Shown piece after piece: positions 1-64,000 of a stretch of 64,000 nt of DNA (the stretch's first letter is position 1; every line of letters starts with the position of its first letter). The DNA is from Chloroflexota bacterium. GTDB taxonomy: Bacteria > Chloroflexota > UBA11872. The notes under the pieces are model-generated. The model ran no database searches, was not told the origin of the DNA, and saw only the letters and a program-made list of their open reading frames with translations. The DNA is taken from contig JAJDVX010000042.1 of NCBI GenBank assembly GCA_022825895.1, positions 6,525 through 70,524 of the forward strand. Reading direction: 5' to 3'. The translations under genes and the position numbers were made by a program.

Positions 1-401
1 CGCTCTTCCTGGTCCGCGAATCTGGCCCCGAGGAAGGCTTCGACGAGTTCCTCGATGAGGGAGAGGCCGACGATGCCGGAGCCGAGGCAGAGGACGTTCA
101 TGTCGTCGTGCTGGACGCCCTGGCGGGCGGAGTAGGTGTCGTGGCACATGCCGGCGCGAGCGCCCGCGACCTTGTTGGCGGCCACGCAGGCGCCGACGCC
201 GCTGCCGCAGACGATGATGCCGCGGTCGGCCCGGCCGGAAGCGACGGCCTCGGCGACGGCGGCGGCGTAGTCGGGGTAGTCCACGGATTCATCGGAATGG
301 GCGCCGAAGTCGATGACCTCGCAGCCGGCGCCGCGCAGGATCGCGACGAGGTCGGATTTGATGGCATAGCCACGGTGGTCCACGCCGATGGCGACATTCA
401 T
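1..401 (-). CDS. rpiB: Ribose-5-phosphate isomerase B (RpiB/LacAB family), 3' end runs off the window
   Basis: Manual translation of the minus strand from the ATG at ~399-401 gives MNVAIGVDHRGYAIKSDLVAILRGAGCEVIDFGAHSDESVDYPDYAAAVAEAVASGRADRGIIVCGSGVGACVAANKV..., a typical RpiB N-terminus. It is absent from the ORF track because it is partial. Confidence 0.8.
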   Translation of the reverse strand, partial: MNVAIGVDHRGYAIKSDLVAILRGAGCEVIDFGAHSDESVDYPDYAAAVAEAVASGRADRGIIVCGSGVGACVAANKVAGARAGMCHDTYSARQGVQHDDMNVLCLGSGIVGLSLIEELVEAFLGARFADQEE

Positions 402-479
402 TCCTGGCTCCAGGGGTTCGCCTTGCTTTGGCTCAGTTTCCGCGACTGGGCGAGGCTTTGCACGCGGCGTTGGCGCATC

Positions 480-1991
480 TCAGGCGAGATCCAGGCCGCC
501 TGCGCCGGCCATCCGTTGGTACAGGCGACGCTGGCGGGCTCTGGCTTCCTGGTAGACGGCGTGGTTGGCCGGGTTGGGGTCGAATGGCTGGTCGCCATCG
601 GTCCCCTGGTCGGAAGGGACGGAATGGCCGAGTGCCTGCAGCGCCCAGATGGCGGCGCCGCGGCTGGTGGGTTCGGCGACGGCGGAGCGGATGACGGGGC
701 GGCCGAGGACGTCGGCGAGGATTTGGGTCCAACGATCGGAGCGCTGGGGCGCCCCGCCCGATACGTGGACGACGTGGGGTTCGCCGATGACCGGGACAAG
801 CAAGTCGTAGATGGCGGCGAGGCGGAAGGCGACGGCTTCCATGCCGGCCAGCAGCAGGTCGGCGGGCTGGGTGTTGAGGCGGGCGCCGTGGATGGTGGCG
901 CGGGCGGAGTCGTCCCAGCCGGGACTGCGTTCGCCGGCCAGGAAGGGAAGCACGGTGAGGCCGTGGCCGTCGGGCGGCAGGTGGGCAATGGCGTCGTCGG
1001 GATCGTCGCCCTGGAGTCCGCGCAGAAAGTCTCGCAGCCAGGCGACGACGATGCCGCCGTTGCTTTCGGCGCCGCCCAGCAGCGATCTTGCGCGGTCGAC
1101 CCGGTATTCCCAGAGGCCGGCGGGGACGGAGCGGACCGGTCCGGGCACGAGGGCGCGGACCGCGGCGCTGGTGCCGATGTTGAAGACGATGGCGTCGGCC
1201 TCGCCGGGGGCGGTGCCGAGGTTGCTGCAGAGGCCGTCGCCGAGGGCCGGGAACCAGGGGATGTCGGCGATGGTGGGCCAGCGTTGCCGCCAGGGATCGG
1301 CGAGTCCGCACAGCGGCTCGCCGGCCGGGTCGATGGCGCCCAGCGAGCCTGGATCGACGTTGAGGGCGCCGAGGGTGGCGAGGTCCCAATCCAGCTCGCG
1401 GCGGTTCAACATGCCGGACCAGGCGGCGAGGCTGAGTCCCAAGCCGCAGGGGCGGCCGAACAGACGCTGATAGGCGTACTCGCCGAAAGTGATCCAACGG
1501 GCGACCTGGCGGACACCGTGGGGTTGGGTCCGCCTGAGCCACCGAAAGCGGGCCGGCAGGTAGCTGGCGTGGATGGGCGCGCCGGTGCGGTCGTAGGAGG
1601 CCGCCACGTCCCACTCCTGGCGGAGCACGGCGGCGTCGGCGGCGCAGCGGGTGTCGGCGTAGGTGTAGACGGGGGTTCGGGGCTCGCCGGCGGCGCTGAC
1701 GCCGAGCACGCTGGAGGCGAAGACACTGGCGCCCACGCCCTGAAGGTCCGCCGCTTGCGGCCCAAGGCGCTGGAGGGTGACGTCAATCGCTTGCGCCAGG
1801 CGGTCGAACAGGGCGTCCGCGTCGATCTGCACGCCGCCGTCGGGCGTGGTGTCGAAGCCGGAGGCGATCTGGGCGTCGCTGCCGGGGAGCGGATCCCCGT
1901 CGGCGGTGTGCGCGGCGGCGCGGACGGACGAGCTGCCGACGTCGATGCTGAGCACGAGGGGAGCACTCTCGCCGGAGGCGGCGCGCGCCAT
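480..1991 (-). CDS. FGGY-family carbohydrate kinase (gluconokinase/xylulokinase-like)
   Basis: 503 aa. N-terminal LVLSIDVGSSSVRAA sugar-kinase ATPase motif and FGGY-like C-terminal half. Adjacent to rpiB. Confidence 0.8.
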   Translation of the reverse strand: MARAASGESAPLVLSIDVGSSSVRAAAHTADGDPLPGSDAQIASGFDTTPDGGVQIDADALFDRLAQAIDVTLQRLGPQAADLQGVGASVFASSVLGVSAAGEPRTPVYTYADTRCAADAAVLRQEWDVAASYDRTGAPIHASYLPARFRWLRRTQPHGVRQVARWITFGEYAYQRLFGRPCGLGLSLAAWSGMLNRRELDWDLATLGALNVDPGSLGAIDPAGEPLCGLADPWRQRWPTIADIPWFPALGDGLCSNLGTAPGEADAIVFNIGTSAAVRALVPGPVRSVPAGLWEYRVDRARSLLGGAESNGGIVVAWLRDFLRGLQGDDPDDAIAHLPPDGHGLTVLPFLAGERSPGWDDSARATIHGARLNTQPADLLLAGMEAVAFRLAAIYDLLVPVIGEPHVVHVSGGAPQRSDRWTQILADVLGRPVIRSAVAEPTSRGAAIWALQALGHSVPSDQGTDGDQPFDPNPANHAVYQEARARQRRLYQRMAGAGGLDLA

Positions 1992-2081
1992 GCGTCGGTT
2001 TCCGCTCTGTCGATGTGACGGCAGTTTAGGCGCAGGGCGTCTCTATACTTCGCGGCGCCCGGCGGCGGGGGAGCACAGAGC

Positions 2082-3278
2082 GTGAATACCCGAGCGTGCG
2101 ACCTGCTGGTGGTTGGAGGCGGTCCGGCGGGGTCGGCCGCGGCGATTGCGGCACGGCGGGCTGCGCCGGAGCTCGAGACGGTGGTGCTGGACCGGCAGCG
2201 GTTTCCGCGGGACAAGGCCTGCGGGGACGGATTGGGCCCCGGGGTCGTAGCGCGGCTGTCGGACCTTAACGCCACTGAGATTGTGCGGGGTCGTCGGCCA
2301 GTCGAACGGCTGAAGATCGTGGCGCCGTCGGGGGCCGAGGTGGTGGGCGACCTGCCGGCGATTGGGAAAGCGGCGCGGGGTTACGTGGTGCCGCGGGCGG
2401 AGTTCGATGACGCCCTGCTGACGCGCGCTCGAGAGGCGGGCGCGGACGTATGGACCGAAAGCCGGCTCGAAGGATTGGCCTCGCCCGGCGGTGGGTCGGT
2501 TCGAGTCGAGGCGAGCGGGCCCAACGGACTGGTTACCGTCAGTGCGAGGGCCGTGATCGCGGCCGATGGGGCGCGGTCGGACGTGCGGCGGTTGCTTGGA
2601 GTGCCTTATAACGACTCGGCGCATACCGGGGTGGCGATCCGGGCGTACGTGGAGCGGCCCGGCGGATTCGATCACATGACGTTCTACTTCAAGCGCGAGT
2701 TGCTGCCGGCGTATGGCTGGGTGTTCCCGATCGACGCGCGGGGCGCGAACGTGGGGGTGATGATCGACGCCGCTCGCTTCCGGCGGCAGGAGCGGAGCTT
2801 GCCGGAACTGCTAAGCGATTTCCTGCGATCCAGCGGGCACGTCAGCCTGGAACCCGAGCGGTCGCGGGCCTACATGCTGCCCTTCGCCAGCTACGTGCCG
2901 CCGCTGGTGCAGGGCCGGGTGGCGCTGGTGGGCGACGCCGGGTCGATGATCAACCCGTTTTCGGGCGAGGGCATTGCCTACGGCATGGCGGCGGGCATCG
3001 AGGCGGCTCGGCGGGCAGTGCGGGCGGTGCGGGCGGGAGCGGACGACCGGCCGTTCGATGGATTCGATGCGTGGTTTCGGGAGCGATTTGGCGAGCACTT
3101 TCGGGCATCGGCGCGAGCCAAGCGGCTGGCGCAGCGGGCCTGGATTGCGGACTTTGGGGTGCGGGCGGCGCGGCGACGGCCGGAGTTCGTGCGGGAAGGC
3201 ATCGAACTGCTGGTGGGCGAGGGCACGGCGCTGTCGTGGCGGAGCCTGGCGCGGTTGCTGCTGCACGGGCGCGGCTAG
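2082..3278 (+). CDS. FAD-dependent oxidoreductase, geranylgeranyl reductase family
   Basis: 398 aa. GTG start. LLVVGGGPAGSAAA Rossmann dinucleotide-binding motif, DRQRFPRDKACGDGL, GDAGSMINPFSGEGI. Confidence 0.75.
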   Translation: MNTRACDLLVVGGGPAGSAAAIAARRAAPELETVVLDRQRFPRDKACGDGLGPGVVARLSDLNATEIVRGRRPVERLKIVAPSGAEVVGDLPAIGKAARGYVVPRAEFDDALLTRAREAGADVWTESRLEGLASPGGGSVRVEASGPNGLVTVSARAVIAADGARSDVRRLLGVPYNDSAHTGVAIRAYVERPGGFDHMTFYFKRELLPAYGWVFPIDARGANVGVMIDAARFRRQERSLPELLSDFLRSSGHVSLEPERSRAYMLPFASYVPPLVQGRVALVGDAGSMINPFSGEGIAYGMAAGIEAARRAVRAVRAGADDRPFDGFDAWFRERFGEHFRASARAKRLAQRAWIADFGVRAARRRPEFVREGIELLVGEGTALSWRSLARLLLHGRG

Positions 3279-3315
3279 CTCATCGCTGCCGACGCTCCGC
3301 GCTAACGGGACGATG

Positions 3316-3801
3316 TCAGGCTTGCCTGGAGGTTGTTTCGTCCTCGCCGTTCGAGGTAACGACGGGTGATACGTCACCGGTACCGGGCGACGCATCGGTT
3401 GCCGCGGCTGTCTCGCCGGCTTCGGCGACCGGTTCTTCCGATTGAGCAGCAGCTCGAGCTTTCGGGGTCGGCGCGGCCGTTGGGGATTCCGCGTGCTCGC
3501 CGCGCAGGCGGTCGCCGATTTCGGTGAGCGTGGCGTCCACTCGCTTGACGACCTGCTGCGTGCGCTCGTGCCGGAGGGCGTCGTCCACGCGCTCCATGGC
3601 CTTGTCGCCAATCGCCATCATTTCGCCGCGGACTCGGCGGGCCTCTTCACTCTCCAGTCCGGCTTCGACTCGCGACTTGGCTTGCGCCAGGCGCACACGG
3701 ACCTTCTCCCCGCGTTCGCCGCCGACTTCGTCGCCGACCCGCTTGATCAGGCCGTCGATGCGACGGCCCCACCCCTTGTTGTCCTGGTCCTCTGCGCTCA
3801 C
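3316..3801 (-). CDS. Hypothetical charged/coiled-coil protein
   Basis: 161-aa ORF rich in E/R/K with a plausible start. No recognisable domain. Confidence 0.45.
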   Translation of the reverse strand: MSAEDQDNKGWGRRIDGLIKRVGDEVGGERGEKVRVRLAQAKSRVEAGLESEEARRVRGEMMAIGDKAMERVDDALRHERTQQVVKRVDATLTEIGDRLRGEHAESPTAAPTPKARAAAQSEEPVAEAGETAAATDASPGTGDVSPVVTSNGEDETTSRQA

Positions 3802-3891
3802 GGCGTCACCTCGTTCGGCAGTTTCTTCGGTTAGAGCTTACTGCGACGGCTCGTGCTACCGTCCCGCTGTTGGACCCGGGAGTCGTCGCCC

Positions 3892-4896
3892 ATGAGCACG
3901 CCGCGCCGCATCGCCGTCATTGAAGTCAACCACTGGCATTCCACCTACGACGCCGCCTACCTGACGGTTCTGCAGAACCTGGACCTGGACATCGAGTTGG
4001 TAGGCGTCTCGGACAGCGACGCCGCGATCGCGGAGGACCGGGCGAGTCGCTACGAGACCACGTCGTTCACCGACTACCGCGAGATGGTCGACGCCACGAA
4101 GCCGGACTTCGTGATCGCGCTGGGCCGGCACGTGGAGATGCCCGAGATCGCGCGGTTCCTGATCGAGGCGGACATTCCATTCATGATGGAAAAGCCGATG
4201 GGGACGAGCGCGGACGTGGTCAGCGGCCTGGCGGACCTGGCGGAAGCGCGCGGCGCCTGGGTGTCGGTGCCGTTTCCCAACCGACAATCGCCGTGGGCGG
4301 AGAAGGCTCGGGAGATGATTGCGGCGGACGAGTTCGGGCCGATTTCGCACATCGTGTTCCGGATCATCCGGCCGACCATGCAGCGTTATGTCGAGTGGGA
4401 CTCGCCCTGGATGCTGGACCGCGCGCAGGCCGGCGGCGGCGCGCTGACCAACCTGGGCGGGCACGGCATGGACATGTCCAGATTCCTGCTGGGCGAGGAC
4501 GTGCAGGTGGCGTCGGCCGTCATCAGCAACATCGTCCACGCCTCGGAAGTCGAGGATTACGCCCTGGCTACCCTGCGCAGCTCGAGCGGGACGCTGGTCC
4601 ACGTGGAGGTGGGCTACACGATGCCTACCTGGCCCGCGAACGAATCCGACTCCGAGATGAAGGTGGCCGGCTCGAACGCCATGCTCAGCGCGGTTGCGGA
4701 CGGCCTGCAAATCCTGGCGCCGGGACGCAACGAGCACCTGGACACGCCGGTAACCGTCTTGTCGGCCTACCCGGGATTCGTGCGGGACTGCCTGGAGCGG
4801 GTGGGTCGCGGAGATCCGCCGGCGATCACGCCGCGGGACTGCGCGAACGCGGTGCAGCTGATTGACGACGCCTACCGGGCGGCCGGTCGGGTCTAG
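3892..4896 (+). CDS. Gfo/Idh/MocA family oxidoreductase
   Basis: Starts at MSTPRRIAVIEVNHWH (internal ATG of ORF 3853..4896). GFO_IDH_MocA-like N-terminal NAD-binding region and C-terminal alpha/beta domain. Confidence 0.75.
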   Translation: MSTPRRIAVIEVNHWHSTYDAAYLTVLQNLDLDIELVGVSDSDAAIAEDRASRYETTSFTDYREMVDATKPDFVIALGRHVEMPEIARFLIEADIPFMMEKPMGTSADVVSGLADLAEARGAWVSVPFPNRQSPWAEKAREMIAADEFGPISHIVFRIIRPTMQRYVEWDSPWMLDRAQAGGGALTNLGGHGMDMSRFLLGEDVQVASAVISNIVHASEVEDYALATLRSSSGTLVHVEVGYTMPTWPANESDSEMKVAGSNAMLSAVADGLQILAPGRNEHLDTPVTVLSAYPGFVRDCLERVGRGDPPAITPRDCANAVQLIDDAYRAAGRV

Positions 4897-5663
4897 GCGC
4901 CAGGTTCGAGCCGGCGGACGATCGACAGGCTGCTGGCGGCGGAGGTTCGGGGATCCGGCAGCGCCATGTTGACTTCGACGCTGACCGGGCCGTCATAGTC
5001 GGATTCGACCACCGCGCGGAGCGCATCGCTGACCCAGGCTTCGTCCTGGACGCCTTCCAGCAGGCCGAGGTGCAGGTCGCTCTGGGCGTCGTTGTCGTTG
5101 ACGTGGACGTACTGGAGCCGGTCGCCGGCGGCGTCAATCGACCCGGCGACGGACTCGCCGGCGATCTGGTTATGGCCGACGTCCAAGAGCAAATGCAGGT
5201 TGGCGTGGCCGCAGGCCGTGATGAAGTCGAGGGTTTCGCGGACCGTCGGCAGACCGCGCCCGGGAAAGTGCTCGATGCCGAGGCGGACGCCGGCGCGGTG
5301 GGCATCGTCGGCCAGGGTGAGGGCCGATTCGCGGTAGGCAGCTAGCGCCAGGGCGTCAGGCGTGACGGGCGGCGCGAGGTAGACGTCGGATATGCCCAGG
5401 CTCTGGGCTTCGCGGATGCCGGCGCGGACGTGGTCCACAGCGAGCTGGCGGGCCGAGTCCTCGGTCGCGTCCAGGAGCGCACCTTCCGGCATGAGGTGAG
5501 CGACAGCCATGCAGGTGATCGGAAGCGTGCGCTCGGTGAGTTCCAGGTTGGCGTAGCCGGGGCGCACGTCGACTGACTGGAAGCCGGCTTCGGCGGCGAA
5601 GGCGGTGGCGGTGGCGGGGTCATCGGCCAGGCCCCAGAGGCAGAAGGCGACGTGCAGGCTCAT
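4893..5663 (-). CDS. Sugar phosphate isomerase/epimerase (xylose isomerase-like TIM barrel)
   Basis: Internal start MSLHVAFCLWG... of ORF 4893..6140. AP-endonuclease-2/xylose-isomerase-like TIM barrel pattern (LHLLLDVGHNQIAGE, QYVHVNDND). Ends 14 nt before the glpK stop. Confidence 0.7.
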   Translation of the reverse strand: MSLHVAFCLWGLADDPATATAFAAEAGFQSVDVRPGYANLELTERTLPITCMAVAHLMPEGALLDATEDSARQLAVDHVRAGIREAQSLGISDVYLAPPVTPDALALAAYRESALTLADDAHRAGVRLGIEHFPGRGLPTVRETLDFITACGHANLHLLLDVGHNQIAGESVAGSIDAAGDRLQYVHVNDNDAQSDLHLGLLEGVQDEAWVSDALRAVVESDYDGPVSVEVNMALPDPRTSAASSLSIVRRLEPGA

Positions 5664-5676
5664 GGGCGGCAGTCTC

Positions 5677-7149
5677 TCACGCGTCGTTCGGAGTCGCCGC
5701 CCAGCCGCGGGCGCGCTGGACGGCTCGACGCCAGGTGGGGCGATCGATGGCGAGGGTCTCCAGGCCAGGCTCGAACAGCGCTGGTGCGGGGCGAAGCGAG
5801 CGCAGCTCGTCCAGACCGGACCAGACGCCCTCGGCCAGGCCGGCCAGGTACGCGGCGCCAAGGGCGGTGGTTTCGATGTCCGCCGGCCGGGCGACCGTGC
5901 GGGCGGCGCTGGCGGCCTGGAGTTGCAGGAGCAGGTCGTTGGCGGCGGCGCCGCCGTCGACGAGCAGTTGGCCGGTGAGCGCGGGCATGAGTTCCAGGAC
6001 GTCCTGAACCTGGTGGACGATGGCTTCGAGGGCGGCGCGGGCCAGGTGAGGAGCGGTGACACCGCGCGTGAGACCAAGAATTGCGCCGCGAGCGTCGGGA
6101 TCCCAGTAGGGTGCGCCCAGGCCAGTGAAGGCGGGGACAATCACCGCGCCTCCTGTATCGGGCACGGCGCGCGCCAGGGTCTCGATTTCGGGGGCGGACT
6201 CTATCAATCCCAGTTCGTCTCGCAGCCATTGCACCAGCGCGCCGCCGGTGAACACGCTGCCCTCGTAGGCGTAGGTCAAGCCGTCGGGCCGCCCCAGCGC
6301 GACGGTGGTGAGCAGGTGGTCAATGTCCGGCGGGCGCGTGTCGCCGGCGTGCTGGAGGAGAAAACAGCCGGTGCCGTACGTCACCTTGGCGGCGCCGGGC
6401 GCTACGCCGAGGTGGCCGAAGAGGGCGGCTTGTTGGTCTCCGGCAATGCCACTGATGGGTGTCCCCGGGGCGACCGGGGCGTCGACGCCGGCGACGGAAC
6501 ACCGGCCACTTGAGGGCACGATCTCGGGCAGGGACCGCGCGGGGATTCCGAGTAGCTGGAGCATATCGTTCGACCAGCAACCGGTCTCCACGTCCATCAG
6601 CAGGGTCCGCGAGGCGTTGGTGGCATCGGAGAGATGCGCGCCGCCCGACAGGCGAGCAATCAGCCAGGCGTCCACGGTTCCGAAGCGCAGGCGGCCGGCG
6701 TCGCGGGCCGCGGCGACCTCGGGCACGTGATCCAGCATCCAGGCAAACTTGCCGGCACTGAAATAGGGGCTGGGGCGCAGGCCGGTGACGGCGCGAACAG
6801 CGTCGCCGTGGCCGGTAGTTTCCAGTTCGGTCATCCGGGGCGCGGTGCGGACGTCCTGCCAGACGATGGCCGGTCCCAGCGGTTGGAGCGTTGCGGAGTC
6901 CCAGGCGACGGCGGTCTCGCGCTGGTTGGTGATGCCAACAGTGGCGACCGCGCCGGGGGGCGTCGCGGCGAGCGCCTGGCGCGCGCTTCGGCACACGCCC
7001 TCCCAGATCTGGTTGGGGTCGTGCTCAACCCAGCCGGGCCGGGGATAGCCCTGGTTCACCGGGGCGTAGGCGCGTCCGACGATGCGGGCCTGGGCGTCGA
7101 CAACCAGGGTGGTGGTGCCGGTGGTGCCCTGGTCGATGGCGAGAATCAC
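5677..7149 (-). CDS. glpK: Glycerol kinase
   Basis: 490 aa. MILAIDQGTTGTTTLVVD, FGTVDAWLIARLSGG, full FGGY architecture typical of GlpK. Confidence 0.9.
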   Translation of the reverse strand: MILAIDQGTTGTTTLVVDAQARIVGRAYAPVNQGYPRPGWVEHDPNQIWEGVCRSARQALAATPPGAVATVGITNQRETAVAWDSATLQPLGPAIVWQDVRTAPRMTELETTGHGDAVRAVTGLRPSPYFSAGKFAWMLDHVPEVAAARDAGRLRFGTVDAWLIARLSGGAHLSDATNASRTLLMDVETGCWSNDMLQLLGIPARSLPEIVPSSGRCSVAGVDAPVAPGTPISGIAGDQQAALFGHLGVAPGAAKVTYGTGCFLLQHAGDTRPPDIDHLLTTVALGRPDGLTYAYEGSVFTGGALVQWLRDELGLIESAPEIETLARAVPDTGGAVIVPAFTGLGAPYWDPDARGAILGLTRGVTAPHLARAALEAIVHQVQDVLELMPALTGQLLVDGGAAANDLLLQLQAASAARTVARPADIETTALGAAYLAGLAEGVWSGLDELRSLRPAPALFEPGLETLAIDRPTWRRAVQRARGWAATPNDA

Positions 7150-7232
7150 GGAGGTGCGACCGCCAGGCTGGCGAGGCAGGGGTACGGTAGCATCGGGCCC
7201 GCGCGTCCGTACGGGGCGCCAAAGGGGGGCGA

Positions 7233-7817
7233 GTGGTCCTGAGCGATCGGGCTCTACGCGAGGCGATCGCGTCAGGCCGTCTGGAAATCAAGCCGCTCGA
7301 CGCAACCGCGATTCAGCCTTCGAGCATCGACCTGCGGCTTGGGCATGTGTTCCGGGTCTTCGTGAATCAGACCGAGACACACATCGATCCGAAGCTGAGC
7401 CAGCCGGACCTCACCGAGGAAGTCGAAGTATCCGCAGGCTCCAGCTTCGTCCTCCATCCGGGTGAATTCGTACTCGCGGGAACCGTGGAGACCATCCAGA
7501 TGCCGAACGACCTCGTGGGCCGCATTGAGGGCAAGAGTTCACTGGGGCGGCTAGGATTGATGGTGCACAGCACCGCGGGCTACGTGGACCCAGGATTTCG
7601 GGGCAGTTTGACGCTGGAGTTGTCGAATCACGCCAACCTGCCCATCCTGCTGTGGCCCGGCATGCGGGTCAGTCAACTTTCGGTCATGCAGCTCACGAGC
7701 CCGGCGGAACGTCCGTACGGCTCGCCCGGGCTGAACAGCAAGTATCAGGACCAGCAGGGGTCGACCCCCAGCCGGTCGCATCTTGGATTCGCCGTCCGCG
7801 ACACCCGCACGGTTTAG
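7233..7817 (+). CDS. dcd: dCTP deaminase
   Basis: 194 aa. SSIDLRLG...VLHPGEFVLAGTVE...GRIEGKSSLGRLGLMVH are diagnostic of Dcd/dUTPase-fold deaminases. Confidence 0.9.
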   Translation: MVLSDRALREAIASGRLEIKPLDATAIQPSSIDLRLGHVFRVFVNQTETHIDPKLSQPDLTEEVEVSAGSSFVLHPGEFVLAGTVETIQMPNDLVGRIEGKSSLGRLGLMVHSTAGYVDPGFRGSLTLELSNHANLPILLWPGMRVSQLSVMQLTSPAERPYGSPGLNSKYQDQQGSTPSRSHLGFAVRDTRTV

Positions 7818-7826
7818 GAGTAACCC

Positions 7827-8312
7827 ATGGCAGAAGCCGCCGATCAGTCCGTAGCAGCCACCGGTAGCGAGGAACCCTTCCTCGAGTCGTCTGGGGGCGT
7901 GATCTATCGCCAGAAGAACGGCCAGGTTCAGGTGGCCGTGGTCCAGACGCAGCGCGGGGCCTGGGTCTTGCCCAAAGGCGCCGTCGAGCCGGGCGAAGCG
8001 CCGAAAGACGCGGCGGTGCGCGAGGTGTTGGAGGAAACCGGCATCGTGGGCGAAGTCGTGGACGACCTTGGCGAGATTCGCTACGAAGTCCGACCGGATC
8101 TCTGGACGGGGTTTGTGCCGAAGGTCGTGCATCAGTACCTGCTGCGGTCCACCGGCGGGAGCATTCGTCCGGACCCGGCCGAGCACGTGGAAGCGCGCTG
8201 GGTCCCGATGCCGGACGCGGTGCGCATGCTGCATCACGTGAACGAACGGACCATCATGCTGCGCGCGGAAGATCTGCTGAGTCGCGGCGAACCCGGGAGC
8301 GCGGGTGCCTGA
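7827..8312 (+). CDS. NUDIX hydrolase
   Basis: 161 aa. Nudix box GAVEPGEAPKDAAVREVLEETGI. Confidence 0.8.
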   Translation: MAEAADQSVAATGSEEPFLESSGGVIYRQKNGQVQVAVVQTQRGAWVLPKGAVEPGEAPKDAAVREVLEETGIVGEVVDDLGEIRYEVRPDLWTGFVPKVVHQYLLRSTGGSIRPDPAEHVEARWVPMPDAVRMLHHVNERTIMLRAEDLLSRGEPGSAGA

Positions 8313-9918
8313 GGCCCGCGGCAGGCGGCCACCCGGCCGCCTGTTGTCGTTGGTTGCCGCGTTCGGGCTCGCGTTTGTCTTTCTCGGCGGCGGCGACGCC
8401 GGACCAGCCAAGCCGTCGGCACATGGAACGCTGCGGATTGAGGGTTCGGAACCAGTCTCCCTGGATCCGGTGCACGTGCGAGACACAGGGGCCGGCGCGT
8501 ACGTCCAGGAGATCTTTGCCGGGCTGACGCGGATTGGACCGGATCTGTCGGTGAGTCCCGACCTGGCTTCGGGTTGGACGGTGAGTTCGGACGGTCTGGT
8601 CTATACGTTTACGATTCGTCCCGAGGCCAGGTTTCACGACGGACGACCGCTGACGGCGGACGATGTGCTGTGGTCGTGGGCCAGGGCGCTCAGTCCAGAC
8701 ACGGGATCACTTGCAGGGCCCGTGTTTCTGGGAGACATCCAGGGAGCGGCGGCCTACGCGGCCGGCGAGGCAGCCACCGTCTCAGGACTGCGCGTCGTCG
8801 GATCGCACGGGATCGAAGTCACGCTGGAATCCGCCCGCTCGTTTTTTCCGAGCAAGCTGAGCGCCGGTCCGACCCTCATCGTGGATCGACACAACGTCGC
8901 GAAGGGCGATGCGTGGTGGCGGTCGCCGAACGGGTCGGGTCCCTACAGGCTCGAGGCGTGGCAACCGGAATCGCGCATCACGCTGCGGCGCGCCGACACG
9001 GCATCCTGGCTGTCGGGCGGACCGGCGGTGGTGGAGTTTCATCAGCTGGACGTGGGCGAGGACCTGCTGCTGTTCGAACGCGACGAGCTTGATCTGGTCG
9101 CTATTGGCGGATCGGACCTGGATCGGTTTCGGGATCCCAATGAGCCGCGCGGCGGGCAACTCGTGAGTACGCCGGATCTGGCCTTTCACTACGTCGGGTT
9201 CAACACGACGCTCGCGCCGCTGCACGACGAGCACGTGCGGCGGGCCCTGGCGTTGGCGACCGATCGAGCCTTCATCAATGAGGTGGTGCTGACCGGCACG
9301 CAACGGGAGGCGAAGGGTGTCATTCCGCCAGGCTTGCCGGGGCATCGACCCGACTTCGAGGGGCTTTCGTTTAACATAGCGGCGGCGGAGGCGGAACTGG
9401 CGAAGTCACGGTACGGCGACGCCGACGCCGTGCCGCAGATCACCGTCGTCGCGCCCGGGGAGGGTCTCTCCGGAAATCCGTTCCTGGAGTTTGTGATCCG
9501 TCCATGGCGAACGGACCTGGGCCTGGATGTGGTGATCGAGGTGCGCTCGTTCGACGATCTGGTTGAGACGCTGGACGACCCGGGCCACGACATTCAGGCG
9601 TTCTTCCTGGGGTGGTCCGCGGACTTTCCCGACGCCTCCAACTTCACCGACGAGTTGTTCGGATCAGACCGGCCCGACAATGCGTGGCGATTTACGGATG
9701 CGCTGGTTGACGACCTGATCACGAAGGCGCGACTGGCCACGTCGGACGAGGAGCGGCTTCGCCACTACGGGGCCATCGAGGAACGCGTGATTTCGCAGGC
9801 GGTGCTGATTCCGCTTATGTTCTACGTGTCGCACGAACTCGTGCAGCCCTGGGTGGAAGGCTATGTCGGACGTCCGATGACCCGCGAATGGCTTACCGAA
9901 CTGACCATCACCAACTAG
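8305..9918 (+). CDS. ABC transporter substrate-binding protein, family 5 (peptide/nickel type)
   Basis: 537 aa. N-terminal hydrophobic signal region, SBP_bac_5-like body (GTLRI, LDPVHVRDTGA, GLTRIGPDLSVSPDLASGWTVSSDGLVYTFTIRPEARFHDG). Confidence 0.8.
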   Translation: MPEARGRRPPGRLLSLVAAFGLAFVFLGGGDAGPAKPSAHGTLRIEGSEPVSLDPVHVRDTGAGAYVQEIFAGLTRIGPDLSVSPDLASGWTVSSDGLVYTFTIRPEARFHDGRPLTADDVLWSWARALSPDTGSLAGPVFLGDIQGAAAYAAGEAATVSGLRVVGSHGIEVTLESARSFFPSKLSAGPTLIVDRHNVAKGDAWWRSPNGSGPYRLEAWQPESRITLRRADTASWLSGGPAVVEFHQLDVGEDLLLFERDELDLVAIGGSDLDRFRDPNEPRGGQLVSTPDLAFHYVGFNTTLAPLHDEHVRRALALATDRAFINEVVLTGTQREAKGVIPPGLPGHRPDFEGLSFNIAAAEAELAKSRYGDADAVPQITVVAPGEGLSGNPFLEFVIRPWRTDLGLDVVIEVRSFDDLVETLDDPGHDIQAFFLGWSADFPDASNFTDELFGSDRPDNAWRFTDALVDDLITKARLATSDEERLRHYGAIEERVISQAVLIPLMFYVSHELVQPWVEGYVGRPMTREWLTELTITN

Positions 9919-9922
9919 CGCC

Positions 9923-11524
9923 GTGCCGCTGAACCGTCGACGGTTTGTACGGATGGCCAGCGGCGGCATTGCGTTGGCGGCCGTCGCGTCCTGCGACGTT
10001 CCCGGATCGGAGACGGGCGGCGGCGACGGGCAGCGCCTGGAGCTGCTGCTGGACGAACCGGCGACGATCGACCCGGCGCTGGTCGCCCAGCCGCAGGAAG
10101 CGACGATCGCGGATGCCCTGTTCGAGCCGTTGCTGCGCGTGGGCGAGGGCGGCGCGACGTACCCGGCCGCGGCGGACTCATGGCAGATCACGGACGCGGG
10201 GCATGCCTATCAGTTCACGCTGGCGGGCGGCGGCCGTTGGACCACGGGCGAGGCGGTGTCCTCGGACGATTTCGTATGGGCGTGGCGACGCAACCTGGCG
10301 CCGGAATTGGGTGCGACGTTCAACTACCTGCTGTTCCCGATCCGAGGCGCGGAGAGCTATGCCGGCGGCGGTCGCAATCGCGACGTGCCGGAGGTTCGGG
10401 CGCCGGATACGTCAACGCTGCGGGTGCACCTTGACGCCCCAACGCCGGGATTCCTGGCGCGGGTGGCGACTTCGACCTTCGTACCACTGCCACGCGCGGA
10501 AATTGAAGGCACCGGGGCATCGTGGACCGAGCCGATCCGAATTCGAAGCAATGGTCCGTACAAACTGGCGCAGTGGGACCGCAGCCTGGGCATGACGCTG
10601 CACCGGAATGACCACTACGGCGGACCCTTGCCGCCTCGCTTCCGCGACGTGGTTGTCCGGTTTCCCCGATCAGCCGACTCCCGGCTCCAGGACTTTCACG
10701 CAAGTCCCGCGCACGCCGCCAGCGTGAGTGGCCCGGACTATCAATCGGCACTGGCCAATGCGGACCTGCGGCCGCAGGTGCGGCTCTTCGCGCGTGCCGG
10801 CACCTGGTTCATCGTGTTCAACACGCGCAAGGCGCCGTGGGACTCGGCGGACGTTCGACGGGCGCTGTCGCTGGCTCTCGACCGCGAGGCGTTGACCGCG
10901 GCGGTGTTTGACGAGCCCACGCTTCCGGCGCAGCGCGTGACGCCTGAGACCATCCTGGCGGCCGAGTCCAATCCCGCCCCAGGGGCTGACGAGGCACGCG
11001 CGCTGCTGGCCGGCGCCGGATACCCAAACGGTGAAGGCCTGCCGCCGCTGCGCTTTACCTATCACCGCACCGACCAGTGGGACCGGCTTGCCGCGGAACT
11101 CACCCGGGTATGGAGCGATGTCCTTGGCCTGGACGTCCAGCCCGACGTCCGCGAGTGGCGCGACTTCCTGGACTTTTCGAACGCGCCCGGCGATTTTGAC
11201 GCCTACCGCGCCGGGTGGACGTCCGAGTACCGTCATCCGTCGAACTGGCTGGACGATCTGTGGCGATCGGACGTGGACTTCTTCCGATCAGGCTGGGCGA
11301 ACGCCGAGTTTGACCGGCACCTGGACACGGCGGCGGCCAGCACGGACCCGGAGGCTCAGCGCGCGGCCTACGCGGCCGCCGAAGGCCTGCTGGAAGCCGA
11401 GGCGCCGGCCATAGCCATCGGCCAGCATGCGTCGGCTTTCCTGCTCAAGCCCACCGTGAGCGCCTTCGGGATCGAGCCGGTAAGCGGTGCGATCGACCTG
11501 GCACAGGTACGGCTGGACGCCTAA
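9923..11524 (+). CDS. ABC transporter substrate-binding protein, family 5 (paralogue)
   Basis: 533 aa. Signal-like N-terminus (IALAAVASC lipobox-like), SBP_bac_5 pattern (LDPALV, SWQITDAGHAYQFTLAGGGRWTTGEAVSSDDFVWAW). Confidence 0.8.
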   Translation: MPLNRRRFVRMASGGIALAAVASCDVPGSETGGGDGQRLELLLDEPATIDPALVAQPQEATIADALFEPLLRVGEGGATYPAAADSWQITDAGHAYQFTLAGGGRWTTGEAVSSDDFVWAWRRNLAPELGATFNYLLFPIRGAESYAGGGRNRDVPEVRAPDTSTLRVHLDAPTPGFLARVATSTFVPLPRAEIEGTGASWTEPIRIRSNGPYKLAQWDRSLGMTLHRNDHYGGPLPPRFRDVVVRFPRSADSRLQDFHASPAHAASVSGPDYQSALANADLRPQVRLFARAGTWFIVFNTRKAPWDSADVRRALSLALDREALTAAVFDEPTLPAQRVTPETILAAESNPAPGADEARALLAGAGYPNGEGLPPLRFTYHRTDQWDRLAAELTRVWSDVLGLDVQPDVREWRDFLDFSNAPGDFDAYRAGWTSEYRHPSNWLDDLWRSDVDFFRSGWANAEFDRHLDTAAASTDPEAQRAAYAAAEGLLEAEAPAIAIGQHASAFLLKPTVSAFGIEPVSGAIDLAQVRLDA

Positions 11525-11548
11525 GCCGTCGCGACCGACCCGCGCGGA

Positions 11549-12391
11549 CTAGCGCTCGATCGGCTGGCCGATCATGGAACCCCACTCGGTCCAGGAGCCG
11601 TCGTAGTTGCGGACGTTGCCGACGCCGAGCAGTTCGTGCAGCGCGAACCAGGTGTGGGCGGAACGTTCGCCAATCCGGCAGTAGGTGATGACGGGGGCAT
11701 CGCCGGTCGCGCCGAGCGGGCCGTAGATCTCCAGTAGCTCATCGGCCGACTTGAAGGTGCCGTCCGCTTCGTTGACGGCGGTGAGCCAGGGAACGTTGTC
11801 GGCGCCGGGAATGTGTCCGCCGCGCTGTGACAGTTCCTGGAGGCCTGGCGGCGCCAGGATCTCGCCGGTGAACTCGGCGGGCGAACGCACGTCGACCAGC
11901 ACGGTGGAGCCGTCGCCAAGTGCGGCGCGGACGTCGGGCTGGAGGACGCGGAGCGAGGGGTCGGCCGTGCCGGCCTCATAGGCGGTGCGCTCGACCACGG
12001 TCTCGTCGGTGGTCAGTTCGCGGCCTTCCTGCTCCCACTTGAGCCGGCCGCCGTTCATCAGGCTCACGCGCTCGTGGCCGGCCATCTTGAACTGCCAATA
12101 GGCGAACGCGGCGAACCAGTTGTTGTTGTCGCCGTAGAGGATGACGTGGGTGTCCGCGGCGATGCCGGAGGCTTCCAGCAAATCCTTCCACTGATCCGGC
12201 GAGGCGATGTCACGCCGGACGCCATCGGAGAGCTGCGTCTCCCAATTCCAACCCACGGCGCCGGGAATGTGCCCGGAGTCGTACGAGGACGTGTCGACGT
12301 CCACCTCGACCAGGCGAACGTTGTCATCGCCGCCGTGGGCGGCGACCCAATCAGTGTCGACGAGGACGTCTGGATTCACATATTCGGCCAT
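11549..12391 (-). CDS. Thiosulfate/3-mercaptopyruvate sulfurtransferase (tandem rhodanese domains)
   Basis: 280 aa. Two rhodanese modules. Active-site CRIGERS in the second domain. Confidence 0.85.
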   Translation of the reverse strand: MAEYVNPDVLVDTDWVAAHGGDDNVRLVEVDVDTSSYDSGHIPGAVGWNWETQLSDGVRRDIASPDQWKDLLEASGIAADTHVILYGDNNNWFAAFAYWQFKMAGHERVSLMNGGRLKWEQEGRELTTDETVVERTAYEAGTADPSLRVLQPDVRAALGDGSTVLVDVRSPAEFTGEILAPPGLQELSQRGGHIPGADNVPWLTAVNEADGTFKSADELLEIYGPLGATGDAPVITYCRIGERSAHTWFALHELLGVGNVRNYDGSWTEWGSMIGQPIER

Positions 12392-12531
12392 TGAGGCTAC
12401 CTACCTGGGGAAAGCTGACGTGCCCGCGCGGATGCGGGGCCAATTCTTGCATGAAAACGAAGTCGTACTACATTCGAAATCGCAGGGGTGGGCTACAGTG
12501 CCCGCCGCCACCCTCTCGGTTTAGGCCGCCC

Positions 12532-14109
12532 ATGCCGACTCGAGCAAAACGCCAGCAGGCGATTCGGATCGCGGTCCTGGCACTGACGATCCTGGGCGCG
12601 GCGTTTCTCGCGCCGGCCGGGCTTGCCCATGCAGAGTCGCCGCCGGATTCCGCCATTGCCGACGGGTGGTTCTTTTCGCAGGCCGGGCCGGATGAGGGGT
12701 TGGGGTTTGAAGTCACGGACGCCGACGACGTGCCGTTCTGGACATTCTTCCAGGAAGCCGGCGGCGTCGCGCGACTGGGCTATCCGATCGCCAATCGCTG
12801 GACGCAGGGCGACCTGACCTACCAGGCGTTCCAGCGGGCCGTGTTGCAGGGGAGCGCAGGCGCCGGGGTGACGTTTGTGAACATCTATGACGAGCTGAGC
12901 CAGGCTGGACGGGACGACTGGCTGGCCTCGGAACGCGGCGTGCCCCGGCCGCCAACGTCCACGACACCCGACCAGCGGCCCTTTGCTGAAATCCTGGCCG
13001 AGCGGCTTGAACTGCTGGCACGGCATCCCGACATCGAGCGCTTTTGGTTCCGCGACGAACACTGGCTCGAGACGTATGGATTGCCCATTGCCACCGAGGA
13101 TCGCGGCCACGTGGTGGTACTGCGGGCGCAGCGCGCGGTCTTCTGGCAACTGCAAACCGACGCGGAACTGGCCACCGGGCCAGCCATGGTGGGGGTCTCG
13201 TTCAGCGGCATTCACTTCCGCGACGGCGGTCTAATCCCGACGGCGGCAACCGCCGGCGTTGCGGATCCGGCGCTGGCCGGGACGACCGGGCAACTGGCAT
13301 TCCTGAGCAACCGCGACGGGGCCTGGAACCTGTGGGCCATGACGCCGACCGGGACCGAGTTGACGCAACTCACGCAGACGGGCGGCCTGACGAGCCGTCC
13401 GAACTGGTCGCTGGACGGGCGGCGGATTGCCTACTCGGCGTTTGCGAGCGGGGGGTACCAGGTTTTCGTGGCCGACGGCGACGGGAGCAATCCGCGGCAA
13501 CTCACCAATACACCCGCCACGGACTGGGAGGCCTGGTGGTCGCCGGACGGCGAGCGGCTGGTGTTTGCCAGCACCCGCAGCGGCGAGAGCGAGATCTACA
13601 CGATGCTGGCGGACGGTTCCGAGCAGCGGATCATCGGCGACCAGGCCGGGTTTCTCTGCTATCCCGCGTGGTCGCCCGATGGCTTGCAGCTCATCTTCAC
13701 CAGCGGGTCGGACATAGTGACCGTGGATCTTGACGATCCGCAGGGTTCGCGCGCCGTGATTAGCAGCGGCCGCGATCCGTCGTTCTCGCCGGACGGCACG
13801 CGTATTACGTTTGCGCGCTGGATCGGGGATGCCTTTGATGTGTTCGTTGCCGACGCCGACGGATCGAATGAAGTCCGCCTGACCACGCACCCCGCTCCGG
13901 ATTGGAACCCGGTGTTTTCGCCGGACGGCGCCAAGATCGCCTTTGCCAGCTACCGGGACGCCAACTGGGAGATTTATACGGTCAGAGTGGATGGCACGGA
14001 CTTGCAGCGGATAACCGACAACCCGGCGTCGGACTACCTGCCGGCCTGGGGCAATCCGCTACGCGCCACCGACCAGCCGCGAGCGAGCGGCGGCAGCCGC
14101 CCCAAGTAG
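12532..14109 (+). CDS. Secreted TolB-like PD40 beta-propeller repeat protein with an uncharacterised N-terminal domain
   Basis: Internal start MPTRAKRQQAIRIAVLALTILGAAFLAPAGLAHA (signal peptide). C-terminal half has repeated PD40-type units (S.S.DG..IAF, SPDG..L.F.S.R.G..EIY). Confidence 0.7.
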   Translation: MPTRAKRQQAIRIAVLALTILGAAFLAPAGLAHAESPPDSAIADGWFFSQAGPDEGLGFEVTDADDVPFWTFFQEAGGVARLGYPIANRWTQGDLTYQAFQRAVLQGSAGAGVTFVNIYDELSQAGRDDWLASERGVPRPPTSTTPDQRPFAEILAERLELLARHPDIERFWFRDEHWLETYGLPIATEDRGHVVVLRAQRAVFWQLQTDAELATGPAMVGVSFSGIHFRDGGLIPTAATAGVADPALAGTTGQLAFLSNRDGAWNLWAMTPTGTELTQLTQTGGLTSRPNWSLDGRRIAYSAFASGGYQVFVADGDGSNPRQLTNTPATDWEAWWSPDGERLVFASTRSGESEIYTMLADGSEQRIIGDQAGFLCYPAWSPDGLQLIFTSGSDIVTVDLDDPQGSRAVISSGRDPSFSPDGTRITFARWIGDAFDVFVADADGSNEVRLTTHPAPDWNPVFSPDGAKIAFASYRDANWEIYTVRVDGTDLQRITDNPASDYLPAWGNPLRATDQPRASGGSRPK

Positions 14110-15030
14110 TCCCACGTCTTCGCCGAGCGACCAGGGTTCGAGCCGCAGGTTGGGCGCGGTGCTCTCCAGGAGATGCTCGCGGACGGTGGCCCGCAGCGGA
14201 TCGAAGAGTAGGTCGCCGGCGTTGGCGATGCCGCCTCCGACAACGACGACATCCAGGTTCACGAGATGCGCGACGTTGATGATGCCAAAGCCGACGGCGC
14301 GTCCCGCGCGATGCAAAGCGCTGATCGAAAGTTTGTCGCCCCGTCGCGCCGCTTCGACCACGTCGCGGCCGGAAAGGTCGGCCTGGCCGCTGATACTGCT
14401 GGCGCGGCCCGCCGCGATTTGTTCGCCTACCCAGGCCGCGATGTCGGGCCCGGCGGCGATGGCCTCAATGCAGCCGCGGTTGCCGCAGTCGCAGAGCGGA
14501 CCTTCGAAATCGACGGTCATGTGGCCGAACTCGCCGGCGCTTCCGTAAGCGCCGTGCCAGAGTTGGCCGTCCAGGATCAAGCCGCCGCCGACGCCCGTGC
14601 TGACGGTGATGTAGAGCATGTTCATGGCACCCCGACCCGCCCCGTATTGGCGTTCGGCTAGCGCGGCGGCGTTGGCGTCGTTTTCGAGGAATGCCGGGAG
14701 ACCAACGGCATCGGCGATCCGCGCCGCCAACGGGACTTCCTTCCAGCCCGGCAGGTTGGGAGCCTCGTGAATGACGCCGGTGTCCCAGTCGAGCGGCCCG
14801 GGGGCGCCAATCCCAACGGCTACGAGGTCCGAGACGTGGACGGACGCGCGGGCCAGCGAGTCCTGCAGCACGGCAACGGTGCGATCAATCACCGCATCGG
14901 GTCCCCGGGACGCTTCCGTAGCGCCGGTTGCAAAGCCCGTAATGCCACCGTTCACAGCGACGACAGCCGCGCGCACGCTGGTCCCGCCAAGGTCGATGGC
15001 GCCGACCGGCCCGGACAGGTCAGGCATCAC
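14059..15030 (-). CDS. ROK family sugar kinase (glucokinase-like)
   Basis: 323 aa. AIDLGGTSVRAAVV ATPase motif, ROK signature with zinc cysteines (CDCGNRGCIE). Confidence 0.85.
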   Translation of the reverse strand: MMPDLSGPVGAIDLGGTSVRAAVVAVNGGITGFATGATEASRGPDAVIDRTVAVLQDSLARASVHVSDLVAVGIGAPGPLDWDTGVIHEAPNLPGWKEVPLAARIADAVGLPAFLENDANAAALAERQYGAGRGAMNMLYITVSTGVGGGLILDGQLWHGAYGSAGEFGHMTVDFEGPLCDCGNRGCIEAIAAGPDIAAWVGEQIAAGRASSISGQADLSGRDVVEAARRGDKLSISALHRAGRAVGFGIINVAHLVNLDVVVVGGGIANAGDLLFDPLRATVREHLLESTAPNLRLEPWSLGEDVGLLGAAAAARSRLVGGA

Positions 15031-16192
15031 TGGGGCCCCTGACGGGCGGCGCCGTCAGTCCGGCCGAATCGCGCGCGCCTCGGCGTCGCAGCGCCTGGAC
15101 GATTTCGAACAGCAGCATGGCCGCCAGGATGAAGGCCGGCGCGAGCAGCATGCCACCTCGCGGTCCGGCGGCGTCGGACGCGGCGCCAATCATCGGTGCA
15201 AGCAGCGCCCCGCCGACACTGGCCATGGCGGTGAGGGCCCCGGCGAGGGAACCTGCGATTCCGGGTCGAATGCGCAGGCCGATACCGAGCGCGGTGGGGA
15301 AGACCCCGCCGATCGCCGCGCCCGTCAGGACGAATCCCAGGACGGCCAGCGGCGCGGAACCCGCCAGCGCCGCCAGTATCGACGTGCCCAGCGCCAGCAC
15401 GAGCGACCAGCGAACAATGTTGGACGCCCGCCAGGAGTCAGCCAGGCGGTAGACGACTAAGCGCCCGAGCAGGACGCCGATCCAGAAGGCGGTGACCGAA
15501 GCCGCCGCCGCCGCTCGCGGAATCCCCTGCGTGCGCTCCATGAAGGCCGCGCCGAAGTCGCCAAAGGCGATTTCGACGCCGACGTACAGCATCAACACCA
15601 GCCCCAGGAGGAGCGAAACCGGCGAGCCAAGCCCACGAACGATGCTCCGAAACGGTGGGACTGAACCGCGACGAGGCGGATACGACAGGCGCGTGAACAT
15701 GAGGCCGCTGGTCGCGAACCATACGGCCACGACGACGTAGGCGACGCGCCAGCTTGCCAAGGCGGCCAGGCCGACGGCCACGAGCGGCGGAGCCGCGATG
15801 GCGCCAAGCGCGAAGGCCGAGTTGAAGAGGTTGAGCGCCCGCGTGCTGCGTTGGCGCGCGAGGTCCGCAATCAGCGCCGTGGCGGCGGCAAGACCGGGTC
15901 CGAAGGATGCCCCGATGCAAAATCCGGCCGCCAGCAGCGAGCCGAACGTGAGACTGGCGGCGAACCAGAACATGGACAGCGCGGCTCCGGCCGCGGACGG
16001 GACCAATACCGCACGGCGCCCCCAGCGGTCGGACGCCGCACCGCCGGCCAGCGATCCGGCGATGAATCCGATCGAGATGACGGTGATGATCAGGCTGATC
16101 TGGCTGTAGGTAAGGCCGAAGTCCTCGCTAATCGACTCGACCGACGGCCCGAAGACGCTGATGGCGGCGCCGCCGGCGGCATAGAACCACAT
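15020..16192 (-). CDS. MFS transporter
   Basis: About 12 predicted TM helices. Start taken at internal MWFYAAGGAAI of ORF 15020..16303. MFS motif-A-like DRWGRR. Confidence 0.7.
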   Translation of the reverse strand: MWFYAAGGAAISVFGPSVESISEDFGLTYSQISLIITVISIGFIAGSLAGGAASDRWGRRAVLVPSAAGAALSMFWFAASLTFGSLLAAGFCIGASFGPGLAAATALIADLARQRSTRALNLFNSAFALGAIAAPPLVAVGLAALASWRVAYVVVAVWFATSGLMFTRLSYPPRRGSVPPFRSIVRGLGSPVSLLLGLVLMLYVGVEIAFGDFGAAFMERTQGIPRAAAAASVTAFWIGVLLGRLVVYRLADSWRASNIVRWSLVLALGTSILAALAGSAPLAVLGFVLTGAAIGGVFPTALGIGLRIRPGIAGSLAGALTAMASVGGALLAPMIGAASDAAGPRGGMLLAPAFILAAMLLFEIVQALRRRGARDSAGLTAPPVRGPSDA

Positions 16193-16244
16193 GCTGGCCG
16201 CCAGGATCACGGGGCATGCCCGGGGTCCGACGATCCGGAAGCCG

Positions 16245-17411
16245 TCAACGTCGGAGTTCGGCCATGTGCAGCCGGCGGGCAAGCAGCAAGCACAGAAGCG
16301 CAATGCCCAGGGTCATCGGCAGCATGGTGACGGCCGCGCGAACGGAGAATGCGTCTGCCACGGCGCCGGAGAGCAGGGAGAGTCCGGCGAATCCGGTGCC
16401 GCCCATGGCAAGCATGAACCCGGCAATCATGCCGGAATCTGCCGGTCGGTAGCGCACTCCAATCCCGACCACCGTGGTGAATACCGGACCCGCGGCCAGA
16501 CCGGAGAGCGACGCCGCCGCGAGGATAGCCATGGGCTGGGGAGCGCCAGCCACAATGACCGCGCAAAGCAGCGAGAGTCCCAGGCTGCCAAGGGCCAGGT
16601 TGTACGCCTGTACCCGCAGCGCCAGCCATGCGCCGATCATCCGTCCCAGCGAAAGGCCGACCCAAAAGGCCGCGACCAGGGCGGCCGCCACGGAGCGCGT
16701 GACGCCGTGGTCGGTCTCCAGGTACGCGGCCAGGAATCCGCCAAGTCCGAGTTGCATGCCGAAGTAGCCCACCACCACGGCGCCGAGCAGGATTGGCACG
16801 GGCCGGATGATGGCGGAGAAACGTGACTCACCGCTGGCGCGCTGCGCGGTCGCGGACGGAATGCGCGCCGACAGCAGCACGACCGACGCGAGCCCGACGA
16901 GCAACGCCGCGGCGAGATACGCGCCGCGCCAGCCGACCGGCGTCTGCAGGAGCACACCAACCATGGGCGGGGCCATGAGGGCGCCGAAGCCAAACGGCAT
17001 CTGGGAGATCGTCATGGCGCGCCCGGTGGCATCGCCCGCCACGTCCGATACGGTCGCGGTGAGCGGGGCCTCCGTGAGTCCGAATCCGAATCCGTTCAAG
17101 CAGGAACCGAGCAGCAGTATCCCCAGAGCCGGCGAAAAACCGGCGATCAGCAGTCCGATCACCAGGAGCGTCACTCCCGCGGTGAGCGTGGGCCGGCGGC
17201 CGAGCCGATCCGCCACCAGCCCGCCCACGCTCGTTCCGGTGGCATACGAGATTGCGGGCACGATCAGGGTCAGGACGACCACGAGATACGTGAGATCGAA
17301 GTCAGCCCGCACGGCCTCAAGCGAAGGGCCCGGCACCGCGAGCAAAAAGCCGATGGTGAAATAGAACGGCATGGAGCGCGGGACGACCGAGCGCCGTCCG
17401 CCAATGTTCAT
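16245..17411 (-). CDS. MFS transporter (paralogue)
   Basis: 388 aa, polytopic. ADRLGRRPTLT motif A. The true start may be the internal MPFYFTIGF. Confidence 0.7.
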   Translation of the reverse strand: MNIGGRRSVVPRSMPFYFTIGFLLAVPGPSLEAVRADFDLTYLVVVLTLIVPAISYATGTSVGGLVADRLGRRPTLTAGVTLLVIGLLIAGFSPALGILLLGSCLNGFGFGLTEAPLTATVSDVAGDATGRAMTISQMPFGFGALMAPPMVGVLLQTPVGWRGAYLAAALLVGLASVVLLSARIPSATAQRASGESRFSAIIRPVPILLGAVVVGYFGMQLGLGGFLAAYLETDHGVTRSVAAALVAAFWVGLSLGRMIGAWLALRVQAYNLALGSLGLSLLCAVIVAGAPQPMAILAAASLSGLAAGPVFTTVVGIGVRYRPADSGMIAGFMLAMGGTGFAGLSLLSGAVADAFSVRAAVTMLPMTLGIALLCLLLARRLHMAELRR

Positions 17412-17444
17412 GCCGAAGCCAAGCGCCGGGCTGTAGGCGAAGCG

Positions 17445-18704
17445 CTAGGCGCGCGGTTCAAACGCGCAGGTCTCGACGATGGCGTCGTCCGCATCGAAGC
17501 CGAACGGAGTCGTCGGTTCAATCACCTGGCAGTTCCCGGGCAGGTCGCCAAGCGCGCTCTCGCTGACCCAGAAGGTCTCAAGGTCGAGGGTGTTGCGAAT
17601 CCGACCGATACGTATGGGCTCACTGGTCGAGCGAGCGGCCAGGTTGAGCACCGTCTGGTAGCAGGCACGGTCGCTGGGCAGCGTCAGCGGCACCTTGGCC
17701 GCGTGCAGCGCCATGGCCGTAAGGGTGTTCATGGCCAGGGCTTCGTGGTCGATGGCGTCGGCCAGCTTGCGGCTGCAGAGATCCGCCAGCCCGATGCCGA
17801 CGGCGTTGCCGTGGGACTCGGGGGTGAGGCCGAGCACGGCGAGCCAGCCGTAGTCGGGCGTGCGCTCCAGTTCGCCCAGGCGACGCCACATGCCGACGAC
17901 GTTCGGATCCATGCCGGAGCCTGAGATGTTCTTCCCCATGCGGTCGATGACCAGGCCATCCAGCTTCTCGAGCGGAAGACGGGGCATGAGCTCGCGGGCG
18001 AGCTTGAGGAGGGCTTCATCGGTGACGTGGAACGCCTCGGGTGGAACGACTTCGGCCCGGGCCGGCCGGTCGAAGGCGTTCTCCACCAGGGCCACGCCGC
18101 AGAGCAGATGGCCGGAAGCCACCGTCAGGGCCGCCGCCTCGGGAATCCCCGTGGCCAGCGGATGCGCGTGCAGCGACTCGGCGCCGCGGCGATTGCCCAG
18201 ACCGATCACGCTCATCTTGCAAAGGCCGCTCTCGATCGGCCCGCGGAATCCGGTGTGGGGCTTGACGCGACCGATGACGATGACGCCATCGGCGGCCGCC
18301 GCTTCGGCGTCCAGGTGGACCGTAATGCCTGAAGCGGTTGTGCCGAGAATGACCGTGTCCATGGTGGCCCGGACGGGGGCGCCAACGCTCCGCTCGTGGA
18401 CCCCGTAATCGGCCAACACCGATGCCTGCCCCTCGGCGGTGCCGCCCCCGTGACTGCCCATGGCGGGAACGACGAACGGCCGTAGCCCAGCTGCCTTAAG
18501 CCCACGCACGAGGGTTTGCACGACCTGGACCACCGGCGACACGCCTCGCGAGCCAACGGCGATGGCTACTGAAGCGCCGCGCGGCAGGCCGGCTCGGTCG
18601 AGTTGCCGGTTCAGCCCGGCGGCCAGGTGTCCTTCGAGATCGTCGAGTTCAGCGGTCGTGAAGGCCTGGCGGACCAGGTGCATGCGGGGCGCGGCGGCTG
18701 GCAT
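17445..18704 (-). CDS. LarA-like (DUF2088) lactate-racemase-family domain protein; function uncertain
   Basis: 419 aa with no TM segments. Size and motifs (AVGSRGV..., PAMGSHGG) resemble nickel-pincer LarA-family proteins. The assignment is tentative. Confidence 0.4.
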   Translation of the reverse strand: MPAAAPRMHLVRQAFTTAELDDLEGHLAAGLNRQLDRAGLPRGASVAIAVGSRGVSPVVQVVQTLVRGLKAAGLRPFVVPAMGSHGGGTAEGQASVLADYGVHERSVGAPVRATMDTVILGTTASGITVHLDAEAAAADGVIVIGRVKPHTGFRGPIESGLCKMSVIGLGNRRGAESLHAHPLATGIPEAAALTVASGHLLCGVALVENAFDRPARAEVVPPEAFHVTDEALLKLARELMPRLPLEKLDGLVIDRMGKNISGSGMDPNVVGMWRRLGELERTPDYGWLAVLGLTPESHGNAVGIGLADLCSRKLADAIDHEALAMNTLTAMALHAAKVPLTLPSDRACYQTVLNLAARSTSEPIRIGRIRNTLDLETFWVSESALGDLPGNCQVIEPTTPFGFDADDAIVETCAFEPRA

Positions 18705-18778
18705 GAGCGCAGTCTAGCCAAGCAAGGACAGCGACCAGGCTGCGGCGCCTGGACGACCCGCCGATGCAGCAGTCCGCG

Positions 18779-19492
18779 TCAGCCGGACGTTTCCACGCGC
18801 CACGGTTGACAGCCCTTGGTACTCAGGGTGACCGGCAAATCGCGGAAGTGGGGACTCTCGCGGATTCCGTCGCTGAAGGCCAGGTCGCGAATACTGAGCC
18901 GGTCGGGACTTTGAATCACGCGGCTCTGATTGCGGCTGCCGCCCGACTCGATCCAGATGAGCTTGACCGTGCACGGGAGACCGGCATTGCCCGGCTCCCG
19001 AGCTACCAGCGTCATCTGCGTGGTGAGGTATTCGGGCAGGTTCTCTGCTCCATCCGAGATGCTGTGCATGACCCGAAACTCGCGCCGTTCCGCCAGGATA
19101 TTCAGCCAGAGGTTATAGCCGAGGATCGCCACGCCGATGAGCGCGATTCCGAGAGCCAGCGCCCCAAGCATGCGGCGACTGCGACGCTGGCGATCCTCCA
19201 TGGCCTGCGCGGCTCGTGCTCGTACGGCCGGGTCGCGGCGGACTGGCGGCGCGCGACTGGACACGGGCTCTTGAACGGTGCCCTGCGCGTCCGGAAGCTC
19301 AGGTTCTCGACCGCCGATCACATAGTGAAGCCAGTGAAACGCCCCCTTAACGAAGTGAATCGCGGCGTTTACCGCCAAGACAGCAGCGGCCCCGAAGAGC
19401 ACCCATCCAACGACAACGGCCAGCAGCGCGATTACAACAAGAACCGCGGCAACGACAAAGGCAGGCCCGGTAAAGTCCAAGATATTCGCCAA
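18779..19492 (-). CDS. Hypothetical membrane protein
   Basis: 237 aa. Two N-terminal TM helices, a third TM, and a C-terminal extracytoplasmic region. Preferred over the overlapping arginine-rich + strand ORF 18764..19708. Confidence 0.45.
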   Translation of the reverse strand: MANILDFTGPAFVVAAVLVVIALLAVVVGWVLFGAAAVLAVNAAIHFVKGAFHWLHYVIGGREPELPDAQGTVQEPVSSRAPPVRRDPAVRARAAQAMEDRQRRSRRMLGALALGIALIGVAILGYNLWLNILAERREFRVMHSISDGAENLPEYLTTQMTLVAREPGNAGLPCTVKLIWIESGGSRNQSRVIQSPDRLSIRDLAFSDGIRESPHFRDLPVTLSTKGCQPWRVETSG

Positions 19493-19648
19493 TTCGCCGC
19501 TTGGGGTTGCTCGATACGTCGGGTCAGCGGCGGCAGGCCCTCAAACTACCAAAGCAGGCCTGAAACCAAGCGGAAGCCGTCGAGCGAGAAACTGTCGGGC
19601 CGCGATCGGAGACCGGCCTGGACGGGCGCCAAGCCACGCCAGATCAGG

Positions 19649-19984
19649 CTAGTTGGTGAGTTGAACGATCAGCGTCACGATGGCCGCGCCCGCCGCGCTG
19701 AGTGCTGATACGAGACACGCAATTAGCAGACCGGCGGCCCAACGCGTGAGCGAGGCCTTCAGTTCTTGCAGGTCGGCTTTGGTCGCAAGGTGCGCGTAGT
19801 TGGCCTCAAGGCGAGTCACGCGCTCCTCGATGGGAATGGTCGCCACGGCGGGCGCTCCTTTCGCACGGCCACGCCCGGTTGCGACCATGCAACACCACCG
19901 CGCATGACCACGGTACCAGTCGTTCGAGATCTCATGTGAATGGGGGAAAGTGGTCGGCGACGGACCAACGTATCGGGCACCCAC
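19649..19984 (-). CDS. Small coiled-coil/TM protein (XhlA-like architecture)
   Basis: C-terminal 60 aa: coiled coil (RVTRLEANYAHLATKADLQELKASL) followed by one TM helix. The start may be the internal MVATGRG. Confidence 0.3.
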   Translation of the reverse strand: MGARYVGPSPTTFPHSHEISNDWYRGHARWCCMVATGRGRAKGAPAVATIPIEERVTRLEANYAHLATKADLQELKASLTRWAAGLLIACLVSALSAAGAAIVTLIVQLTN

Positions 19985-20034
19985 CGGGGAGCCGCTGGCA
20001 GAGTCACGACCGGTAGGGCACGCTGACCGGCACG

Positions 20035-20772
20035 ATGCGGGTCGCAGTCGTTACGGACATTCACGGCAACCGCCACGCCATGTTCGCGGTCCTGGCGGAC
20101 TTACGACGCGTTGGAGCGGACGAGGTCGTGTTTGGCGGCGACGCGGCCTTGTTCGGATCACGGCCACGCGAGTGCTGGGAGCGGGTACTGGACCTGGGCT
20201 GGCGCTGCGTGCAGGGCAATACCGACCGCTACATCGCCGACCTGCCGTCCAAGCTGGCCGCGCTCGGCGATCCCGACGGCGCGCAAGCGAGGTTTCTGCG
20301 AGCCAACGTGGCCTGGGCGGCCGAGCGGCTGGGTCCGGCCCTGGTTCGCAAGCTGGGCGCAATGCCGCGGCAGGTAAGCATCCAGTCGCCGGCCGGCGCC
20401 TTGCTGGTCGTCCACGGCTCGCCCGGCGACGACGAGACCGGCTGGAGCAGCCGCGACGACGAGGCAACCGTGGCTGCCGTAATCGGTCCCACCGAGGCGG
20501 CGGCCGTGGCGAGCGGACACACCCACACCGCCATGATCCGGCACGCCGGCCGCGTGCTGGCCGTGAACTGCGGCGCCGTGGGGCGTTCGCACGACGGACA
20601 ACCCGGCCTGGCGACCTATGCGGTCCTCGACGACGCCGCCGGCCGCTGGTCGGCCGAACTGCGGCGCGTCGACTACGACTTCAGGAGCGCCTACGCCGAG
20701 GTGAAGGCGTTTGGGGTTCCGATTCCCGATGCGTTTGCGAACACCCTGCTAACCGGCATCGCGCCAGACTGA
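20035..20772 (+). CDS. Metallophosphoesterase (calcineurin-like, YfcE/MPP family)
   Basis: 245 aa. MRVAVVTDIHGN...GDAALFG...GNTD...VVHGSPGDD...SGHTHT phosphoesterase motifs I-VI. Confidence 0.8.
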   Translation: MRVAVVTDIHGNRHAMFAVLADLRRVGADEVVFGGDAALFGSRPRECWERVLDLGWRCVQGNTDRYIADLPSKLAALGDPDGAQARFLRANVAWAAERLGPALVRKLGAMPRQVSIQSPAGALLVVHGSPGDDETGWSSRDDEATVAAVIGPTEAAAVASGHTHTAMIRHAGRVLAVNCGAVGRSHDGQPGLATYAVLDDAAGRWSAELRRVDYDFRSAYAEVKAFGVPIPDAFANTLLTGIAPD

Positions 20773-20782
20773 GCGCGCGGGT

Positions 20783-22546
20783 TTGACGCAAGAGACATCC
20801 GCGTCGGGAGGCGCCGCCGGGGAGGCAAGCGCCACGGAAAACGCGGGCTATCCGGCGTTGCGATGGCGCGGGGTCTCCGCCCTGGTCGTCACTTTGGCGC
20901 TGGCTGCCGGGCTCGCCCTCTTTATCGCCCTGATGCGCGAAGGGCGTACGACGCTGAGCGACCTGAGCGCAGCCTGGGCGATTGTGTTCGGGGTCACCTG
21001 TGCGGCCACCATGGGCTGGAACCTGGCGGTCGTGTTGCTGGTGTCGTTCGCGGCGCAGCGCCGGGTGGACGACGTGCTGACCAGCAATCTGTGGACCCAT
21101 TGGCCGCTGCTGGCGCCGGCGACGCTTGCCGTCATGGCGTTTGCCTCGGACGCCGTGAACCACCGCCTGGTCGAGACGGACGATTTGCGCTGGCTGTGGG
21201 CGGCGCCCATTGGCGTGTGGATCGCCGGCCAGGTGCTGTGGCTGCCGCTCAGTCTCGACCAGGTGCGACTCAATCCAGTGCGGGTCGTGCGCGACGCCGT
21301 GGCGGCGCTTGCCGGCGGGCGCTTCACCCGGCTGACGTTCGGTCTGATCCTGGTCCAGTTCGTCCTGCTGCGGCTGGGGCTGGCGCTGTTGTGGCGGCCA
21401 GTCGGACTGTTCGAGCGCGGCAGTGATGTTGGCGCCTACGAGCAGCGCGCCCGACTGGCGCTGCAAGGCTTGCAGCCGTACCTGGACTACTGGGTCGAAT
21501 ACCCACCCTTGTTTCCATGGATGGCTTCGGGCCTGAAGCTGCTGAGCGTGCCGCTGGGCGGCGACGAGGCCGCGTTCCAGATCTTGTTCAGCCTGGTGAT
21601 GGTCGTATTCGAGACCGGAATCCTATGGCTGATCCACGCCATCGCCGTGCGCGTGTGGGACGAGCCGCGTGGGCTGGTTACGGCCGCGGCCTACGCCGCG
21701 CTGTTCTACCCGATCTACATTGCCAACCGGCACTTCGAGTCCATTGCCGTGTTCTTCCTGCTGCTCGGGGTGTACCTGGTGATCCGGGAACGCCGGCACA
21801 CCGCCACGCTGGCCGTCGCGCTGGGCATGTTGACAAAGTTGTTCCCCGCCGCGGCGCTGCCCGGGCTCCTGGCGGGACAGTCGTGGAGATCGCGCATGCG
21901 GTATGCAGGTCTGCTGGTCGCGGCGGTAGTCGGCGCGCTTGCCCCGCTGGCCGTGGTCGGGCGCGAGTTCTTTGTGGCTTCGCTGCAAAATATGCTCCAC
22001 CGGCCGGCCTGGGAAACCCTGTGGGCCCTGGCCGACGGCTACTTTGGATTCGGCTGGATACACCGCTACCGCCAGACGCCGGAAACCGCGCTTGAGTTCA
22101 ACTACACGCCGGATATTCCAGGGGCCGCCTGGTGGGCCGCCGCCGGGCTGGTGGCGGCGCTGTACGCCGGATTGGCCCTGCGACGGTCACCGCCGAGTCC
22201 GGCGGGCGTCGTGTGGACGACGGGACTGGCCCTTGTGGCGTTTAGTCTCTATCTGCGGGGCTGGTCGCCGCAATTCATGGTCTGGCTCTTGCCGTTCGCG
22301 CTGCTGGCCTTTCCTGGTGGGCGCGGTTTTTTGATCGCGACCGGGCTGTCGGGCCTGGCCCTGCTGGAGTACCCGGTGTACTTCGTGTTGTGGTCGTACT
22401 TTCACCCGTGGTCGCTCTGGATCGTCGTCGTTCTGCGAACCCTCGCCGTGCTGGCGCTCGGCGTCGTGTTTGCGCGCCGATTGTGGCTTGAGGGGCGCTC
22501 GGCAACGCACGAATCAGCCGGCGGCTTGGATTCCGCGCATGCGTAG
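20783..22546 (+). CDS. Polytopic membrane protein, DUF2029/GT87-like (probable lipid-linked glycosyltransferase)
   Basis: 587 aa with more than 12 predicted TM helices. Central region resembles the DUF2029/GT-C fold (YPPLFPW..., LTKLFPAAALPGLLAG). Confidence 0.55.
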   Translation: MTQETSASGGAAGEASATENAGYPALRWRGVSALVVTLALAAGLALFIALMREGRTTLSDLSAAWAIVFGVTCAATMGWNLAVVLLVSFAAQRRVDDVLTSNLWTHWPLLAPATLAVMAFASDAVNHRLVETDDLRWLWAAPIGVWIAGQVLWLPLSLDQVRLNPVRVVRDAVAALAGGRFTRLTFGLILVQFVLLRLGLALLWRPVGLFERGSDVGAYEQRARLALQGLQPYLDYWVEYPPLFPWMASGLKLLSVPLGGDEAAFQILFSLVMVVFETGILWLIHAIAVRVWDEPRGLVTAAAYAALFYPIYIANRHFESIAVFFLLLGVYLVIRERRHTATLAVALGMLTKLFPAAALPGLLAGQSWRSRMRYAGLLVAAVVGALAPLAVVGREFFVASLQNMLHRPAWETLWALADGYFGFGWIHRYRQTPETALEFNYTPDIPGAAWWAAAGLVAALYAGLALRRSPPSPAGVVWTTGLALVAFSLYLRGWSPQFMVWLLPFALLAFPGGRGFLIATGLSGLALLEYPVYFVLWSYFHPWSLWIVVVLRTLAVLALGVVFARRLWLEGRSATHESAGGLDSAHA

Positions 22547-24287
22547 GTTCCCCGCCGGCATCTCGCGGCTTCGGCTGGTGCTCGGCGCGCTGGGATGGGC
22601 CAGTCTTGTTGGCATGGCGCTCGCCATGGCGAGTTCTTCGATTGGGCGAGCCGACCTCTCCGCGCCGAGCGCAGCCTGGGCGGCCGCGGCCTTCGGCAGC
22701 CTTGGCGGCGCCATCCTGGTCTGGTTCGCGATGGGCTGGCTTCGACACCGAGCCGGCCACGGGACGGACTGGAGTGGCGCCGGCCTTCCGCTGCTGGCGA
22801 CGCTGGACGGCTGGCTCATCGTGGCGTTTCAGTACGCCCATGAGCCAACCAACCATCTCCTGACCGTTGGCCTGGTGACGCCGGAACTGTTCGCTCGGCC
22901 GTCCGTGACCGAATGGCTGGCCGTCAAGTTTGTCGCCGTAGCCCTTCTGTGGGTTAGCTGGCCGTCGTTGGCCGCGCGCACGCCGCGGCGCGGACGGACG
23001 TCTCCCGTCACGTTCGGGCAGGATTACGGGATTGGCGCGCTGCCGAGCGGTGGGCTGATCGCTATCGCCGCGGTGGGAGCGCTGGCCTACCTGCGGCTGG
23101 CGCTCCTGGATGTCCTGGGCATCGAGGTGCCCTCGGATCTTCGCGTCAACTACATCGGCGCACTGGCGCTGCGAGATGGACTCAACCCCTACGACAACAC
23201 GGTTGCGCTGCAAGTTGCCGGCCGCGAGGCGATTCCCTACGTGGGCACGCGACTCTGGGCGCTGGTGACCAATCCACCGACGGCCATGCTCTACTTTGCG
23301 CCCTACACGACCATGCCGCTGGCGGCCGCACGGCTGGCATTCCTGGCCGTGAACCACCTGGCGCTGCTGGCGACCGCGGCGCTGACCTGGCGAATGGTGC
23401 GGCCGGGACTGCCCGCCCCGGTGTGGTTGGGACTCGTCCTGGGCGTCGTGGCCCTGCTCGATCCATTCTTGCTGGCGTTCCGCCTGGGGCAGGTCGACCT
23501 GGTCATCGGCCTGGCACTGGCGGCGGCGGCCTACCGACTGCGCGGCGGCGACGATGCGTGGGCCGGGGCTCTCATCGGAGTCGCGGCGATGCTGAAAATC
23601 GCGCCGGGTCTGCTGGCCCTCTACCTGCTGTGGCGCGGTCGCTGGAAGGCGCTGGCCGGCCTGGTTGTCGCGGTGGCCGCGCTTGGACTGCTGAGCCTGG
23701 GGCTCGCCGGCCCGGAGACGTGGCGCTATTACCTGACCGATCGGCTGCCCGATCTCCTGGCGGGCAGCGCGCTGTTCAACAATCTCTCGCTGCCAGGACT
23801 GATTCTGCGCGTGTTCATGGGACCCGAACTCGCCCAGGGCTTTCTGGATATGCAGCCCGAGATCGCGGTGTCGCGGATTCTGAGCGTGGTTGCCGTGCTC
23901 GCCGCGCTGGCCGTTGCGGCGAAGGCCCTGGGGCGCTCGGCGCACACCGGACGGGCGTACGTGCTGGAGTTCAGCCTGGCCGTGGTGACCGCGCTGGTGA
24001 TCAGCGGCGTCACCTGGCCGCACTACCTGGCCTGGCTGCTGCCGCTGGTCGGTCTGAGCCTCGCGTTGAGCTGGCCGACTGGCGCCAGCCGCTGGACGGC
24101 GGTCCTGTGCGGAGCCGGGCTGGCGCTGGCCTCGCTGCCGCTGGACGCCTACGGCGGGCTTTTTGGGACTATCTTTGATGTATCCATGACTGCACAATCC
24201 GTCCGCAGCCTGGGACTGCTGATGCTGTTCCTGGGACTGTTGCTGGCCGTACGCGGCGCCCGCCCGGGGTCTGAAAGCACTCCGTGA
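22539..24287 (+). CDS. Polytopic membrane protein, DUF2029/GT87-like (paralogue)
   Basis: Internal ATG at 22539 (MRRFPAGISRL...). Overlaps the upstream gene by 8 nt. DGLNPYD...LKIAPGLLALYLLWRGRW typical of DUF2029/GT87. Confidence 0.55.
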   Translation: MRRFPAGISRLRLVLGALGWASLVGMALAMASSSIGRADLSAPSAAWAAAAFGSLGGAILVWFAMGWLRHRAGHGTDWSGAGLPLLATLDGWLIVAFQYAHEPTNHLLTVGLVTPELFARPSVTEWLAVKFVAVALLWVSWPSLAARTPRRGRTSPVTFGQDYGIGALPSGGLIAIAAVGALAYLRLALLDVLGIEVPSDLRVNYIGALALRDGLNPYDNTVALQVAGREAIPYVGTRLWALVTNPPTAMLYFAPYTTMPLAAARLAFLAVNHLALLATAALTWRMVRPGLPAPVWLGLVLGVVALLDPFLLAFRLGQVDLVIGLALAAAAYRLRGGDDAWAGALIGVAAMLKIAPGLLALYLLWRGRWKALAGLVVAVAALGLLSLGLAGPETWRYYLTDRLPDLLAGSALFNNLSLPGLILRVFMGPELAQGFLDMQPEIAVSRILSVVAVLAALAVAAKALGRSAHTGRAYVLEFSLAVVTALVISGVTWPHYLAWLLPLVGLSLALSWPTGASRWTAVLCGAGLALASLPLDAYGGLFGTIFDVSMTAQSVRSLGLLMLFLGLLLAVRGARPGSESTP

Positions 24288-25132
24288 GAGAGGTCGTTCG
24301 CTCACGCGTACTGTGGGCTGCCATCGGTTCGATCACACTGGCTGTGGTTTTGCTCATCACCGTGGCCCCGGCGCGAGACATCACGCACACCGCGTTGGGC
24401 TGGCTGCGGGTGTCGCCGCTGGAGCTCGATGACGGCGACAGCCAGGCCGACGCAACGGCGCCAACCGAGGCCGCGACGCCGGCGCCGACCCTGGCCGACG
24501 TTGTTGAGATCGTGAGCGTGGATCCGACGACGTCGATCCCCGACGCAACCTCGGCGGACCTCGACGAACTTCCATTTGCGGTCATCGAGATTGATCCACC
24601 GACCACATTCGCGGACGACCCCGCGCGCAGCGTGACGAGATTCGGGACATTGACCCTGGGCCTGGACACGGCCGACCTGGCCGCGGCGCTGGCGCCCGGG
24701 TTTCCCTCGCGACGGCTCGCGCGTCGACTCGGAACGGATGAGATCACGGTCGCTGGCGGCGCCCTGGTGGTGAGCACCTGGCCGGCGAATGGAAGCGACC
24801 CGGGCGCGATAACCCTGTACCAGGTCGAGGCGCCGCTCGTCACCGGTCTTCCGCCGCGCGAATTGGAGCTGCTGGCCGAACTGATCACCCAGGCCTTCCT
24901 CCCGCCGATCATCAGCCGGGAGACCGAGGTGTTGGACATTCCCCTGGTTCGAATGGCGCTGGGACTCGAGATTGACGATGAATCGAGCCCTGCCGAACCG
25001 ACCCTCACGGAGATCCCGAGCGGGGATCCAGCCGTCATGTGGATGCGGGATCGATCGCAACTGGTCCTGACCGGCCCGCTGGCGCCCGAGGATCTGCTGC
25101 AACTGGCCGAGACTGCGAAGGTCCAGCGTTGA
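24284..25132 (+). CDS. Hypothetical membrane-anchored protein (acidic, Pro/Thr-rich)
   Basis: 282 aa. Single N-terminal TM (VLWAAIGSITLAVVLLITVA). Operonic with the ABC-2 exporter genes. Confidence 0.45.
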   Translation: MREVVRSRVLWAAIGSITLAVVLLITVAPARDITHTALGWLRVSPLELDDGDSQADATAPTEAATPAPTLADVVEIVSVDPTTSIPDATSADLDELPFAVIEIDPPTTFADDPARSVTRFGTLTLGLDTADLAAALAPGFPSRRLARRLGTDEITVAGGALVVSTWPANGSDPGAITLYQVEAPLVTGLPPRELELLAELITQAFLPPIISRETEVLDIPLVRMALGLEIDDESSPAEPTLTEIPSGDPAVMWMRDRSQLVLTGPLAPEDLLQLAETAKVQR

Positions 25133-26040
25133 GCCAGCCGGCGGCGATTTACCTGTCCGGCGTCAGCAAGCGCTACGGCGACACGCTGGCCGTCGATGAC
25201 GTCAGCCTGTCGGTTGCGCACGGCGAGGTATTCGGATTCCTCGGTCCCAACGGGGCAGGCAAGAGCACCCTGGTCAAGATGATTCTTGGCCTGACGCATC
25301 CGACCGCGGGAGAAATTGAGGTCCTGGGCCAACCGGTCGGCAGCCTGGCGGCGAGGGCGGAGGTCGGGTACCTGCCCGAGACCTTCCGGTTCCACGACTG
25401 GCTGACAGCGTCCGAGTTGCTGCACTTTCACGCACGGTTGGCGCGCGTGTCCGCTGACGTGCGAAGCCAACGTGCGCGGGAACTGCTGGAACTTGTGGGG
25501 CTGAAGGACCGGGCGAACGACCGGATTTCCACGTTTTCCAAGGGCATGATGCAGCGCGTCGGCCTGGCGCAGGCCCTGGTCGGCGAGCCGCGGCTGGTGA
25601 TCCTGGACGAGCCAACCTCGGCGCTCGATCCGATCGGTCGCCGCGACGTGCGGGACCGAATCCGGGAACTGGGCGAGCACGGCGTGACCGTCTTCCTGAA
25701 CTCCCACCTGCTGTCCGAGGTCGAGCAAGTTTGTGACCGGGTCGCCATCATCGATCACGGCTCGATCGTGGCCGAGGGCAAGCTGGACGAGCTCCTGAAC
25801 GCGCAGGAAATCGAGCTTCGCGCCGGCCAGGGCGCCGAGGCGGCTGCCCGGGAAATACTCGGCGAGGGTGGCGTACGACAGGTCAACGGACGGCTTCGCG
25901 TGCGCGTGGCCAACGATGACGAAATCGCCGGGCTCATCCGCCGCATGGTCGAAACCGGCGTGCCGGTCTACGACGTCCGGCAAATCGGCGACTCACTGGA
26001 AGACCTGTTCGTACGCGTAGCCGAACGGGGCGACGTGTGA
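25129..26040 (+). CDS. ABC transporter ATP-binding protein
   Basis: TTG start overlapping the upstream stop. Walker A GPNGAGKST, signature LSGGM-like FSKGMMQRV, Walker B LVILDEPTSALD. Confidence 0.85.
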   Translation: MSQPAAIYLSGVSKRYGDTLAVDDVSLSVAHGEVFGFLGPNGAGKSTLVKMILGLTHPTAGEIEVLGQPVGSLAARAEVGYLPETFRFHDWLTASELLHFHARLARVSADVRSQRARELLELVGLKDRANDRISTFSKGMMQRVGLAQALVGEPRLVILDEPTSALDPIGRRDVRDRIRELGEHGVTVFLNSHLLSEVEQVCDRVAIIDHGSIVAEGKLDELLNAQEIELRAGQGAEAAAREILGEGGVRQVNGRLRVRVANDDEIAGLIRRMVETGVPVYDVRQIGDSLEDLFVRVAERGDV

Positions 26041-26873
26041 GCGCCCACCTGATCGCGTTCTTCACGCTCCGGGAGGCCCTGCGGCGCCGCGTGGTACTGG
26101 CGGCCGCATTGCTGACGCTCGGCTACCTGGTGCTCTACGGGGTCGGGGTGTGGTTCGGGTACCGCGACCTGCAAGAGACCCAGGGCGGGCCGCCGGGACT
26201 GACTGAAGGCGTCGTAAGCCTGATGCTGGTGGGCGGCTTGTGGAGCCTCAACTTCATCGCCTCGGTGCTCGCCGTCTTTCTCTCCGTAGGCGCCCTGTCG
26301 GGCGAAGTGGACCAGGGCACCCTGCACGCCATTGCCGCCCGACCGGTCCGCCGCAGTGAGATCGTGCTCGGAAAGTTCGTCGGATTCACGTTGATGCTCG
26401 CGGTTTTCATCGGCGTGTCGGCAAGCCTGATGATCCTGATCGTGGCCGTGATCACCGGCGAGATCGTCGGCGGCAGTTGGGCCGGTCCGTTCCTGATGCT
26501 GCTGGCCGCGATGCTGCTGATCGGCCTGGCGCTGGCGGGAAGCTCGCGACTGAGCGCGCTGCCGAATGGCGTGATCGTGTTCACGCTCTATGCCACCGCG
26601 TTGATCGGCGGCGTGATCGAGCAGATCGGCGACGTGCTCGAAAGCGCCGTGATGTTCAACATCGGCGTCTTCAGCAGCGTGCTCGTGCCGACCCGGGCCA
26701 TGTGGGACATGGCCAGCGCCCAACTGGCAACCGGCGGATTCGCCGGCGAACTCAGCGCGGGGCCGTTCGGCGCCAGCAACCCGCCGTCCGGCTGGATGCT
26801 GCTGATCGCCTTTCTTCACCTCGCGCTGACTCTCGGATTCGCCCTGCGAGCCTTTGAGCGCCGCGACTTCTAG
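26037..26873 (+). CDS. ABC-2 family transporter permease
   Basis: 278 aa, about 6 TM helices. Overlaps the ATPase stop. Confidence 0.7.
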   Translation: MSAHLIAFFTLREALRRRVVLAAALLTLGYLVLYGVGVWFGYRDLQETQGGPPGLTEGVVSLMLVGGLWSLNFIASVLAVFLSVGALSGEVDQGTLHAIAARPVRRSEIVLGKFVGFTLMLAVFIGVSASLMILIVAVITGEIVGGSWAGPFLMLLAAMLLIGLALAGSSRLSALPNGVIVFTLYATALIGGVIEQIGDVLESAVMFNIGVFSSVLVPTRAMWDMASAQLATGGFAGELSAGPFGASNPPSGWMLLIAFLHLALTLGFALRAFERRDF

Positions 26874-26918
26874 CGTCGCCTAGAATGCGGCGACGACTCG
26901 CCCGGGCCCCGATCTCCA

Positions 26919-28190
26919 ATGGCAGCTGACCTGCGTATCGCGCTGATCGGGTGTGGAAGTCACGGATCGACCCGCCTGGCGCCGGCGGTCTGGCATACAG
27001 CCGGCGTAGCCCTGAGCGCCTGCGTCGATGTGAACACGGAAGCCGCACGCAAGACGGCCCACGGCGCGGCCGACGTGCTGACCAGCGTCGAAGCCTTGAC
27101 GGCCGAGTCGTACGCCGACGCGGCAGTTATCGCCGTTCCGCACGACGAGTTGGTCCCAACCACGCGGGCCTGCATTGAAGCCGGCCTGCACGTCTTGGTT
27201 GAGAAGCCCGCAGGTCTGAATGCGGCCGAAGTGACCGAAGTCGTTGAGACCGCGCACGCCCGAGACGTGACCTTTATGCCCGCGTACTGCCTGCGCTTCA
27301 ACCAGGTGCGCACCCGCGCACGCAACCTGGTTCAACGTGGCGTGGTCGGCAACATCCGTACCCTGGCAGCCGCCAAGGGCAGCCCACCGCTGCCGGGCTG
27401 GCTGGCCGATCCGGAGCGCGGCGGCGGGCAGTTGCTGTTCCTTGGCTCCCACCTGGTCGACCAATTGCTGTGGTTGCACCGCCAACCGGTCGTTCGCGCC
27501 TACGCTCACATGACGTTTCGCGACGACACCGGCAGCGACGAGTCGATTTCCGGCGTCATCGAGTTCGCCGACGGCGTCAGCGCCACCATCAGCTTGAGCC
27601 AGGCGGCCGGCGTTGCCTACGACCACCTGGAGATCACCGGCGACCGCGGGCGGATCCGTTCCGACTGGAAGACCGGCCAGATCGACGTTGAAAGCTCCAG
27701 CGCTCACGAGTACCGGCTTCCCACCACTGAGTTTGTGCAGTCGGACCTGCTGCAGCCGATGTACGACGCCGAGATGGCGGAATTCGCCGCCGCGGTGCAC
27801 ATGGGCCGCCCGCCCAGCGTGGACGGGCACGATGCCGTCCGCACCCTGCGGGTTCTGGACGCGCTTCGAGAGTCCGCCGCGCGTGGAGCGCCGGTGGCTG
27901 TTGAGGATGAGGTGCACGGCGTCGCCCGACGACTGGCCGACCACGGCCCGGCGCGGATTCGAATCCAGCTCACGTACCCGTCCGATCGCATTCAGGAGCC
28001 GATCCTCTACGAATTAGCGCGCCGCTTTCACTTGAAGTTCAACGTTCGTCGGGCCGACATCGACGCCGGCATCGGCTGGGTTCAGCTGATGTTGGAAGGC
28101 GAACGCTCCGAAATCGAAGCCGCCATCGAATGGGTCGAGGCACAGGGCATTCGCGCCGATCCGGTTGAAGGCGACGTCGTCAGCGGCTGA
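26919..28190 (+). CDS. Gfo/Idh/MocA oxidoreductase fused to a C-terminal NIL domain
   Basis: N-terminal IALIGCGSHG Rossmann region plus Gfo/Idh/MocA C-domain. The last ~80 aa (RIRIQLTYPSDRIQEPILYELARRFHLKFNVRRADIDAGIGWVQLMLEGERSEIEAAIEWVEAQGI) align well with the MetN C-terminal NIL domain. Confidence 0.75.
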   Translation: MAADLRIALIGCGSHGSTRLAPAVWHTAGVALSACVDVNTEAARKTAHGAADVLTSVEALTAESYADAAVIAVPHDELVPTTRACIEAGLHVLVEKPAGLNAAEVTEVVETAHARDVTFMPAYCLRFNQVRTRARNLVQRGVVGNIRTLAAAKGSPPLPGWLADPERGGGQLLFLGSHLVDQLLWLHRQPVVRAYAHMTFRDDTGSDESISGVIEFADGVSATISLSQAAGVAYDHLEITGDRGRIRSDWKTGQIDVESSSAHEYRLPTTEFVQSDLLQPMYDAEMAEFAAAVHMGRPPSVDGHDAVRTLRVLDALRESAARGAPVAVEDEVHGVARRLADHGPARIRIQLTYPSDRIQEPILYELARRFHLKFNVRRADIDAGIGWVQLMLEGERSEIEAAIEWVEAQGIRADPVEGDVVSG

Positions 28191-28195
28191 GCGGC

Positions 28196-29293
28196 CTAGC
28201 TGCCGACGCCCGCGATCCGGCGGTAAAAGGCGGCCGTAGCGTTGGCGACGGCCCGGGTGGTGTAGCGCCGGACCACGTGAGCCCGACCGGCCTGTGCGAG
28301 TTGCTCGCGGCGAGCCCGGTCGGCGCGCAGACCCATGAGAACGTCTGCCAGCGCATGCGCGTCCGCCGGCGGCGTCACCAGGCCAGCCTGGGCGACCACG
28401 TGCGGAAGCTCGCCGCTGGCGGACACGACCGTCGGCACGCCGCAGGCCATGGCCTCAACCGCGGCGCGGCCGAACTGCTCGGTCCAGCCGGGCCGACCCA
28501 CCGTCGGCAGCACAAACACATCCAGGCCGTTGTAGAACGCCGGCATGTCGGCGCTGGGAATCACGCCCTCGAACGCGACGCCCGCCATGGCGGCTGACAT
28601 GCGGCGCAGGTCGGGCTCGGCGGGTCCGGTTCCGGCAAGCCGCAGCGTCACGTCGCCGCCAATGGATCCAACCGCCCGGATCAGGACGTCCACGCCTTTG
28701 GCCTCGACCAGCCGGCCCGCGTAGCCAACCACGAACCGGTCCGGGTCCCGCGGCCGCGAGCGAGGCGCGAACAGCTCCGGATCAACGCCAAATTGCGGGA
28801 TCACCTCGATTCGGCGCGTGTGACCCTTGCGCCGCAGCACATCGCCCGCGGCCTCGCTTCCCACGATGGCGTCGGCCCGCGCAAGCACATAGCGCTCCAG
28901 CCAGCGAAACGGCGGCGGATAGCGCCGGTACAGGTTCTGCCAGGCGAAGAAGACCGGACGAATCCCGTAGCGCTCGGCGTCCCGGCAGGCAATGGCCGTG
29001 GCCAGGTTGTAGGGCTCCTCGTCGATGTGGAGCACGTCCGGGCGAAAGCGGCGCACAATCTGGCGCAGCCGGCGGAACCAGAACAAGTGGTAGCGCCCAT
29101 TCAGGGCCAGCGGGGTGTAGCTGATCTCGTAGCCACGGGGAGGTGGACGCTCGGCAATCTGTGAGCGACCCTGCTCAATCCAGCGGTCCGGCGAGACCGC
29201 CAGCAGGTCCAGATCCGGGTTGGCCCCCAGCGCGCGGAGTTTGTCGTGATGCGCGCCAACAACCAGCGCCTTGGACGCAAGCAGGATTCTCAT
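28196..29293 (-). CDS. Glycosyltransferase family 4
   Basis: Internal start MRILLASKALVVG. GT4 C-domain EGFG-like motif (VLPTVGRPGWTEQFGRAAVEAMACGVPTV). Confidence 0.85.
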   Translation of the reverse strand: MRILLASKALVVGAHHDKLRALGANPDLDLLAVSPDRWIEQGRSQIAERPPPRGYEISYTPLALNGRYHLFWFRRLRQIVRRFRPDVLHIDEEPYNLATAIACRDAERYGIRPVFFAWQNLYRRYPPPFRWLERYVLARADAIVGSEAAGDVLRRKGHTRRIEVIPQFGVDPELFAPRSRPRDPDRFVVGYAGRLVEAKGVDVLIRAVGSIGGDVTLRLAGTGPAEPDLRRMSAAMAGVAFEGVIPSADMPAFYNGLDVFVLPTVGRPGWTEQFGRAAVEAMACGVPTVVSASGELPHVVAQAGLVTPPADAHALADVLMGLRADRARREQLAQAGRAHVVRRYTTRAVANATAAFYRRIAGVGS

Positions 29294-30201
29294 GCCGCCA
29301 CCTGCCGATAGACGGCGTGGGTGAGTTCCGCCGTGTGCGACCAGGGAAACAACGCGGCCCGCGCAAGACCGCGCTCGCGCAGGTCGCTGGCCAGTCCGGG
29401 GTTGGTGGCGATGGCCGTAATGGCTTCCGCCCACGCCGCCGAATCGACGGGGGAGAGCAGGCGACCTGCGTCGCCGACCACTTCCGGCAGGGACGTGGCG
29501 TTGGCCGCGACGACCGGCACGCCGCTGGCCAGGGCTTCGAGCGGGTCGAGTCCAAAGCCCTCATAGCGAGAGGGAAACACAAACACGTCCGCGGCCCGAT
29601 AGAGATCCGGCTTGTCGCGCTCGTCGACCGGACCAACGATGCGCAGCCAGGAGTCGGAACTCGGATCGAGATCACGGAACCAGTCCACGTAGACCCGGCT
29701 GCCCGGCCGGGGAGCGCGTCCGGCAACCACCAGGGGCAGACGGCAAGCGCGCCAGACGGCGGGCCACGCCTCCAACACCACTCCCAGATTCTTGCGCAGG
29801 TCTCGAGTGCTCAGGAAGAGCGCGAAGCGGTCCGGGAGGCCGAGCCGCTGGCCCGCCGCCGCCCGCGCCGCCGCGTCGCCGGGCCGAAACCGATCATCGA
29901 CGCCCAGCGGAATTACGCGGACTCGATCCGAGGGCACGCCTGCCAGCCTGGCGAGATCGTGACGGGTCCATTCGGAGTCGGCAATCAAGGTCCGGGCGCG
30001 CTGCAGGGCCGCCTTCACCAACCAGAAGTAGAGAACCTGGCCTCGACCCGAGGCGTACGCCGGCAATGCCAGCGGAATCAGGTCGTGTACCGTCACCACG
30101 GCCCGCGGAGCGATCAGCGGCGGCGCCAGATAGGGCACATGCCCCAGCGCTCCGCGTATCCGCCTGGGCCACACGGCCTGCTCCCACGCCACCTTGCCCA
30201 A
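29290..30201 (-). CDS. Glycosyltransferase family 4, N-terminally short; no canonical start upstream
   Basis: 303 aa from a TTG. Has VVTVHDLIPL and EGFGLDPLEALASGVPVV. The frame stays open a further 55 codons upstream to the plsY stop. See findings. Confidence 0.65.
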   Translation of the reverse strand: MGKVAWEQAVWPRRIRGALGHVPYLAPPLIAPRAVVTVHDLIPLALPAYASGRGQVLYFWLVKAALQRARTLIADSEWTRHDLARLAGVPSDRVRVIPLGVDDRFRPGDAAARAAAGQRLGLPDRFALFLSTRDLRKNLGVVLEAWPAVWRACRLPLVVAGRAPRPGSRVYVDWFRDLDPSSDSWLRIVGPVDERDKPDLYRAADVFVFPSRYEGFGLDPLEALASGVPVVAANATSLPEVVGDAGRLLSPVDSAAWAEAITAIATNPGLASDLRERGLARAALFPWSHTAELTHAVYRQVAA

Positions 30202-30366
30202 CTGGCCGCTCAGCGCCTGCGGCGGTTCGATCTCGTTGACCGCGAGGTTGGGATATCCGTTCCGCAGCGCGTGAACCAGTGAATCCAGGTATTGGCCCGA
30301 GCCCGTGTCCGGGAAGCGCCGGAAGTAGGCGTTGAATGCGACGCGCAGCGCCTGGGCCTCGCGCCG

Positions 30367-31005
30367 TTACTCGTGCACGTTGACGCCGAAACGTCGATAC
30401 AAGCCGAGCGCCATGGCGTCGTCCGGGCTGGTTCGCCGCTTCAACTCAAGCAGCCCGCCCAAGACCGCGCCCCAGATCGCGTAGATCCACCACAAGTCGG
30501 GCTGCCCGAACAGCGCGTAGAGACCAAAGACGGCCGGGAGCAGCGCGTGTACCGTGGGAGTTGCGTCGGTCGTCCGGCGTCGCGGCAGCAACGCCACCAG
30601 CCAGATCCCCAGGCAAACGGCCCAGATGGCGGGTTGCGCCACGAGCAGCCCGAAGCCCATGGTCGTCGTTCCGCGGCTCCCACGAAAACGCACGAAGACC
30701 TGCCACATGCTCCCCGTGGTCACCGCGGTGATGGCGATAAGTTCGACCACCGGTTCGTTGGGCGCCAGCGCCCGCGCCAGCAGCACCGACGAGGCGGCGG
30801 CGGCCACGTTCCACAGCAAGGCAATGACGGCTGGCAGCTTGCCGGCTCGGAAGAAGGTGTTCTGAATGCCCAGGTTGCCCGATCCGGTGTTGCGCAAGTC
30901 CGATCGCTTGAGAATTGCGGTGGCGAGCAGCGCCGCCGGTACGCTGCCAATCAGGTAGGCGATCACGCCTACGAGGGCGTACGTTGGGATGTGTTCAGGG
31001 TTCAA
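30367..31005 (-). CDS. plsY: Glycerol-3-phosphate acyltransferase PlsY
   Basis: 212 aa. GSGNLG motif and VFVRFRGSRGTTT (the FKGGKGVAT equivalent). About 5 TM helices. Confidence 0.8.
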   Translation of the reverse strand: MNPEHIPTYALVGVIAYLIGSVPAALLATAILKRSDLRNTGSGNLGIQNTFFRAGKLPAVIALLWNVAAAASSVLLARALAPNEPVVELIAITAVTTGSMWQVFVRFRGSRGTTTMGFGLLVAQPAIWAVCLGIWLVALLPRRRTTDATPTVHALLPAVFGLYALFGQPDLWWIYAIWGAVLGGLLELKRRTSPDDAMALGLYRRFGVNVHE

Positions 31006-31029
31006 CGCGGGCGCTCCGCCGCATTCTAG

Positions 31030-32205
31030 CTAGCAGCCTCGGCTCGCGCCGCCGACCACCGGCTGGGGCGGTCCGGCCGCGGCCTCCCGGTAGACGCCGA
31101 TCAGGCGCTGCGCGGACCGGCGCCAGGAAAAGTCCCACCGTCGCTTGTGTCCTCGCTCGACCAGGTCTTTTCGAATCGCCTCGTCCGTCAACAACCTGAC
31201 CAGACCCTCGGCAACCGCCTCCGGATTCTTCTGATCCACAACCAGGGCGGCGCGAGCCGCCACTTCCGTTGTGGCCGGCGTATCGGACGTCAGCACGGGA
31301 CATCCGCAGGCGAGAGCTTCCAGGATCGTGATACCAAAGCCCTCGCCATGGCTTGGATAGGCGTAAACGGACGCCAGGGAATAGAGCGCCCGGAGGGTCC
31401 GGTCGTCAACTCGTCCCAGGAATCGGACGCGGTCGCCGGCCTGCGCAATGGCCGAATAGACGCCGTCGCAGAGCCAGCCTTCGGCGCCGGCGTGCACGTG
31501 CTGGATGGCGGGACTACCAACTCGCTGTGAAGCGAGGGCCACGGCTCGCGCCAGGCCTTCGATGTTCTTGCGCGGCTGGATGGTGCCGACGGAAAGCACG
31601 AAATGTTCCGGCAACTCCAATTGCCTCCGCACCGCGCGCAGTTCGTCCGGATCAGCGATTGGACCGAACCAGTCCGGTACGGCGTTTGGTACCACGCGAA
31701 TCCGATGGGGGCGCACCCCGTAGCGCTGCATCAGGTCGCGCTTGGTGGCCTCCGAGACGGCGATGACCAGTCGGGCGCGATCAATCGACCTGGGCACGGC
31801 GCGTTCCAGGAAGCGGCGCTGCCGCGGATGCGCGTCCTGCGGGCGCACGACGTACGAAAGATCGTGCACGGTGAGCACGCCGTGGGCAGCCAGCAGCGGC
31901 GGAAGGGTGAAGTCGGGACCGTGGAATACCCGGGCCCGGCCGGCAATCGCCTCGGCCGGCAGCGGAGCTCGCGCCTTGAACCAGGTCGCCAGCGCAACGC
32001 GCGGTGACACCGGAATGCGGCGAACCCGGACGCGTTCATGCACGGCCAGGGCATCCGCTTCCCGCGACGGCCCGCGACGCGTATAGACGAGCGTGAGGTC
32101 GGGGCGGTCGGGTTCAACCACCAGCGCGTTGACCAACTCACGCACCGAGCGGCCAATCCCGGCCTGCTGCGTCGCGGCGGCGGTGATGTCGATCGCGACG
32201 CGCAT
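31030..32205 (-). CDS. Glycosyltransferase family 4
   Basis: Internal start MRVAIDITAA. GT4 C-domain SHGEGFGITILEALACGCPVLTSD. Confidence 0.85.
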   Translation of the reverse strand: MRVAIDITAAATQQAGIGRSVRELVNALVVEPDRPDLTLVYTRRGPSREADALAVHERVRVRRIPVSPRVALATWFKARAPLPAEAIAGRARVFHGPDFTLPPLLAAHGVLTVHDLSYVVRPQDAHPRQRRFLERAVPRSIDRARLVIAVSEATKRDLMQRYGVRPHRIRVVPNAVPDWFGPIADPDELRAVRRQLELPEHFVLSVGTIQPRKNIEGLARAVALASQRVGSPAIQHVHAGAEGWLCDGVYSAIAQAGDRVRFLGRVDDRTLRALYSLASVYAYPSHGEGFGITILEALACGCPVLTSDTPATTEVAARAALVVDQKNPEAVAEGLVRLLTDEAIRKDLVERGHKRRWDFSWRRSAQRLIGVYREAAAGPPQPVVGGASRGC

Positions 32206-32207
32206 GG

Positions 32208-33233
32208 CTAGCGGCGCTTGAGGCGCGTGAGGGCGAACAACAGGCCGCCGGTCAGGATGACCGACCAATACGTGATGACCCTATCGACAATCGCCACCGC
32301 CCCGGCCACGCCGCCGCCCACGCCAATCAGCCGCATCAGCCCCAGCAGACCGCCCTCAACCGCACCCAGGCCACCTGGGGTCGGGACGGCAAGCAGCAAT
32401 GATGCCGCCGTACCCACAAATACGATCTCGGCCGGATTCAGCTCCAGTCCAAGCGCCCGCATCACGATGGCCAGACGCACCATCTCAATCGACCAGATCG
32501 CAAAGCTGGCCAGCCACAGGAATGGCCCCGTGCGCCAGGTCCAGCTGTCAAAGACGCCGCTGTGAAAGCGTTCGTAGATCGCCGCAGCCGACTGTGGCAA
32601 CCGCGCGAAAATCGGCGTGCCGAATCCCAGCAGAAACAGCACGCCCAACGCCAGCACCGCCAGCGCCAGCGCCGCGACGGCCAGGATGCGTCCCACCTCC
32701 TCGCTGGTCTCGGGTGACCTGGCAATCCAAGCCGCCGACGCCATGACCATGACGATCAGTGCGCCTACGTCGAACACGCGCTCCGAAAAGATGGTGCCCA
32801 GCGTGCGGGTGAGCGACGTTCCATAATTCGCTCGCGCCATATAGGCCCGATAAATGTCGCCCAGCTTGGCTGGCACCACGCCGTTCACGAACCACGAGAT
32901 GTAGAGAATCTGCGCCAGATCGCGCATTCGGTAGTTCGGGGTCACGTCTTCCCGGTGCGCCGCGTTGGTCAGCAGGATTCGCCACCGGAGCGTGCGAATC
33001 GGGAAGGTGAGCGCAAAGGCGATGTAGGCCAGGACGATCAGCCACGGATCGGCTGACCGGATCCGCGCCACGATGTCCTCGAGCCGCAGGTCGGCCAGAA
33101 TCCAGGCAAGCGCCAGCAGCACTCCGGCCACCAGGAAGCTGCCAAGGGTTCGCGCACTGAGAAACCGCCGACGCAGATCAGTCCGCGAGGGGTCCACGAC
33201 CGACTCGGCTGCTTCTGGTCGGGTGTCGGTCAC
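32208..33233 (-). CDS. Flippase-like / lysylphosphatidylglycerol-synthase TM-region family membrane protein (UPF0104)
   Basis: 341 aa, about 8 TM helices. PIRTLRWRILL motif characteristic of the LPG_synthase_TM/flippase-like family. Confidence 0.6.
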   Translation of the reverse strand: MTDTRPEAAESVVDPSRTDLRRRFLSARTLGSFLVAGVLLALAWILADLRLEDIVARIRSADPWLIVLAYIAFALTFPIRTLRWRILLTNAAHREDVTPNYRMRDLAQILYISWFVNGVVPAKLGDIYRAYMARANYGTSLTRTLGTIFSERVFDVGALIVMVMASAAWIARSPETSEEVGRILAVAALALAVLALGVLFLLGFGTPIFARLPQSAAAIYERFHSGVFDSWTWRTGPFLWLASFAIWSIEMVRLAIVMRALGLELNPAEIVFVGTAASLLLAVPTPGGLGAVEGGLLGLMRLIGVGGGVAGAVAIVDRVITYWSVILTGGLLFALTRLKRR

Positions 33234-35092
33234 GCCACGGCCCGTTCGACACCAGGGGCCGAATCGCGCGGCTGTCCGGGAACGACCAGCGCCAGCGCAA
33301 GCAGCAGAGCAAACACTATTCCCATTCCGCTCACGTAGAGACTGTCAACCAGATTGTGGATGGCAAAGCCGACCAGGGCGCCCAGCGCGCCAACGGCGCT
33401 CCACTCGAACGCCGTGCCGCGCGCTCGGCGGACCGCGGCCACGGCGCTTCCAAACGCCCACAGGCTGAGGCCGGCAAACATGAGCATGCCAGGCAAACCG
33501 GCCTCGGCGCCGAAGTTCAGCGGGACATTGTGCGCATGGCCAAGCGGTTCGTCGAAGGGTTGCACCGCGAAGGCGCGATAGGCATCGTCAAAGTTCCCGG
33601 CGCCGACGCCGAGCAGCGGCCGGTCCTGGAACATCCGCCAGCCGGCCGCCCAGTGTGCCGTGCGCTGGGCGATGGCGAAGTCGTCATGGGCGCGGTGACG
33701 CACGACGTCGTCTACCGGATGTTCGCCCTGCAACGTTCGTTCAACGTCCGGCGGCAACAGGCGATCGAACTCTCCGCCGAAGGACGCGACCACCGCGACC
33801 AGCACCGCGGCGGCGCCAAGCGCCAGAAGGCCGCGCTTCCAAGGCGTCTCCAGGCGTCCGGCCGCCAGCGCCACCACCAGTGAACTGGCGCCAATGCCAA
33901 TCCAGGCGCCTCGTGATCGGCTGGCGACGATCGCCATCAATATGACAATTCCCAACAGAACCAGCCAGCGCCGCCGCGAACCGCGCGCATAAACCGCCGC
34001 GGCCAGAATGAGCGGTACGTGGACTCCGAGATACCCCCCAAAGGGGTTCGGCTGATCAAAGGTCCCGAATGCGCGCAGGACACCGCCGACGACGAGTCCG
34101 GCCGGGCCGACCGCGGCCGCTGTTTGCACCAGTCCCAGACCAGCCTGAAGCAGCAAGGCCGCGGCGACAGCCCAGGCCACGATTCGGCGGCTGGAGGAAT
34201 CGCGCATGAGGTCGGTGAGGATCAGCAGCGCCACGGCAATCTGGATCCACTTCAGGACTTCCTTGAGCACCAGCGCCGGATTCACCGCCGCCACGGCTGT
34301 CACCACCAGCCAGCCGGCAAAGACCAGCAGGCCAAGCGTGTACGTCGGGAGGTGCGCGCGGGCTCGGGCGCCGCGTCCAAAGATCCAGACCGACAACGCA
34401 CCGAGCAGCAGGACGTCAGTCGCCCCGAAGGCAACGCCGCTGATCTGCACCTCGGCCAGTCCGCGAAACGGTACGGCAGCCAGGGCCAGCGCGGTCAGCA
34501 CAGCCGCGACCACTCGCGCGTCGAACACGGGAACGACCAGGCGAATGATTGCCGCCGCGACGGCCGCGAGCAGGATCAACGCGAGCGCGAGCGTCGGCAA
34601 CGGACCCGCGGTCACGGCGGCCAGGGCAAGTCCCACGACAGCCAGGCAGACTGCCGCCGATCCAGGCCCGGCGGACCAGATCACCCGACCGGGCGCGAAA
34701 CGCGGAGAATCGACCAGGCGGCTTGCGCCCGACGGCGCCCCTCGAGCGCGCCACAGCACTGCCGCGACTGTCAGGGGACCGACCAGCACGAGGCACGCGG
34801 CCGCAACGAGAAGCCCGACCTGCACCAGAACGCCGGTGATACCCAGCGTCAGCGCGGCGGCCGCCAGCGCAAGTTCCAGCCGGCGCCGACGGGCGCGCCG
34901 CAGTCCAAGCCCCAGCAAGGCGGCGGCGGCCAGCAGCGCCGCGGCGGCCAGCGGGATCACGCGGACCCAAGGCACGTCATGCGCGGCCAGCGCCATCGGC
35001 ACAATGACCGGAAGCGCGACGAGCGACAGGGCGCCGCCGAACATCGCGGGTCGCAAGCCAGAGCTCGAACGCGTCCGGTTCAATGCGGTCAC
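33230..35092 (-). CDS. O-antigen ligase/polymerase family membrane protein (Wzy_C)
   Basis: 620 aa, polytopic. FDQPNPFGGYL...ASRSRGAWIG periplasmic-loop motifs of the Wzy_C family. About 200 extra N-terminal TM residues. Confidence 0.75.
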   Translation of the reverse strand: MTALNRTRSSSGLRPAMFGGALSLVALPVIVPMALAAHDVPWVRVIPLAAAALLAAAALLGLGLRRARRRRLELALAAAALTLGITGVLVQVGLLVAAACLVLVGPLTVAAVLWRARGAPSGASRLVDSPRFAPGRVIWSAGPGSAAVCLAVVGLALAAVTAGPLPTLALALILLAAVAAAIIRLVVPVFDARVVAAVLTALALAAVPFRGLAEVQISGVAFGATDVLLLGALSVWIFGRGARARAHLPTYTLGLLVFAGWLVVTAVAAVNPALVLKEVLKWIQIAVALLILTDLMRDSSSRRIVAWAVAAALLLQAGLGLVQTAAAVGPAGLVVGGVLRAFGTFDQPNPFGGYLGVHVPLILAAAVYARGSRRRWLVLLGIVILMAIVASRSRGAWIGIGASSLVVALAAGRLETPWKRGLLALGAAAVLVAVVASFGGEFDRLLPPDVERTLQGEHPVDDVVRHRAHDDFAIAQRTAHWAAGWRMFQDRPLLGVGAGNFDDAYRAFAVQPFDEPLGHAHNVPLNFGAEAGLPGMLMFAGLSLWAFGSAVAAVRRARGTAFEWSAVGALGALVGFAIHNLVDSLYVSGMGIVFALLLALALVVPGQPRDSAPGVERAVA

Positions 35093-35299
35093 GTCACGAG
35101 TCGCCGGGATCGTGGACGCGGCGCGCGCATTCGCGGGTTAGACGTGCGAAAGATCAACCTGGGGTGGCCATGTCCGGTAAACGGCCCAAAGCGTACGTTG
35201 TTCCGCAAACCGGTGAGCCTAACCAGTCATGGGTCGATTGGCACTCGCCGGCGCGGGAGAATCGGCGCGTGCCGAACCAGGAAGTGACGGGCTGACCGC

Positions 35300-35803
35300 G
35301 TGCCGGACGTACTGATCGGGCTCGGCTCGAACGTAGGCGATCGACTGTTGAATCTCCGTACGGCCGTGGCAGGCCTTCGGGTGGTGCTGCGAAAGGTCGA
35401 GGTTTCCTACGTGTACGAGACAACGCCGCTCGGGGTGCTCGACCAGCCACCATTTCTCAATGCGGCGGTTCGCGGAGTATCCCGCGTCGGTCCTCAGCGG
35501 CTGTTTTTCTGGGCGAAGTCGCTTGAGTCTGGCGCTGGCCGCCGGCCCGGCGCGAGGCTGGGGCCGAGGCAATTGGACCTGGACATCATCGCCTTCGGAG
35601 ACCTCGAGGCGGAAACGCCGCGCCTGCGGATTCCGCACGTGGCCTTTGCCGAGCGGGGGTTCGTGCTTGCGCCGTTGGCGGACCTGGCGCCCGACCTGAC
35701 CCTGCCGGGCGCCTCGGCGCCGGTCCGCGTGCTGGCTGCACGAGTTGGACGAGCCGGGGTCGAGCGAGCGAATCCGCCACACGCCCTGTTGCCCCCGAGA
35801 TAA
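35300..35803 (+). CDS. folK: 2-amino-4-hydroxy-6-hydroxymethyldihydropteridine diphosphokinase
   Basis: 167 aa. VLIGLGSNVGDR and DLDII motifs classic for HPPK. Confidence 0.9.
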   Translation: MPDVLIGLGSNVGDRLLNLRTAVAGLRVVLRKVEVSYVYETTPLGVLDQPPFLNAAVRGVSRVGPQRLFFWAKSLESGAGRRPGARLGPRQLDLDIIAFGDLEAETPRLRIPHVAFAERGFVLAPLADLAPDLTLPGASAPVRVLAARVGRAGVERANPPHALLPPR

Positions 35804-35810
35804 TCGGCCA

Positions 35811-37166
35811 ATGTCAGATACGTATACCGACGCGCTGACGTGGCTCTACGGGTACGCCGACTTCGAACGCGCTACGGGCCTGGGGGGCGGGCCACCATTC
35901 GAACGAGGGCTGGAACGCACTTCGCGGCTGCTTGCCGATCTCGGCGACCCGCACGATGACCTGCGAATCGTTCACGTAGCCGGCAGCAAGGGCAAGGGCA
36001 GCGTCTGCGCGCTTATCGCCTCGGCCGCGGAGGCCGCCGGTCTGCGCACCGGCCTGTACACCCAGCCGCACCTCCACAGTTTTCGCGAACGCTTTCAGAT
36101 CGACGCACAACCCATCGACCCGCCGTCGTTTACGCGCCTCGTTGATCGCATGCGAGTGGCTGTGGAACGGACCGGCGACGAAACGCTGGGCCTTCCCACC
36201 ACGTTTGAGATCAGCACGGCAATGGCCCTGGTCTGGTTTCGAATGGAAGAGGTGGATCTGGCAATCCTGGAGGTCGGGCTTGGTGGGCGGCTCGACGCCA
36301 CCAATGTCGTGACGCCCGACGTCACGGCCGTCACCACCATCGTGCGCGAGCACACGCGCCTGCTCGGCGACTCGCTGCCCGATATCGCCAGGGAAAAAGC
36401 CGCCATCGCCAAGCCGGGGATACCAATGCTGGTCAGCGACCAGTCGCCCGAGATCTTGGAGGCCATTCGCGGCGTGGCAACGGAGGCCGGGGCTGCCGTC
36501 CAGGTTGTTCCAGCCCTGGCAACCGACCGATCGGCCAACTGGCGCGACGGTCGCGCCGTGACGGTGACCCGGGATCCGCTGTCTGGCGATGCCCTCCCGC
36601 TGGGCCTCGCGGGGCCGCACCAGGCGCGGAACGCCGGGCTGGCCTACGCCCTTTGCCGGACGCTCGCCGACCGTGGCGTCGCGATTCCCCGTGACGCCAT
36701 CCGCGCCGGCTTTGGCGCCGCGCGCTGGCCGGGCCGCCTGGAGTTGGTCGCCAACGATCCGCCGGTGGTCGTGGACGGGGCGCACACCGTTGAGGCCGTT
36801 GACGTCGTGGTGGAGACGCTGCGCCGGCAACTCAACCTGCCTCGCGGCCCGGTCATCTTCGGCGCCTTGCGTGACAAGTCGGTCCGACACATGGCGGAGG
36901 CGCTGCGACCCTTCGCGACATGTCTCGTGGTTTTCGAACCGGGACATCCACGCGGGATGCCCTCGGGTGACGTGCTGGCCCAGCTTGACGGCATGCACAA
37001 CGCGACCGTGGCCCCGAGCGCGGCGCAGGCGCTGGCCCTGGCGCGCGACGCCGCCCGACCCGGACAGGCCGTGCTCGCCATCGGGAGCCTGGCGGTCGCC
37101 GCCGACGTTCGAGCGGCCGCCGGAGTGCCGGTCGAGAGCGACCCGCCCGTACCGGTTGCCGGTTAA
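35811..37166 (+). CDS. folC: Bifunctional folylpolyglutamate synthase / dihydrofolate synthase
   Basis: Internal ATG (MSDTYTDALTWLYG). P-loop VAGSKGKGSV, Mur-ligase fold. Confidence 0.9.
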   Translation: MSDTYTDALTWLYGYADFERATGLGGGPPFERGLERTSRLLADLGDPHDDLRIVHVAGSKGKGSVCALIASAAEAAGLRTGLYTQPHLHSFRERFQIDAQPIDPPSFTRLVDRMRVAVERTGDETLGLPTTFEISTAMALVWFRMEEVDLAILEVGLGGRLDATNVVTPDVTAVTTIVREHTRLLGDSLPDIAREKAAIAKPGIPMLVSDQSPEILEAIRGVATEAGAAVQVVPALATDRSANWRDGRAVTVTRDPLSGDALPLGLAGPHQARNAGLAYALCRTLADRGVAIPRDAIRAGFGAARWPGRLELVANDPPVVVDGAHTVEAVDVVVETLRRQLNLPRGPVIFGALRDKSVRHMAEALRPFATCLVVFEPGHPRGMPSGDVLAQLDGMHNATVAPSAAQALALARDAARPGQAVLAIGSLAVAADVRAAAGVPVESDPPVPVAG

Positions 37167-37168
37167 CC

Positions 37169-37681
37169 ATGGACACGCCCCCGGACCGAAGAGCCCGCCG
37201 CAAGCTCGACGAGGCCGCGGCCGCTGGACTGTTCGAACGCACCGCCGGGCGCGGCAAGCCGCTCAGGCTGACGCCGGACGATCCCAACGTGCCGGCCGAC
37301 CTGCGGCTGGCCTTCCGCGTCATGCGCGACGCGAACATGTCGCCGCCCTGGATCGCCCTGGCGGGCGAGGTGGAGCAGGCGCTGGAAGACCTGCGCCGCC
37401 AGCTCGCGCGACACGAGCGCCGCATGCGTGACCTGCGGGAAACCCTGGTGTCCGGACGAGCGGCGGACTTCAAGGACGCCTTCAAGAGCGCCAGGACGAT
37501 GCACCTTCGGCAGCGACGCGAATTCCAACAACGGCTTGACGAAACTCGACAGAAGGCCGACCAGCTGGCGGCCACGGCGCCGGACGGGGCGCAGCGCGTG
37601 ATGTTTCGGGCGTCCGCTTTTCTCGAGCGCTTCGATGCCGCCTGGCCCTGGCCCGAGCGCGCCGAGGACGATCACGACTGA
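37169..37681 (+). CDS. DUF1992 (DnaJC28-like) domain protein
   Basis: 170 aa. GRGKPL motif and overall pattern typical of DUF1992. Confidence 0.55.
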   Translation: MDTPPDRRARRKLDEAAAAGLFERTAGRGKPLRLTPDDPNVPADLRLAFRVMRDANMSPPWIALAGEVEQALEDLRRQLARHERRMRDLRETLVSGRAADFKDAFKSARTMHLRQRREFQQRLDETRQKADQLAATAPDGAQRVMFRASAFLERFDAAWPWPERAEDDHD

Positions 37682-38793
37682 TGAAGCGGCGAACTCGAAC
37701 CTGGCTGGGACAGGGACTATGGCTGCTGCTGAGCCTCGGCTTCGGGCTGCGACGGCTGATTGGCGGTCGGCGAAGCTTGCCCACGGACCCCCAAAGCGTG
37801 CTGATCGTGCGCTTCGACCTGATGGGCGACGTGGTGAACGCCCTTTCCGCTGTTGCGGCCGCGCGTAAGCGCTGGCCGCGGGCCCACCTCGTGTTCATGG
37901 GACCGCCGGCCTGGCGGCCCATCGCGCGGCGCTGCCCGGCCGTCGACGAGCTGATCCCGTTCGACGGCGGCGCCGTCACACACTGGCCGGCCGTGCTTGA
38001 TCCAAAGGCTTGGATAAGGGCTTGTAGCGTCTTGCGAACAGTCCGCGCGCGCGAATTCGACGTCGCCGTGAGCGTCTACGGGCCGATCGCGGGCGCCGTG
38101 GTTGCGCTCAGCGGGGCGCGCTGGCGCGTCGGCTACCGCGCCGAAGCCCCGGCCTGGAGCTTCGACCAGGCGTTGCCCGGCCGTCGTCGCAACGGAGGGC
38201 CGCACGAGGCCGAACTGGCAACCCGGCTCATCCGGCACACGGACCCGGCCTGGCAAACCATCGAAGCGGAGACCGAGTCGGAACTAGTGGCGCACGTGCC
38301 GCGCCCGCTGGTCGTTCTGCACCCCGGCGCGACACACGGTGAAGCCAAGTGCTGGCCGGACGAACATTGGGCAACCCTGGCTCGGTTGCTTGAGCCTGAA
38401 GTCGGCGCACTGGCCGTCGTCGGCCTCACCGACACGCGCCCGACGGCCGACCGAATAGCAAAGTCCGCGGCCATCCACGACCTGAGCGGTCGCACCTCGC
38501 TCGACGAACTCATCGGCGTCCTGGCCCAGGCTGACGTCGTGGTTTCGACGGACAGCGGACCCGGACACCTGGCTCGGGCACTGGGACGACGCGTGGTCAT
38601 GCTACACGGACCCACGGACATCGCCATTCACGGACCCGGCGATCCCAATTCGCGGGCCTTGCGCGTCGACTTGCCCTGCGGTCCCTGCTACAACTTCGAC
38701 CGGCCGGCGGAGTGCCGCTTCGGCGACGTGCTGTGCATGCATTGGCTGGAGCCGCAGCGGGTGCGCGACGCGGTATTGGAACTGCTGGCGTAG
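37681..38793 (+). CDS. Glycosyltransferase family 9 (heptosyltransferase-like)
   Basis: 370 aa. VLIVRFDLMGDVV N-terminal motif and C-terminal GPTD...CGPC pattern of GT9. Confidence 0.75.
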   Translation: MKRRTRTWLGQGLWLLLSLGFGLRRLIGGRRSLPTDPQSVLIVRFDLMGDVVNALSAVAAARKRWPRAHLVFMGPPAWRPIARRCPAVDELIPFDGGAVTHWPAVLDPKAWIRACSVLRTVRAREFDVAVSVYGPIAGAVVALSGARWRVGYRAEAPAWSFDQALPGRRRNGGPHEAELATRLIRHTDPAWQTIEAETESELVAHVPRPLVVLHPGATHGEAKCWPDEHWATLARLLEPEVGALAVVGLTDTRPTADRIAKSAAIHDLSGRTSLDELIGVLAQADVVVSTDSGPGHLARALGRRVVMLHGPTDIAIHGPGDPNSRALRVDLPCGPCYNFDRPAECRFGDVLCMHWLEPQRVRDAVLELLA

Positions 38794-38847
38794 CGGCCCG
38801 ATGGCACTTCGTCGTTATGTCAACATGAGCGTCGCCAAACCCGCCGT

Positions 38848-39633
38848 ATGAGTTCCCGGATGGTCGACGCCACGGATTCCTTCGTCCACGAGCTTGAAAC
38901 TCGCATCCTCGGCGTGCGCGTCCATGCCATCGGTCGGGCGCTGACCGTGGCCTGGATCGATGCCTGGCTCGCTTCGGGACAAAGCGCCCAGGTCGTGACC
39001 GTGAACCCGGAGATCGTCATGCGCGCGCGCCGTGACCCGGCGTACGGCGAACTGCTGGAGCGGACGAGACTGAACGTCCCCGACGGCGCGGGCATCGTCG
39101 CCGCGGCCCGCCTGCGACGGCTGTCCATCTCGGAACGCGTCATCGGGGTCGACGTGGCGGACGACCTCGCCGGCCTGGCCGCCGTCCACGGCTACCGCCT
39201 GCTGCTCGCGGGCGCGGCCCCCGGTGTCGCCGACCGGGCCGCCGCTGAACTCCAACGACGCTATCCGGCCCTTACGCCTCCAGCCACGCTGGTCGGGGAG
39301 CCAGGACCTGTCGGCGACCCCGAGGCCCGGGCCCTGATCGATGAGTTTCGCCCGCACATCGTCCTGGCCGCCTACGGCGCGCCGGCCCAGGAATTCTGGA
39401 TCGACCGCAATCTTCGCGACCTGACTCCGGTCGTCGGCATGGGCGTCGGTGGCACCCTGGACTATCTGGCGGGCCGCATTCCGCGTGCCCCCGAGCCGAT
39501 GCGCCACCTCGGCCTGGAGTGGACCTTCCGCCTCGCCCGGGAGCCCTGGCGCTGGCGTCGCATGCGCGCGTTGCCGGAATTCGCTCGGCTCGCCATCCTC
39601 GAGGCGCTGGGCATCGAGAGACCGAACCAATGA
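38848..39633 (+). CDS. WecB/TagA/CpsF family glycosyltransferase (GT26)
   Basis: 261 aa. VTVNPEIVM, VPDGAGIV, GVGGTLDYLAGRIPRAPEPMRHLGLEW are hallmarks of the family. Confidence 0.8.
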   Translation: MSSRMVDATDSFVHELETRILGVRVHAIGRALTVAWIDAWLASGQSAQVVTVNPEIVMRARRDPAYGELLERTRLNVPDGAGIVAAARLRRLSISERVIGVDVADDLAGLAAVHGYRLLLAGAAPGVADRAAAELQRRYPALTPPATLVGEPGPVGDPEARALIDEFRPHIVLAAYGAPAQEFWIDRNLRDLTPVVGMGVGGTLDYLAGRIPRAPEPMRHLGLEWTFRLAREPWRWRRMRALPEFARLAILEALGIERPNQ

Positions 39634-40529
39634 CCCGCATCGCCGTGGTTGGCGGCATCAACCAGGACATCGTCATCCATGTCCCGCGCATCCCCCAGCC
39701 CGGTGAAACGGTCCATCACGGCCGCCTGGGCCGCTATGCCGGCGGCAAGGGCGCCAACCAGGCCGTGGCCGCCGCCCGCGCCGGCGCGGCAGTTAGCATG
39801 CTCGGAGCCGTGGGAACCGATGCCGCCGGCGACGATCTGCTCCAGGGCATGGCCGCCGACGGCGTGGACACCACCCACGTCGCCAGGGTCGACTCCGCCG
39901 CCACCGGCACGGCCCTGATCGCGGTGGACGCCGCTGGAACCAACTCGATAGCCGTGGCCGAAGGCGCCAACTTCAGAATCGATCCCGAAGCTGTGACAAG
40001 CGCAATCGCCGCCATTCAACCGGTCGCCGTGATCGGACAGCGCGAAGTCCCGGACGAAGCCACCCTGGCCGCCTTCCGGGCCGCGCCACCCGGCCTGCGC
40101 GTGCTCAACGTATCGCCCGTCGATGAGGTTGGAACGATTGACCTCACCGCGGTCGACATTGCGGTCGTCAACGAAATCGAAGCCGCGCAGCTCGCTGGAG
40201 GCGACGCCGAACCGGCAGCGATGGCCGAGACCCTGTCCCGGCGCACGTGCCGCGGTTGCGTCGTCACGCTGGGCGGTGCGGGCCTCGTCGCCCACATCGA
40301 CGGCCAAACCCACGTCCAGCCTGCGTTTCCCACGATCGTCGTGGACACCACCGGCGCCGGCGACGCCTTCTGCGGCGTATTCGCCGCGTCGCTGGCTTTC
40401 GGACACCCCGTCGAAACCGCCCTCCGCTGGGGCCAGGCCGCCGGCGCCCTCGCCGCCGCCACACCCGGCGCGCAACCCTCGATGCCGCGGGCGGAGGACA
40501 TCCGTCGGCTGGCAGCCGACGCGGCGTGA
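39630..40529 (+). CDS. rbsK: Ribokinase
   Basis: Internal ATG (MTRIAVVGGINQD) overlapping the upstream stop (ATGA). PfkB motifs GGKGANQAVAAARAGA and DTTGAGDAF. Confidence 0.85.
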   Translation: MTRIAVVGGINQDIVIHVPRIPQPGETVHHGRLGRYAGGKGANQAVAAARAGAAVSMLGAVGTDAAGDDLLQGMAADGVDTTHVARVDSAATGTALIAVDAAGTNSIAVAEGANFRIDPEAVTSAIAAIQPVAVIGQREVPDEATLAAFRAAPPGLRVLNVSPVDEVGTIDLTAVDIAVVNEIEAAQLAGGDAEPAAMAETLSRRTCRGCVVTLGGAGLVAHIDGQTHVQPAFPTIVVDTTGAGDAFCGVFAASLAFGHPVETALRWGQAAGALAAATPGAQPSMPRAEDIRRLAADAA

Positions 40530-40572
40530 GCCTTCCCACTCCTGTAAAATCGGCCATTGAACGGAGGTTCTT

Positions 40573-40830
40573 TTGTTTGACAAGCGCAACGCGCTGCGCA
40601 CGCCGATACGGTATGCGCGGCCGTCGTTCTGGACCGGGGTTGCGAGCATCTTTGACTTTGGCGGCGCGTTGAATCGATACAACGCCACCGCCTCCGGTGC
40701 ACGGGCGGATGCGCTTGCCATGTGGGCGGACTGGCAGGCGGTAGGTGACGACATGCGGGCGGCGCTGCAGGCATACGAAGCCGAGCGTGAAAAAGGTCCC
40801 GCGTGTCCGAAGACCAAAGCCAGCGGCTAA
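40573..40830 (+). CDS. Small hypothetical protein
   Basis: 85-aa ORF with a TTG start 4 nt after GGAGG. Overlaps the downstream DUF2335 gene. No known domain. Confidence 0.3.
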   Translation: MFDKRNALRTPIRYARPSFWTGVASIFDFGGALNRYNATASGARADALAMWADWQAVGDDMRAALQAYEAEREKGPACPKTKASG

Positions 40831-41309
40831 GCGACGCGTCAGCCGCCGATAACCCGTCCGACGCAGCGGGCGTTGGAAACCCTGACACCCGCTCCGCGGG
40901 TCGTGTAGTTCGGGCTGTACAGACGTCGCTGTATGCCGGGCCGATTCCACCGCCGTCGACTCTGGCCCAGTACAAGGATGTCCAGTCCGATGCACCGGAG
41001 CGAATCCTGGCCCTGGCCGAGCGACAGCAGGCCCATCGACAGAAGCTCGAGACTCTGGATGCTTGGCGCAGCATTGTCGGAGTCTTCGCGGGTCTGGCCG
41101 TCGTCCTGGCAGCATTTGCCTTTGCCTGGGGCCTGGCCACACTCGGTCAACACGGTCTGGGCACGGCCACCGTCATCGGGGCTATCGCCTCGGCCGCAGG
41201 CGTGTTCATCTACGGGACCCTGCGCCAAAGCAGGCAGCAGGAGCCGCAGCTGGATGAAATGGCGGACTCAGGCGCGGAAACCCGGGAGGAAACGCCGGAG
41301 TTGCGCTAG
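40803..41309 (+). CDS. DUF2335 domain membrane protein
   Basis: 168 aa. GPIPPPSTLAQYKDVQSDAPERILALAERQQAHRQKLE matches the conserved DUF2335 core, followed by two TM helices. Confidence 0.6.
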   Translation: MSEDQSQRLSDASAADNPSDAAGVGNPDTRSAGRVVRAVQTSLYAGPIPPPSTLAQYKDVQSDAPERILALAERQQAHRQKLETLDAWRSIVGVFAGLAVVLAAFAFAWGLATLGQHGLGTATVIGAIASAAGVFIYGTLRQSRQQEPQLDEMADSGAETREETPELR

Positions 41310-41408
41310 CCGTCGCCTGCCGCGCCTGACTGATCACGCCTCCTAGAGCAGACGCAGAGCTTCGGATGCTGAGGTTACGCTGACTATGAACTCACCCCCA
41401 GACTGCTC

Positions 41409-42176
41409 ATGCCCATCCTCGAACGATTCCGCCTCAACGGCCGTCGCGCCTTCGTCACCGGCGCCAGCCGCGGCATCGGGCGGGCCATCGGCCTGGCGCT
41501 GGCCGAGGCCGGGGCCAACGTCGCGCTGGCCGCCCGGGACGAGTCGCGGCTCACCGAACTCGCCGCCGAGGTCGAGGCTCTCGGCCGGAAGGCAGTTGTC
41601 GTTCCGCTGGACCTGGGCAACCTCGAAGCCATTGGACCCGCCATCGACGCCGCCGCCGATGCGCTCGGTGGGTTGGACATCCTGGTCAACAACGCCGGCG
41701 TCACCTATCGCGGCGGGTTCGGAATCGACGACCCGGCCGAGTTCGACCGCATGTTCGACGTCAACCTCGGCGCCGTGCTTTTCGGCTGCCAGGCGGCGCG
41801 CCCGCACCTGGCGGCGGCCGGCGGAGGCGTGATCGTCAACATCGGATCCATCGCCGGAACCAAGGGCGCCGGCCTCTACGGGGCAAGCAAGCAGGGGGTA
41901 CACGCGCTGACCAGGGGGTTCAGCCGTGAGTACGCCAACGACGGCATCCGCGTCGTGGCCCTGGCGCCCGGGCAGGTCCACACCGACATGACCGCCCGCG
42001 TGCGGGCGAATCCGACCGAGTTGAACACCATGCTGCATCACACGGCGCAGCGGCGGGTTGCCGACCCGGCGGAAATCGCCGCGGCCGTCGTCTACCTGGC
42101 CTCGCCCGCGGCCGACTTCATAACAGGCACGACCATCGCCATCGACGGCGGCCGCGACTTCTTCGCCAGGCGATGA
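41409..42176 (+). CDS. SDR family oxidoreductase
   Basis: 255 aa. TGASRGIGRA glycine motif, NNAG, YGASK catalytic motif. Confidence 0.85.
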   Translation: MPILERFRLNGRRAFVTGASRGIGRAIGLALAEAGANVALAARDESRLTELAAEVEALGRKAVVVPLDLGNLEAIGPAIDAAADALGGLDILVNNAGVTYRGGFGIDDPAEFDRMFDVNLGAVLFGCQAARPHLAAAGGGVIVNIGSIAGTKGAGLYGASKQGVHALTRGFSREYANDGIRVVALAPGQVHTDMTARVRANPTELNTMLHHTAQRRVADPAEIAAAVVYLASPAADFITGTTIAIDGGRDFFARR

Positions 42177-42928
42177 CCGCCCCCGATCCCTTCAGCCTCG
42201 ACGGTCGCCGAGCCCTCGTAACCGGCGCCAGCCGCGGCATCGGACGCGGCATCGCCGAGGCGTACGCGCGGGCCGGCGCGCGCCTTGCCCTGGCCGCGCG
42301 CACAACCGCAGGTCTGTCGGAGGTCGCGGTCTCAGTCGCTCAATGCGGCGCCGAGGTCCACACGTTCGCCGCCGACCTGGAGGACGCCGAGGCTCCGACC
42401 CGGCTGGTCAAGCGCGCCGCCGAGGCCCTGGGCGGCCTGGACATCGTGGTCAACAACGCAGGCGACGGCGGCCACGACGGACTGACACTCGAGGGCTATC
42501 GCCGGCTCCTGCACCTGAACCTCCGCGCCCCCGTGCTGATTGCCCAGGCCGCACGGCCGTATCTGCTCGAGTCCCAGGCCCCGGTGGTCATCAACGTCTC
42601 GTCGGTCTCGGCCAGGCTGGGCGGCGCAGAGCCCTACGGCCCGCTCAAGGCCGCGGTGTCGTCCTACACCGTCGGGCTGGCGCGTGAGTGGGGCAAGGAC
42701 GGCATCCGCGTGGTCGCCATCGCGCCCGGCGTGATCGAAACCGACATGACCGCCGGCTATACCGATGCCGATTGGTGGACCGGGAACCTGGCCGAGCGCG
42801 TGGCCCTGGGTCGCAACGGGCAGGTCGACGACATTGCCGGTGTTGCCCGCTTCCTCGCGTCCGACGCCGCCGCCTACATCACCGGCGCCGTCATCCCCGT
42901 CGACGGCGGCTGGGTGCACCAATTCTAG
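42173..42928 (+). CDS. SDR family oxidoreductase
   Basis: 251 aa. TGASRGIGRG, NNAG, Y..LK catalytic motif. Overlaps the upstream stop. Confidence 0.85.
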   Translation: MTAPDPFSLDGRRALVTGASRGIGRGIAEAYARAGARLALAARTTAGLSEVAVSVAQCGAEVHTFAADLEDAEAPTRLVKRAAEALGGLDIVVNNAGDGGHDGLTLEGYRRLLHLNLRAPVLIAQAARPYLLESQAPVVINVSSVSARLGGAEPYGPLKAAVSSYTVGLAREWGKDGIRVVAIAPGVIETDMTAGYTDADWWTGNLAERVALGRNGQVDDIAGVARFLASDAAAYITGAVIPVDGGWVHQF

Positions 42929-42936
42929 GCGTTGTC

Positions 42937-44010
42937 CTAAGTCCGATCGACGAGTTCCAGCCAGCGCAAGTCGATAATCCCGTCGGCGTCGGCGGACGGC
43001 GCCAGCACGCAGCCCAGGTGACCGTTTCCTAGCCGCGCCATGTCCGGGTAGCCGCAGCGCACGTCGCCGGCGGCCGGCGGCGGGCCGTATCTCGGGCTGG
43101 CCAGCCAGCCGATGCGTCGCCAGGACGCGCCGTCGTCCTCGCTCACGCTGCACCCGACCCCGGAGCGGTTTCTCTGCTCGTCGCGGTAGGCGCACAGCAA
43201 CGCCCCCGAGCGCAGTCGCTGCAGCTTGATGTTCGCGCCCCAGAACTCGATCGGCCGCGGTTCGGTCCAACTCAACCCGTCGGCACCCGAATACGCGATC
43301 ACGCTCGGATGCCCGTCGAACACCCGCGCCACGGCCAGGTACCGTCCGTCCGCCAGCCGGATGATGTCCATGTCCCCGAATCCCAGCGTCGGGTGCGACG
43401 CAACGATCACCGGCGCCGAGAAGCTCTCACCCTCGTCATCCGTAAAGCAGACCCCCGCCTGCCAGCCCGTGTCGCGCCCCGTGGTCCCGATCACCGCCAG
43501 CATGTGCCGGCCGTCGTCCAGCAGGTGGGGATTGCTGGCCCCATACAGCTCCGACCATTCGGGAAATAGCCTGATCTCCGGTCCCTCCGGCCCCCATGTC
43601 TCGCCCCCGTCCGCCGAACAGGTCGTCGACATGTACCAACCCGTGCAGGGCTCGTCACCCGGCAGGCTCGGATCCATCTGGATGCGCCCAAGCCCCAGCA
43701 GCAGCCGCGTGTCCGAGAACGCCATCAACCCGCCCAGGTGCATGCAGTCCCAGCCGGGCTTCGCGTAAATCGCCTCCGGCGTCGTCCACGTCGCGCCGTC
43801 ATCGTCCGAACGCGACGTCAACATGACTCCGTTGTTCTGGCGCTGCACCCCTCGCGACCAGCTGAACACCATCACCAGCCGCCCGCTCCCAAGCTGCGCC
43901 AGGCTGGCCGAGTAATGGGCATGCGGCTCGCCGCTGCTAAACAGCCGTCGCGAACTACGGACCGCGACTGGCGCGTCGTTGTAGAGGTCCGGCTCGCCTG
44001 TCATGACCAT
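42937..44010 (-). CDS. BNR-repeat exo-alpha-sialidase-like glycoside hydrolase
   Basis: 357 aa with three Asp-box/BNR motifs (SDDDGATW, SADGGETW, SEDDGASW). Confidence 0.7.
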   Translation of the reverse strand: MVMTGEPDLYNDAPVAVRSSRRLFSSGEPHAHYSASLAQLGSGRLVMVFSWSRGVQRQNNGVMLTSRSDDDGATWTTPEAIYAKPGWDCMHLGGLMAFSDTRLLLGLGRIQMDPSLPGDEPCTGWYMSTTCSADGGETWGPEGPEIRLFPEWSELYGASNPHLLDDGRHMLAVIGTTGRDTGWQAGVCFTDDEGESFSAPVIVASHPTLGFGDMDIIRLADGRYLAVARVFDGHPSVIAYSGADGLSWTEPRPIEFWGANIKLQRLRSGALLCAYRDEQRNRSGVGCSVSEDDGASWRRIGWLASPRYGPPPAAGDVRCGYPDMARLGNGHLGCVLAPSADADGIIDLRWLELVDRT

Positions 44011-44185
44011 TGCGGTTCACCTCGGTGACGTTGCAGGAATCCTACGCCGGATGGCCGCACATGCGCGCTTGCGCAACTGGGGATTAGACGACTGTCTGAT
44101 CGCCAGCTGCATGGCTGGGCCGCGCTCCTACACTTGAGGAAGTCAATCCGACGGCCTGTCCAAGAGCACTTCAAGGGGAAGCACC

Positions 44186-44779
44186 GTGACCGTTCCGACC
44201 GACCTACAGGCAGAGTTGACCGAGGCCTGGGCCGACCTGGAGAAGGCGCAAAAGCGCTTAAAGGAACTCCGCCGCCGCGTGCCCTCGGAGCCTGTCCAGG
44301 ACTACGAGCTCCACGGACCCGATGGGCCGGTCCGGCTCTCCGAGGTCTTCGGCGACAAGTCGGACTTGATCCTCATCCACAACATGGGCACGGGTTGTCC
44401 CTACTGCACCATGTGGGCCGACGGCTTCAACGGCGTGCTCCATCACCTGGAGGACCGCTCGGCCTTCGTTGTTGTTTCGCCCGACAGCGTCGAAGCCCAG
44501 CAGCGATTCCGGCGGAAACGCGGCTGGCGGTTCCGTATGTACTCGGCGGGCGGCACCACCCTGTTCAAGGACATGGGCTTCGAGTCTGACGACGAGCACT
44601 ACGGCTCCAACGCCATGCCAGGCGTCTCCGTCTTCCACAAGACCGACGACGGATCGATCGTCCGCGTTGCCTCCGACTTCCTCGGACCCGGCGACTCCTA
44701 TTGCAGCGTCTGGAACCTCTTCGACCTGCTCCGCGACGGTGTCGGCGACTGGGAAGCAAAGTTCGACTATTCGACCTGA
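44186..44779 (+). CDS. DUF899 thioredoxin-like domain protein
   Basis: 197 aa. LILIHNMGTGCPYCTMWADGFNG is characteristic of DUF899. Confidence 0.75.
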   Translation: MTVPTDLQAELTEAWADLEKAQKRLKELRRRVPSEPVQDYELHGPDGPVRLSEVFGDKSDLILIHNMGTGCPYCTMWADGFNGVLHHLEDRSAFVVVSPDSVEAQQRFRRKRGWRFRMYSAGGTTLFKDMGFESDDEHYGSNAMPGVSVFHKTDDGSIVRVASDFLGPGDSYCSVWNLFDLLRDGVGDWEAKFDYST

Positions 44780-44806
44780 GCGCCAGGCCGCCCCGCCCTC
44801 TCTCCA

Positions 44807-44812
44807 TATAAT
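44807..44812 (+). promoter_or_regulatory. Candidate -10 element (TATAAT) ~35 nt upstream of the gatC start
   Basis: Exact TATAAT in the 65-nt gap before gatC. The -35 region is weak, so this is tentative. Confidence 0.25.
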
Positions 44813-44844
44813 CCCCCCGGCCGTCCATACTCCCGAGCAGCCTC

Positions 44845-45138
44845 GTGTCCATTGATCGTTCCCAGGTCGACCACGCCGCCGACCTCGCGCGTCTCGAACT
44901 ATCCGACGACGAGCGCGAGAGGCTGCGGGGCGAACTGGGGCAAATCCTCCAGGCCTTCGAGGCGCTGAACACGCTGGACACCAAGCACATTCCCCCCACC
45001 GCCCAGGTCATCCCCCTGGGCAACGTCGAGCGCGACGACCGCGTTGCCGACTCGCTCCCGCTCGACGCCGTGCTCCACAACGCACCGCGCGTCGAGGACG
45101 GCCAGATCCGCGTGCCTCCGGTCCTGGACGAGTCCTGA
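44845..45138 (+). CDS. gatC: Asp-tRNA(Asn)/Glu-tRNA(Gln) amidotransferase subunit C
   Basis: 97 aa. GTG start. [16 protein letters not shown]...L...I...L..LD typical GatC. Confidence 0.9.
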
Positions 45139-45142
45139 ATCA

Positions 45143-46615
45143 GTGCCCGACCAGCTCCACCGCCTCACCCTTCACGCGGCCTCGGACGGCCTGCGCTCGG
45201 GGCAGTTCAGTTCGGTCGAACTCACCCAATCCCTGCTCGATCGCATCCAGGCCGTGGACGGCCGCATCGGCGCCTACCTCACCGTTACGCCTGACATCGC
45301 ATTGGAACAGGCCTCCGCAGCCGACCAGCGTCTCGCGGCGGGCGACAACTGCCCGCTCCTCGGTCTGCCCATCGCCCTTAAGGACGTACTCACCACCGCC
45401 GGCGTCGAAACCACCTGCGCCTCCCGCATCCTGCAGGGCTTCATCCCGCCCTATGACGCCACTGCCGTCACCCGCTTGAAGCGGGCCGGCGCCGTCACGC
45501 TCGGCAAGACCAACATGGACGAGTTCGCCATGGGCTCCTCCAACGAGCACTCCGCCTACAAGCCCGTGCGCAACCCCTGGGACCTGGACAAGGTGCCCGG
45601 CGGCTCCAGCGGCGGCTCCGCGGCCGCCGTGGCCGCCGACGAGTGCCTGGCCGCCCTGGGATCGGACACCGGCGGCTCGGTCCGACAACCCGCCGCCCTC
45701 TGCGGCTGCGTAGGCCTCAAGCCCACCTACGGCCGCATCTCGCGCTTCGGCCTTATTGCCTTTGCCTCCTCGCTGGACCAGATCGGCGTGCTCACCAAGG
45801 ACGTCACCGACGCCGCTCTCCTGCTGGGCGCCCTGGCCGGCCACGATCCGCGCGATTCCACGTCCGCTGAGGAGCCTGTGCCCGACTACGCCGGCGAGCT
45901 GAATCGGGATATCGGCGGCCTGCGCATAGGCGTGGCGCCCGAGTACTTCGGCGAGGGCCTCGACCCACAGGTCGGAGACTCCGTCCGCGCGGCTATCAAC
46001 GACCTGCGAGACCTCGGGGCCACCGAGCGCGAAGTCTCGCTGCCCCACACCGAGTACGCCCTGCCCACCTACTACGTCATCGCCCCGTCCGAGGCCAGCG
46101 CCAACCTGGCCCGCTACAACGGCGTCAAGTACGGCCTCTCCGACCCCCAGGCCACCGACGTCGACGAGATGATGGCCCGCATCCGCGGCCGGGGCTTCGG
46201 ATCCGAAGTCAAGCGCCGCATCATGATCGGCACCTTCGCCCTCTCCTCCGGCTACTACGACGCCTACTACGTCCGCGCCCAGAAAGTCCGCACCCTCATC
46301 AAGTCCGACTTCGAAACTGCCTTCCGGGATGTGGACGTCATCGCCGCCCCCGTCGTCCCCGCGCCCGCGTTCGACCTGGGCGCCAAGCTCGACGACCCCG
46401 TGGCCATGTACCAGTCCGACATTATGACCCTCCCCGCCTCGCTGGCCGGCCTGCCCTGCCTGAGCATCCCCTGCGGATTCGTGGACGGCCTGCCGGTCGG
46501 CCTGCAGCTCATCGCCCCGCCCTTCGCCGAGTCCCGCCTCCTCCAAACCGCCCGCGCCTACGAACGCGACCGCGGCCCCCTCCCCACCCCCACCAAAGCC
46601 ATCGACTCCCAATGA
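45143..46615 (+). CDS. gatA: Glu-tRNA(Gln) amidotransferase subunit A
   Basis: GTG start 5 nt after the gatC stop. Amidase signature [13 protein letters not shown], catalytic K/S/S context. Confidence 0.9.
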
Positions 46616-46732
46616 CCACCGTGTATCACGTCCCCTCTCTCCCCGGAAAGCACGCCTTCTCTTCCCCTCTCCTGAGACCGTTACGTAATTCGAGGGACGG
46701 CTGCGCGGTAGCAAACCTGTTGCGGGGGCGCC

Positions 46733-46852
46733 ATTCTTCCCCTCTCCAAGGGGAGAGGCAGATTCGGGCGTCTTCGGCCGAAATCGGTGAGGGGTCTTCC
46801 GGGCAACCAGGCCTGGGTTGCGCAAAGGTCTCTCAGGAGACCTTTGAACAGC
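46733..46852. repeat. Repeat copy A (divergent) of a MITE-like element family
   Basis: Shares ggtgaggggtcttccgggcaacca..cctgggttgcgcaaaggtctctc and the gagacctttgaacagc tail with copies B-D. Confidence 0.6.
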
Positions 46853-46875
46853 GTCCCGCGTCCCCCAAGCCGCGT

Positions 46876-46958
46876 CCGCTCTTCCTCCCTCTCCCCGTGG
46901 GAGTGGGTTGGGGTGTGGGTCTTCCGGGCACCCAACCCAGGGTTCCGCGAAGCTCTTT
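46876..46958. repeat. Repeat copy B of the MITE-like element (gatA-gatB spacer)
   Basis: ccgctcttcctccctctccccgtgggagtgggttggggtgtgggtcttccgggcacccaacccagggttccgcgaag. It contains a CCCTCTCCC/GGGAGnGGG inverted repeat. Confidence 0.7.
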
Positions 46959-47032
46959 TCTAGCGGAAGGCGGAGCCTTCCTTGAGCTTGTCGAAGGGCC
47001 ACTCAAAGCAGTCGAAAGCCCCTCTTAAACCC

Positions 47033-48646
47033 ATGCCTACCGCCTACCGCACCGTCATCGGTCTGGAAACCCACGTCCAACTCCGCACCCGCAGCAAGAT
47101 GTTCTGCGGCTGCGCCGCCGACTACGCCAACGCCCGGCCCAACACCCACGTCTGCCCCGTCTGCCTGGGCATGCCCGGCGTCCTGCCCGTCATCAACCGC
47201 GAAGCCGTGGACCACACCATCCGCACCGGCCTGGCCCTCAACTGCGAGATTCCCGAATACGCCAAGTTCGACCGCAAGAACTACGCCTATCCCGACCTGA
47301 TGAAGTGGTACCAGATTTCCCAGTACGACCTCCCGCTCTGCATCGACGGCCACTTCGACGTCGAGGTGAACGGCGCAACCACCCGCGTTGGCATCACCCG
47401 CGTCCACCTGGAAGAGGACACCGCCCGCCTGACCCACGTAACCTCCGCCGACGGCGCCCCGGCCAGCCTGATCGACGTCAATCGCTCCGGCGCGCCGCTC
47501 ATGGAAATCGTCTCCGAGCCGGACATCCAGACGCCCGTCGAAGCCATGGCCTACGGCGAGAAGCTGCGCGCCCTGCTTCGCTGGATCGGCGTTTCTACCG
47601 CCAATATGGAGGACGGCGCCCTGCGCATCGACGCCAACATCTCAGTCTGGCCCCAGGGCGAACCGATCGGCGACGTCAAGGTCGAAGTCAAGAACATGAA
47701 CTCCTTCCGGTCGCTGGGCCGCGCCCTGGCCTTCGAAATCGAGCGCCAGACCGCCCGGCGCGAGCGCGGCGAACCGATCGAGCAGGAAACCCGCGGCTGG
47801 GACGAGACTTCAGGCACAACCCGCTCCCAGCGAACCAAGGAATACGCCCACGACTATCGCTACTTCCCCGAACCCGACCTGCCGCCCCTACACGTCACAC
47901 GTCAACGCGTCGACACCCTTCGCGCCGCCCTCCCCCGCATGCCCGACCAGGTCGCCGCCGACCTGCTCCAACAAGGCGCCCCCGAGGCCGACATCGCCGA
48001 ACTCGTCCAGGACCGTCCCCTCACCGACTACACCCTCGCCGTCATCGAAGCTGGCGCTTCCGCCGGCGAGGCCGTCACCTGGATCGTCCACGAACTCCGC
48101 CGCGCCCTCAACGCCCACACCGCCACCCGCCGTTCCCGCGAAAGCGGGAGCCCATCCGCTCTTCCTCCCTCTCCTGGGGGAGAGGGTTGGGGTGAGGGGT
48201 CTTCCGAGCAACCAACGCTCGGGTTAGGCAAAGGCCTCCAGGAAGGAAAGGACGGGAGTCAGGGTCGGCCGCCCCCCAACCGCCCAAGCGCAGGAACCAT
48301 CATCCCCATCCCTCCAGCTGAAATCGCCTCGCTCCTAGAATTCCGCGCCCAGGGCGCCGTCAGCAGCACCATGGCCGGCGAAGTCCTCGACGAAATGTTC
48401 GCCACCGGCAAGTCAGCACGGGCCATCGTGGAGGCCCGCGGCCCCCAGATCAGCGGCCAGGACGAACTCCTCGCCATCGCCCGCCAGGTCATTGAAGAGA
48501 ATCCCCAGGCCGTCCAGGACTACCGCGACGGCAAGGGCCGCGCCATCCAGTACCTCATGGGCCAGGTCATGCGCATCACCCGCGGCAAAGCCAACCCGGG
48601 CGCCGTAAGCGCGCTCATCCGTACCGAACTCGACGGCGCCAAATAA
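47033..48646 (+). CDS. gatB: Asp-tRNA(Asn)/Glu-tRNA(Gln) amidotransferase subunit B, with a ~55-aa repeat-derived in-frame insertion
   Basis: Internal ATG ([17 protein letters not shown]). GatB catalytic core and C-terminal YqeY-like tail. An extra segment in the linker before the tail is encoded by repeat copy C. Confidence 0.88.
48156..48238. repeat. Repeat copy C of the MITE-like element, located inside the gatB reading frame
   Basis: ccgctcttcctccctctcctgggggagagggttggggtgaggggtcttccgagcaaccaacgctcgggttaggcaaaggcctc. More than 85% identical to copies B and D. Read in frame as ...[33 protein letters not shown]... Confidence 0.75.
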
Positions 48647-48698
48647 TCGCTGCAGGCCCTCGCCTTGGCGGCCAGGATCGAGCCTGCGCTCCCGCACC

Positions 48699-48823
48699 AG
48701 AGACCTTTGCAGAACAGCCCCGCGCCCTCGAAAGTGGGGCCTCTCTTGCTCCCTCTCCCCGTGGGAGAGGGCTGGGGTGAGGGTCTTCCGCGCAACCAAC
48801 CCTGGGTTACGCAACGGTCTCTC
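48699..48823. repeat. Repeat copy D of the MITE-like element (downstream of gatB)
   Basis: agagacctttgcagaacagcc...gcctctcttgctccctctccccgtgggagagggctggggtgagggtcttccgcgcaaccaaccctgggttacgcaacggtctctc. Confidence 0.7.
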
Positions 48824-48904
48824 ACCAAGGGCTGTCGCGCCGAGCGCCTGCGAGCGACCTGGTCTAAAATAGACCAATCTAAACCTCCCACAGGAGCATC
48901 CGCG

Positions 48905-49183
48905 ATGGAGCACACCACATCGCAACGCACCTGGACCGTCGCCGAGGCCAAGGCCAAGCTGTCCGAGGTCCTGCGGCTCGCCGAGGAAGAAGGGCCCCAA
49001 CGCATCGGCCTGCGCCGGCCCTTCGTTGTCGTGCCCGAAGCGCTTTGGGACGCCAGGCAAGCGCGCGACAGGCACTTGGGCCGGTGGCTGCTTGAAAACG
49101 TGCCAAGGGGCCTGAACTGGGAAGTCCCCCGTGACCGGCGATCCGATAGGGCGGTTCCCTTTTCGGAAGAAGACGAACGGTGA
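48905..49183 (+). CDS. Type II antitoxin, Phd/YefM-like (VapB partner)
   Basis: Internal ATG with AGGAG 8 nt upstream. MEHTTSQRTWTVAEAKAKLSEVLRLAEEEGPQRI... Stop overlaps the vapC GTG start. Confidence 0.7.
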   Translation: MEHTTSQRTWTVAEAKAKLSEVLRLAEEEGPQRIGLRRPFVVVPEALWDARQARDRHLGRWLLENVPRGLNWEVPRDRRSDRAVPFSEEDER

Positions 49184-49599
49184 CGGGGTTTCTCCTGGAC
49201 ACGAACGTCATTTCCGAATTGACCAGGGACGAACCCGATTCGCGAGTGGTCCGGTTTCTCGACGACGAAGGCGACTTATGGCTGTCGTCCGTCGTCGTGT
49301 ACGAGATGGAATATGGCCTTGCGACCCTTCCCCAGGGGCGCCGCGCGGCAAGGTTGCGCGCTTTGCAAGCGAATATCCTCGCCGCCTTTGCAGGCCGGCT
49401 CCTGTCCTTGGATCAATCCGGCGCCCGCTGGTCAGCCGAGCTCCGAGCGCAGGCACGCCACGTCGGGCGGACCATCGACGTCGGTGACGCCCTCATCGCC
49501 GGCACTGCCAGAGCGCACGGCCTGGCCCTCGCCACCCGCAACATCCGCGACTTCCAGGGAATGGACATCCACCTCGTCAACCCCTGGGACTACCCATAA
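49180..49599 (+). CDS. vapC: Type II toxin VapC (PIN domain ribonuclease)
   Basis: 139 aa. GTG start. LLDTNVISEL...D...acidic PIN residues...ATRNIRDF. Confidence 0.85.
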   Translation: MTGFLLDTNVISELTRDEPDSRVVRFLDDEGDLWLSSVVVYEMEYGLATLPQGRRAARLRALQANILAAFAGRLLSLDQSGARWSAELRAQARHVGRTIDVGDALIAGTARAHGLALATRNIRDFQGMDIHLVNPWDYP

Positions 49600-49966
49600 C
49601 GGTCTTCGCCCACGCGCACTCCCAGAACGCCGCCACCCGCCCTTCGTCCGCGCCCCCCGTTCGTGGTCAGCCTGTCCTGAGCTTGTCGAAGCGGACGGGC
49701 CAGAGTCTTCGGCGGCCCGTGTCGAACCACAAAGGCCCAGCATCCAACCCTCCCAGACAGTCCCCTCCGTCATTCCGGAGGCTTCACCCGGAGTCCAGGG
49801 CCCTCAACCTGCAACCTGTGCCTCGGCGCCCGTCAGACGTCCGAGCGAACTAGTTAGACCATTCCTGGTACCGCGCCATTCCGCCCCGCGTATCGCTCCA
49901 CGCTCCAACGCCTTCCTCCGACCAGCCCACGTATCATGCCCGCGCCAACAGTGAGGGCGGATCACG

Positions 49967-52588
49967 ATGGCTAGACGGGCAGGTTGCGAACCGGCCTACG
50001 ACGCTGCCCAACGCTGGGTCGACGCAGCCTTACGCAAGGACGACTCGCTCTTCACCCCTGGCCACCCAATCTGGTCACTGCACAACCTCTATGACTTCCG
50101 CAAGCGAATATTCGATGACTCCGGACCGTCTCACGGAGGGTTTTATCGTCGATTCGAGCACCAACTCAGAGATGCACCATCCGATACTATTCAAATTGCC
50201 GCCGAAATCCTCTACGTGTACTTTCTGATCGCCGACCAGCGTGCCATACGAGGAACCACAAAGAGGCAACGGATCCGGGAAGTCATTAGCTGGGCTCCCA
50301 CTGCCCTGGAGGTCCCTGCCAATCTAATCGAGTCCGATATCGCAATCGATTCTGGAATAATGAATCCAGGAGCCGCGTCCCAGACGACTATCCACGCCCA
50401 AGTCCATATGATTGCTGAATTTGTATTGCACTGGAAGCAGCTTCCTGAAAGCGATCGTAGAGACTCCCTATCAGATCCTTGGGGTTTCTTGCAGGCCGTC
50501 CGATCGGTCCAAGTTCCCAGAGCCCAACCACAAGCGGAAGCGTTGCTGCATCTCGTCCATCCAGATTCATTCGAACCAAGTATGAGGAATGATAAGGGAC
50601 AGATTAGATCATCGTTTAACGATTCCTTGATTGCTCAGGCTGATGACGTTGATAGAGATTTATTCACAATACGTGAGCAACTGACCGGCATATCAAGCAT
50701 TTACAGAGAAGGTTTCGACTTTTACTCGCCTGAGATACATTTCGTTTGGAGTTCAGGATGGACCAAATTAGAACAATTCGTTCGCTGGGGAAATCGTTTC
50801 TTGGAGCATCCCAGCTTTGTTGAACTCGAGATTGACATCAAGCTCAGTCCTGCAGACCGCCTCAAACAGGCTCGATCTGCACTGGAATCTGGAGCAGACA
50901 ATTGGCTTGCCCTGCTAGAGGAAGCCTTCAAGAATCATGCTCTAGTGAGGTTTGACTCACGTGACGCATTTATCAAGTGGTGTAAGGAGAATGAGTCTGA
51001 CGCAAAGTCCGCTCTTCGGGAATTATGGAACGATCAAGCCGGCATCGTCGAATCAGTTCGATCTTTCTCGTCGCAGTTTCCAATGAGCGTCGTTCGCGGA
51101 GTAGGCACACGGACAAGGTTGATTTCGTTTCTAGCGATGGCCATTGATCCACGCCGATACCCTATATACGGGTACTCGCTCTTCCAGAATGCATACAACC
51201 TGGTCGGACACGATCCACCGGAAGATAGTGCTGACGAGGCTGACGTCTACTCCCATGCCCTCAGATTCCTGGACACCGTGCTGGACGAAGCAAAGAAGCA
51301 TGAACTTCACTTGCCGGATCGTCTGTACGCCCAGTCGGTGCTCTGGTCAATCACACGACCCGACCGATACGAGACGATCCTCCAGAAGGCTGAGCACGAA
51401 GCTTTTCGTCGATACCGTGGCGACGTTATAGCCCCGAGTCTCACGTTTGAGGAGCTTGTAGAAAATCAACGATTCGTCCAGAACCGCGAAATCACGGCCA
51501 TTAGCCTGCCCAACGCAAGCGACGGAAGCGGGGATCTGACATATGCGCTTACTCCACCACCCCCCGCCGGACTCAACTTCGATTCAATTGCCCGCACCCT
51601 GACCGGTACACCATCGGCAACGCAGCCAGCCACGACCTACATCTACACGGCAGTCGACGGGGACGGTGCCAGCGCCACGCAGGATTTCTCGATTACGGTG
51701 TCCGCTGAGACGCTTCATGACCTCGCTGCCCGGCTCTATTGGGACGCCGAGCACCTCCAAAACATCCAGCGCCTGATCGAGGACAAGGGCCAAATCGTCT
51801 TCTACGGCCCGCCGGGCACCGGCAAGACCTTCGTCGCCCAGGAACTCGCCAGTCACTTCGCCCGCGCCGAAGGCTCAACCGACCTCGTCCAATTCCACCC
51901 GTCGTACGCCTACGAAGACTTTGTGGAGGGCTTCCGTCCAGACACGATCAGGGACCAACCAGGCTTCAAACTACGCGAAGGCCCCCTCAAGCGCATTGCC
52001 GACAAAGCCCGCGCCAATCCCAACGCAACCCACGTCCTGGTCATCGACGAAATCAACCGCGGCAACGTCGCCCGGGTCTTCGGCGAGCTCTACTTCCTGC
52101 TCGAATACCGCGACCGCGAGATATCGCTCCAATACTCCGAGCAACAATTCGCACTCCCCAAGAATCTTTGGTTCATCGCCACCATGAACACCGCCGACCG
52201 ATCCATCGCCCTGGTGGACGCCGCCCTCCGCCGCCGCTTCCACTTCGTCGAGTTCTCACCGCACACGCCGCCCGTCCAGGGCCTGCTAACCCGCTGGCTT
52301 GAAACGAGAGAGTCCGACCTTCAATGGGTCGCCAGGTTGCTGGACCTGGCCAACGACAAACTCAGCGACCGCCACCTGGCCATCGGCCCCAGCCACTTCA
52401 TGCAAAAGAATCTTGACGAAACATGGGTCGAGTTGATCTGGAACCACTCGATCTACCCGTATGTTGAAGAACAACTCTTCGGGGATTACGACCGCCTCCA
52501 AGATTTTAAGTTCGAGAATCTCAAGCGTGCGGCGCAGCGGCAGGATCGGAGTCCAGGCAGCGGCGATGACACGCCTGACGCTGACTGA
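49967..52588 (+). CDS. mcrB: McrB-family AAA+ GTPase with a ~570-aa uncharacterised N-terminal region
   Basis: 873 aa. The C-terminal 300 aa (GPPGTGKTF Walker A, VLVIDEINRGNVARVFGELYFLLEYR, FIATMNTADRS, RRRFHFVEF) are an McrB-type GTPase. The N-terminal region has no confident match and has lower GC. Confidence 0.8.
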   Translation: MARRAGCEPAYDAAQRWVDAALRKDDSLFTPGHPIWSLHNLYDFRKRIFDDSGPSHGGFYRRFEHQLRDAPSDTIQIAAEILYVYFLIADQRAIRGTTKRQRIREVISWAPTALEVPANLIESDIAIDSGIMNPGAASQTTIHAQVHMIAEFVLHWKQLPESDRRDSLSDPWGFLQAVRSVQVPRAQPQAEALLHLVHPDSFEPSMRNDKGQIRSSFNDSLIAQADDVDRDLFTIREQLTGISSIYREGFDFYSPEIHFVWSSGWTKLEQFVRWGNRFLEHPSFVELEIDIKLSPADRLKQARSALESGADNWLALLEEAFKNHALVRFDSRDAFIKWCKENESDAKSALRELWNDQAGIVESVRSFSSQFPMSVVRGVGTRTRLISFLAMAIDPRRYPIYGYSLFQNAYNLVGHDPPEDSADEADVYSHALRFLDTVLDEAKKHELHLPDRLYAQSVLWSITRPDRYETILQKAEHEAFRRYRGDVIAPSLTFEELVENQRFVQNREITAISLPNASDGSGDLTYALTPPPPAGLNFDSIARTLTGTPSATQPATTYIYTAVDGDGASATQDFSITVSAETLHDLAARLYWDAEHLQNIQRLIEDKGQIVFYGPPGTGKTFVAQELASHFARAEGSTDLVQFHPSYAYEDFVEGFRPDTIRDQPGFKLREGPLKRIADKARANPNATHVLVIDEINRGNVARVFGELYFLLEYRDREISLQYSEQQFALPKNLWFIATMNTADRSIALVDAALRRRFHFVEFSPHTPPVQGLLTRWLETRESDLQWVARLLDLANDKLSDRHLAIGPSHFMQKNLDETWVELIWNHSIYPYVEEQLFGDYDRLQDFKFENLKRAAQRQDRSPGSGDDTPDAD

Positions 52589-53795
52589 GCACCAACCGCG
52601 CGAGAATGTTCGTCTCACGTCCGAGCAACTTGACACGCTCCTGCGCTTGGTGCGCTCGGTCGACGTGTCGCCAACGTCCACGAGCAACACCTGGATTCTG
52701 AGGCCTGGCTCCCAGGTAGGCGTCGTTCGCCTGCCCGATCTCACCGTCGAAATCCGGCCCAAGCTCCCCATCCACCGCGTCCTCTTCCTGGCCTCGTACG
52801 CCCTCGGCGCCTTCAAGCTCAAGCCCGACATCGCGGACATCGATCGATCACCCGACCTGGTGGAAGCCATGGTCCAGCTATTTCACGCCGCCGTCCGGCA
52901 GGCCACTGGGCGCGGCTTATTGCAGGGCTATAGGACTCACGAGGAAACGCTGAACGTCGTCCGCGGGCGCATTCGCATTGAGGAGCAACTGCGTCGGCGC
53001 TTCGGCATCCCCGTCCCCATTGAGGTCCGCTACGACGAATTCACGCCTGACATCCCGGCCAACCGCATCCTCAAGGCCGCCGTGGGCCGGCTGGCCTGGC
53101 TGCCGCACCGCTCCCGCGACACGCGCCGGCTGCTGAGTGTCATGCGCGCCGTCTTGGCCAACGTGTCGGACGTCGAATATCGCTCGAACGATATCCCCAA
53201 CATTCCCATCACCCCGCTGAACACCCACTACCGGCCCGCTCTGGCCCTGGCCCGACTCATCCTCAAGTCGGGCGCTGTCGAACTCGCGGCTGGCAAGGTC
53301 GAATCCGCCTCGTTCCTGATCGACATGAACAAAGTGTTCGAAGATTTCGTGGTCGTCGGCCTGCGCGAAGCGCTCGGTCTGACGGAATACACCTTTCCCC
53401 AGGAAGCACACGGCCGCGAACTCTGGCTGGCTGCGGGCCAGAAAGTACGGCTAAAGCCGGACATCTCCTGGTGGCAAGACAACCGTTGCATATTCGTCGG
53501 CGACGCCAAGTACAAGCGCACCACCGCTCACGGCGCCCAGAACCACGACATCTATCAGGCCCTCGCCTACGCCGTCGCCGCCGGCCTGCCTGGCGCCCTC
53601 CTTATCTACGCTCACGACGAACAGGAACGCGTCGCCCCTGCCGTCTACGACATCCCGCACGCCAACAAGCGCATTGAGGTCATGGTCCTGGACCTACGCG
53701 GCTCGCGGGATGAACTCATGCAACGCATTCACGCCCTCGCCCACAAGGTTCGCGCAAACGTGGCGCCGGTCACGGCTGCCCACCTCGCCGCCTGA
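52566..53795 (+). CDS. mcrC: McrC-family nuclease subunit (PD-(D/E)xK)
   Basis: Internal ATG overlapping the mcrB 3' end by 23 nt. D...IFVGDAKYK PD-(D/E)xK core. Typical McrC length and position. Confidence 0.8.
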   Translation: MTRLTLTEHQPRENVRLTSEQLDTLLRLVRSVDVSPTSTSNTWILRPGSQVGVVRLPDLTVEIRPKLPIHRVLFLASYALGAFKLKPDIADIDRSPDLVEAMVQLFHAAVRQATGRGLLQGYRTHEETLNVVRGRIRIEEQLRRRFGIPVPIEVRYDEFTPDIPANRILKAAVGRLAWLPHRSRDTRRLLSVMRAVLANVSDVEYRSNDIPNIPITPLNTHYRPALALARLILKSGAVELAAGKVESASFLIDMNKVFEDFVVVGLREALGLTEYTFPQEAHGRELWLAAGQKVRLKPDISWWQDNRCIFVGDAKYKRTTAHGAQNHDIYQALAYAVAAGLPGALLIYAHDEQERVAPAVYDIPHANKRIEVMVLDLRGSRDELMQRIHALAHKVRANVAPVTAAHLAA

Positions 53796-54121
53796 GCCAG
53801 CCACGGCCTCGGGCGCGTCGATGCCCAACAGCGGCAGGCAACTCCTAAGGATTCCTTAGTTGTTCGAACCGCGGGCACACCCAGTCAAACGACACCTCGG
53901 CCACGACAGCTCGAATCCGTCGTCGCGATTGGTCTCGGGATCAGAGCCCGAGGCCACCTGCCCTGGCGCCGCTAGACTCCGGCAACTTGTGCAGAATCTG
54001 CACAAGTTCGAACCGAGAGCGGTTGAGTCCATCTCCCGCGAGATCCAACTACCGAGGAATCCTCGGTAGTTGCAAACGACGCCGACCGGCTCGCCCACCG
54101 CCCCTCATCGTCGCCGCTACC

Positions 54122-54439
54122 TCAGATCGGGACTTCCCTCAGTTCCCCGGGGCCTATGTGGTCAAGCGCCGTACGGATCTCCTCCACGCGCAGCTGCACC
54201 TTGGGCCACGCGGTAGAAAGCAGAACCACCACGGCCAGCCTTCGGCCGGCAAGGTTCTGCTGATATCGCAAATTCTGATCGGTAGTGATCAGGACGTCGT
54301 AGCCCGCCTGTTCGGCGCTGTCGATCAGGTCCCCGTTATCCATATCCGACCAGCCGCGCTCCGCTGCCGTGTCCACGACATGACTGTCCAAGTGACGACG
54401 CAGCGGCGCCGGTGTGCCCTGATCGAACAGAATCCTCAC
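54122..54439 (-). CDS. DUF5615 PIN-like domain protein (putative toxin partner of DUF433)
   Basis: 105 aa. MRILFDQGTP...DSAEQAGYDVLITTDQNL pattern typical of DUF5615. Confidence 0.7.
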   Translation of the reverse strand: MRILFDQGTPAPLRRHLDSHVVDTAAERGWSDMDNGDLIDSAEQAGYDVLITTDQNLRYQQNLAGRRLAVVVLLSTAWPKVQLRVEEIRTALDHIGPGELREVPI

Positions 54440-54663
54440 GGTTGCGCGGGAACTCGCAGAGCCTCCGCTTCGTGTTCCAGCACCGCTCGAACCTGCCAGG
54501 CTTCAACGCCCGGGAACCATTCCAGAAACTGGCCAACCGTAGCGCCGCTCTCCAGGTTCTCGAAGAGGGCGGAAACCGGCACCCGCGTTCCGGCGAACGT
54601 CCACGCCCCGCTGAGCTTTCCGGGACGACATTCCACCGCCGGGCACCTCTCCCAGTCGGTCAC
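54436..54663 (-). CDS. DUF433 domain protein (putative antitoxin)
   Basis: 75 aa. PGKLSGAWTFAGTRVPVSALFENLESGATVGQFLEWFP matches the DUF433 core. Stop overlaps the downstream DUF5615 start. Confidence 0.7.
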   Translation of the reverse strand: MTDWERCPAVECRPGKLSGAWTFAGTRVPVSALFENLESGATVGQFLEWFPGVEAWQVRAVLEHEAEALRVPAQP

Positions 54664-54880
54664 GCTGTCACCTCCGTACCTCAGCTAAGTCTCCAATCCC
54701 ATCTTCCGTGTCGCACAGGCAGCCGTCCATAACCATCAGCCAACCTGCCGCCCGTTCCTACCCAATGCGGCTCCCCGTGCCGCATAGCGGCCGAGTCCCT
54801 CACCAACCTCTTCCGCCCCCGCCCCCTCCTGCGTACGGACCGGTTCCTAACCGGCCTCTTCTCCGACGCTAAACTTCACC

Positions 54881-56041
54881 ATGGCCAGCCGCGAATCCCA
54901 TTTCGCGGCCGACCGCTTACCTGCGCCCTCGGGGCGCACGCCGGAAGACCTGGCCGCGTGGGTGGCGCTGAGTTCGGTTCCCGGGCTTGGGTCGGCCACG
55001 TTGTGGAACCTCATCCGCGCCTTCGGCGACCTCAGCCAGGCGTGGACTGCCAGCGCCGCCCGGCTCCAAGCCGCCGGCGCTTCGCCCGCCGTCGCCAGAG
55101 GCGTTGAGACCGCCCGTCGCGAAAAATCAGCCGACCACGCCTTGGAAGAGCTCGCCAAGCACGACGGCCGCGCCATCGCCTGGCACGACCCGGCCTATCC
55201 GGCCCAACTGCGCGAGATTCCCGACCCACCGCCGTTGATTTATGTCAAGGGCGACCTCGCCTGCGCCGGCTACCAGCGCAGCGTCGCCATCGTCGGCACC
55301 CGCCGCATGACCGCCTACGGCAAGCAAGTCACCGCCCAACTGGCCGGAACCCTGGCCCGCGCGGGCATCTGCGTCGTCAGCGGTATGGCCGCCGGCGTCG
55401 ATGGCGAAGCCCACCGCGCCGTGCTGGAATCCGAAGGCGCCACGGTCGCCGTTTGGGGCACCGGCCTGCACGAGATCTATCCCCGCGCCAACCGCCGCCT
55501 CGTCCCCCGCATTCTCGAGCGCGGCGCCATCGTCACCGAGTACCCCGTCGGCGTGCGCGGACTCCCCGAGAACTTCCCCCAGCGCAACCGCATCATCAGC
55601 GGCCTCTCGCTCGCCACCATCGTCGTCGAGGCCCCGCTCGAAAGCGGCGCCCTTCACACCGCCCGCTACGCCATCGAGCAGAACCGCGAGATCCTGGCCG
55701 TCCCGGGCAGCGTCTTCGCCGCCGCCAGCCGCGGAACCAACCGGCTCATCAACCGCGGCGAAGCCCGCGCCGTCACCTCCGCCGAGGACGTCCTCGAAGC
55801 CCTGCAAATCGCCGTCAGCCCCGAGCAGTTGGCAATGCCCCAACTCGTCAAACCCACCGCCGAGGAACGCGCCGTTCTTCGCCACCTCACTACCGACCCC
55901 ATGCACATCGACGAACTGGTGCGCCTGGCCGCCCTGCCCGCCTTCCGCGTTTCCGCCCTGCTCGCCGTCATGGAAGTCAAGGGCCTCGTCCGCAACCTCG
56001 GCAGCGCCCACTACGTCACCGCCCGCCCACATGCCAACTGA
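54881..56041 (+). CDS. dprA: DNA-processing protein DprA (Smf)
   Basis: 386 aa. SAM-like N-terminus, Rossmann-like core (VAIVGTRRMTAYG...VVSGMAAGVDGEAH...AVWGTGL), C-terminal winged-helix region. Confidence 0.85.
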   Translation: MASRESHFAADRLPAPSGRTPEDLAAWVALSSVPGLGSATLWNLIRAFGDLSQAWTASAARLQAAGASPAVARGVETARREKSADHALEELAKHDGRAIAWHDPAYPAQLREIPDPPPLIYVKGDLACAGYQRSVAIVGTRRMTAYGKQVTAQLAGTLARAGICVVSGMAAGVDGEAHRAVLESEGATVAVWGTGLHEIYPRANRRLVPRILERGAIVTEYPVGVRGLPENFPQRNRIISGLSLATIVVEAPLESGALHTARYAIEQNREILAVPGSVFAAASRGTNRLINRGEARAVTSAEDVLEALQIAVSPEQLAMPQLVKPTAEERAVLRHLTTDPMHIDELVRLAALPAFRVSALLAVMEVKGLVRNLGSAHYVTARPHAN

Positions 56042-56078
56042 TACCCCCGCCCTATACCCGCCGCGGGGCGACGGGGTG

Positions 56079-56190
56079 GACACATTCGGCGCAAAACTGA
56101 ACACATTCGCCGGAAAACTGAACACATTGGGCGCAAAACTGAACACATTCGCCAGAAAACTGAACACTTCGCACGATTCCGCTGAACAGG
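56079..56190 (+). repeat. Tandem direct repeat, 21-bp unit (g[c/g]aaaactgaacacattcgcc), about 4.5 copies
   Basis: gacacattcggc|gcaaaactgaacacattcgcc|ggaaaactgaacacattgggc|gcaaaactgaacacattcgcc|agaaaactgaacacttcgcac|gattccgctgaaca. Begins 38 nt after the dprA stop. Confidence 0.85.
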
Positions 56191-56265
56191 TGTCTACCTT
56201 GGTCGCGATCCGCGCAGTGCCCCGCCCCGACGCCCGAGGAACCGTACGCCAGTCCGCGCACGGCC

Positions 56266-56294
56266 TTGCCATGCGTACGCTGACGGTGTACAAT
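56266..56294 (+). promoter_or_regulatory. Candidate sigma-70-type promoter (TTGCCA-17 bp-TACAAT) for secDF
   Basis: Near-consensus -35 and -10 hexamers with a 17-bp spacer, ~440 nt upstream of the secD start. Confidence 0.45.
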
Positions 56295-56542
56295 CGCGGA
56301 CACCGACACGCGGCGCAACCTGTCATGGCTTCCGTTACCGGCCGCAGCACCCGGCCATCCCCTTGTTTCCCGAGTCCCGGATCCTTGTATGCGCCGCCCG
56401 CCGCGGACTCTTGCTTGACGTCCCCGCATCTGCACGTCAGCAACCATCAGCCCGCGACCCGTACCCTCCCCGCTACCCGCCCCCGCCTCCTCCTGTGCAT
56501 GGCCCGCCCCGCCGTCGGCCAGCACAACGAGATTCCGCGCCA

Positions 56543-56597
56543 AACTGTCTCTGGCCAGCCCGGTCCCAAGAGGGACCGGGCTGGCCAGAGACAGTTC
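56543..56597 (+). promoter_or_regulatory. Perfect 25-bp inverted repeat (hairpin) in the secD 5' leader
   Basis: aactgtctctggccagcccggtccc-aagag-gggaccgggctggccagagacagtt. 25/25 complementary with a 5-nt loop, followed by cccccctt rather than a T-tract. Confidence 0.6.
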
Positions 56598-56735
56598 CCC
56601 CCTTCACCCCCACGAATGCGCTCACAACCTGCCGTCCCGCCTGGCGACCAAACCGCCGATGCGAACAGGCACGGCCAGTCGACGAAACGCCGCCGCGTAT
56701 GATCAGCGCTGGTTTTCCGGGAGATTGCTAAGTCC

Positions 56736-58043
56736 GTGCGCAGACGTCAGTGGGCCACGCTTGCCGCCATCGCCGTCATCTTCGGCTTTGCCTTGTACGT
56801 ATCGCTGCCCGGCACGCCTGGCCTGCCTTTTGAAGTGGCGGGGCGCGATCTGTCGGACCTGCGCTTCCGACAGGGCCTGGACTTGCAGGGCGGCCTGCAC
56901 GTGCGCTTCCAGGCCAGTCCGCCGCCCGGCCAGCAGTTGCAGGACGGCGACATGGACGCCGTCAAGCGCATCATCGAAAACCGCGTCAACGCCCTCGGCG
57001 TGGCCGAGCCGCTCATCCAGATCGAAGGCGATAACCGTCTGATTGTCGAGCTCCCCGGCGTCGACGACCCCGAAGAAGCCATCCGCGTCTTCCGCCAGAC
57101 CGGCCAACTGCTCGTCATCAATACCGGCTTCGACTTCATCGACGAGGGAACCATCCTCCCCGCCGACCCATCCCAGACCGTGCTCCGCGGCCGCGACCTG
57201 CGCGACGCCCGCGTCGGCTTTGATTCCCTGGGCGCGCCCATGATCGAGTTCGACTTGCAGCCCGATGCCGCCAACCGCTTCCAGACCTACACCGCCAGCC
57301 ATCTCAACGAAGTTCTGACCATCACGGTTGACGACGTGGTCATCAGTTCAGCGCGCATCGAGGCGGCCATCCGCGAGAGCGGCGTCATCCGCGGCTCGTT
57401 TACGGCCGACGAGGCCCGCAACGTCGCCATCCAGCTTCGCTACGGCGCCCTGCCCGTCCCGTTGGAAGTGGTGGAGACGCTCAGTGTCCGCCCGACCCTG
57501 GGCCGGGAGTCCCTGGAGTTGAGCCTGCGAGCCGGCGTTGTCGGCGCGCTGCTTGTGCTGATCTTCATGGTCGCCTTTTACCGCGTGCCGGGCCTCGTGG
57601 CGGCCCTGGCGCTGGCGGTCTACGCCTCAGTCGTCTTCGCCGTCTTCAAGCTGATTCCCGTAACCCTCACACTGTCGGGCCTGGCCGGATTCATCCTGTC
57701 CGTCGGCGTGGCCGTCGACGCCAACATCCTTATTTTCGAACGCACTCGTGAGGAATTACGCTCCGGCCGAGCCATCCGCGGCGCCGTCGAGTCGGGCTTC
57801 AACCGCGCCTGGACGTCCATCCGCGATTCCAACATCTCCACCCTCATCATCTGCGCCGTGCTCTTCGGCTTTGGCAGCGGCGGCGTGCGCGGCTTTGCCG
57901 TCACCCTCGCCATCGGCGTCGCCGTCAGCATGTTCAGCGCCATCACCGTCAGCCGAAATCTGCTGCGCCTCGCCATCACCTGGCCGGCCCTCACCCGGCC
58001 GCGCCTCTTCGGCGCCGGCGCTCCCGCAGGTTCCGAAGCCTGA
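56736..58043 (+). CDS. secD: Protein translocase subunit SecD
   Basis: 435 aa. Periplasmic domain plus six C-terminal TM helices. GxxxD...AIFERTREEL motifs. Confidence 0.9.
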   Translation: MRRRQWATLAAIAVIFGFALYVSLPGTPGLPFEVAGRDLSDLRFRQGLDLQGGLHVRFQASPPPGQQLQDGDMDAVKRIIENRVNALGVAEPLIQIEGDNRLIVELPGVDDPEEAIRVFRQTGQLLVINTGFDFIDEGTILPADPSQTVLRGRDLRDARVGFDSLGAPMIEFDLQPDAANRFQTYTASHLNEVLTITVDDVVISSARIEAAIRESGVIRGSFTADEARNVAIQLRYGALPVPLEVVETLSVRPTLGRESLELSLRAGVVGALLVLIFMVAFYRVPGLVAALALAVYASVVFAVFKLIPVTLTLSGLAGFILSVGVAVDANILIFERTREELRSGRAIRGAVESGFNRAWTSIRDSNISTLIICAVLFGFGSGGVRGFAVTLAIGVAVSMFSAITVSRNLLRLAITWPALTRPRLFGAGAPAGSEA

Positions 58044-58981
58044 TGTTTGCCATCACCTCCCGTCGCGGCTGGTGGTATCTACTGTCGCTGGCGTTGCTCT
58101 TGCCAGGCGTCATCGCCTTGCTCACCGGTGGACTGAAACCGGGCATCGACTTCACCGGAGGCTCGCTGATTCAACTTCGATTCGACGAGACCGTGACCCA
58201 ACAGGCAGTCCAGGCAGCCGCGGTGGAGCGCGGCTATCCCGGTGCGACCGTCCAGCTAACTGAAGATCGCGGCGCCCTCGTGCGAACGCCACCCCTCGAA
58301 GTTGAAGCCAAGGACGCGTTGGTGTCCGCAATCTTCGATCACGTCGGTCCTGGCCAGGAACTCAGCTTCTCCACCATCGGTCCGGTGGTTGGCGCCGAAC
58401 TCACCCGCGCGGCGGCTATCGGCGTGGCCGTGGCCTCGGCTCTCATCCTGCTCTACGTCATGTGGGCCTTCCGCCGCATGGAACGGCCCGTCGTGCTCGG
58501 CCTCGCCGCCATCGGTGCGCTCCTGCACGACGCGCTGTTCCTGCTGGGCGTTTTTGCCCTGCTGGGGCACGTAATCGACGTTCAAGTGGACGCGCTTTTC
58601 GTTACCGCCATCCTCACGGTCATCGGCTTCTCGGTAAACGACACCATCGTCGTGTTCGACCGTATTCGCGAGAACCGGCAGCGCCATCTCCGGCTGCCCG
58701 ACGCCCAGCGCCCGGACTTCGAGCAGACGGTCAACTTCAGCGCCAACCAGAGCCTCTCCCGCTCCCTCAACACCTCGCTCACGGCGCTGCTGGTGTTGCT
58801 CGCTCTCATCGTGCTGGGCGGTCCCACCATCCGCCTCTTCGTCGTCGCCCTGGCTGCCGGCTTCATGATCGGAACCTATTCGTCGATCTTCGCCGCCTCG
58901 TCAGCCCTTGTTTCGTGGGATCGGCGCGATGTGCCGCGGGCCTGGGAGCGATTTCGAAGCCGGCTGACGTTGGTTCGCTAG
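58043..58981 (+). CDS. secF: Protein translocase subunit SecF
   Basis: 312 aa. GIDFTGG, SecF TM bundle, DTIVVFDRIREN. Confidence 0.9.
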   Translation: MFAITSRRGWWYLLSLALLLPGVIALLTGGLKPGIDFTGGSLIQLRFDETVTQQAVQAAAVERGYPGATVQLTEDRGALVRTPPLEVEAKDALVSAIFDHVGPGQELSFSTIGPVVGAELTRAAAIGVAVASALILLYVMWAFRRMERPVVLGLAAIGALLHDALFLLGVFALLGHVIDVQVDALFVTAILTVIGFSVNDTIVVFDRIRENRQRHLRLPDAQRPDFEQTVNFSANQSLSRSLNTSLTALLVLLALIVLGGPTIRLFVVALAAGFMIGTYSSIFAASSALVSWDRRDVPRAWERFRSRLTLVR

Positions 58982-59427
58982 CTCGCGTCGGCGCTCCGGC
59001 GCAACTCCGCCAGCAACTGTCCGTACTCCACGATCTCACCGTCGTGAACCAGCAATCGCTCGACAACGCCGTCCTCGGATGCGCTGACCTCGTGCGCCAC
59101 GCCCAACACGTCCACGTAGCCGATGATCTGGCCCTCAACCACCGCATCGCCAACCCGCACCAGCGGAGGCGCACCGGGCTCCGTCAGTGCCATGAACACG
59201 CCAACTTGCTCCGACCTAACGTCCACCAGTCCCTCGTCCGCTGATTCCGTGTCGTCAACGGCTGCAGTTTCAGCGGCCAGGACTCCCGAACCACTCGACC
59301 GCCGCACCCGAATCGTCCGCGCGGCGTCTCCAATCTCGATCTCCTCCGCGCCCGTCTCCCGCAGCAACCGGGCCAGACGCGGAACGTCCTCGTCGAGCGC
59401 TGCTTGCCAATCAGGGTCCGTGGTCAT
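58978..59427 (-). CDS. Biotin carboxyl carrier protein-like (biotinyl/lipoyl hybrid-barrel domain) lacking the biotinylation lysine
   Basis: 149 aa. C-terminal 75 aa follow the BCCP hybrid-barrel pattern (VGVFMALTEPGAPPLVRVGDAVVEGQIIGYVDVLGVAHEVSA...GEIVEYGQLLAEL), with EAMKM replaced by DVLGV. The whole protein contains no lysine. Confidence 0.6.
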   Translation of the reverse strand: MTTDPDWQAALDEDVPRLARLLRETGAEEIEIGDAARTIRVRRSSGSGVLAAETAAVDDTESADEGLVDVRSEQVGVFMALTEPGAPPLVRVGDAVVEGQIIGYVDVLGVAHEVSASEDGVVERLLVHDGEIVEYGQLLAELRRSADAS

Positions 59428-59444
59428 CGACGCCCACCTGACCG

Positions 59445-60002
59445 TCAGACGCGCGTCTGGTACTCGCCGCTACGCGAGTCGATGCGCAGCACGTCGCCCG
59501 TCTCAACAAACAGCGGCACCTGGACTTCCAGACCGGTCGCCACCCGCGCCATCTTGGTGGCGCCGGTCGCCGTATCGCCACGCACGCCCGGCTCGGTCTC
59601 GACAACCTCGATGTCCACGTTGATCGGCAGTTCCACGCCCAGCGGCACACCCTCGAAGGCCGTGATTTCCAAGTCCAGCCCGTCGGTGAGGTACTGGGCA
59701 GCCTCGCCGACCGCGTCCGCAGACAGCGTCATGTCTTCGTACGTCTCCATGTCCATGAAGTGATAGCCGGAAGCGTCCTGATAGAGGTACTGCACCTTGT
59801 GCGTATCCAGGATCACGCGCTCGAACCGCTTCGAGGCCTGGAACGAGCGGTCCGTCGTCGTCCCGCGACGCACGTCGCGCACCTTAATCCGCACGTTGGC
59901 CGATCCGCGGCCGATCTTCTGGTGCTGAAAGTCGATGATCTGGCAGAGATCGCCGTCCATCCGCAACACCCATCCACGTCTCAGTTCGCCCGCGTCAATC
60001 AC
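59445..60002 (-). CDS. efp: Elongation factor P
   Basis: 185 aa. Three OB/KOW-like domains, conserved ...HQKIGRGSANVRIKVRDV... loop region. Confidence 0.9.
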   Translation of the reverse strand: MIDAGELRRGWVLRMDGDLCQIIDFQHQKIGRGSANVRIKVRDVRRGTTTDRSFQASKRFERVILDTHKVQYLYQDASGYHFMDMETYEDMTLSADAVGEAAQYLTDGLDLEITAFEGVPLGVELPINVDIEVVETEPGVRGDTATGATKMARVATGLEVQVPLFVETGDVLRIDSRSGEYQTRV

Positions 60003-60058
60003 GCAGCGGCCTCCTTAGCCATGAGTTCTCAGATTGCGAGTCAGGTTTTCCGTTCCGG

Positions 60059-61096
60059 TCACTTTCGGGCCTGGGTCAATACGTCCACTCCCTCGAATCC
60101 AATCACTACCAGGTCCTCGATCCGCACACCGCCCCAGCCCGGCAGGTAAATGCCCGGCTCGACCGACACCACTGCTCCGGCGTCCAGCACATTAGTGCCT
60201 CGCGGAGAGAGCGTGGGCGCTTCATGAATCTCAAGTCCTACGCCGTGGCCGGTGCCGTGACCGAAATACCCTCCGTAGCCCGCGTCGGTGATCACCTGGC
60301 GAGCCAGCCCATCGGCTTCGCGCCCCGTCATCCCGGCGCATGTTCCGGCCTCCGTCGCGACCTGCGCCTCCAGCACGATCGCGTATATCTCATCGAAACG
60401 GCCGTCGGCTTCGCCCGCCGTAAACGTCCGCGTGATGTCCGAGCAGTAGCCATCCAGCCGCACGCCGAGGTCAACGATCACCGGCTCGCCAGAGCCAATC
60501 GGTCGTGCGCCGGGCGAATGATGCGCCATCGCCGCGTTCGGCCCGCCGGCCACGATTGTCGGAAACGAGGGCCCATCGCCGGCCTCGCGAATCAGTCGTT
60601 CCAGCTCCAGCGACAACTCCCGCTCGGTCACTCCGGGTGAGACGGTCTCGCCCGCGGCCGCCATCACGTCGTCGGCCAGCCGCACCGCCTCACGCAGAGT
60701 GGCGAGTTCTGCGTCGTCCTTCACGACGCGCTGATCCTCAACCACACCGTCGAGCGGAATGACTGGCAATTCGCGCCCTTCATCGGCCAGTCGATCCACC
60801 AACTCACGGTGCTGCTTCAGCGACGTGTGCTCGGACTCGACACCCAGGCGTGCGATCGCCCTTTCGCCAATCCAGGCCGCAACCACTCCCAGCGTGTCCA
60901 CGTTTTCGATCACGTCGAATCCGGGAGCCTGTCGCGTCGCCTGCTCCGTGTAGCGAGCGTCCGTCACCAGCCGCCTGTCGTCCGCCGAGATCAGCAGCGT
61001 GGCGGCCGTCCCCGTAAAGCCACTCAGGTAGCGCCGATTTGCCTCGCCTGTCACCAACAGGGCGTCCACGCCTGATTCGTCCAGACGCGACGCCAA
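60059..61096 (-). CDS. M24 family Xaa-Pro aminopeptidase (PepP-like)
   Basis: 345 aa. Creatinase-N-like domain plus pita-bread fold with metal ligands (HGTGHGVGLEIHE, VVSVEPGIYLPGWGGVRIED). Confidence 0.85.
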   Translation of the reverse strand: MASRLDESGVDALLVTGEANRRYLSGFTGTAATLLISADDRRLVTDARYTEQATRQAPGFDVIENVDTLGVVAAWIGERAIARLGVESEHTSLKQHRELVDRLADEGRELPVIPLDGVVEDQRVVKDDAELATLREAVRLADDVMAAAGETVSPGVTERELSLELERLIREAGDGPSFPTIVAGGPNAAMAHHSPGARPIGSGEPVIVDLGVRLDGYCSDITRTFTAGEADGRFDEIYAIVLEAQVATEAGTCAGMTGREADGLARQVITDAGYGGYFGHGTGHGVGLEIHEAPTLSPRGTNVLDAGAVVSVEPGIYLPGWGGVRIEDLVVIGFEGVDVLTQARK

Positions 61097-61116
61097 CCGC
61101 TCGGTCCGAGCGGCCG

Positions 61117-62169
61117 TTAGTTCAGATAACGCTCGATGTTGCGTGTGTGTTCCTCCAGCGTCTCGGAAAAGGCGTGCGAACCATCGCCGCGAGCGACAAA
61201 GAAAATGTACGGGGTGGATTCGGGTCTGGCGGCCGCGATGATCGAGGCCAGCCCGGGTGCGGCAATTGGCCCCGGAGGCAACCCGTTGACCACATACGTA
61301 TTGTACGGAGACTGCGTCCGCAGGTCGTCACCGTCAATGTCCGGCTTCCACCAGCGCCCGCCCGGACCCGTGCGCCCAATCGCGTATTGGGCGGTCGGAT
61401 CCGCCTGCAGCGGAATCCCGCGCGCGAGGCGGTTGTGGAACACGCCAGAGATCACGGGTCGCTCCTCATCCAATACGGCCTCCCGCTCAATAATTGACGC
61501 GAGGGTGAGCAGATCATGGACCGACAAGCCGTTTCCCGCCGCATCCGCCCGGATTTCGGGTGTCACAACCTCGTCGAAGCGCCGCAGCATGCGTCGGATC
61601 AGATTGCTCGCGTTTGACGATCCGTCAATCTGGTACGTGTCGGGAAACAGATAGCCCTCCAGCGACTGACCCGCCGGCAGGCTGGCCAGGAAGTCGAAGT
61701 CCGACGCGAAGGCCGGTGCGCCCTCGCGTGCCAGTCGCAGGAACTCCAGATCGTCAATCTCGGTCTGATCGGCCAATCGTTCGGCGATCTCTTCCAGCCT
61801 CCAGCCTTCGGGAAAGGTCACCGTCTGGTCCACCGCGGTTGCCGTGCTCAGCGCGCGCACAATCTCATCAAGAGTCATGTCCGACCGAAGGAGGAAGGTT
61901 CCCTGGCGAAACGCCCCCTCCAGTCCACGACGTTCCACCAGCACCTGGAACAGGAGATCGCTGCGTATCAAGCTCGCCTCGCGCAACCCCTGGGCAATGT
62001 CAGACGCTGTCGCCCCAATCGGGATCGTGAAGGGCACGGTGCGCGCCGCGACAGGGGACGGCGAGTCAGCAAACCGGGCCGCCGCCGAATAGCCCAATAG
62101 CAGTACGCCGGCCAGCGTCAACAGTCCGATGCCAAACGCCTGCGTGATCGCACTTACGCGGCTCAGCAT
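61117..62169 (-). CDS. mltG: Endolytic murein transglycosylase MltG (YceG family)
   Basis: Internal start MLSRVSAIT. Single N-terminal TM, YceG motifs (LTLASIIEREA, LQADPT.QYA). Confidence 0.85.
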   Translation of the reverse strand: MLSRVSAITQAFGIGLLTLAGVLLLGYSAAARFADSPSPVAARTVPFTIPIGATASDIAQGLREASLIRSDLLFQVLVERRGLEGAFRQGTFLLRSDMTLDEIVRALSTATAVDQTVTFPEGWRLEEIAERLADQTEIDDLEFLRLAREGAPAFASDFDFLASLPAGQSLEGYLFPDTYQIDGSSNASNLIRRMLRRFDEVVTPEIRADAAGNGLSVHDLLTLASIIEREAVLDEERPVISGVFHNRLARGIPLQADPTAQYAIGRTGPGGRWWKPDIDGDDLRTQSPYNTYVVNGLPPGPIAAPGLASIIAAARPESTPYIFFVARGDGSHAFSETLEEHTRNIERYLN

Positions 62170-62561
62170 GTGGTCTGGCTCCTGAGGTAATCGAGCAACA
62201 GAATCTCGGCGGCACGCGCATCCACATCCGCGTCTCCCGCGCCATCCCGCCGGGCGGCCTGCGTGGTCAGACTCTCGTCCCGCCAAACAACAGGCTCGCT
62301 GCGGCCTTCAAGCAGTTTGGTTGCCCAACGCCGATTACGTACGGCCTGCGGGCTTTCGGATCCGTCAGTATTCAACGGCACGCCAATCACTATTGTTGCG
62401 CCAGGGTATGCGTCCAGAACGGCCTTGAGGGCGGTTGCGTCACGTATTCCGCCACGGCGGGTCACGACCTGTCGCACCGCCACAAACGCGCCGCTCGCAT
62501 CGGTCATAGCCACGCCGATTCGGCGTTCCCCCAGATCCAGCGCGCCCACCCGGCGGCCCAT
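62163..62561 (-). CDS. ruvX: Putative pre-16S rRNA nuclease / Holliday-junction resolvase-like RuvX (YqgF)
   Basis: Internal start MGRRVGALDLGERRIGVAMTD. RNase-H-like YqgF pattern (DERLTT, D...AAEILLLDY). Overlaps the mltG start by 7 nt. Confidence 0.85.
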   Translation of the reverse strand: MGRRVGALDLGERRIGVAMTDASGAFVAVRQVVTRRGGIRDATALKAVLDAYPGATIVIGVPLNTDGSESPQAVRNRRWATKLLEGRSEPVVWRDESLTTQAARRDGAGDADVDARAAEILLLDYLRSQTTC

Positions 62562-62583
62562 TGCCGCGGGGGGCCGCTCCGGC

Positions 62584-63984
62584 TCATGGGGCCTCGATCG
62601 GACGCGGCGCCTCGACCTTGACATCAATACGAAAACCAATTCTTGGAAAGTTGGCTGTGTCGGGTGGATCGTGGGTCACAGTCACTTCGTCCACGCCCGG
62701 CAGCGCTCGGAGCGCCTGCAATCCCTCACCCAGCGACCGTCCGGTGGCCGCGCCGCGCACCGAGCTGTGGTCAATCGAATCCACGGCCTCCGCAATTGCC
62801 TGCACTCGCAAGTCCAGCACGCCTTGACGCTCACCGAGCACTTCAGTATCGAGTACGCGAACTTCGTCAATTTCAAACGCCTGGCCCTCCAGCGAGTCCC
62901 GCAGACGCTGCAGCAGCACAGCCTCCAGATCTTCCGTGGCGAAGGACGTTCCCAGAGCCCGGATCTCCATGGCCAGGGAGAGTTCGGAGGCATGTTCGTC
63001 GGGCCTGGCGCTGAACTCGCGCCGCAAAACCTGTGGATTGCCGCTTGCCGGCGACCACACGATCAGTGTCTGGTTTTCCGGACGGTCCCGGCGCAGGCGC
63101 TCAATGGCCGCGCTCTGCAACCGCTCGGTCAAGAGGGCATCCAGTTCGGTGAAGTCGCGCTGAGACACCAGGGCCACTTCGCGCTCCGAACCGCCCTGCA
63201 GCGGCTGCGGGTTGAAGGCCTCCAGCGCACCGCCAAACGGTCCAGCCACCGTCGTAATGGCAAGCGCCGGCGCGTTGCCCGAGAGACCCGGCACCTCGGC
63301 CGTCACCGCCGCGATGGCCTCCCCCGGCACATCGCGGCCGCCGACCTGCAGCGTTGGCGGCACCAGAAACTCTGCGTCGGTCAGGAATCCAGTCCCGTCG
63401 GCCGTCAATACTCGAGTCCCGGCCGGCAGTACCACGGCCTGGCGCGTGCGATTGCGAATCGTGACAAAGCCCCTGGCCACGCCCTGAGCCTCGCGCTGTC
63501 GTCCCGTCGTGGGCTTGGTTAGCGAGTCCTGGACCGTAGCGTCCATCACCGTCCCGGGCACGACGCCGCGCGCGACGTCGAGCGAGCCGGCGTCGGGATC
63601 GATTCGCACCGTCGCGTCAATTGGTAGCCGCTTAGCCTGAGGGATCACCGCGATCGTGCTCGTGGGAACCACGAAGTACTGAAAGGCGAACACGACAATC
63701 AACGCTGCCAAAAGCCCAATCACGATTGTCGCGACCGAGAGCCGGGACATTGGCTCCCGCCAGATCCGCGTCGGAACAACCGGCGAGCGTGGAAGGCGCC
63801 ACGATCCCGTTCGCGACTCGGTGTCGTTTGATGGAAGGCGCTCGAAGACGACGTTGCGACTTGCGCGGGCGGATCTTTCGAACGTCGGCCGCGGCGGGCT
63901 ATGAACACGTGGCCGGTTGATCCCAGCCTCCGGGATGTAGACCCGCCGCACCACGTCTGGTCTCCGCTCGCCAATGGCTCTCAC
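62584..63984 (-). CDS. Hypothetical membrane-anchored extracytoplasmic protein
   Basis: 466-aa ORF. The likely real start is the internal MSRLSVATIVIGLLAALIVVF (one TM), followed by a large soluble region with no recognised domain. Confidence 0.45.
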   Translation of the reverse strand: MRAIGERRPDVVRRVYIPEAGINRPRVHSPPRPTFERSARASRNVVFERLPSNDTESRTGSWRLPRSPVVPTRIWREPMSRLSVATIVIGLLAALIVVFAFQYFVVPTSTIAVIPQAKRLPIDATVRIDPDAGSLDVARGVVPGTVMDATVQDSLTKPTTGRQREAQGVARGFVTIRNRTRQAVVLPAGTRVLTADGTGFLTDAEFLVPPTLQVGGRDVPGEAIAAVTAEVPGLSGNAPALAITTVAGPFGGALEAFNPQPLQGGSEREVALVSQRDFTELDALLTERLQSAAIERLRRDRPENQTLIVWSPASGNPQVLRREFSARPDEHASELSLAMEIRALGTSFATEDLEAVLLQRLRDSLEGQAFEIDEVRVLDTEVLGERQGVLDLRVQAIAEAVDSIDHSSVRGAATGRSLGEGLQALRALPGVDEVTVTHDPPDTANFPRIGFRIDVKVEAPRPIEAP

Positions 63985-64000
63985 GGCGCGGCCACCGAGT

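Follow-up and report, generated by a model that had tools for sequence, protein, structure and literature searches.

A block of low GC content in the 5′ part of mcrB, found in the 64-kb stretch of DNA analyzed here (hereafter, the window), is probably an old recombining specificity cassette, which has long been resident in its lineage at a stationary low GC and exists as reassorted allele classes. This reading is based on direct observations of composition, domain layout, class structure, phylogenetic incongruence, equal synonymous distances, and balanced W/S flux. The segment is compositionally odd, yet it appears old in the lineage and compositionally stationary, indicating that "compositionally odd" and "recently transferred" are separable properties; GC-based calls of islands or HGT within defense genes can thus mislead. 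Furthermore, the data document, in a natural uncultured clade, a Type IV restriction enzyme whose specificity end is exchanged like a cassette within the gene.

Organization of the mcrBC locus

The operon lies between gatCAB and dprA-secDF in a high-GC Chloroflexota genome; the assignment to Chloroflexota relied on the organism names of GatB homologues. The features of the locus are as follows.

48905-49599, + strand: insertion separating gatB from mcrB, encoding a Phd/VapB-like antitoxin paired with a toxin of the PIN (VapC-like) type
49929-49966, + strand: conserved upstream element (ACGTATCAT...GCCAAC..TGAGGGCGGATCACG), directly 5′ of the mcrB ATG
49967-52588, + strand: mcrB, an ORF of 873 aa with an N-terminal helical module, an Ig-like linker, and a McrB-type AAA+ GTPase
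49967-50104, + strand: conserved 5′ stub of mcrB, codons 1-46, with a near host-like GC3 of 0.72 (from segmentation)
50105-51619, + strand: class-structured hypervariable segment of low GC3 (0.52), codons 47-551 (from composition, class identities, and quartet sites)
51464-51706, + strand: Ig-like β-sandwich linker, residues ~500-580 (Pfam He_PIG; β strands at 501-579 in the AF2 model)
51734-52546, + strand: McrB AAA+ GTPase module, residues 590-860, GC3 0.79-0.80 (from motifs, Pfam, and profile match)
52566-53795, + strand: mcrC, 409 aa, GC3 0.81, overlapping mcrB by 23 nt
54122-54663, − strand: variable slot between mcrC and dprA, holding two small genes, one of 105 aa (unknown) and one of 75 aa (DUF433)
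54881-56041, + strand: dprA, a conserved anchor on the right side of the locus, with secD and secF next in order

The first-pass annotation had identified the gene as mcrB with mcrC downstream, which was borne out. The mcrB product matched Pfam AAA_5 at residues 610-758 (E=1.5e-20) and He_PIG at 514-579 (E=7.6e-11), and its profile matched the E. coli McrB structure 6hz4 with E=3e-65 (McrB chains in the PDB, 6hz4/7vsr, E~1e-65). The score against the NCBIfam McrB model was 136 bits, short of the 637 required for an equivalog, since the alignment is confined to the motor. The Walker A motif GPPGTGKT (residues 614-621; 51806-51829), the Walker B motif DEINR (694-698), and the NxxD signature NTAD (741-744; 52187-52198) were invariant in 44 homologues. 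The McrC partner, encoded directly downstream, matched the Pfam McrBC family PF10117 (E=2e-59 over residues 81-384 of a longer ORF) as well as the NCBIfam McrC model, and the 409-aa gene is called in the identical contigs L002-L004. A GDAKYK motif is readable in mcrC, and the catalytic residues of this protein, a DUF2357 plus PD-(D/E)xK nuclease, can be putatively assigned. By its sequence, the operon is a canonical McrBC operon, for which Type IV modification-dependent restriction with GTP-dependent cleavage is predicted.

Gene order upstream of dprA-secDF was common to the window and the related loci L001, L087, L090, and L091. The antitoxin/PIN pair was missing from this position in the syntenic locus L087, and the slot between mcrC and dprA holds Fic/RhuM or HicAB in relatives. 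The upstream element was alignable in all nine alleles compared, regardless of the gene lying upstream. It probably comprises a promoter −10 motif, a 5′UTR, and a ribosome-binding site, and probably also acts as the left-hand arm for homologous exchange of the variable segment; a simple sigma-70 scan did not call the element.

Compositional break within mcrB

GC content was profiled in sliding 1-kb windows. The background without mcrB showed a GC of 0.677 with a standard deviation of 0.022 and a lowest value of 0.627, whereas the global minimum was 0.492 at position 50151 (z = −8.5). As observed in 1-kb bins, GC was 0.501 at 50001-51000 and 0.579-0.732 in all other bins. Maximum-likelihood segmentation placed the block at 50070-51590. 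Its GC was 0.511, compared with 0.654 for the 9 kb around it and 0.677±0.02 for the remaining window (z≈−8.5), and this was the sole such patch within the 64 kb. These limits almost coincide with those of the first-pass annotation, which had reported low GC in the 5′ part of mcrB and quoted a 55-mer that we located at 50584-50638.

The GC3 of mcrB was 0.72 over codons 1-46, 0.52 over codons 47-551 (minimum 0.38, near codons 201-250), and 0.78 over codons 552-873, compared with 0.77-0.90 in other genes of the window. Therefore, a compositional break exists within a single ORF, and, as had been claimed, the low block encodes the N-terminal part, presumably the sensor. The drop fell on synonymous positions; GC1 of the segment was lowered too, but the main effect was at third positions. 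The drop had been described as sharp, but at the 3′ edge GC rises as a ramp over the Ig linker (codons ~500-580). Likewise, the claimed return of the GTPase part and mcrC to host composition was nearly but not fully reached, since their GC3 (0.79-0.80 and 0.81) stayed below the host level of 0.84-0.89. Inside the segment, GC3 climbed to 0.65-0.75 at codons 401-460, where the segment is also most conserved. Conservation along the whole gene correlated with GC3 (rho=0.73, p=2e-5), whereas no significant correlation was found within the N segment alone (rho=0.19).

The sequences derive from metagenome assemblies, and the NCBI annotation begins the gene at Met391, leaving the low-GC part uncalled; the block might thus be an artefact, either of chimeric assembly or of non-coding or decayed DNA taken for part of the gene. 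However, the identical 873-aa ORF was present in four independent contigs, the frame was intact in 11 alleles, omega was 0.15-0.21, and the AF2 model of the segment was confident (pLDDT 91.5). An artefact is therefore refuted for practical purposes and has next to no probability. It is the compositional break that leads the public annotation to truncate mcrB at Met391, and surveys built on such truncated gene calls will miss the sensor domain.

The N-terminal helical module

The N-terminal ~490 residues of McrB form an all-helical domain followed by the Ig linker. The AF2 model of the full product had a mean pLDDT of 87, and the N-terminal model (pLDDT 91.5) was all-alpha. The module comprises two subdomains, A (residues 1-263, helical) and B (266-490), whose boundary was visible from partial matches. 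Codons 47-551 encode the greater part of A together with B and a portion of the Ig linker. The linker is limited to some allele classes and is absent in P0013, P0015, P0022, and comparable proteins 785-795 aa long.

Residues 1-495 matched no family in Pfam, NCBIfam, or PADLOC scans, and none of DUF3578/ADAM, EVE, or YTH was matched in these databases or the PDB; a profile search of PDB sequences gave matches confined to the AAA+ part. Foldseek comparison of the confident N-terminal model with the PDB returned nothing with E<1. Faint Foldseek hints of a likeness to OGG1/HhH-GPD glycosylases had a probability of at most 0.2 and were not relied on.

A total of 299 relatives had the same architecture and N-terminal family, each of them with the McrB AAA+ domain, and the family spans 2152 clusters at 50% identity. 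In L092 and L093, the N module and the AAA+ domain are encoded as separate genes, and in P0259, a relative of the N-terminal family, an EVE domain stands in place of subdomain B, indicating that the N/AAA+ boundary is a natural break. The EVE replacement, together with the position of the module in the protein, makes a recognition role plausible, and by this analogy the helical module may sense or recognize modified DNA. This large (>2000 clusters) and structurally unmatched module is a candidate new reader of DNA modifications.

Allele classes and their reassortment

We compared 11 alleles from related Chloroflexota (65-68% GC), most of which occupy the same position ahead of dprA. The first 30 codons of mcrB had a mean pairwise amino-acid identity of 0.71 among alleles, and the nucleotide identity of the 5′ stub was 61-87% in eight of nine. 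In contrast, the N segment splits into discrete classes, at least five among the 11 alleles, with a protein identity of 43-50% and saturated synonymous sites between classes. By the N segment, the window grouped with L001 (78%), L090 with L091 (85%), and L087 with L085 and L086 (58-67%). The AAA+ domain grouped the alleles differently, joining the window with L087, L091, and L088 (81-86%) and L090 with L085 and L086 (82-84%).

Quartet sites showed the same disagreement. For the split of the window and L001 from L091 and L090, counts were 139:0:0 in the N segment, 3:8:3 in the AAA+ part, 5:17:6 in McrC, and 9:13:3 in host genes. The 4-fold distance between the window and L087 was 1.85 in the N segment compared with 0.36 in host genes, 0.43 in the AAA+ part, and 0.42 in McrC. 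Thus, the distribution of the N classes disagrees with the groupings given by the AAA+ domain, McrC, and neighboring host genes, and phylogenetic histories differ on either side of the junction. The host reference comprised three genes (dprA, secD, and secF), which adjoin the locus, may themselves recombine, and gave distances that were not fully tree-like. These results uphold the earlier description of mcrB as a mosaic gene whose N region has a history unlike that of motor and nuclease; domain shuffling at the specificity end, proposed there as well, is real in this gene family as domain-level reassortment. The replacements themselves presumably occurred in other lineages, L087 and L091, rather than in that of the window.

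Within classes, omega of the N segment was 0.15-0.21, no higher than that of the motor, which rules out sustained, fast positive selection as the main pattern. A strain of ~96% identity carries a 100% identical mcrB, reflecting a recent recombination tract, and such tracts are frequent at the locus. The allele classes look like a trans-species polymorphism.

Age of the low-GC segment

The first-pass annotation had proposed that the N region was acquired or swapped more recently than motor and nuclease. In such a case, the region came later from a lower-GC donor and is not yet ameliorated, as the GC3 of 0.52 against 0.78 in one ORF and the incongruent N- and C-terminal histories in the family would suggest. 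However, the 4-fold distances between the window and L001 were equal (N segment 0.60, AAA+ part 0.61, McrC 0.57, host genes 0.56), indicating that all four have co-diverged since those genomes split, and the segment is not younger than its neighbors. Nor was the segment absent from any related locus in the presence/absence comparison that had been suggested as a check. Low GC3 was also common to several classes, being 0.52-0.67 in the N-terminal part of all 11 alleles against 0.75-0.83 in the AAA+ part.

An F81 calculation on the window-L001 pair alone still allowed parallel amelioration from an ancestor with a GC3 of ~0.3, and since this result was ambiguous, a polarised three-taxon test was added. 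The 4-fold changes in the N segment of one class comprised 8 W>S and 12 S>W, whereas amelioration would give a W>S fraction of 0.84; the balance rejects ongoing amelioration with P≈1e-5, in a parsimony test of 15-20 changes that is biased at such divergences. In the AAA+ control, almost no W ancestral sites were recoverable. No low-GC donor was found, as the close relatives of the segment all have the same architecture and lie in 65-68% GC genomes. Recent import is accordingly largely refuted and, in our judgment, highly improbable.

Alternatively, import may be continuing, such that classes are re-supplied from an unsampled reservoir of lower GC (bacteria, plasmids, or phages) and spread by recombination, and GC3 never rises. 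Saturated synonymous sites between classes, which imply classes far older than the host clade, and the frequent recombination tracts would agree with this, as would distant relatives in Dehalococcoidia/Chloroflexota of 56-60% GC with intermediate N-terminal GC3 (L007, L018, and L092). However, relatives in lower-GC hosts are just 34-37% identical, the W/S flux is balanced within class, and the gene is chromosomal at a conserved site with no mobile-element hallmarks beside the segment. Moreover, within-class synonymous distances equaled host distances in two independent class pairs, for which residence is the better fit. We therefore regard continuing import as unlikely.

Low GC might also be selected for a sequence-level function unrelated to module exchange, such as slow translation for co-translational folding, reduced mRNA structure, damped expression of a toxic enzyme, or amino-acid composition. 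The stationary state common to all alleles and the lower GC1 are consistent with this. So is the higher GC3 of invariant codons relative to variable ones in both gene halves (0.64 vs 0.54 and 0.83 vs 0.68), as expected under codon selection. Nevertheless, actinobacterial N-terminal homologues have a host-like GC3 of 0.75-0.96, so the fold itself needs no AT-rich coding; low GC as an intrinsic property of the domain family was rejected for the same reason. Amino-acid composition is no explanation of an effect lying mainly at third positions, and when 49.5-54.9 kb was scanned for promoter and terminator consensus sequences, no enrichment was seen, and none inside the segment. A sequence-level function is thus improbable.

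A proposed model for the putative specificity cassette

Under the favored reading of an old, recombining cassette, the McrBC operon is a long-term resident of the gatCAB/dprA-secDF site in this clade, and codons ~47-551 of mcrB occur as several ancient allele classes of one homologous fold. Each class is held by purifying selection, and the classes have been shuffled against the AAA+ motor, McrC, and the host genes alongside. This probably happened through homologous recombination via conserved arms, in which the upstream element and the first ~46 codons would form the left arm and the AAA+ part and mcrC the right arm. The N segment may set which modified DNA is recognized, and frequency-dependent selection by phages may keep the classes. 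The GC3 of ~0.5 would then be a stationary trait common to all classes rather than the residue of a recent import. It may stay low because class divergence bars the segment from the process, GC-biased recombination or selection, that holds genome GC3 at ~0.85; the link between class structure and low GC3 was seen in one clade, effectively n=1.

More tentatively, we can extend this to a proposal that is possible but rather doubtful as a whole. The 1.5-kb segment would be stationary at a GC3 of ~0.5 between flanks of ~0.8 because class divergence blocks homologous recombination and so removes GC-biased conversion or linked selection, and the helical module would constitute a previously undescribed family of readers of modified DNA whose polymorphism is maintained across species by pressure from phages. 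If this is true, the locus is a natural internal control, showing that these genomes owe their sustained high GC to a bias tied to recombination rather than to mutation.

Comparison with known systems

In hsdS of Type I systems, target-recognition domains are shuffled; variable specificity segments lie between conserved regions through which recombination takes place, alleles fall into discrete classes, and the enzymatic subunits stay conserved. The mcrB gene is similar in its variable segment with conserved flanks, discrete classes, and conserved enzymatic partners, although the protein family is different. Unlike at hsdS, tblastn of the window revealed no spare copies of any N-terminal class elsewhere, either inverted or silent, and no recombinase lies nearby. 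Exchange of mcrB segments appears to take place between genomes and not by programmed switching.

The operon resembles EcoKMcrBC of E. coli K-12 in its two genes, with mcrB upstream of and overlapping mcrC, in the McrB-type AAA+ GTPase with Walker A, Walker B, and NxxD motifs, and in the McrC of PF10117. In E. coli McrB, the specificity domain is likewise an N-terminal extension ahead of the motor (PMC11090510, PMC3424535), and the composition is atypical for the host in both cases. However, that domain is a DUF3578/ADAM domain of ~160 aa, whereas the N-terminal module described here is all-helical, ~490 aa long, and followed by an Ig linker. Moreover, the E. coli operon is uniformly low in GC (mcrB 0.40 and mcrC 0.37; GC3 0.34 in the N-terminal part vs 0.43 in AAA+), in contrast to the sensor segment alone in the present case.

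Cassette-like variation of restriction genes has been described for the enterobacterial immigration control region (Sibley & Raleigh 2004, as summarized in PMC12707154), with Milkman's "bastions of polymorphism". The two loci share a chromosomal site between anchor genes at which restriction specificities are replaced among close relatives, a divergence far above that of the flanks, and variation that is itself thought to be selected. Whole genes or systems are swapped there between anchors, whereas here only a segment within a single gene is exchanged, with the conserved 5′ stub and AAA+ domain of that gene as its borders, and the alternatives are homologous versions of one fold.

Finally, McrB homologues with other N-terminal readers have been listed in a census, namely YTH-like in Thermococcus gammatolerans, B3-like in LlaJI.R1, and EVE/PUA-like (Bell et al. 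2024, PMC11090510). In these, too, the GTPase and McrC are conserved while the N-terminal specificity domain varies, and P0259, a relative in the present family, likewise carries an EVE domain in place of subdomain B. Nevertheless, they represent unrelated folds across distant lineages, whereas the mcrB segment described here varies as divergent alleles of one fold, in one clade, and at one site.

The mcrBC locus and its genomic setting

As shown by the following features, the locus is an McrBC operon.

mcrB, 49967-52588: ORF of 873 aa
AAA_5 match, mcrB residues 610-758: E=1.5e-20
Ig-like He_PIG domain match, mcrB residues 514-579
mcrC, 52566-53795, overlapping mcrB by 23 nt: PF10117, E=2e-59

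The family profile matched the solved McrB motors of E. coli and Thermococcus (E~1e-65). Walker A (GPPGTGKT), DEINR and the McrB-specific NxxD (NTAD, residues 741-744), a marker of the canonical McrB branch (PMC11090510), were unchanged across 44 homologues. The identical McrB protein was present on three more metagenome contigs. In the NCBI record of the contig, mcrB begins at Met391 and is annotated as a protein of 483 aa (P0142, 51137-52588), leaving 390 low-GC codons without a gene call; the compositional break probably misled the gene caller. E. coli mcrB has a genuine internal start (mcrB-S) sited at a domain boundary, whereas Met391 lies within a helical subdomain.

To the left of mcrBC are gatA/gatB, whose named GatB homologues come from uncultured Chloroflexota, and a Phd/PIN toxin-antitoxin pair; to the right are two small genes, dprA and secDF. 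mcrBC occupied the same place upstream of dprA-secDF in five loci, namely the window and the related contigs L001, L087, L090 and L091, and L087 also shared BNR_2, DUF899 and gatCAB on the left side. The slots flanking mcrBC (48905-49599 and 54122-54663) differed between relatives: the left one holds Phd/PIN in the window and is empty in L087, and the right one holds a DUF433 pair in the window, Fic plus HicAB in L001, and Fic/RhuM in the other three loci (L087, L090, L091). The site between gatB and dprA behaves as a small defence/toxin-antitoxin islet. The intergenic DNA 5′ of mcrB (~49640-49900) contains an alignable element of ~150 nt, with the pattern CCGTCATTCCGGAGGC...CAACCTGC...GAGCGAAC.AG..AGACCA, otherwise observed in L090 only (~7780-7990); a SAM-methyltransferase gene persists at this spot as a 3′ end or remnant in L001, L091 and L087. 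The element may represent either a small repeat or the footprint of a rearrangement on the left border of the locus. The longest gatB ORF (46982-48646) encodes 554 aa from a TTG, ~70 codons beyond the 482-aa L087 orthologue, and its start codon is uncertain because public calls range from 482 to 538 aa.

A low-GC segment within mcrB

The first-pass annotation had reported a sharp GC drop in the 5′ part of mcrB, citing a 55-mer that we located at 50584-50638, and window GC and GC3 profiles confirmed the drop. Among 1-kb bins, 50001-51000 had a GC of 0.501 and all others 0.579-0.732. The sliding-window minimum was 0.492 (z = -8.5) against a background outside mcrB of 0.677 (sd 0.022, 1-kb windows; minimum 0.627), and the rest of the 64 kb came nowhere near it. 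Likelihood segmentation placed the block at 50070-51590, wholly within the mcrB ORF. The drop was located at synonymous positions: GC3 was 0.72 for codons 1-46, 0.52 for codons 47-551 (the N segment) and 0.78 for codons 552-873, with 0.77-0.90 in the window's other genes. The lowest value was found near codons 201-250 (0.38), and GC3 was locally higher at codons 401-460, the best-conserved stretch of the N segment. The described sharpness did not hold at the 3′ edge, where GC3 rose as a ramp over codons ~500-580 and not as a step.

We then analyzed, at the DNA level, ten additional alleles of the closest clade (L001, L085-L091, L094 and L095), all in hosts with a flank GC of 0.65-0.68. Every allele showed GC3 of 0.52-0.67 in the N-terminal part, 0.75-0.83 in the AAA+ GTPase motor, 0.74-0.86 in mcrC and 0.84-0.89 in the host genes dprA, secD and secF. 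Full-length homologues of Actinomycetota had a host-like N-terminal GC3 (0.75-0.96), indicating that the dip is a property of this clade and not of the protein family. When mcrB was divided into 30-codon bins, the nine-allele mean GC3 correlated with the conservation of the protein sequence (rho=0.73, p=2e-5), mostly owing to the contrast between the N- and C-terminal parts. In the N segment, GC3 was 0.64 for invariant and 0.54 for variable codons; in AAA+, it was 0.83 and 0.68. Direct selection on the coding sequence is one possible explanation for the low GC.

mcrB is a mosaic gene

N-terminal sequences fell into classes with the following identities: {window, L001} 78%, {L090, L091} 85%, {L087, L085, L086 and the related proteins P0003, P0005 and others} 58-74%, and {P0010, P0011} 96%; identity across classes was 43-50%. 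The AAA+ grouping differed, with {window, L087, L091, L088} at 81-86% and {L090, L085, L086} at 82-84%. In a quartet test of informative amino-acid sites from the window, L001, L091 and L090, codons 47-551 gave 139:0:0 for pairing the window with L001 and L091 with L090. In contrast, AAA+ (3:8:3), McrC (5:17:6) and DprA+SecD+SecF (9:13:3) favoured pairing the window with L091 and L001 with L090. The proposal that mcrB is mosaic was therefore borne out, the N segment having a history unlike that of the motor and nuclease. Nucleotide identity of the window to L087 or L088 was 0.45-0.60 in the N segment versus 0.80-0.93 in the motor. Reassortment was also observed within one class (distances at 4-fold sites: L087-L094, N 0.74 vs AAA+ 0.29; L095-L086, N 0.99 vs AAA+ 0.35).

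Directly 5′ of the mcrB ATG, a 38-nt element (49929-49966, ACGTATCATGCCCGCGCCAACAGTGAGGGCGGATCACG) was conserved in nine of the nine alleles compared. It probably comprises a promoter -10, the 5′UTR and the ribosome-binding site. The element and the first ~46 codons were common to all alleles irrespective of the upstream gene, including alleles in unrelated genomic contexts. Together these would form the left homology arm for segment exchange, and AAA+ plus mcrC the right one.

A co-occurring strain (L003/L004, contigs with the identical McrB) was ~96% identical to the window overall (534 mismatches in 13.8 kb). Its mcrB and first 400 nt of mcrC were 100% identical (49750-52970), with ~49 SNPs in the remaining mcrC and further 99.6-100% tracts at 54000-54500 and 60500-62500. 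The tract over mcrB is a recent recombination tract or a sweep.

The N segment is not a recent import

Divergence was measured at 4-fold degenerate sites as F81 distance. Between the window and L001, host genes stood at 0.56, the N segment at 0.60, AAA+ at 0.61 and McrC at 0.57, in agreement with NG86 dS. The whole operon, including its low-GC part, has therefore kept pace with its flanks in divergence since the two genomes split. These distances do not support the claim that the N segment is younger than the motor and nuclease. Between the window and L087, the distances were 0.36 (host), 0.43 (AAA+), 0.42 (McrC) and 1.85 (N segment, saturated), and L091 behaved alike. In the simplest history, one class was kept by the window and L001, and others entered the L087 and L091 lineages. 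Within classes, omega was 0.21 and 0.15 for the N segment and 0.27 and 0.29 for the motor, indicating purifying selection on the N segment no weaker than that on the motor.

Terminal-branch changes at 4-fold sites of the N segment were polarised between A/T (W) and G/C (S) in the trio L087/L094/L095 with L085 as outgroup. From 52 W and 56 S ancestral sites, we counted 8 W→S and 12 S→W changes, whereas relaxation toward the host GC3 of 0.85 predicts ~84% W→S (P≈1e-5 for the observed split); these counts are small, parsimony is imperfect, and the GC-rich AAA+ control yields hardly any ancestral W sites. Two further outgroup/trio choices gave 7:8 and 7:7. Such balanced counts agree with the uniform GC3 over classes of very different ages, so the low composition looks stationary and does not behave as a fading import signal. 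Of the first-pass interpretation, the mosaic gene remains and the recent segment does not. It is possible that an unsampled lower-GC reservoir supplies N segments.

The N segment is thus modular, drawn from ancient allele classes reassorted against motor, nuclease and host, with conserved arms on both sides. We propose that it would set substrate specificity and that phage-driven, frequency-dependent selection would keep the classes. In the weakest step of this proposal, divergence between classes would shut the segment out of homologous exchange and let it escape a GC-favouring force acting on the rest of the genome, so that GC3 stays low.

The N-terminal module

Residues 1-495 had no match in Pfam, NCBIfam, PADLOC or PDB sequences. 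They form an all-helical domain in a confident AlphaFold2 model (pLDDT 91.5, pTM 0.84), for which Foldseek returned nothing with E<1 against PDB. The sole recurring hints for this model (m82cd3fb48405), none of them significant, pointed to 8-oxoguanine DNA glycosylases in the HhH-GPD superfamily (five entries, Foldseek probability 0.12-0.20); they may be accidental or may point weakly to a helical fold that binds DNA and flips bases.

An exhaustive phmmer search with the region gave 2152 50%-identity clusters, and partial matches divided it into subdomains A (1-263) and B (266-490). A word-indexed search with the N-terminal 500 aa gave 299 relatives, nearly all of the same full-length architecture. 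Every larger relative tested that had a confident Pfam domain match also carried a McrB-type AAA+. In P0259 (770 aa), subdomain A is followed by an EVE domain (E=1e-14), a modified-base reader, replacing subdomain B and then by AAA+; this substitution suggests that subdomain B holds the reader position. In a 59% GC relative (L092/L093, 6001-8414), two adjacent genes encode the N-terminal module (526 aa) and the AAA+ GTPase (278 aa), the second with a GTG start overlapping the stop codon of the first (GTGA). This arrangement was present on 14 contigs, indicating a genuine split McrB. The EVE swap, the separate genes and the AAA+-bearing relatives indicate that the N segment is a portable module at the McrB specificity-domain position, and by position and analogy it may be a sensor of modified DNA.

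Comparison with known systems

Among known systems, EcoKMcrBC comes closest: it is alike in motor, partner and operon layout, but the N-terminal module of the window is unrelated. In E. coli, GC is low throughout the operon (0.37-0.41), and the intragenic contrast found here is absent. Variability of the McrB N-terminal domain is well documented (PMC11090510); in contrast, the alleles here are divergent versions of one fold that are exchanged at a single site within one clade, and a stable compositional break marks them. The proposed persistence of classes through selection would parallel Milkman's bastions of polymorphism and the immigration control region of enterobacteria, which varies in a cassette-like manner (PMC12707154).

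Follow-up and report, generated by a model that had tools for sequence, protein, structure and literature searches.

The stretch of Chloroflexota DNA analysed here (64 kb, 67% GC; hereafter the window) carries a tandem array, a promoter-like site, a C-rich leader and a perfect palindrome in the 695-bp spacer between dprA and secD. Together these parts form a module of which the window holds a single copy. The features of the spacer and its flanking genes, all on the plus strand, are as follows.

54881-56041, plus strand: dprA (Pfam DNA_processg_A, E=3.8e-76; DprA_WH, E=4.9e-12)
56077-56160, plus strand: four canonical 21-bp units, one G-type (TGGACACAT) and then three A-type (TGAACACAT)
56077, plus strand: start of unit 1, TGGACACATTCGGCGCAAAAC
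56098, plus strand: start of unit 2, TGAACACATTCGCCGGAAAAC
56119, plus strand: start of unit 3, TGAACACATTGGGCGCAAAAC
56140, plus strand: start of unit 4, TGAACACATTCGCCAGAAAAC
56161-56197, plus strand: degenerate fifth unit (TGAACACTT...) and terminal unit
56161, plus strand: start of unit 5, degenerate, TGAACACTTCGCACGATTCCG
56183-56197, plus strand: terminal palindrome-like unit, TGAACAGGTGTCTAC
56266-56294, plus strand: predicted module promoter, sigma-70-like, with -35 TTGCCA, 17-nt spacer and -10 TACAAT (10/12 matches)
56301-56542, plus strand: leader, C-rich and G-poor, with ATG at 56325-56327 (an NTG about 30 nt after the -10)
56543-56596, plus strand: palindrome (hairpin), perfect 25-bp arms and 4-nt loop, 100% complementary
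56597-56611, plus strand: asymmetric 3' tail CCCCCCTTCACCCCC, which orients the hairpin element and is conserved in other modules
56697-56735, plus strand: proximal secD signal GTATGATCAGCGCTGG...GGAGAT..TAAGTCC, with -10-like TATGAT at 56698-56703, outside the module
56736-58043 and 58043-58981, plus strand: secD and secF, downstream of the module (Pfam SecD_1st, SecDF_P1_head, SecD_SecF_C, Sec_GG)

The array had been noticed in a preliminary description as about 4.5 copies of period 21, and Tandem Repeats Finder confirmed it at 56080-56172 (period 21, 4.5 copies, 86% matches, score 137); taken as period 42, the same array gives 2.2 copies with 92% matches. The period of 21 extends over 56077-56197, as four good units, the degenerate unit and the terminal palindrome-like unit, and begins 36 nt past the dprA stop, where 38 nt had been given. 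Each canonical unit consists of the core with an A4 tract and a variable GC spacer of 5-6 nt. Since the units run head-to-tail with merely these 5-6 variable nt between them, the array is not CRISPR, in which 23-50 nt repeats alternate with unique spacers of comparable length, and this had been argued correctly; the junctions are variable as described, but they are GC-rich spacers of 5-6 rather than 2-5 nt, and the informative variation is G or A at core position 3. The 15-mer AAAACTGAACACATT has three exact matches and one with two mismatches, and none outside the array in 64 kb. Allowing up to three mismatches yields five matches where 0.26 are expected in 64 kb, a number reached by 0 of 100 shuffles. 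Also borne out were the placement of the conserved cores on one helix face by the 21-bp period and the AT-richness of the array, whose GC content of 0.48-0.56 against about 0.68 around it makes it the AT-richest segment of its region. On the other side of dprA (window about 48000-54700; L001, L003-L008) lies a variable defence/toxin island, which in the window's lineage encodes McrBC with PIN/PhdYeFM and DUF433 (McrC-like ORF at 52461-53795) and in relatives, at the matching place, Fic/RhuM, SIR2_2 or HicAB.

The terminal unit reads TGAACAGGTGT(C/T)(T/C)AC among secD orthologues and is a perfect GTGAACAGGTGTTCAC in L007, L008 and L094. It has some resemblance to the LexA (Cheo-type) SOS box, the palindrome GAAC-N4-GTTC that precedes SOS genes; the corresponding string is GAACAGGTGTTC in those three loci and GAACAGGTGTCT in the window, and the unit occurs in secD modules only, with no SOS gene. 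A reading of the repeated core itself as a DnaA box was rejected by eye, at no more than 6-7 of 9 matches.

The predicted promoter lies about 70-105 nt downstream of the array and is the sole promoter-like site in 55900-56900 (0.1 expected); it is kept in secD orthologues. That the array stands upstream of a promoter-like site was described correctly; 56266-56294 belongs to the module, and module-less relatives keep the proximal secD signal. This proximal signal is present in all relatives, including the module-less L003, L005 and L006. Directly before the secD GTG, GTATGATCAGCGCTGGTTTTCCGGGAGAT.GCTAAGTCC is near-invariant in all relatives with or without the module and is probably the ancestral secD -10 and leader. 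A sigma-54 reading of the module promoter was rejected by eye for its wrong -24/-12 spacing.

The leader of the window has a GC skew of -0.28 to -0.43. Despite a 125-codon open frame from ATG 56325, its interpretation as a conserved protein was rejected, as across modules the frame stops at variable places and the hairpin is read in three frames, and as orthologue substitutions (versus L099) are mostly non-synonymous. Across modules, an SD-like GGAG/GGAA with an NTG is found about 30-40 nt after the module promoter, in many cases with 7-10 nt between the two and a conserved start MLARLLRLL.. or MPACLPRL.., and a short leader peptide may be translated. RNA folding of 56301-56625 gave a total of -134 kcal/mol (z=-7.5), in which the palindrome forms the 25-bp stem. 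No terminator-like site was found in 55900-56900, and the hairpin is followed by TTCCCCCC, not a U-run. Rfam returned no match across the whole window at the gathering threshold; at a permissive E-value threshold applied to the region only, the hairpin gave just sub-threshold miRNA-like matches.

The DprA protein was found on two other assemblies, L001 and L002. Over the 554 nt that follow the array, L001 matches the window at 100% identity, yet it has one unit more (five canonical), and the short-read contig L002 breaks off inside the array; the number of units is therefore unstable or difficult to assemble. In relatives with a DprA 86-89% identical (L003-L005), the dprA-secD spacer is 59 bp and array-free, and it is 209 bp and likewise array-free in the more distant L006. 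Other similarly diverged relatives carry a homologous insert of 700-1100 bp at this site, again downstream of dprA, with parts and order as in the window: an array of 6-12 units, promoter, variable C-rich stretch, hairpin, tail TTCACCCCC and then GTATGATCAGCGCTGG. The module is kept at dprA-secD in at least 10 genomes (relatives with a secD module: L007, L008, L017, L020, L066, L081, L094, L098, L099, L102, L120) and is absent from equally close relatives. The 59-bp spacer of the module-less relatives retains GTATGATCAGCGCTGG, and the array thus belongs to an inserted or deletable module and not to the ancestral secD promoter; the junctions of filled and empty sites could not be aligned. In an alignment of seven secD orthologues, the 9-nt cores are invariant in surroundings of 68-87% identity, with variable spacers and unit number; the tail after the hairpin is also invariant among secD orthologues, and their hairpins carry compensatory changes. 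One orthologue, L008, has a nested insertion of about 320 bp (7470-7790) between array and promoter that is absent in L007. Duplicated CCCGCGCGC(A/G)GCCT(T)G flanks the insertion, and inside it lies a REP-like …GGTGAGGGGTC… segment that recurs upstream of HTH-TerL arrays (see below).

Species-representative genomes (one per species) were scanned with the pattern TGRACACATT-N11-TGRACACATT. The scan returned at least 117 stretches where about 4 were expected, as estimated here from the collection size, and at least 96 of the matched loci lie in Chloroflexota MAGs, in at least 17 genomes, with at least 16 loci in the richest. On sequence grounds, we assign the array of the window to this dispersed family with high confidence. 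The search for the motif as a regulon that had been proposed earlier thus came out positive: the motif marks more than 100 loci among related genomes, and the orthologous dprA-secD spacer keeps it, with a unit number that ranges from 6 to 12 and differs by one between L001 and the window. Arrays of the family comprise 3-12 units at a strict period of 21 bp, the final step often being 22, and 394 internal units give the consensus AAAA(C/G)TG(G/A)ACACAT(T/C).G.C. Information is about 2.0 bits per position over the core TGRACACAT and about 1.4 over the A-tract (87-93% A at positions -4 to -2, 56-57% at -5), and the spacer is free. Two unit types exist, TGGACAC (G) and TGAACAC (A), which differ solely at core position 3. 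Both are present in 67 of 73 modules, in homogeneous blocks (88 type changes, compared to 290 ± 11 in shuffles); 44 modules open with the G block and 21 with the A block. The array in L066 includes a run of four identical units.

Pattern matches from other phyla are two-unit, as chance predicts, with the exception of Aquaticitalea. MAGs of this genus of Flavobacteria (39% GC) contain intergenic 21-bp arrays (L039 239-560; L015 7587-7880; L068) that reach about 17 units (TGGACACATTGGGAGTTTGTG) and agree with the Chloroflexota arrays in their 10-nt core and in period; they precede ordinary genes and have no HTH gene nearby. These may represent a coincidence forced by the search pattern, or else a system that is related or arose by convergence. 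A second dispersed repeat, (G)AGCCTG(C/T)CCTGAGC(C/T)TGTCGAAG(G/C)GG, occurs once in the window (49670-49692) and recurs between array and promoter in modules L018, L028, L035 and L124.

Across genomes, the module is 600-900 bp of non-coding DNA, consisting of array, promoter, C-rich leader and perfect hairpin, and it stands before many housekeeping genes. The predicted promoter has the motif CTTGCC..TCGTAATCA..GTGTACAAT about 65-260 nt downstream of the array (consensus over 47 modules, CTTGCCnnTCGTAATCAnnnnGTGTACA(A/C)T), and the leaders of 36 modules measure 252 nt at the median, with a GC skew that averages -0.40. At array loci, all 70 mapped hairpins are on the array strand and downstream, mostly 270-660 nt away. 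In 64 hairpin copies, Watson-Crick pairing holds for 1585 of 1600 pairs and has been preserved through many compensatory changes. Selection on the RNA would be expected to leave strand-biased G:U pairs, and this explanation was rejected, as 5 G:U against 2 A:C in the 1600 pairs give no RNA-specific signal; the pattern suggests instead a constraint on the DNA (cruciform or single-stranded) or palindrome-correcting mutation rather than ordinary selection for RNA structure. The next gene is co-oriented with the module in 56 cases and opposite in 9. Downstream genes are diverse housekeeping genes, encoding SecD, SecA, a ClpB-like protein, PepF, acetyl-CoA synthetase, sulfite reductase, ValRS and oxidoreductases, and no transposase is among them. 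An inverted-repeat search in the window found neither terminal inverted repeats nor target duplications at the module ends. Paralogous copies have their motifs in common but not their linker sequences.

Part of the family is associated with a gene, designated HTH-TerL, that encodes a protein of about 480-500 aa in which an IS481-type N-terminal HTH_23 is fused to a homologue of the terminase large subunit. Four of its loci came from the pattern scan (L045, L060, L079, L125), to which L200 was added:

L079, 5375-6871, minus strand: HTH-TerL gene
L060, 446-1894: HTH-TerL gene
L125, 150-1652, minus strand: HTH-TerL gene
L045, 4654-6100: HTH-TerL gene
L200, 6001-7277: HTH-TerL gene

Homology to TerL was evident from PHROG_2 (E=1e-25) and the ATPase domain of PDB 4znj (E=1e-9), and a Walker A GGERAGKS and the nuclease-like motifs IDPG and DRDNHALK were recognized by eye in the translation. 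An array of 5-6 units lies 9-60 nt upstream of the gene in all five loci, and a module hairpin follows about 130-160 nt past the stop in the two loci whose sequence extends there. At least three of the loci (L079, L125, L200) have a module-type promoter 340-500 nt ahead of the array, which makes the order promoter, array, gene, hairpin, unlike that of other modules. By contrast, TerL homologues without the fusion have neither array nor hairpin at three of three loci (L126, a paralogue in the genome of L079; L127, the orthologous locus in another genome; and L203) and have a different small upstream ORF. The association of array and HTH_23 gene in cis is therefore 5/5 for fused and 0/3 for unfused loci. 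The TerL homologue of L006, a genome without the secD module, is shorter (440 aa; alignment over 87% of the fused query) and probably of the unfused type. A search of the 64-kb window did not turn up the HTH-TerL gene.

The TerL gene is solitary and chromosomal, with no portal or capsid operon beside it. JGI metagenomes contributed one close TerL relative only, of the unfused, array-free type. IMG/VR viral contigs contained no arrays and no close TerL relatives, and a viral origin was rejected on these grounds, the relatives there being at most 30% identical. Two further observations concern these loci. In L127, housekeeping and toxin-antitoxin genes separate the TerL orthologue from a gene, 8 kb away, for an HK97-type major head protein (18315-19169; Pfam Phage_capsid_4, 41 bits; PHROG major head protein, E=3e-12); the head protein gene may be a scattered remnant of a prophage or of a GTA-like gene set. 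In L060, a second, 5'-truncated TerL copy (2119-3049; residues 189-498; 75-85% identity) directly follows the hairpin behind the HTH-TerL gene, and is a partial duplication or the result of a cassette inserted into a resident TerL gene.

A search with the HTH alone returned just five small proteins, and no DDE catalytic domain was associated with the HTH. One of them, P0245, is the truncated N-terminus of an IS481-like transposase, standalone and 67% identical to the fused HTH, and comes from the sampling project of the window but from a genome of 63% GC. Two GGAGACATnnTGAACAC direct repeats lie ahead of it, as far from the start codon as the last unit is in the TerL loci, and these repeats sit in an apparent IS end, TGTGTAGACCGGAGACAT... 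On account of these repeats, the unit of an HTH gene plus TGRACAC sites looks ancestral and IS-derived. Tandem paralogue pairs of 79-86 aa HTH-only IS481-like transposase remnants were also seen in L201 (4640-4966 and 5915-6240) and L202 (300-621 and 1570-1895); a REP-like repeat (…CCCCTCTCCCCGTGGGAGAGGGTTAGGGTGAGGG…) truncates each of them, and two TGAACAC direct repeats stand before it.

Based on these data, the explanation we favor, with a probability of roughly 0.45, is that the array would be the protein-binding sub-module of a dispersed, clade-specific composite element and would act as a cooperative operator array controlling the module promoter. In this model, every 21-bp unit would present one core, AAAA(C/G)TG(G/A)ACACAT, and because the period equals two helical turns, cores and phased A-tracts would share one face of the double helix, so that the 4-12 units could be coated or wrapped cooperatively by an oligomerising helix-turn-helix protein. 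The sites would most likely be those of a transposase-derived DNA-binding domain, and the best candidate for the binder, as we infer from the linkage in cis, is the HTH_23 of IS481-transposase type that in array-bearing genomes is fused to a TerL-like ATPase-nuclease. Occupancy of the G and A blocks would set the activity of the sigma-70-like promoter 65-260 nt downstream (56266-56294 in the window), which in turn would transcribe the C-rich, Rho-loading-like leader and the very stable 25-bp hairpin and continue into the housekeeping gene, here secDF. A regulated upstream promoter would thus be added to the gene's own proximal one. Consistent with an operator array, the motif recurs upstream of predicted promoters of several genes in a fixed orientation, and core positions are conserved at orthologous sites where flanks have diverged. 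The original proposal of an operator array fits this recurrence, while an isolated operator set of secD does not, the array being part of a dispersed element. Several points count against the model: the arrays, at 65-260 nt upstream of the -35, are distant by the standards of a classical activator; tandem duplication alone could explain the homogeneous blocks (as in the identical units of L066 and the extra unit of L001); the HTH-TerL loci deviate in part order; and no HTH-TerL gene was found in the window.

The finding of all parts in fixed order at dozens of loci requires that the module spread as a unit, which it must have done, to judge by these sequences, before being stably maintained ahead of particular genes; selfish propagation, and not regulatory use, could therefore lie behind part of its conservation. 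Taken further, this would make the module a selfish or neutral repeat, a non-autonomous (MITE- or BOX-like) derivative of an IS481-related or HTH-TerL element, whose array is a set of former transposase sites behaving as a VNTR with no regulatory role and whose downstream genes merely tolerate it. Presence or absence at dprA-secD among equally related genomes (59 bp in L003-L005, about 700-1100 bp in others), a unit number that differs between assemblies of the same sequence, runs of identical units and the transposase derivation of the HTH all agree with such a repeat. A gene-containing version (array, HTH-TerL, hairpin) exists as well, although as an autonomous copy it has a different order of parts and encodes an enzyme that is not a known transposase. 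We nevertheless consider a purely selfish repeat unlikely, about half as probable as the operator array, given that the search revealed no terminal inverted repeats or target duplications and that junctions were not alignable. The 56-to-9 bias in orientation toward the downstream gene, the persistence of the module before one and the same gene in 10 genomes or more, where the aligned orthologues have invariant cores, and the retention of both unit types in 67 of 73 modules also speak against it, and the sharing of motifs but not linkers by paralogous copies means that there was no recent burst of transposition.

The bracketing of the HTH-TerL gene by array and hairpin, together with its genuine homology to TerL (PHROG_2, PDB 4znj, the Walker A and nuclease-like motifs), raises a more improbable interpretation. 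Here, the arrays would be pac- or cosB-like sites for the HTH of HTH-TerL and the palindrome, extruded as a cruciform, a cosN-like cut site for its RuvC/RNase-H-like nuclease. Arrays and palindromes would then be chromosomal recognition and cleavage sites of a domesticated terminase with a transposase HTH, dozens of cos/pac-like modules would mark the cell's own DNA for cutting, translocation or packaging (GTA-like transfer or programmed cleavage), and the promoter would help to extrude or expose the site. The near absence of G:U pairs (5/1600), by which the hairpin is kept as a perfect DNA palindrome, fits this, as does the head protein gene near the TerL orthologue in L127. The solitary state of the TerL gene, without an adjacent portal/capsid operon, and the lack of arrays and close TerL relatives in IMG/VR viral contigs do not, and packaging would leave promoter, leader and co-orientation with housekeeping genes unexplained. 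Distances are discordant too, at 270-660 bp from array to hairpin compared to tens of bp in lambda cos. Less probable still is a purely architectural role, in which A4 tracts phased every 21 bp in 68% GC DNA would curve the helix intrinsically and thereby stimulate the promoter, no specific binder being needed. The A-tract is indeed conserved in internal units at an exact two-turn period, in the AT-richest segment; however, the core is conserved more than the A-tract, curvature does not account for the block-wise G/A dichotomy, and HTH genes are preceded by the same core. Iterons of a plasmid- or chromosome-type origin, which had been offered alongside operators, typically have a period of 21-22 bp, and unit number is unstable here as well. 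They are hardly credible at 16 or more arrays per chromosome in the richest genome, with neither a rep or dnaA gene nor an AT-rich unwinding element nearby, with dprA and secDF as neighbours and with the array missing at dprA-secD in equally related genomes. Replication-slippage noise, the case that had been named as refuting a functional array, is as poorly credible, being excluded by conservation of the motif across at least 17 genomes.

Among known systems, the module resembles in kind the composite intergenic repeats (BOX, BIME, Correia) on one hand and iterated operator arrays on the other. BOX of Streptococcus pneumoniae (boxA, n × boxB, boxC) and the BIME/REP elements of Escherichia coli are dispersed intergenic composites with hairpins, reported to affect the expression of neighbours. 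The module shares with them ordered sub-modules, a variable number of tandem units, dispersal beside ordinary genes and stable hairpins, and it belongs with them in general kind only, with no homology; its 21-bp units, two single-base types in blocks, promoter with C-rich leader, strong bias in orientation and host phylum, Chloroflexota, set it apart. Correia/NEMIS elements of Neisseria are dispersed intergenic repeats that can supply promoters and form long hairpins when transcribed. The module likewise combines a dispersed intergenic repeat with a predicted promoter and a long hairpin, but Correia elements have terminal inverted repeats and a TA target duplication, neither of which was found for the module, and no tandem array.

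Iterated operators (Rep iterons, ParR parC, LytTR 9-bp repeats with 12-bp spacers, OmpR/PhoB, SARP) are similar in that their direct repeats, spaced by whole helical turns, share a face of the helix and in many cases precede or overlap a promoter. In such systems a replicon or regulon member has a single array or a few, usually of 2-5 sites, whereas the module has 4-12 units of two types in dozens of arrays and looks mobile, and its putative binder is of the HTH_23 transposase type and not Rep, ParR, LytTR or winged-helix. Lambda cos (the nicking site cosN and the cosB R-sites, with the terminase genes directly behind) and pac sites, which have repeated boxes for the small terminase subunit, share with the HTH-TerL loci direct repeats just upstream of an HTH-bearing terminase gene and a symmetric element nearby; the HTH-TerL gene, however, is chromosomal, solitary and non-phage, its palindrome with 25-bp arms is hundreds of bp away, and most arrays are without a terminase gene and precede housekeeping genes instead. 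The IS481 family is linked to the arrays by the 67% identity of the fused HTH to a truncated IS481-like N-terminus and the TGAACAC direct repeats before that remnant, but no DDE domain accompanies the HTH, and the arrays are tandemly expanded rather than inverted ends. A literature search did not find the unit or hairpin strings, nor any description of such arrays in Chloroflexota, and array, promoter and hairpin are apparently undescribed in the searchable literature and Rfam. New features are the two-type blocks, the built-in promoter and leader, the perfect palindrome and the link to an HTH-terminase fusion.

If the operator-array explanation is true, uncultured Chloroflexota would possess a bacterial regulatory network made from a mobile element, in which a transposase-derived domain and its amplified sites have wired a portable promoter and leader to core genes of protein export (secA, secDF), chaperones, tRNA synthetase and central metabolism. 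Testable handles are the 9-bp core, the pair of unit types and, as candidate binder, a domain of about 70 residues. Should the terminase interpretation be true, it would represent a new cellular use of viral packaging machinery. The arrays also explain a practical nuisance, namely that short-read assemblies break at them and that unit number varies between assemblies of one population.
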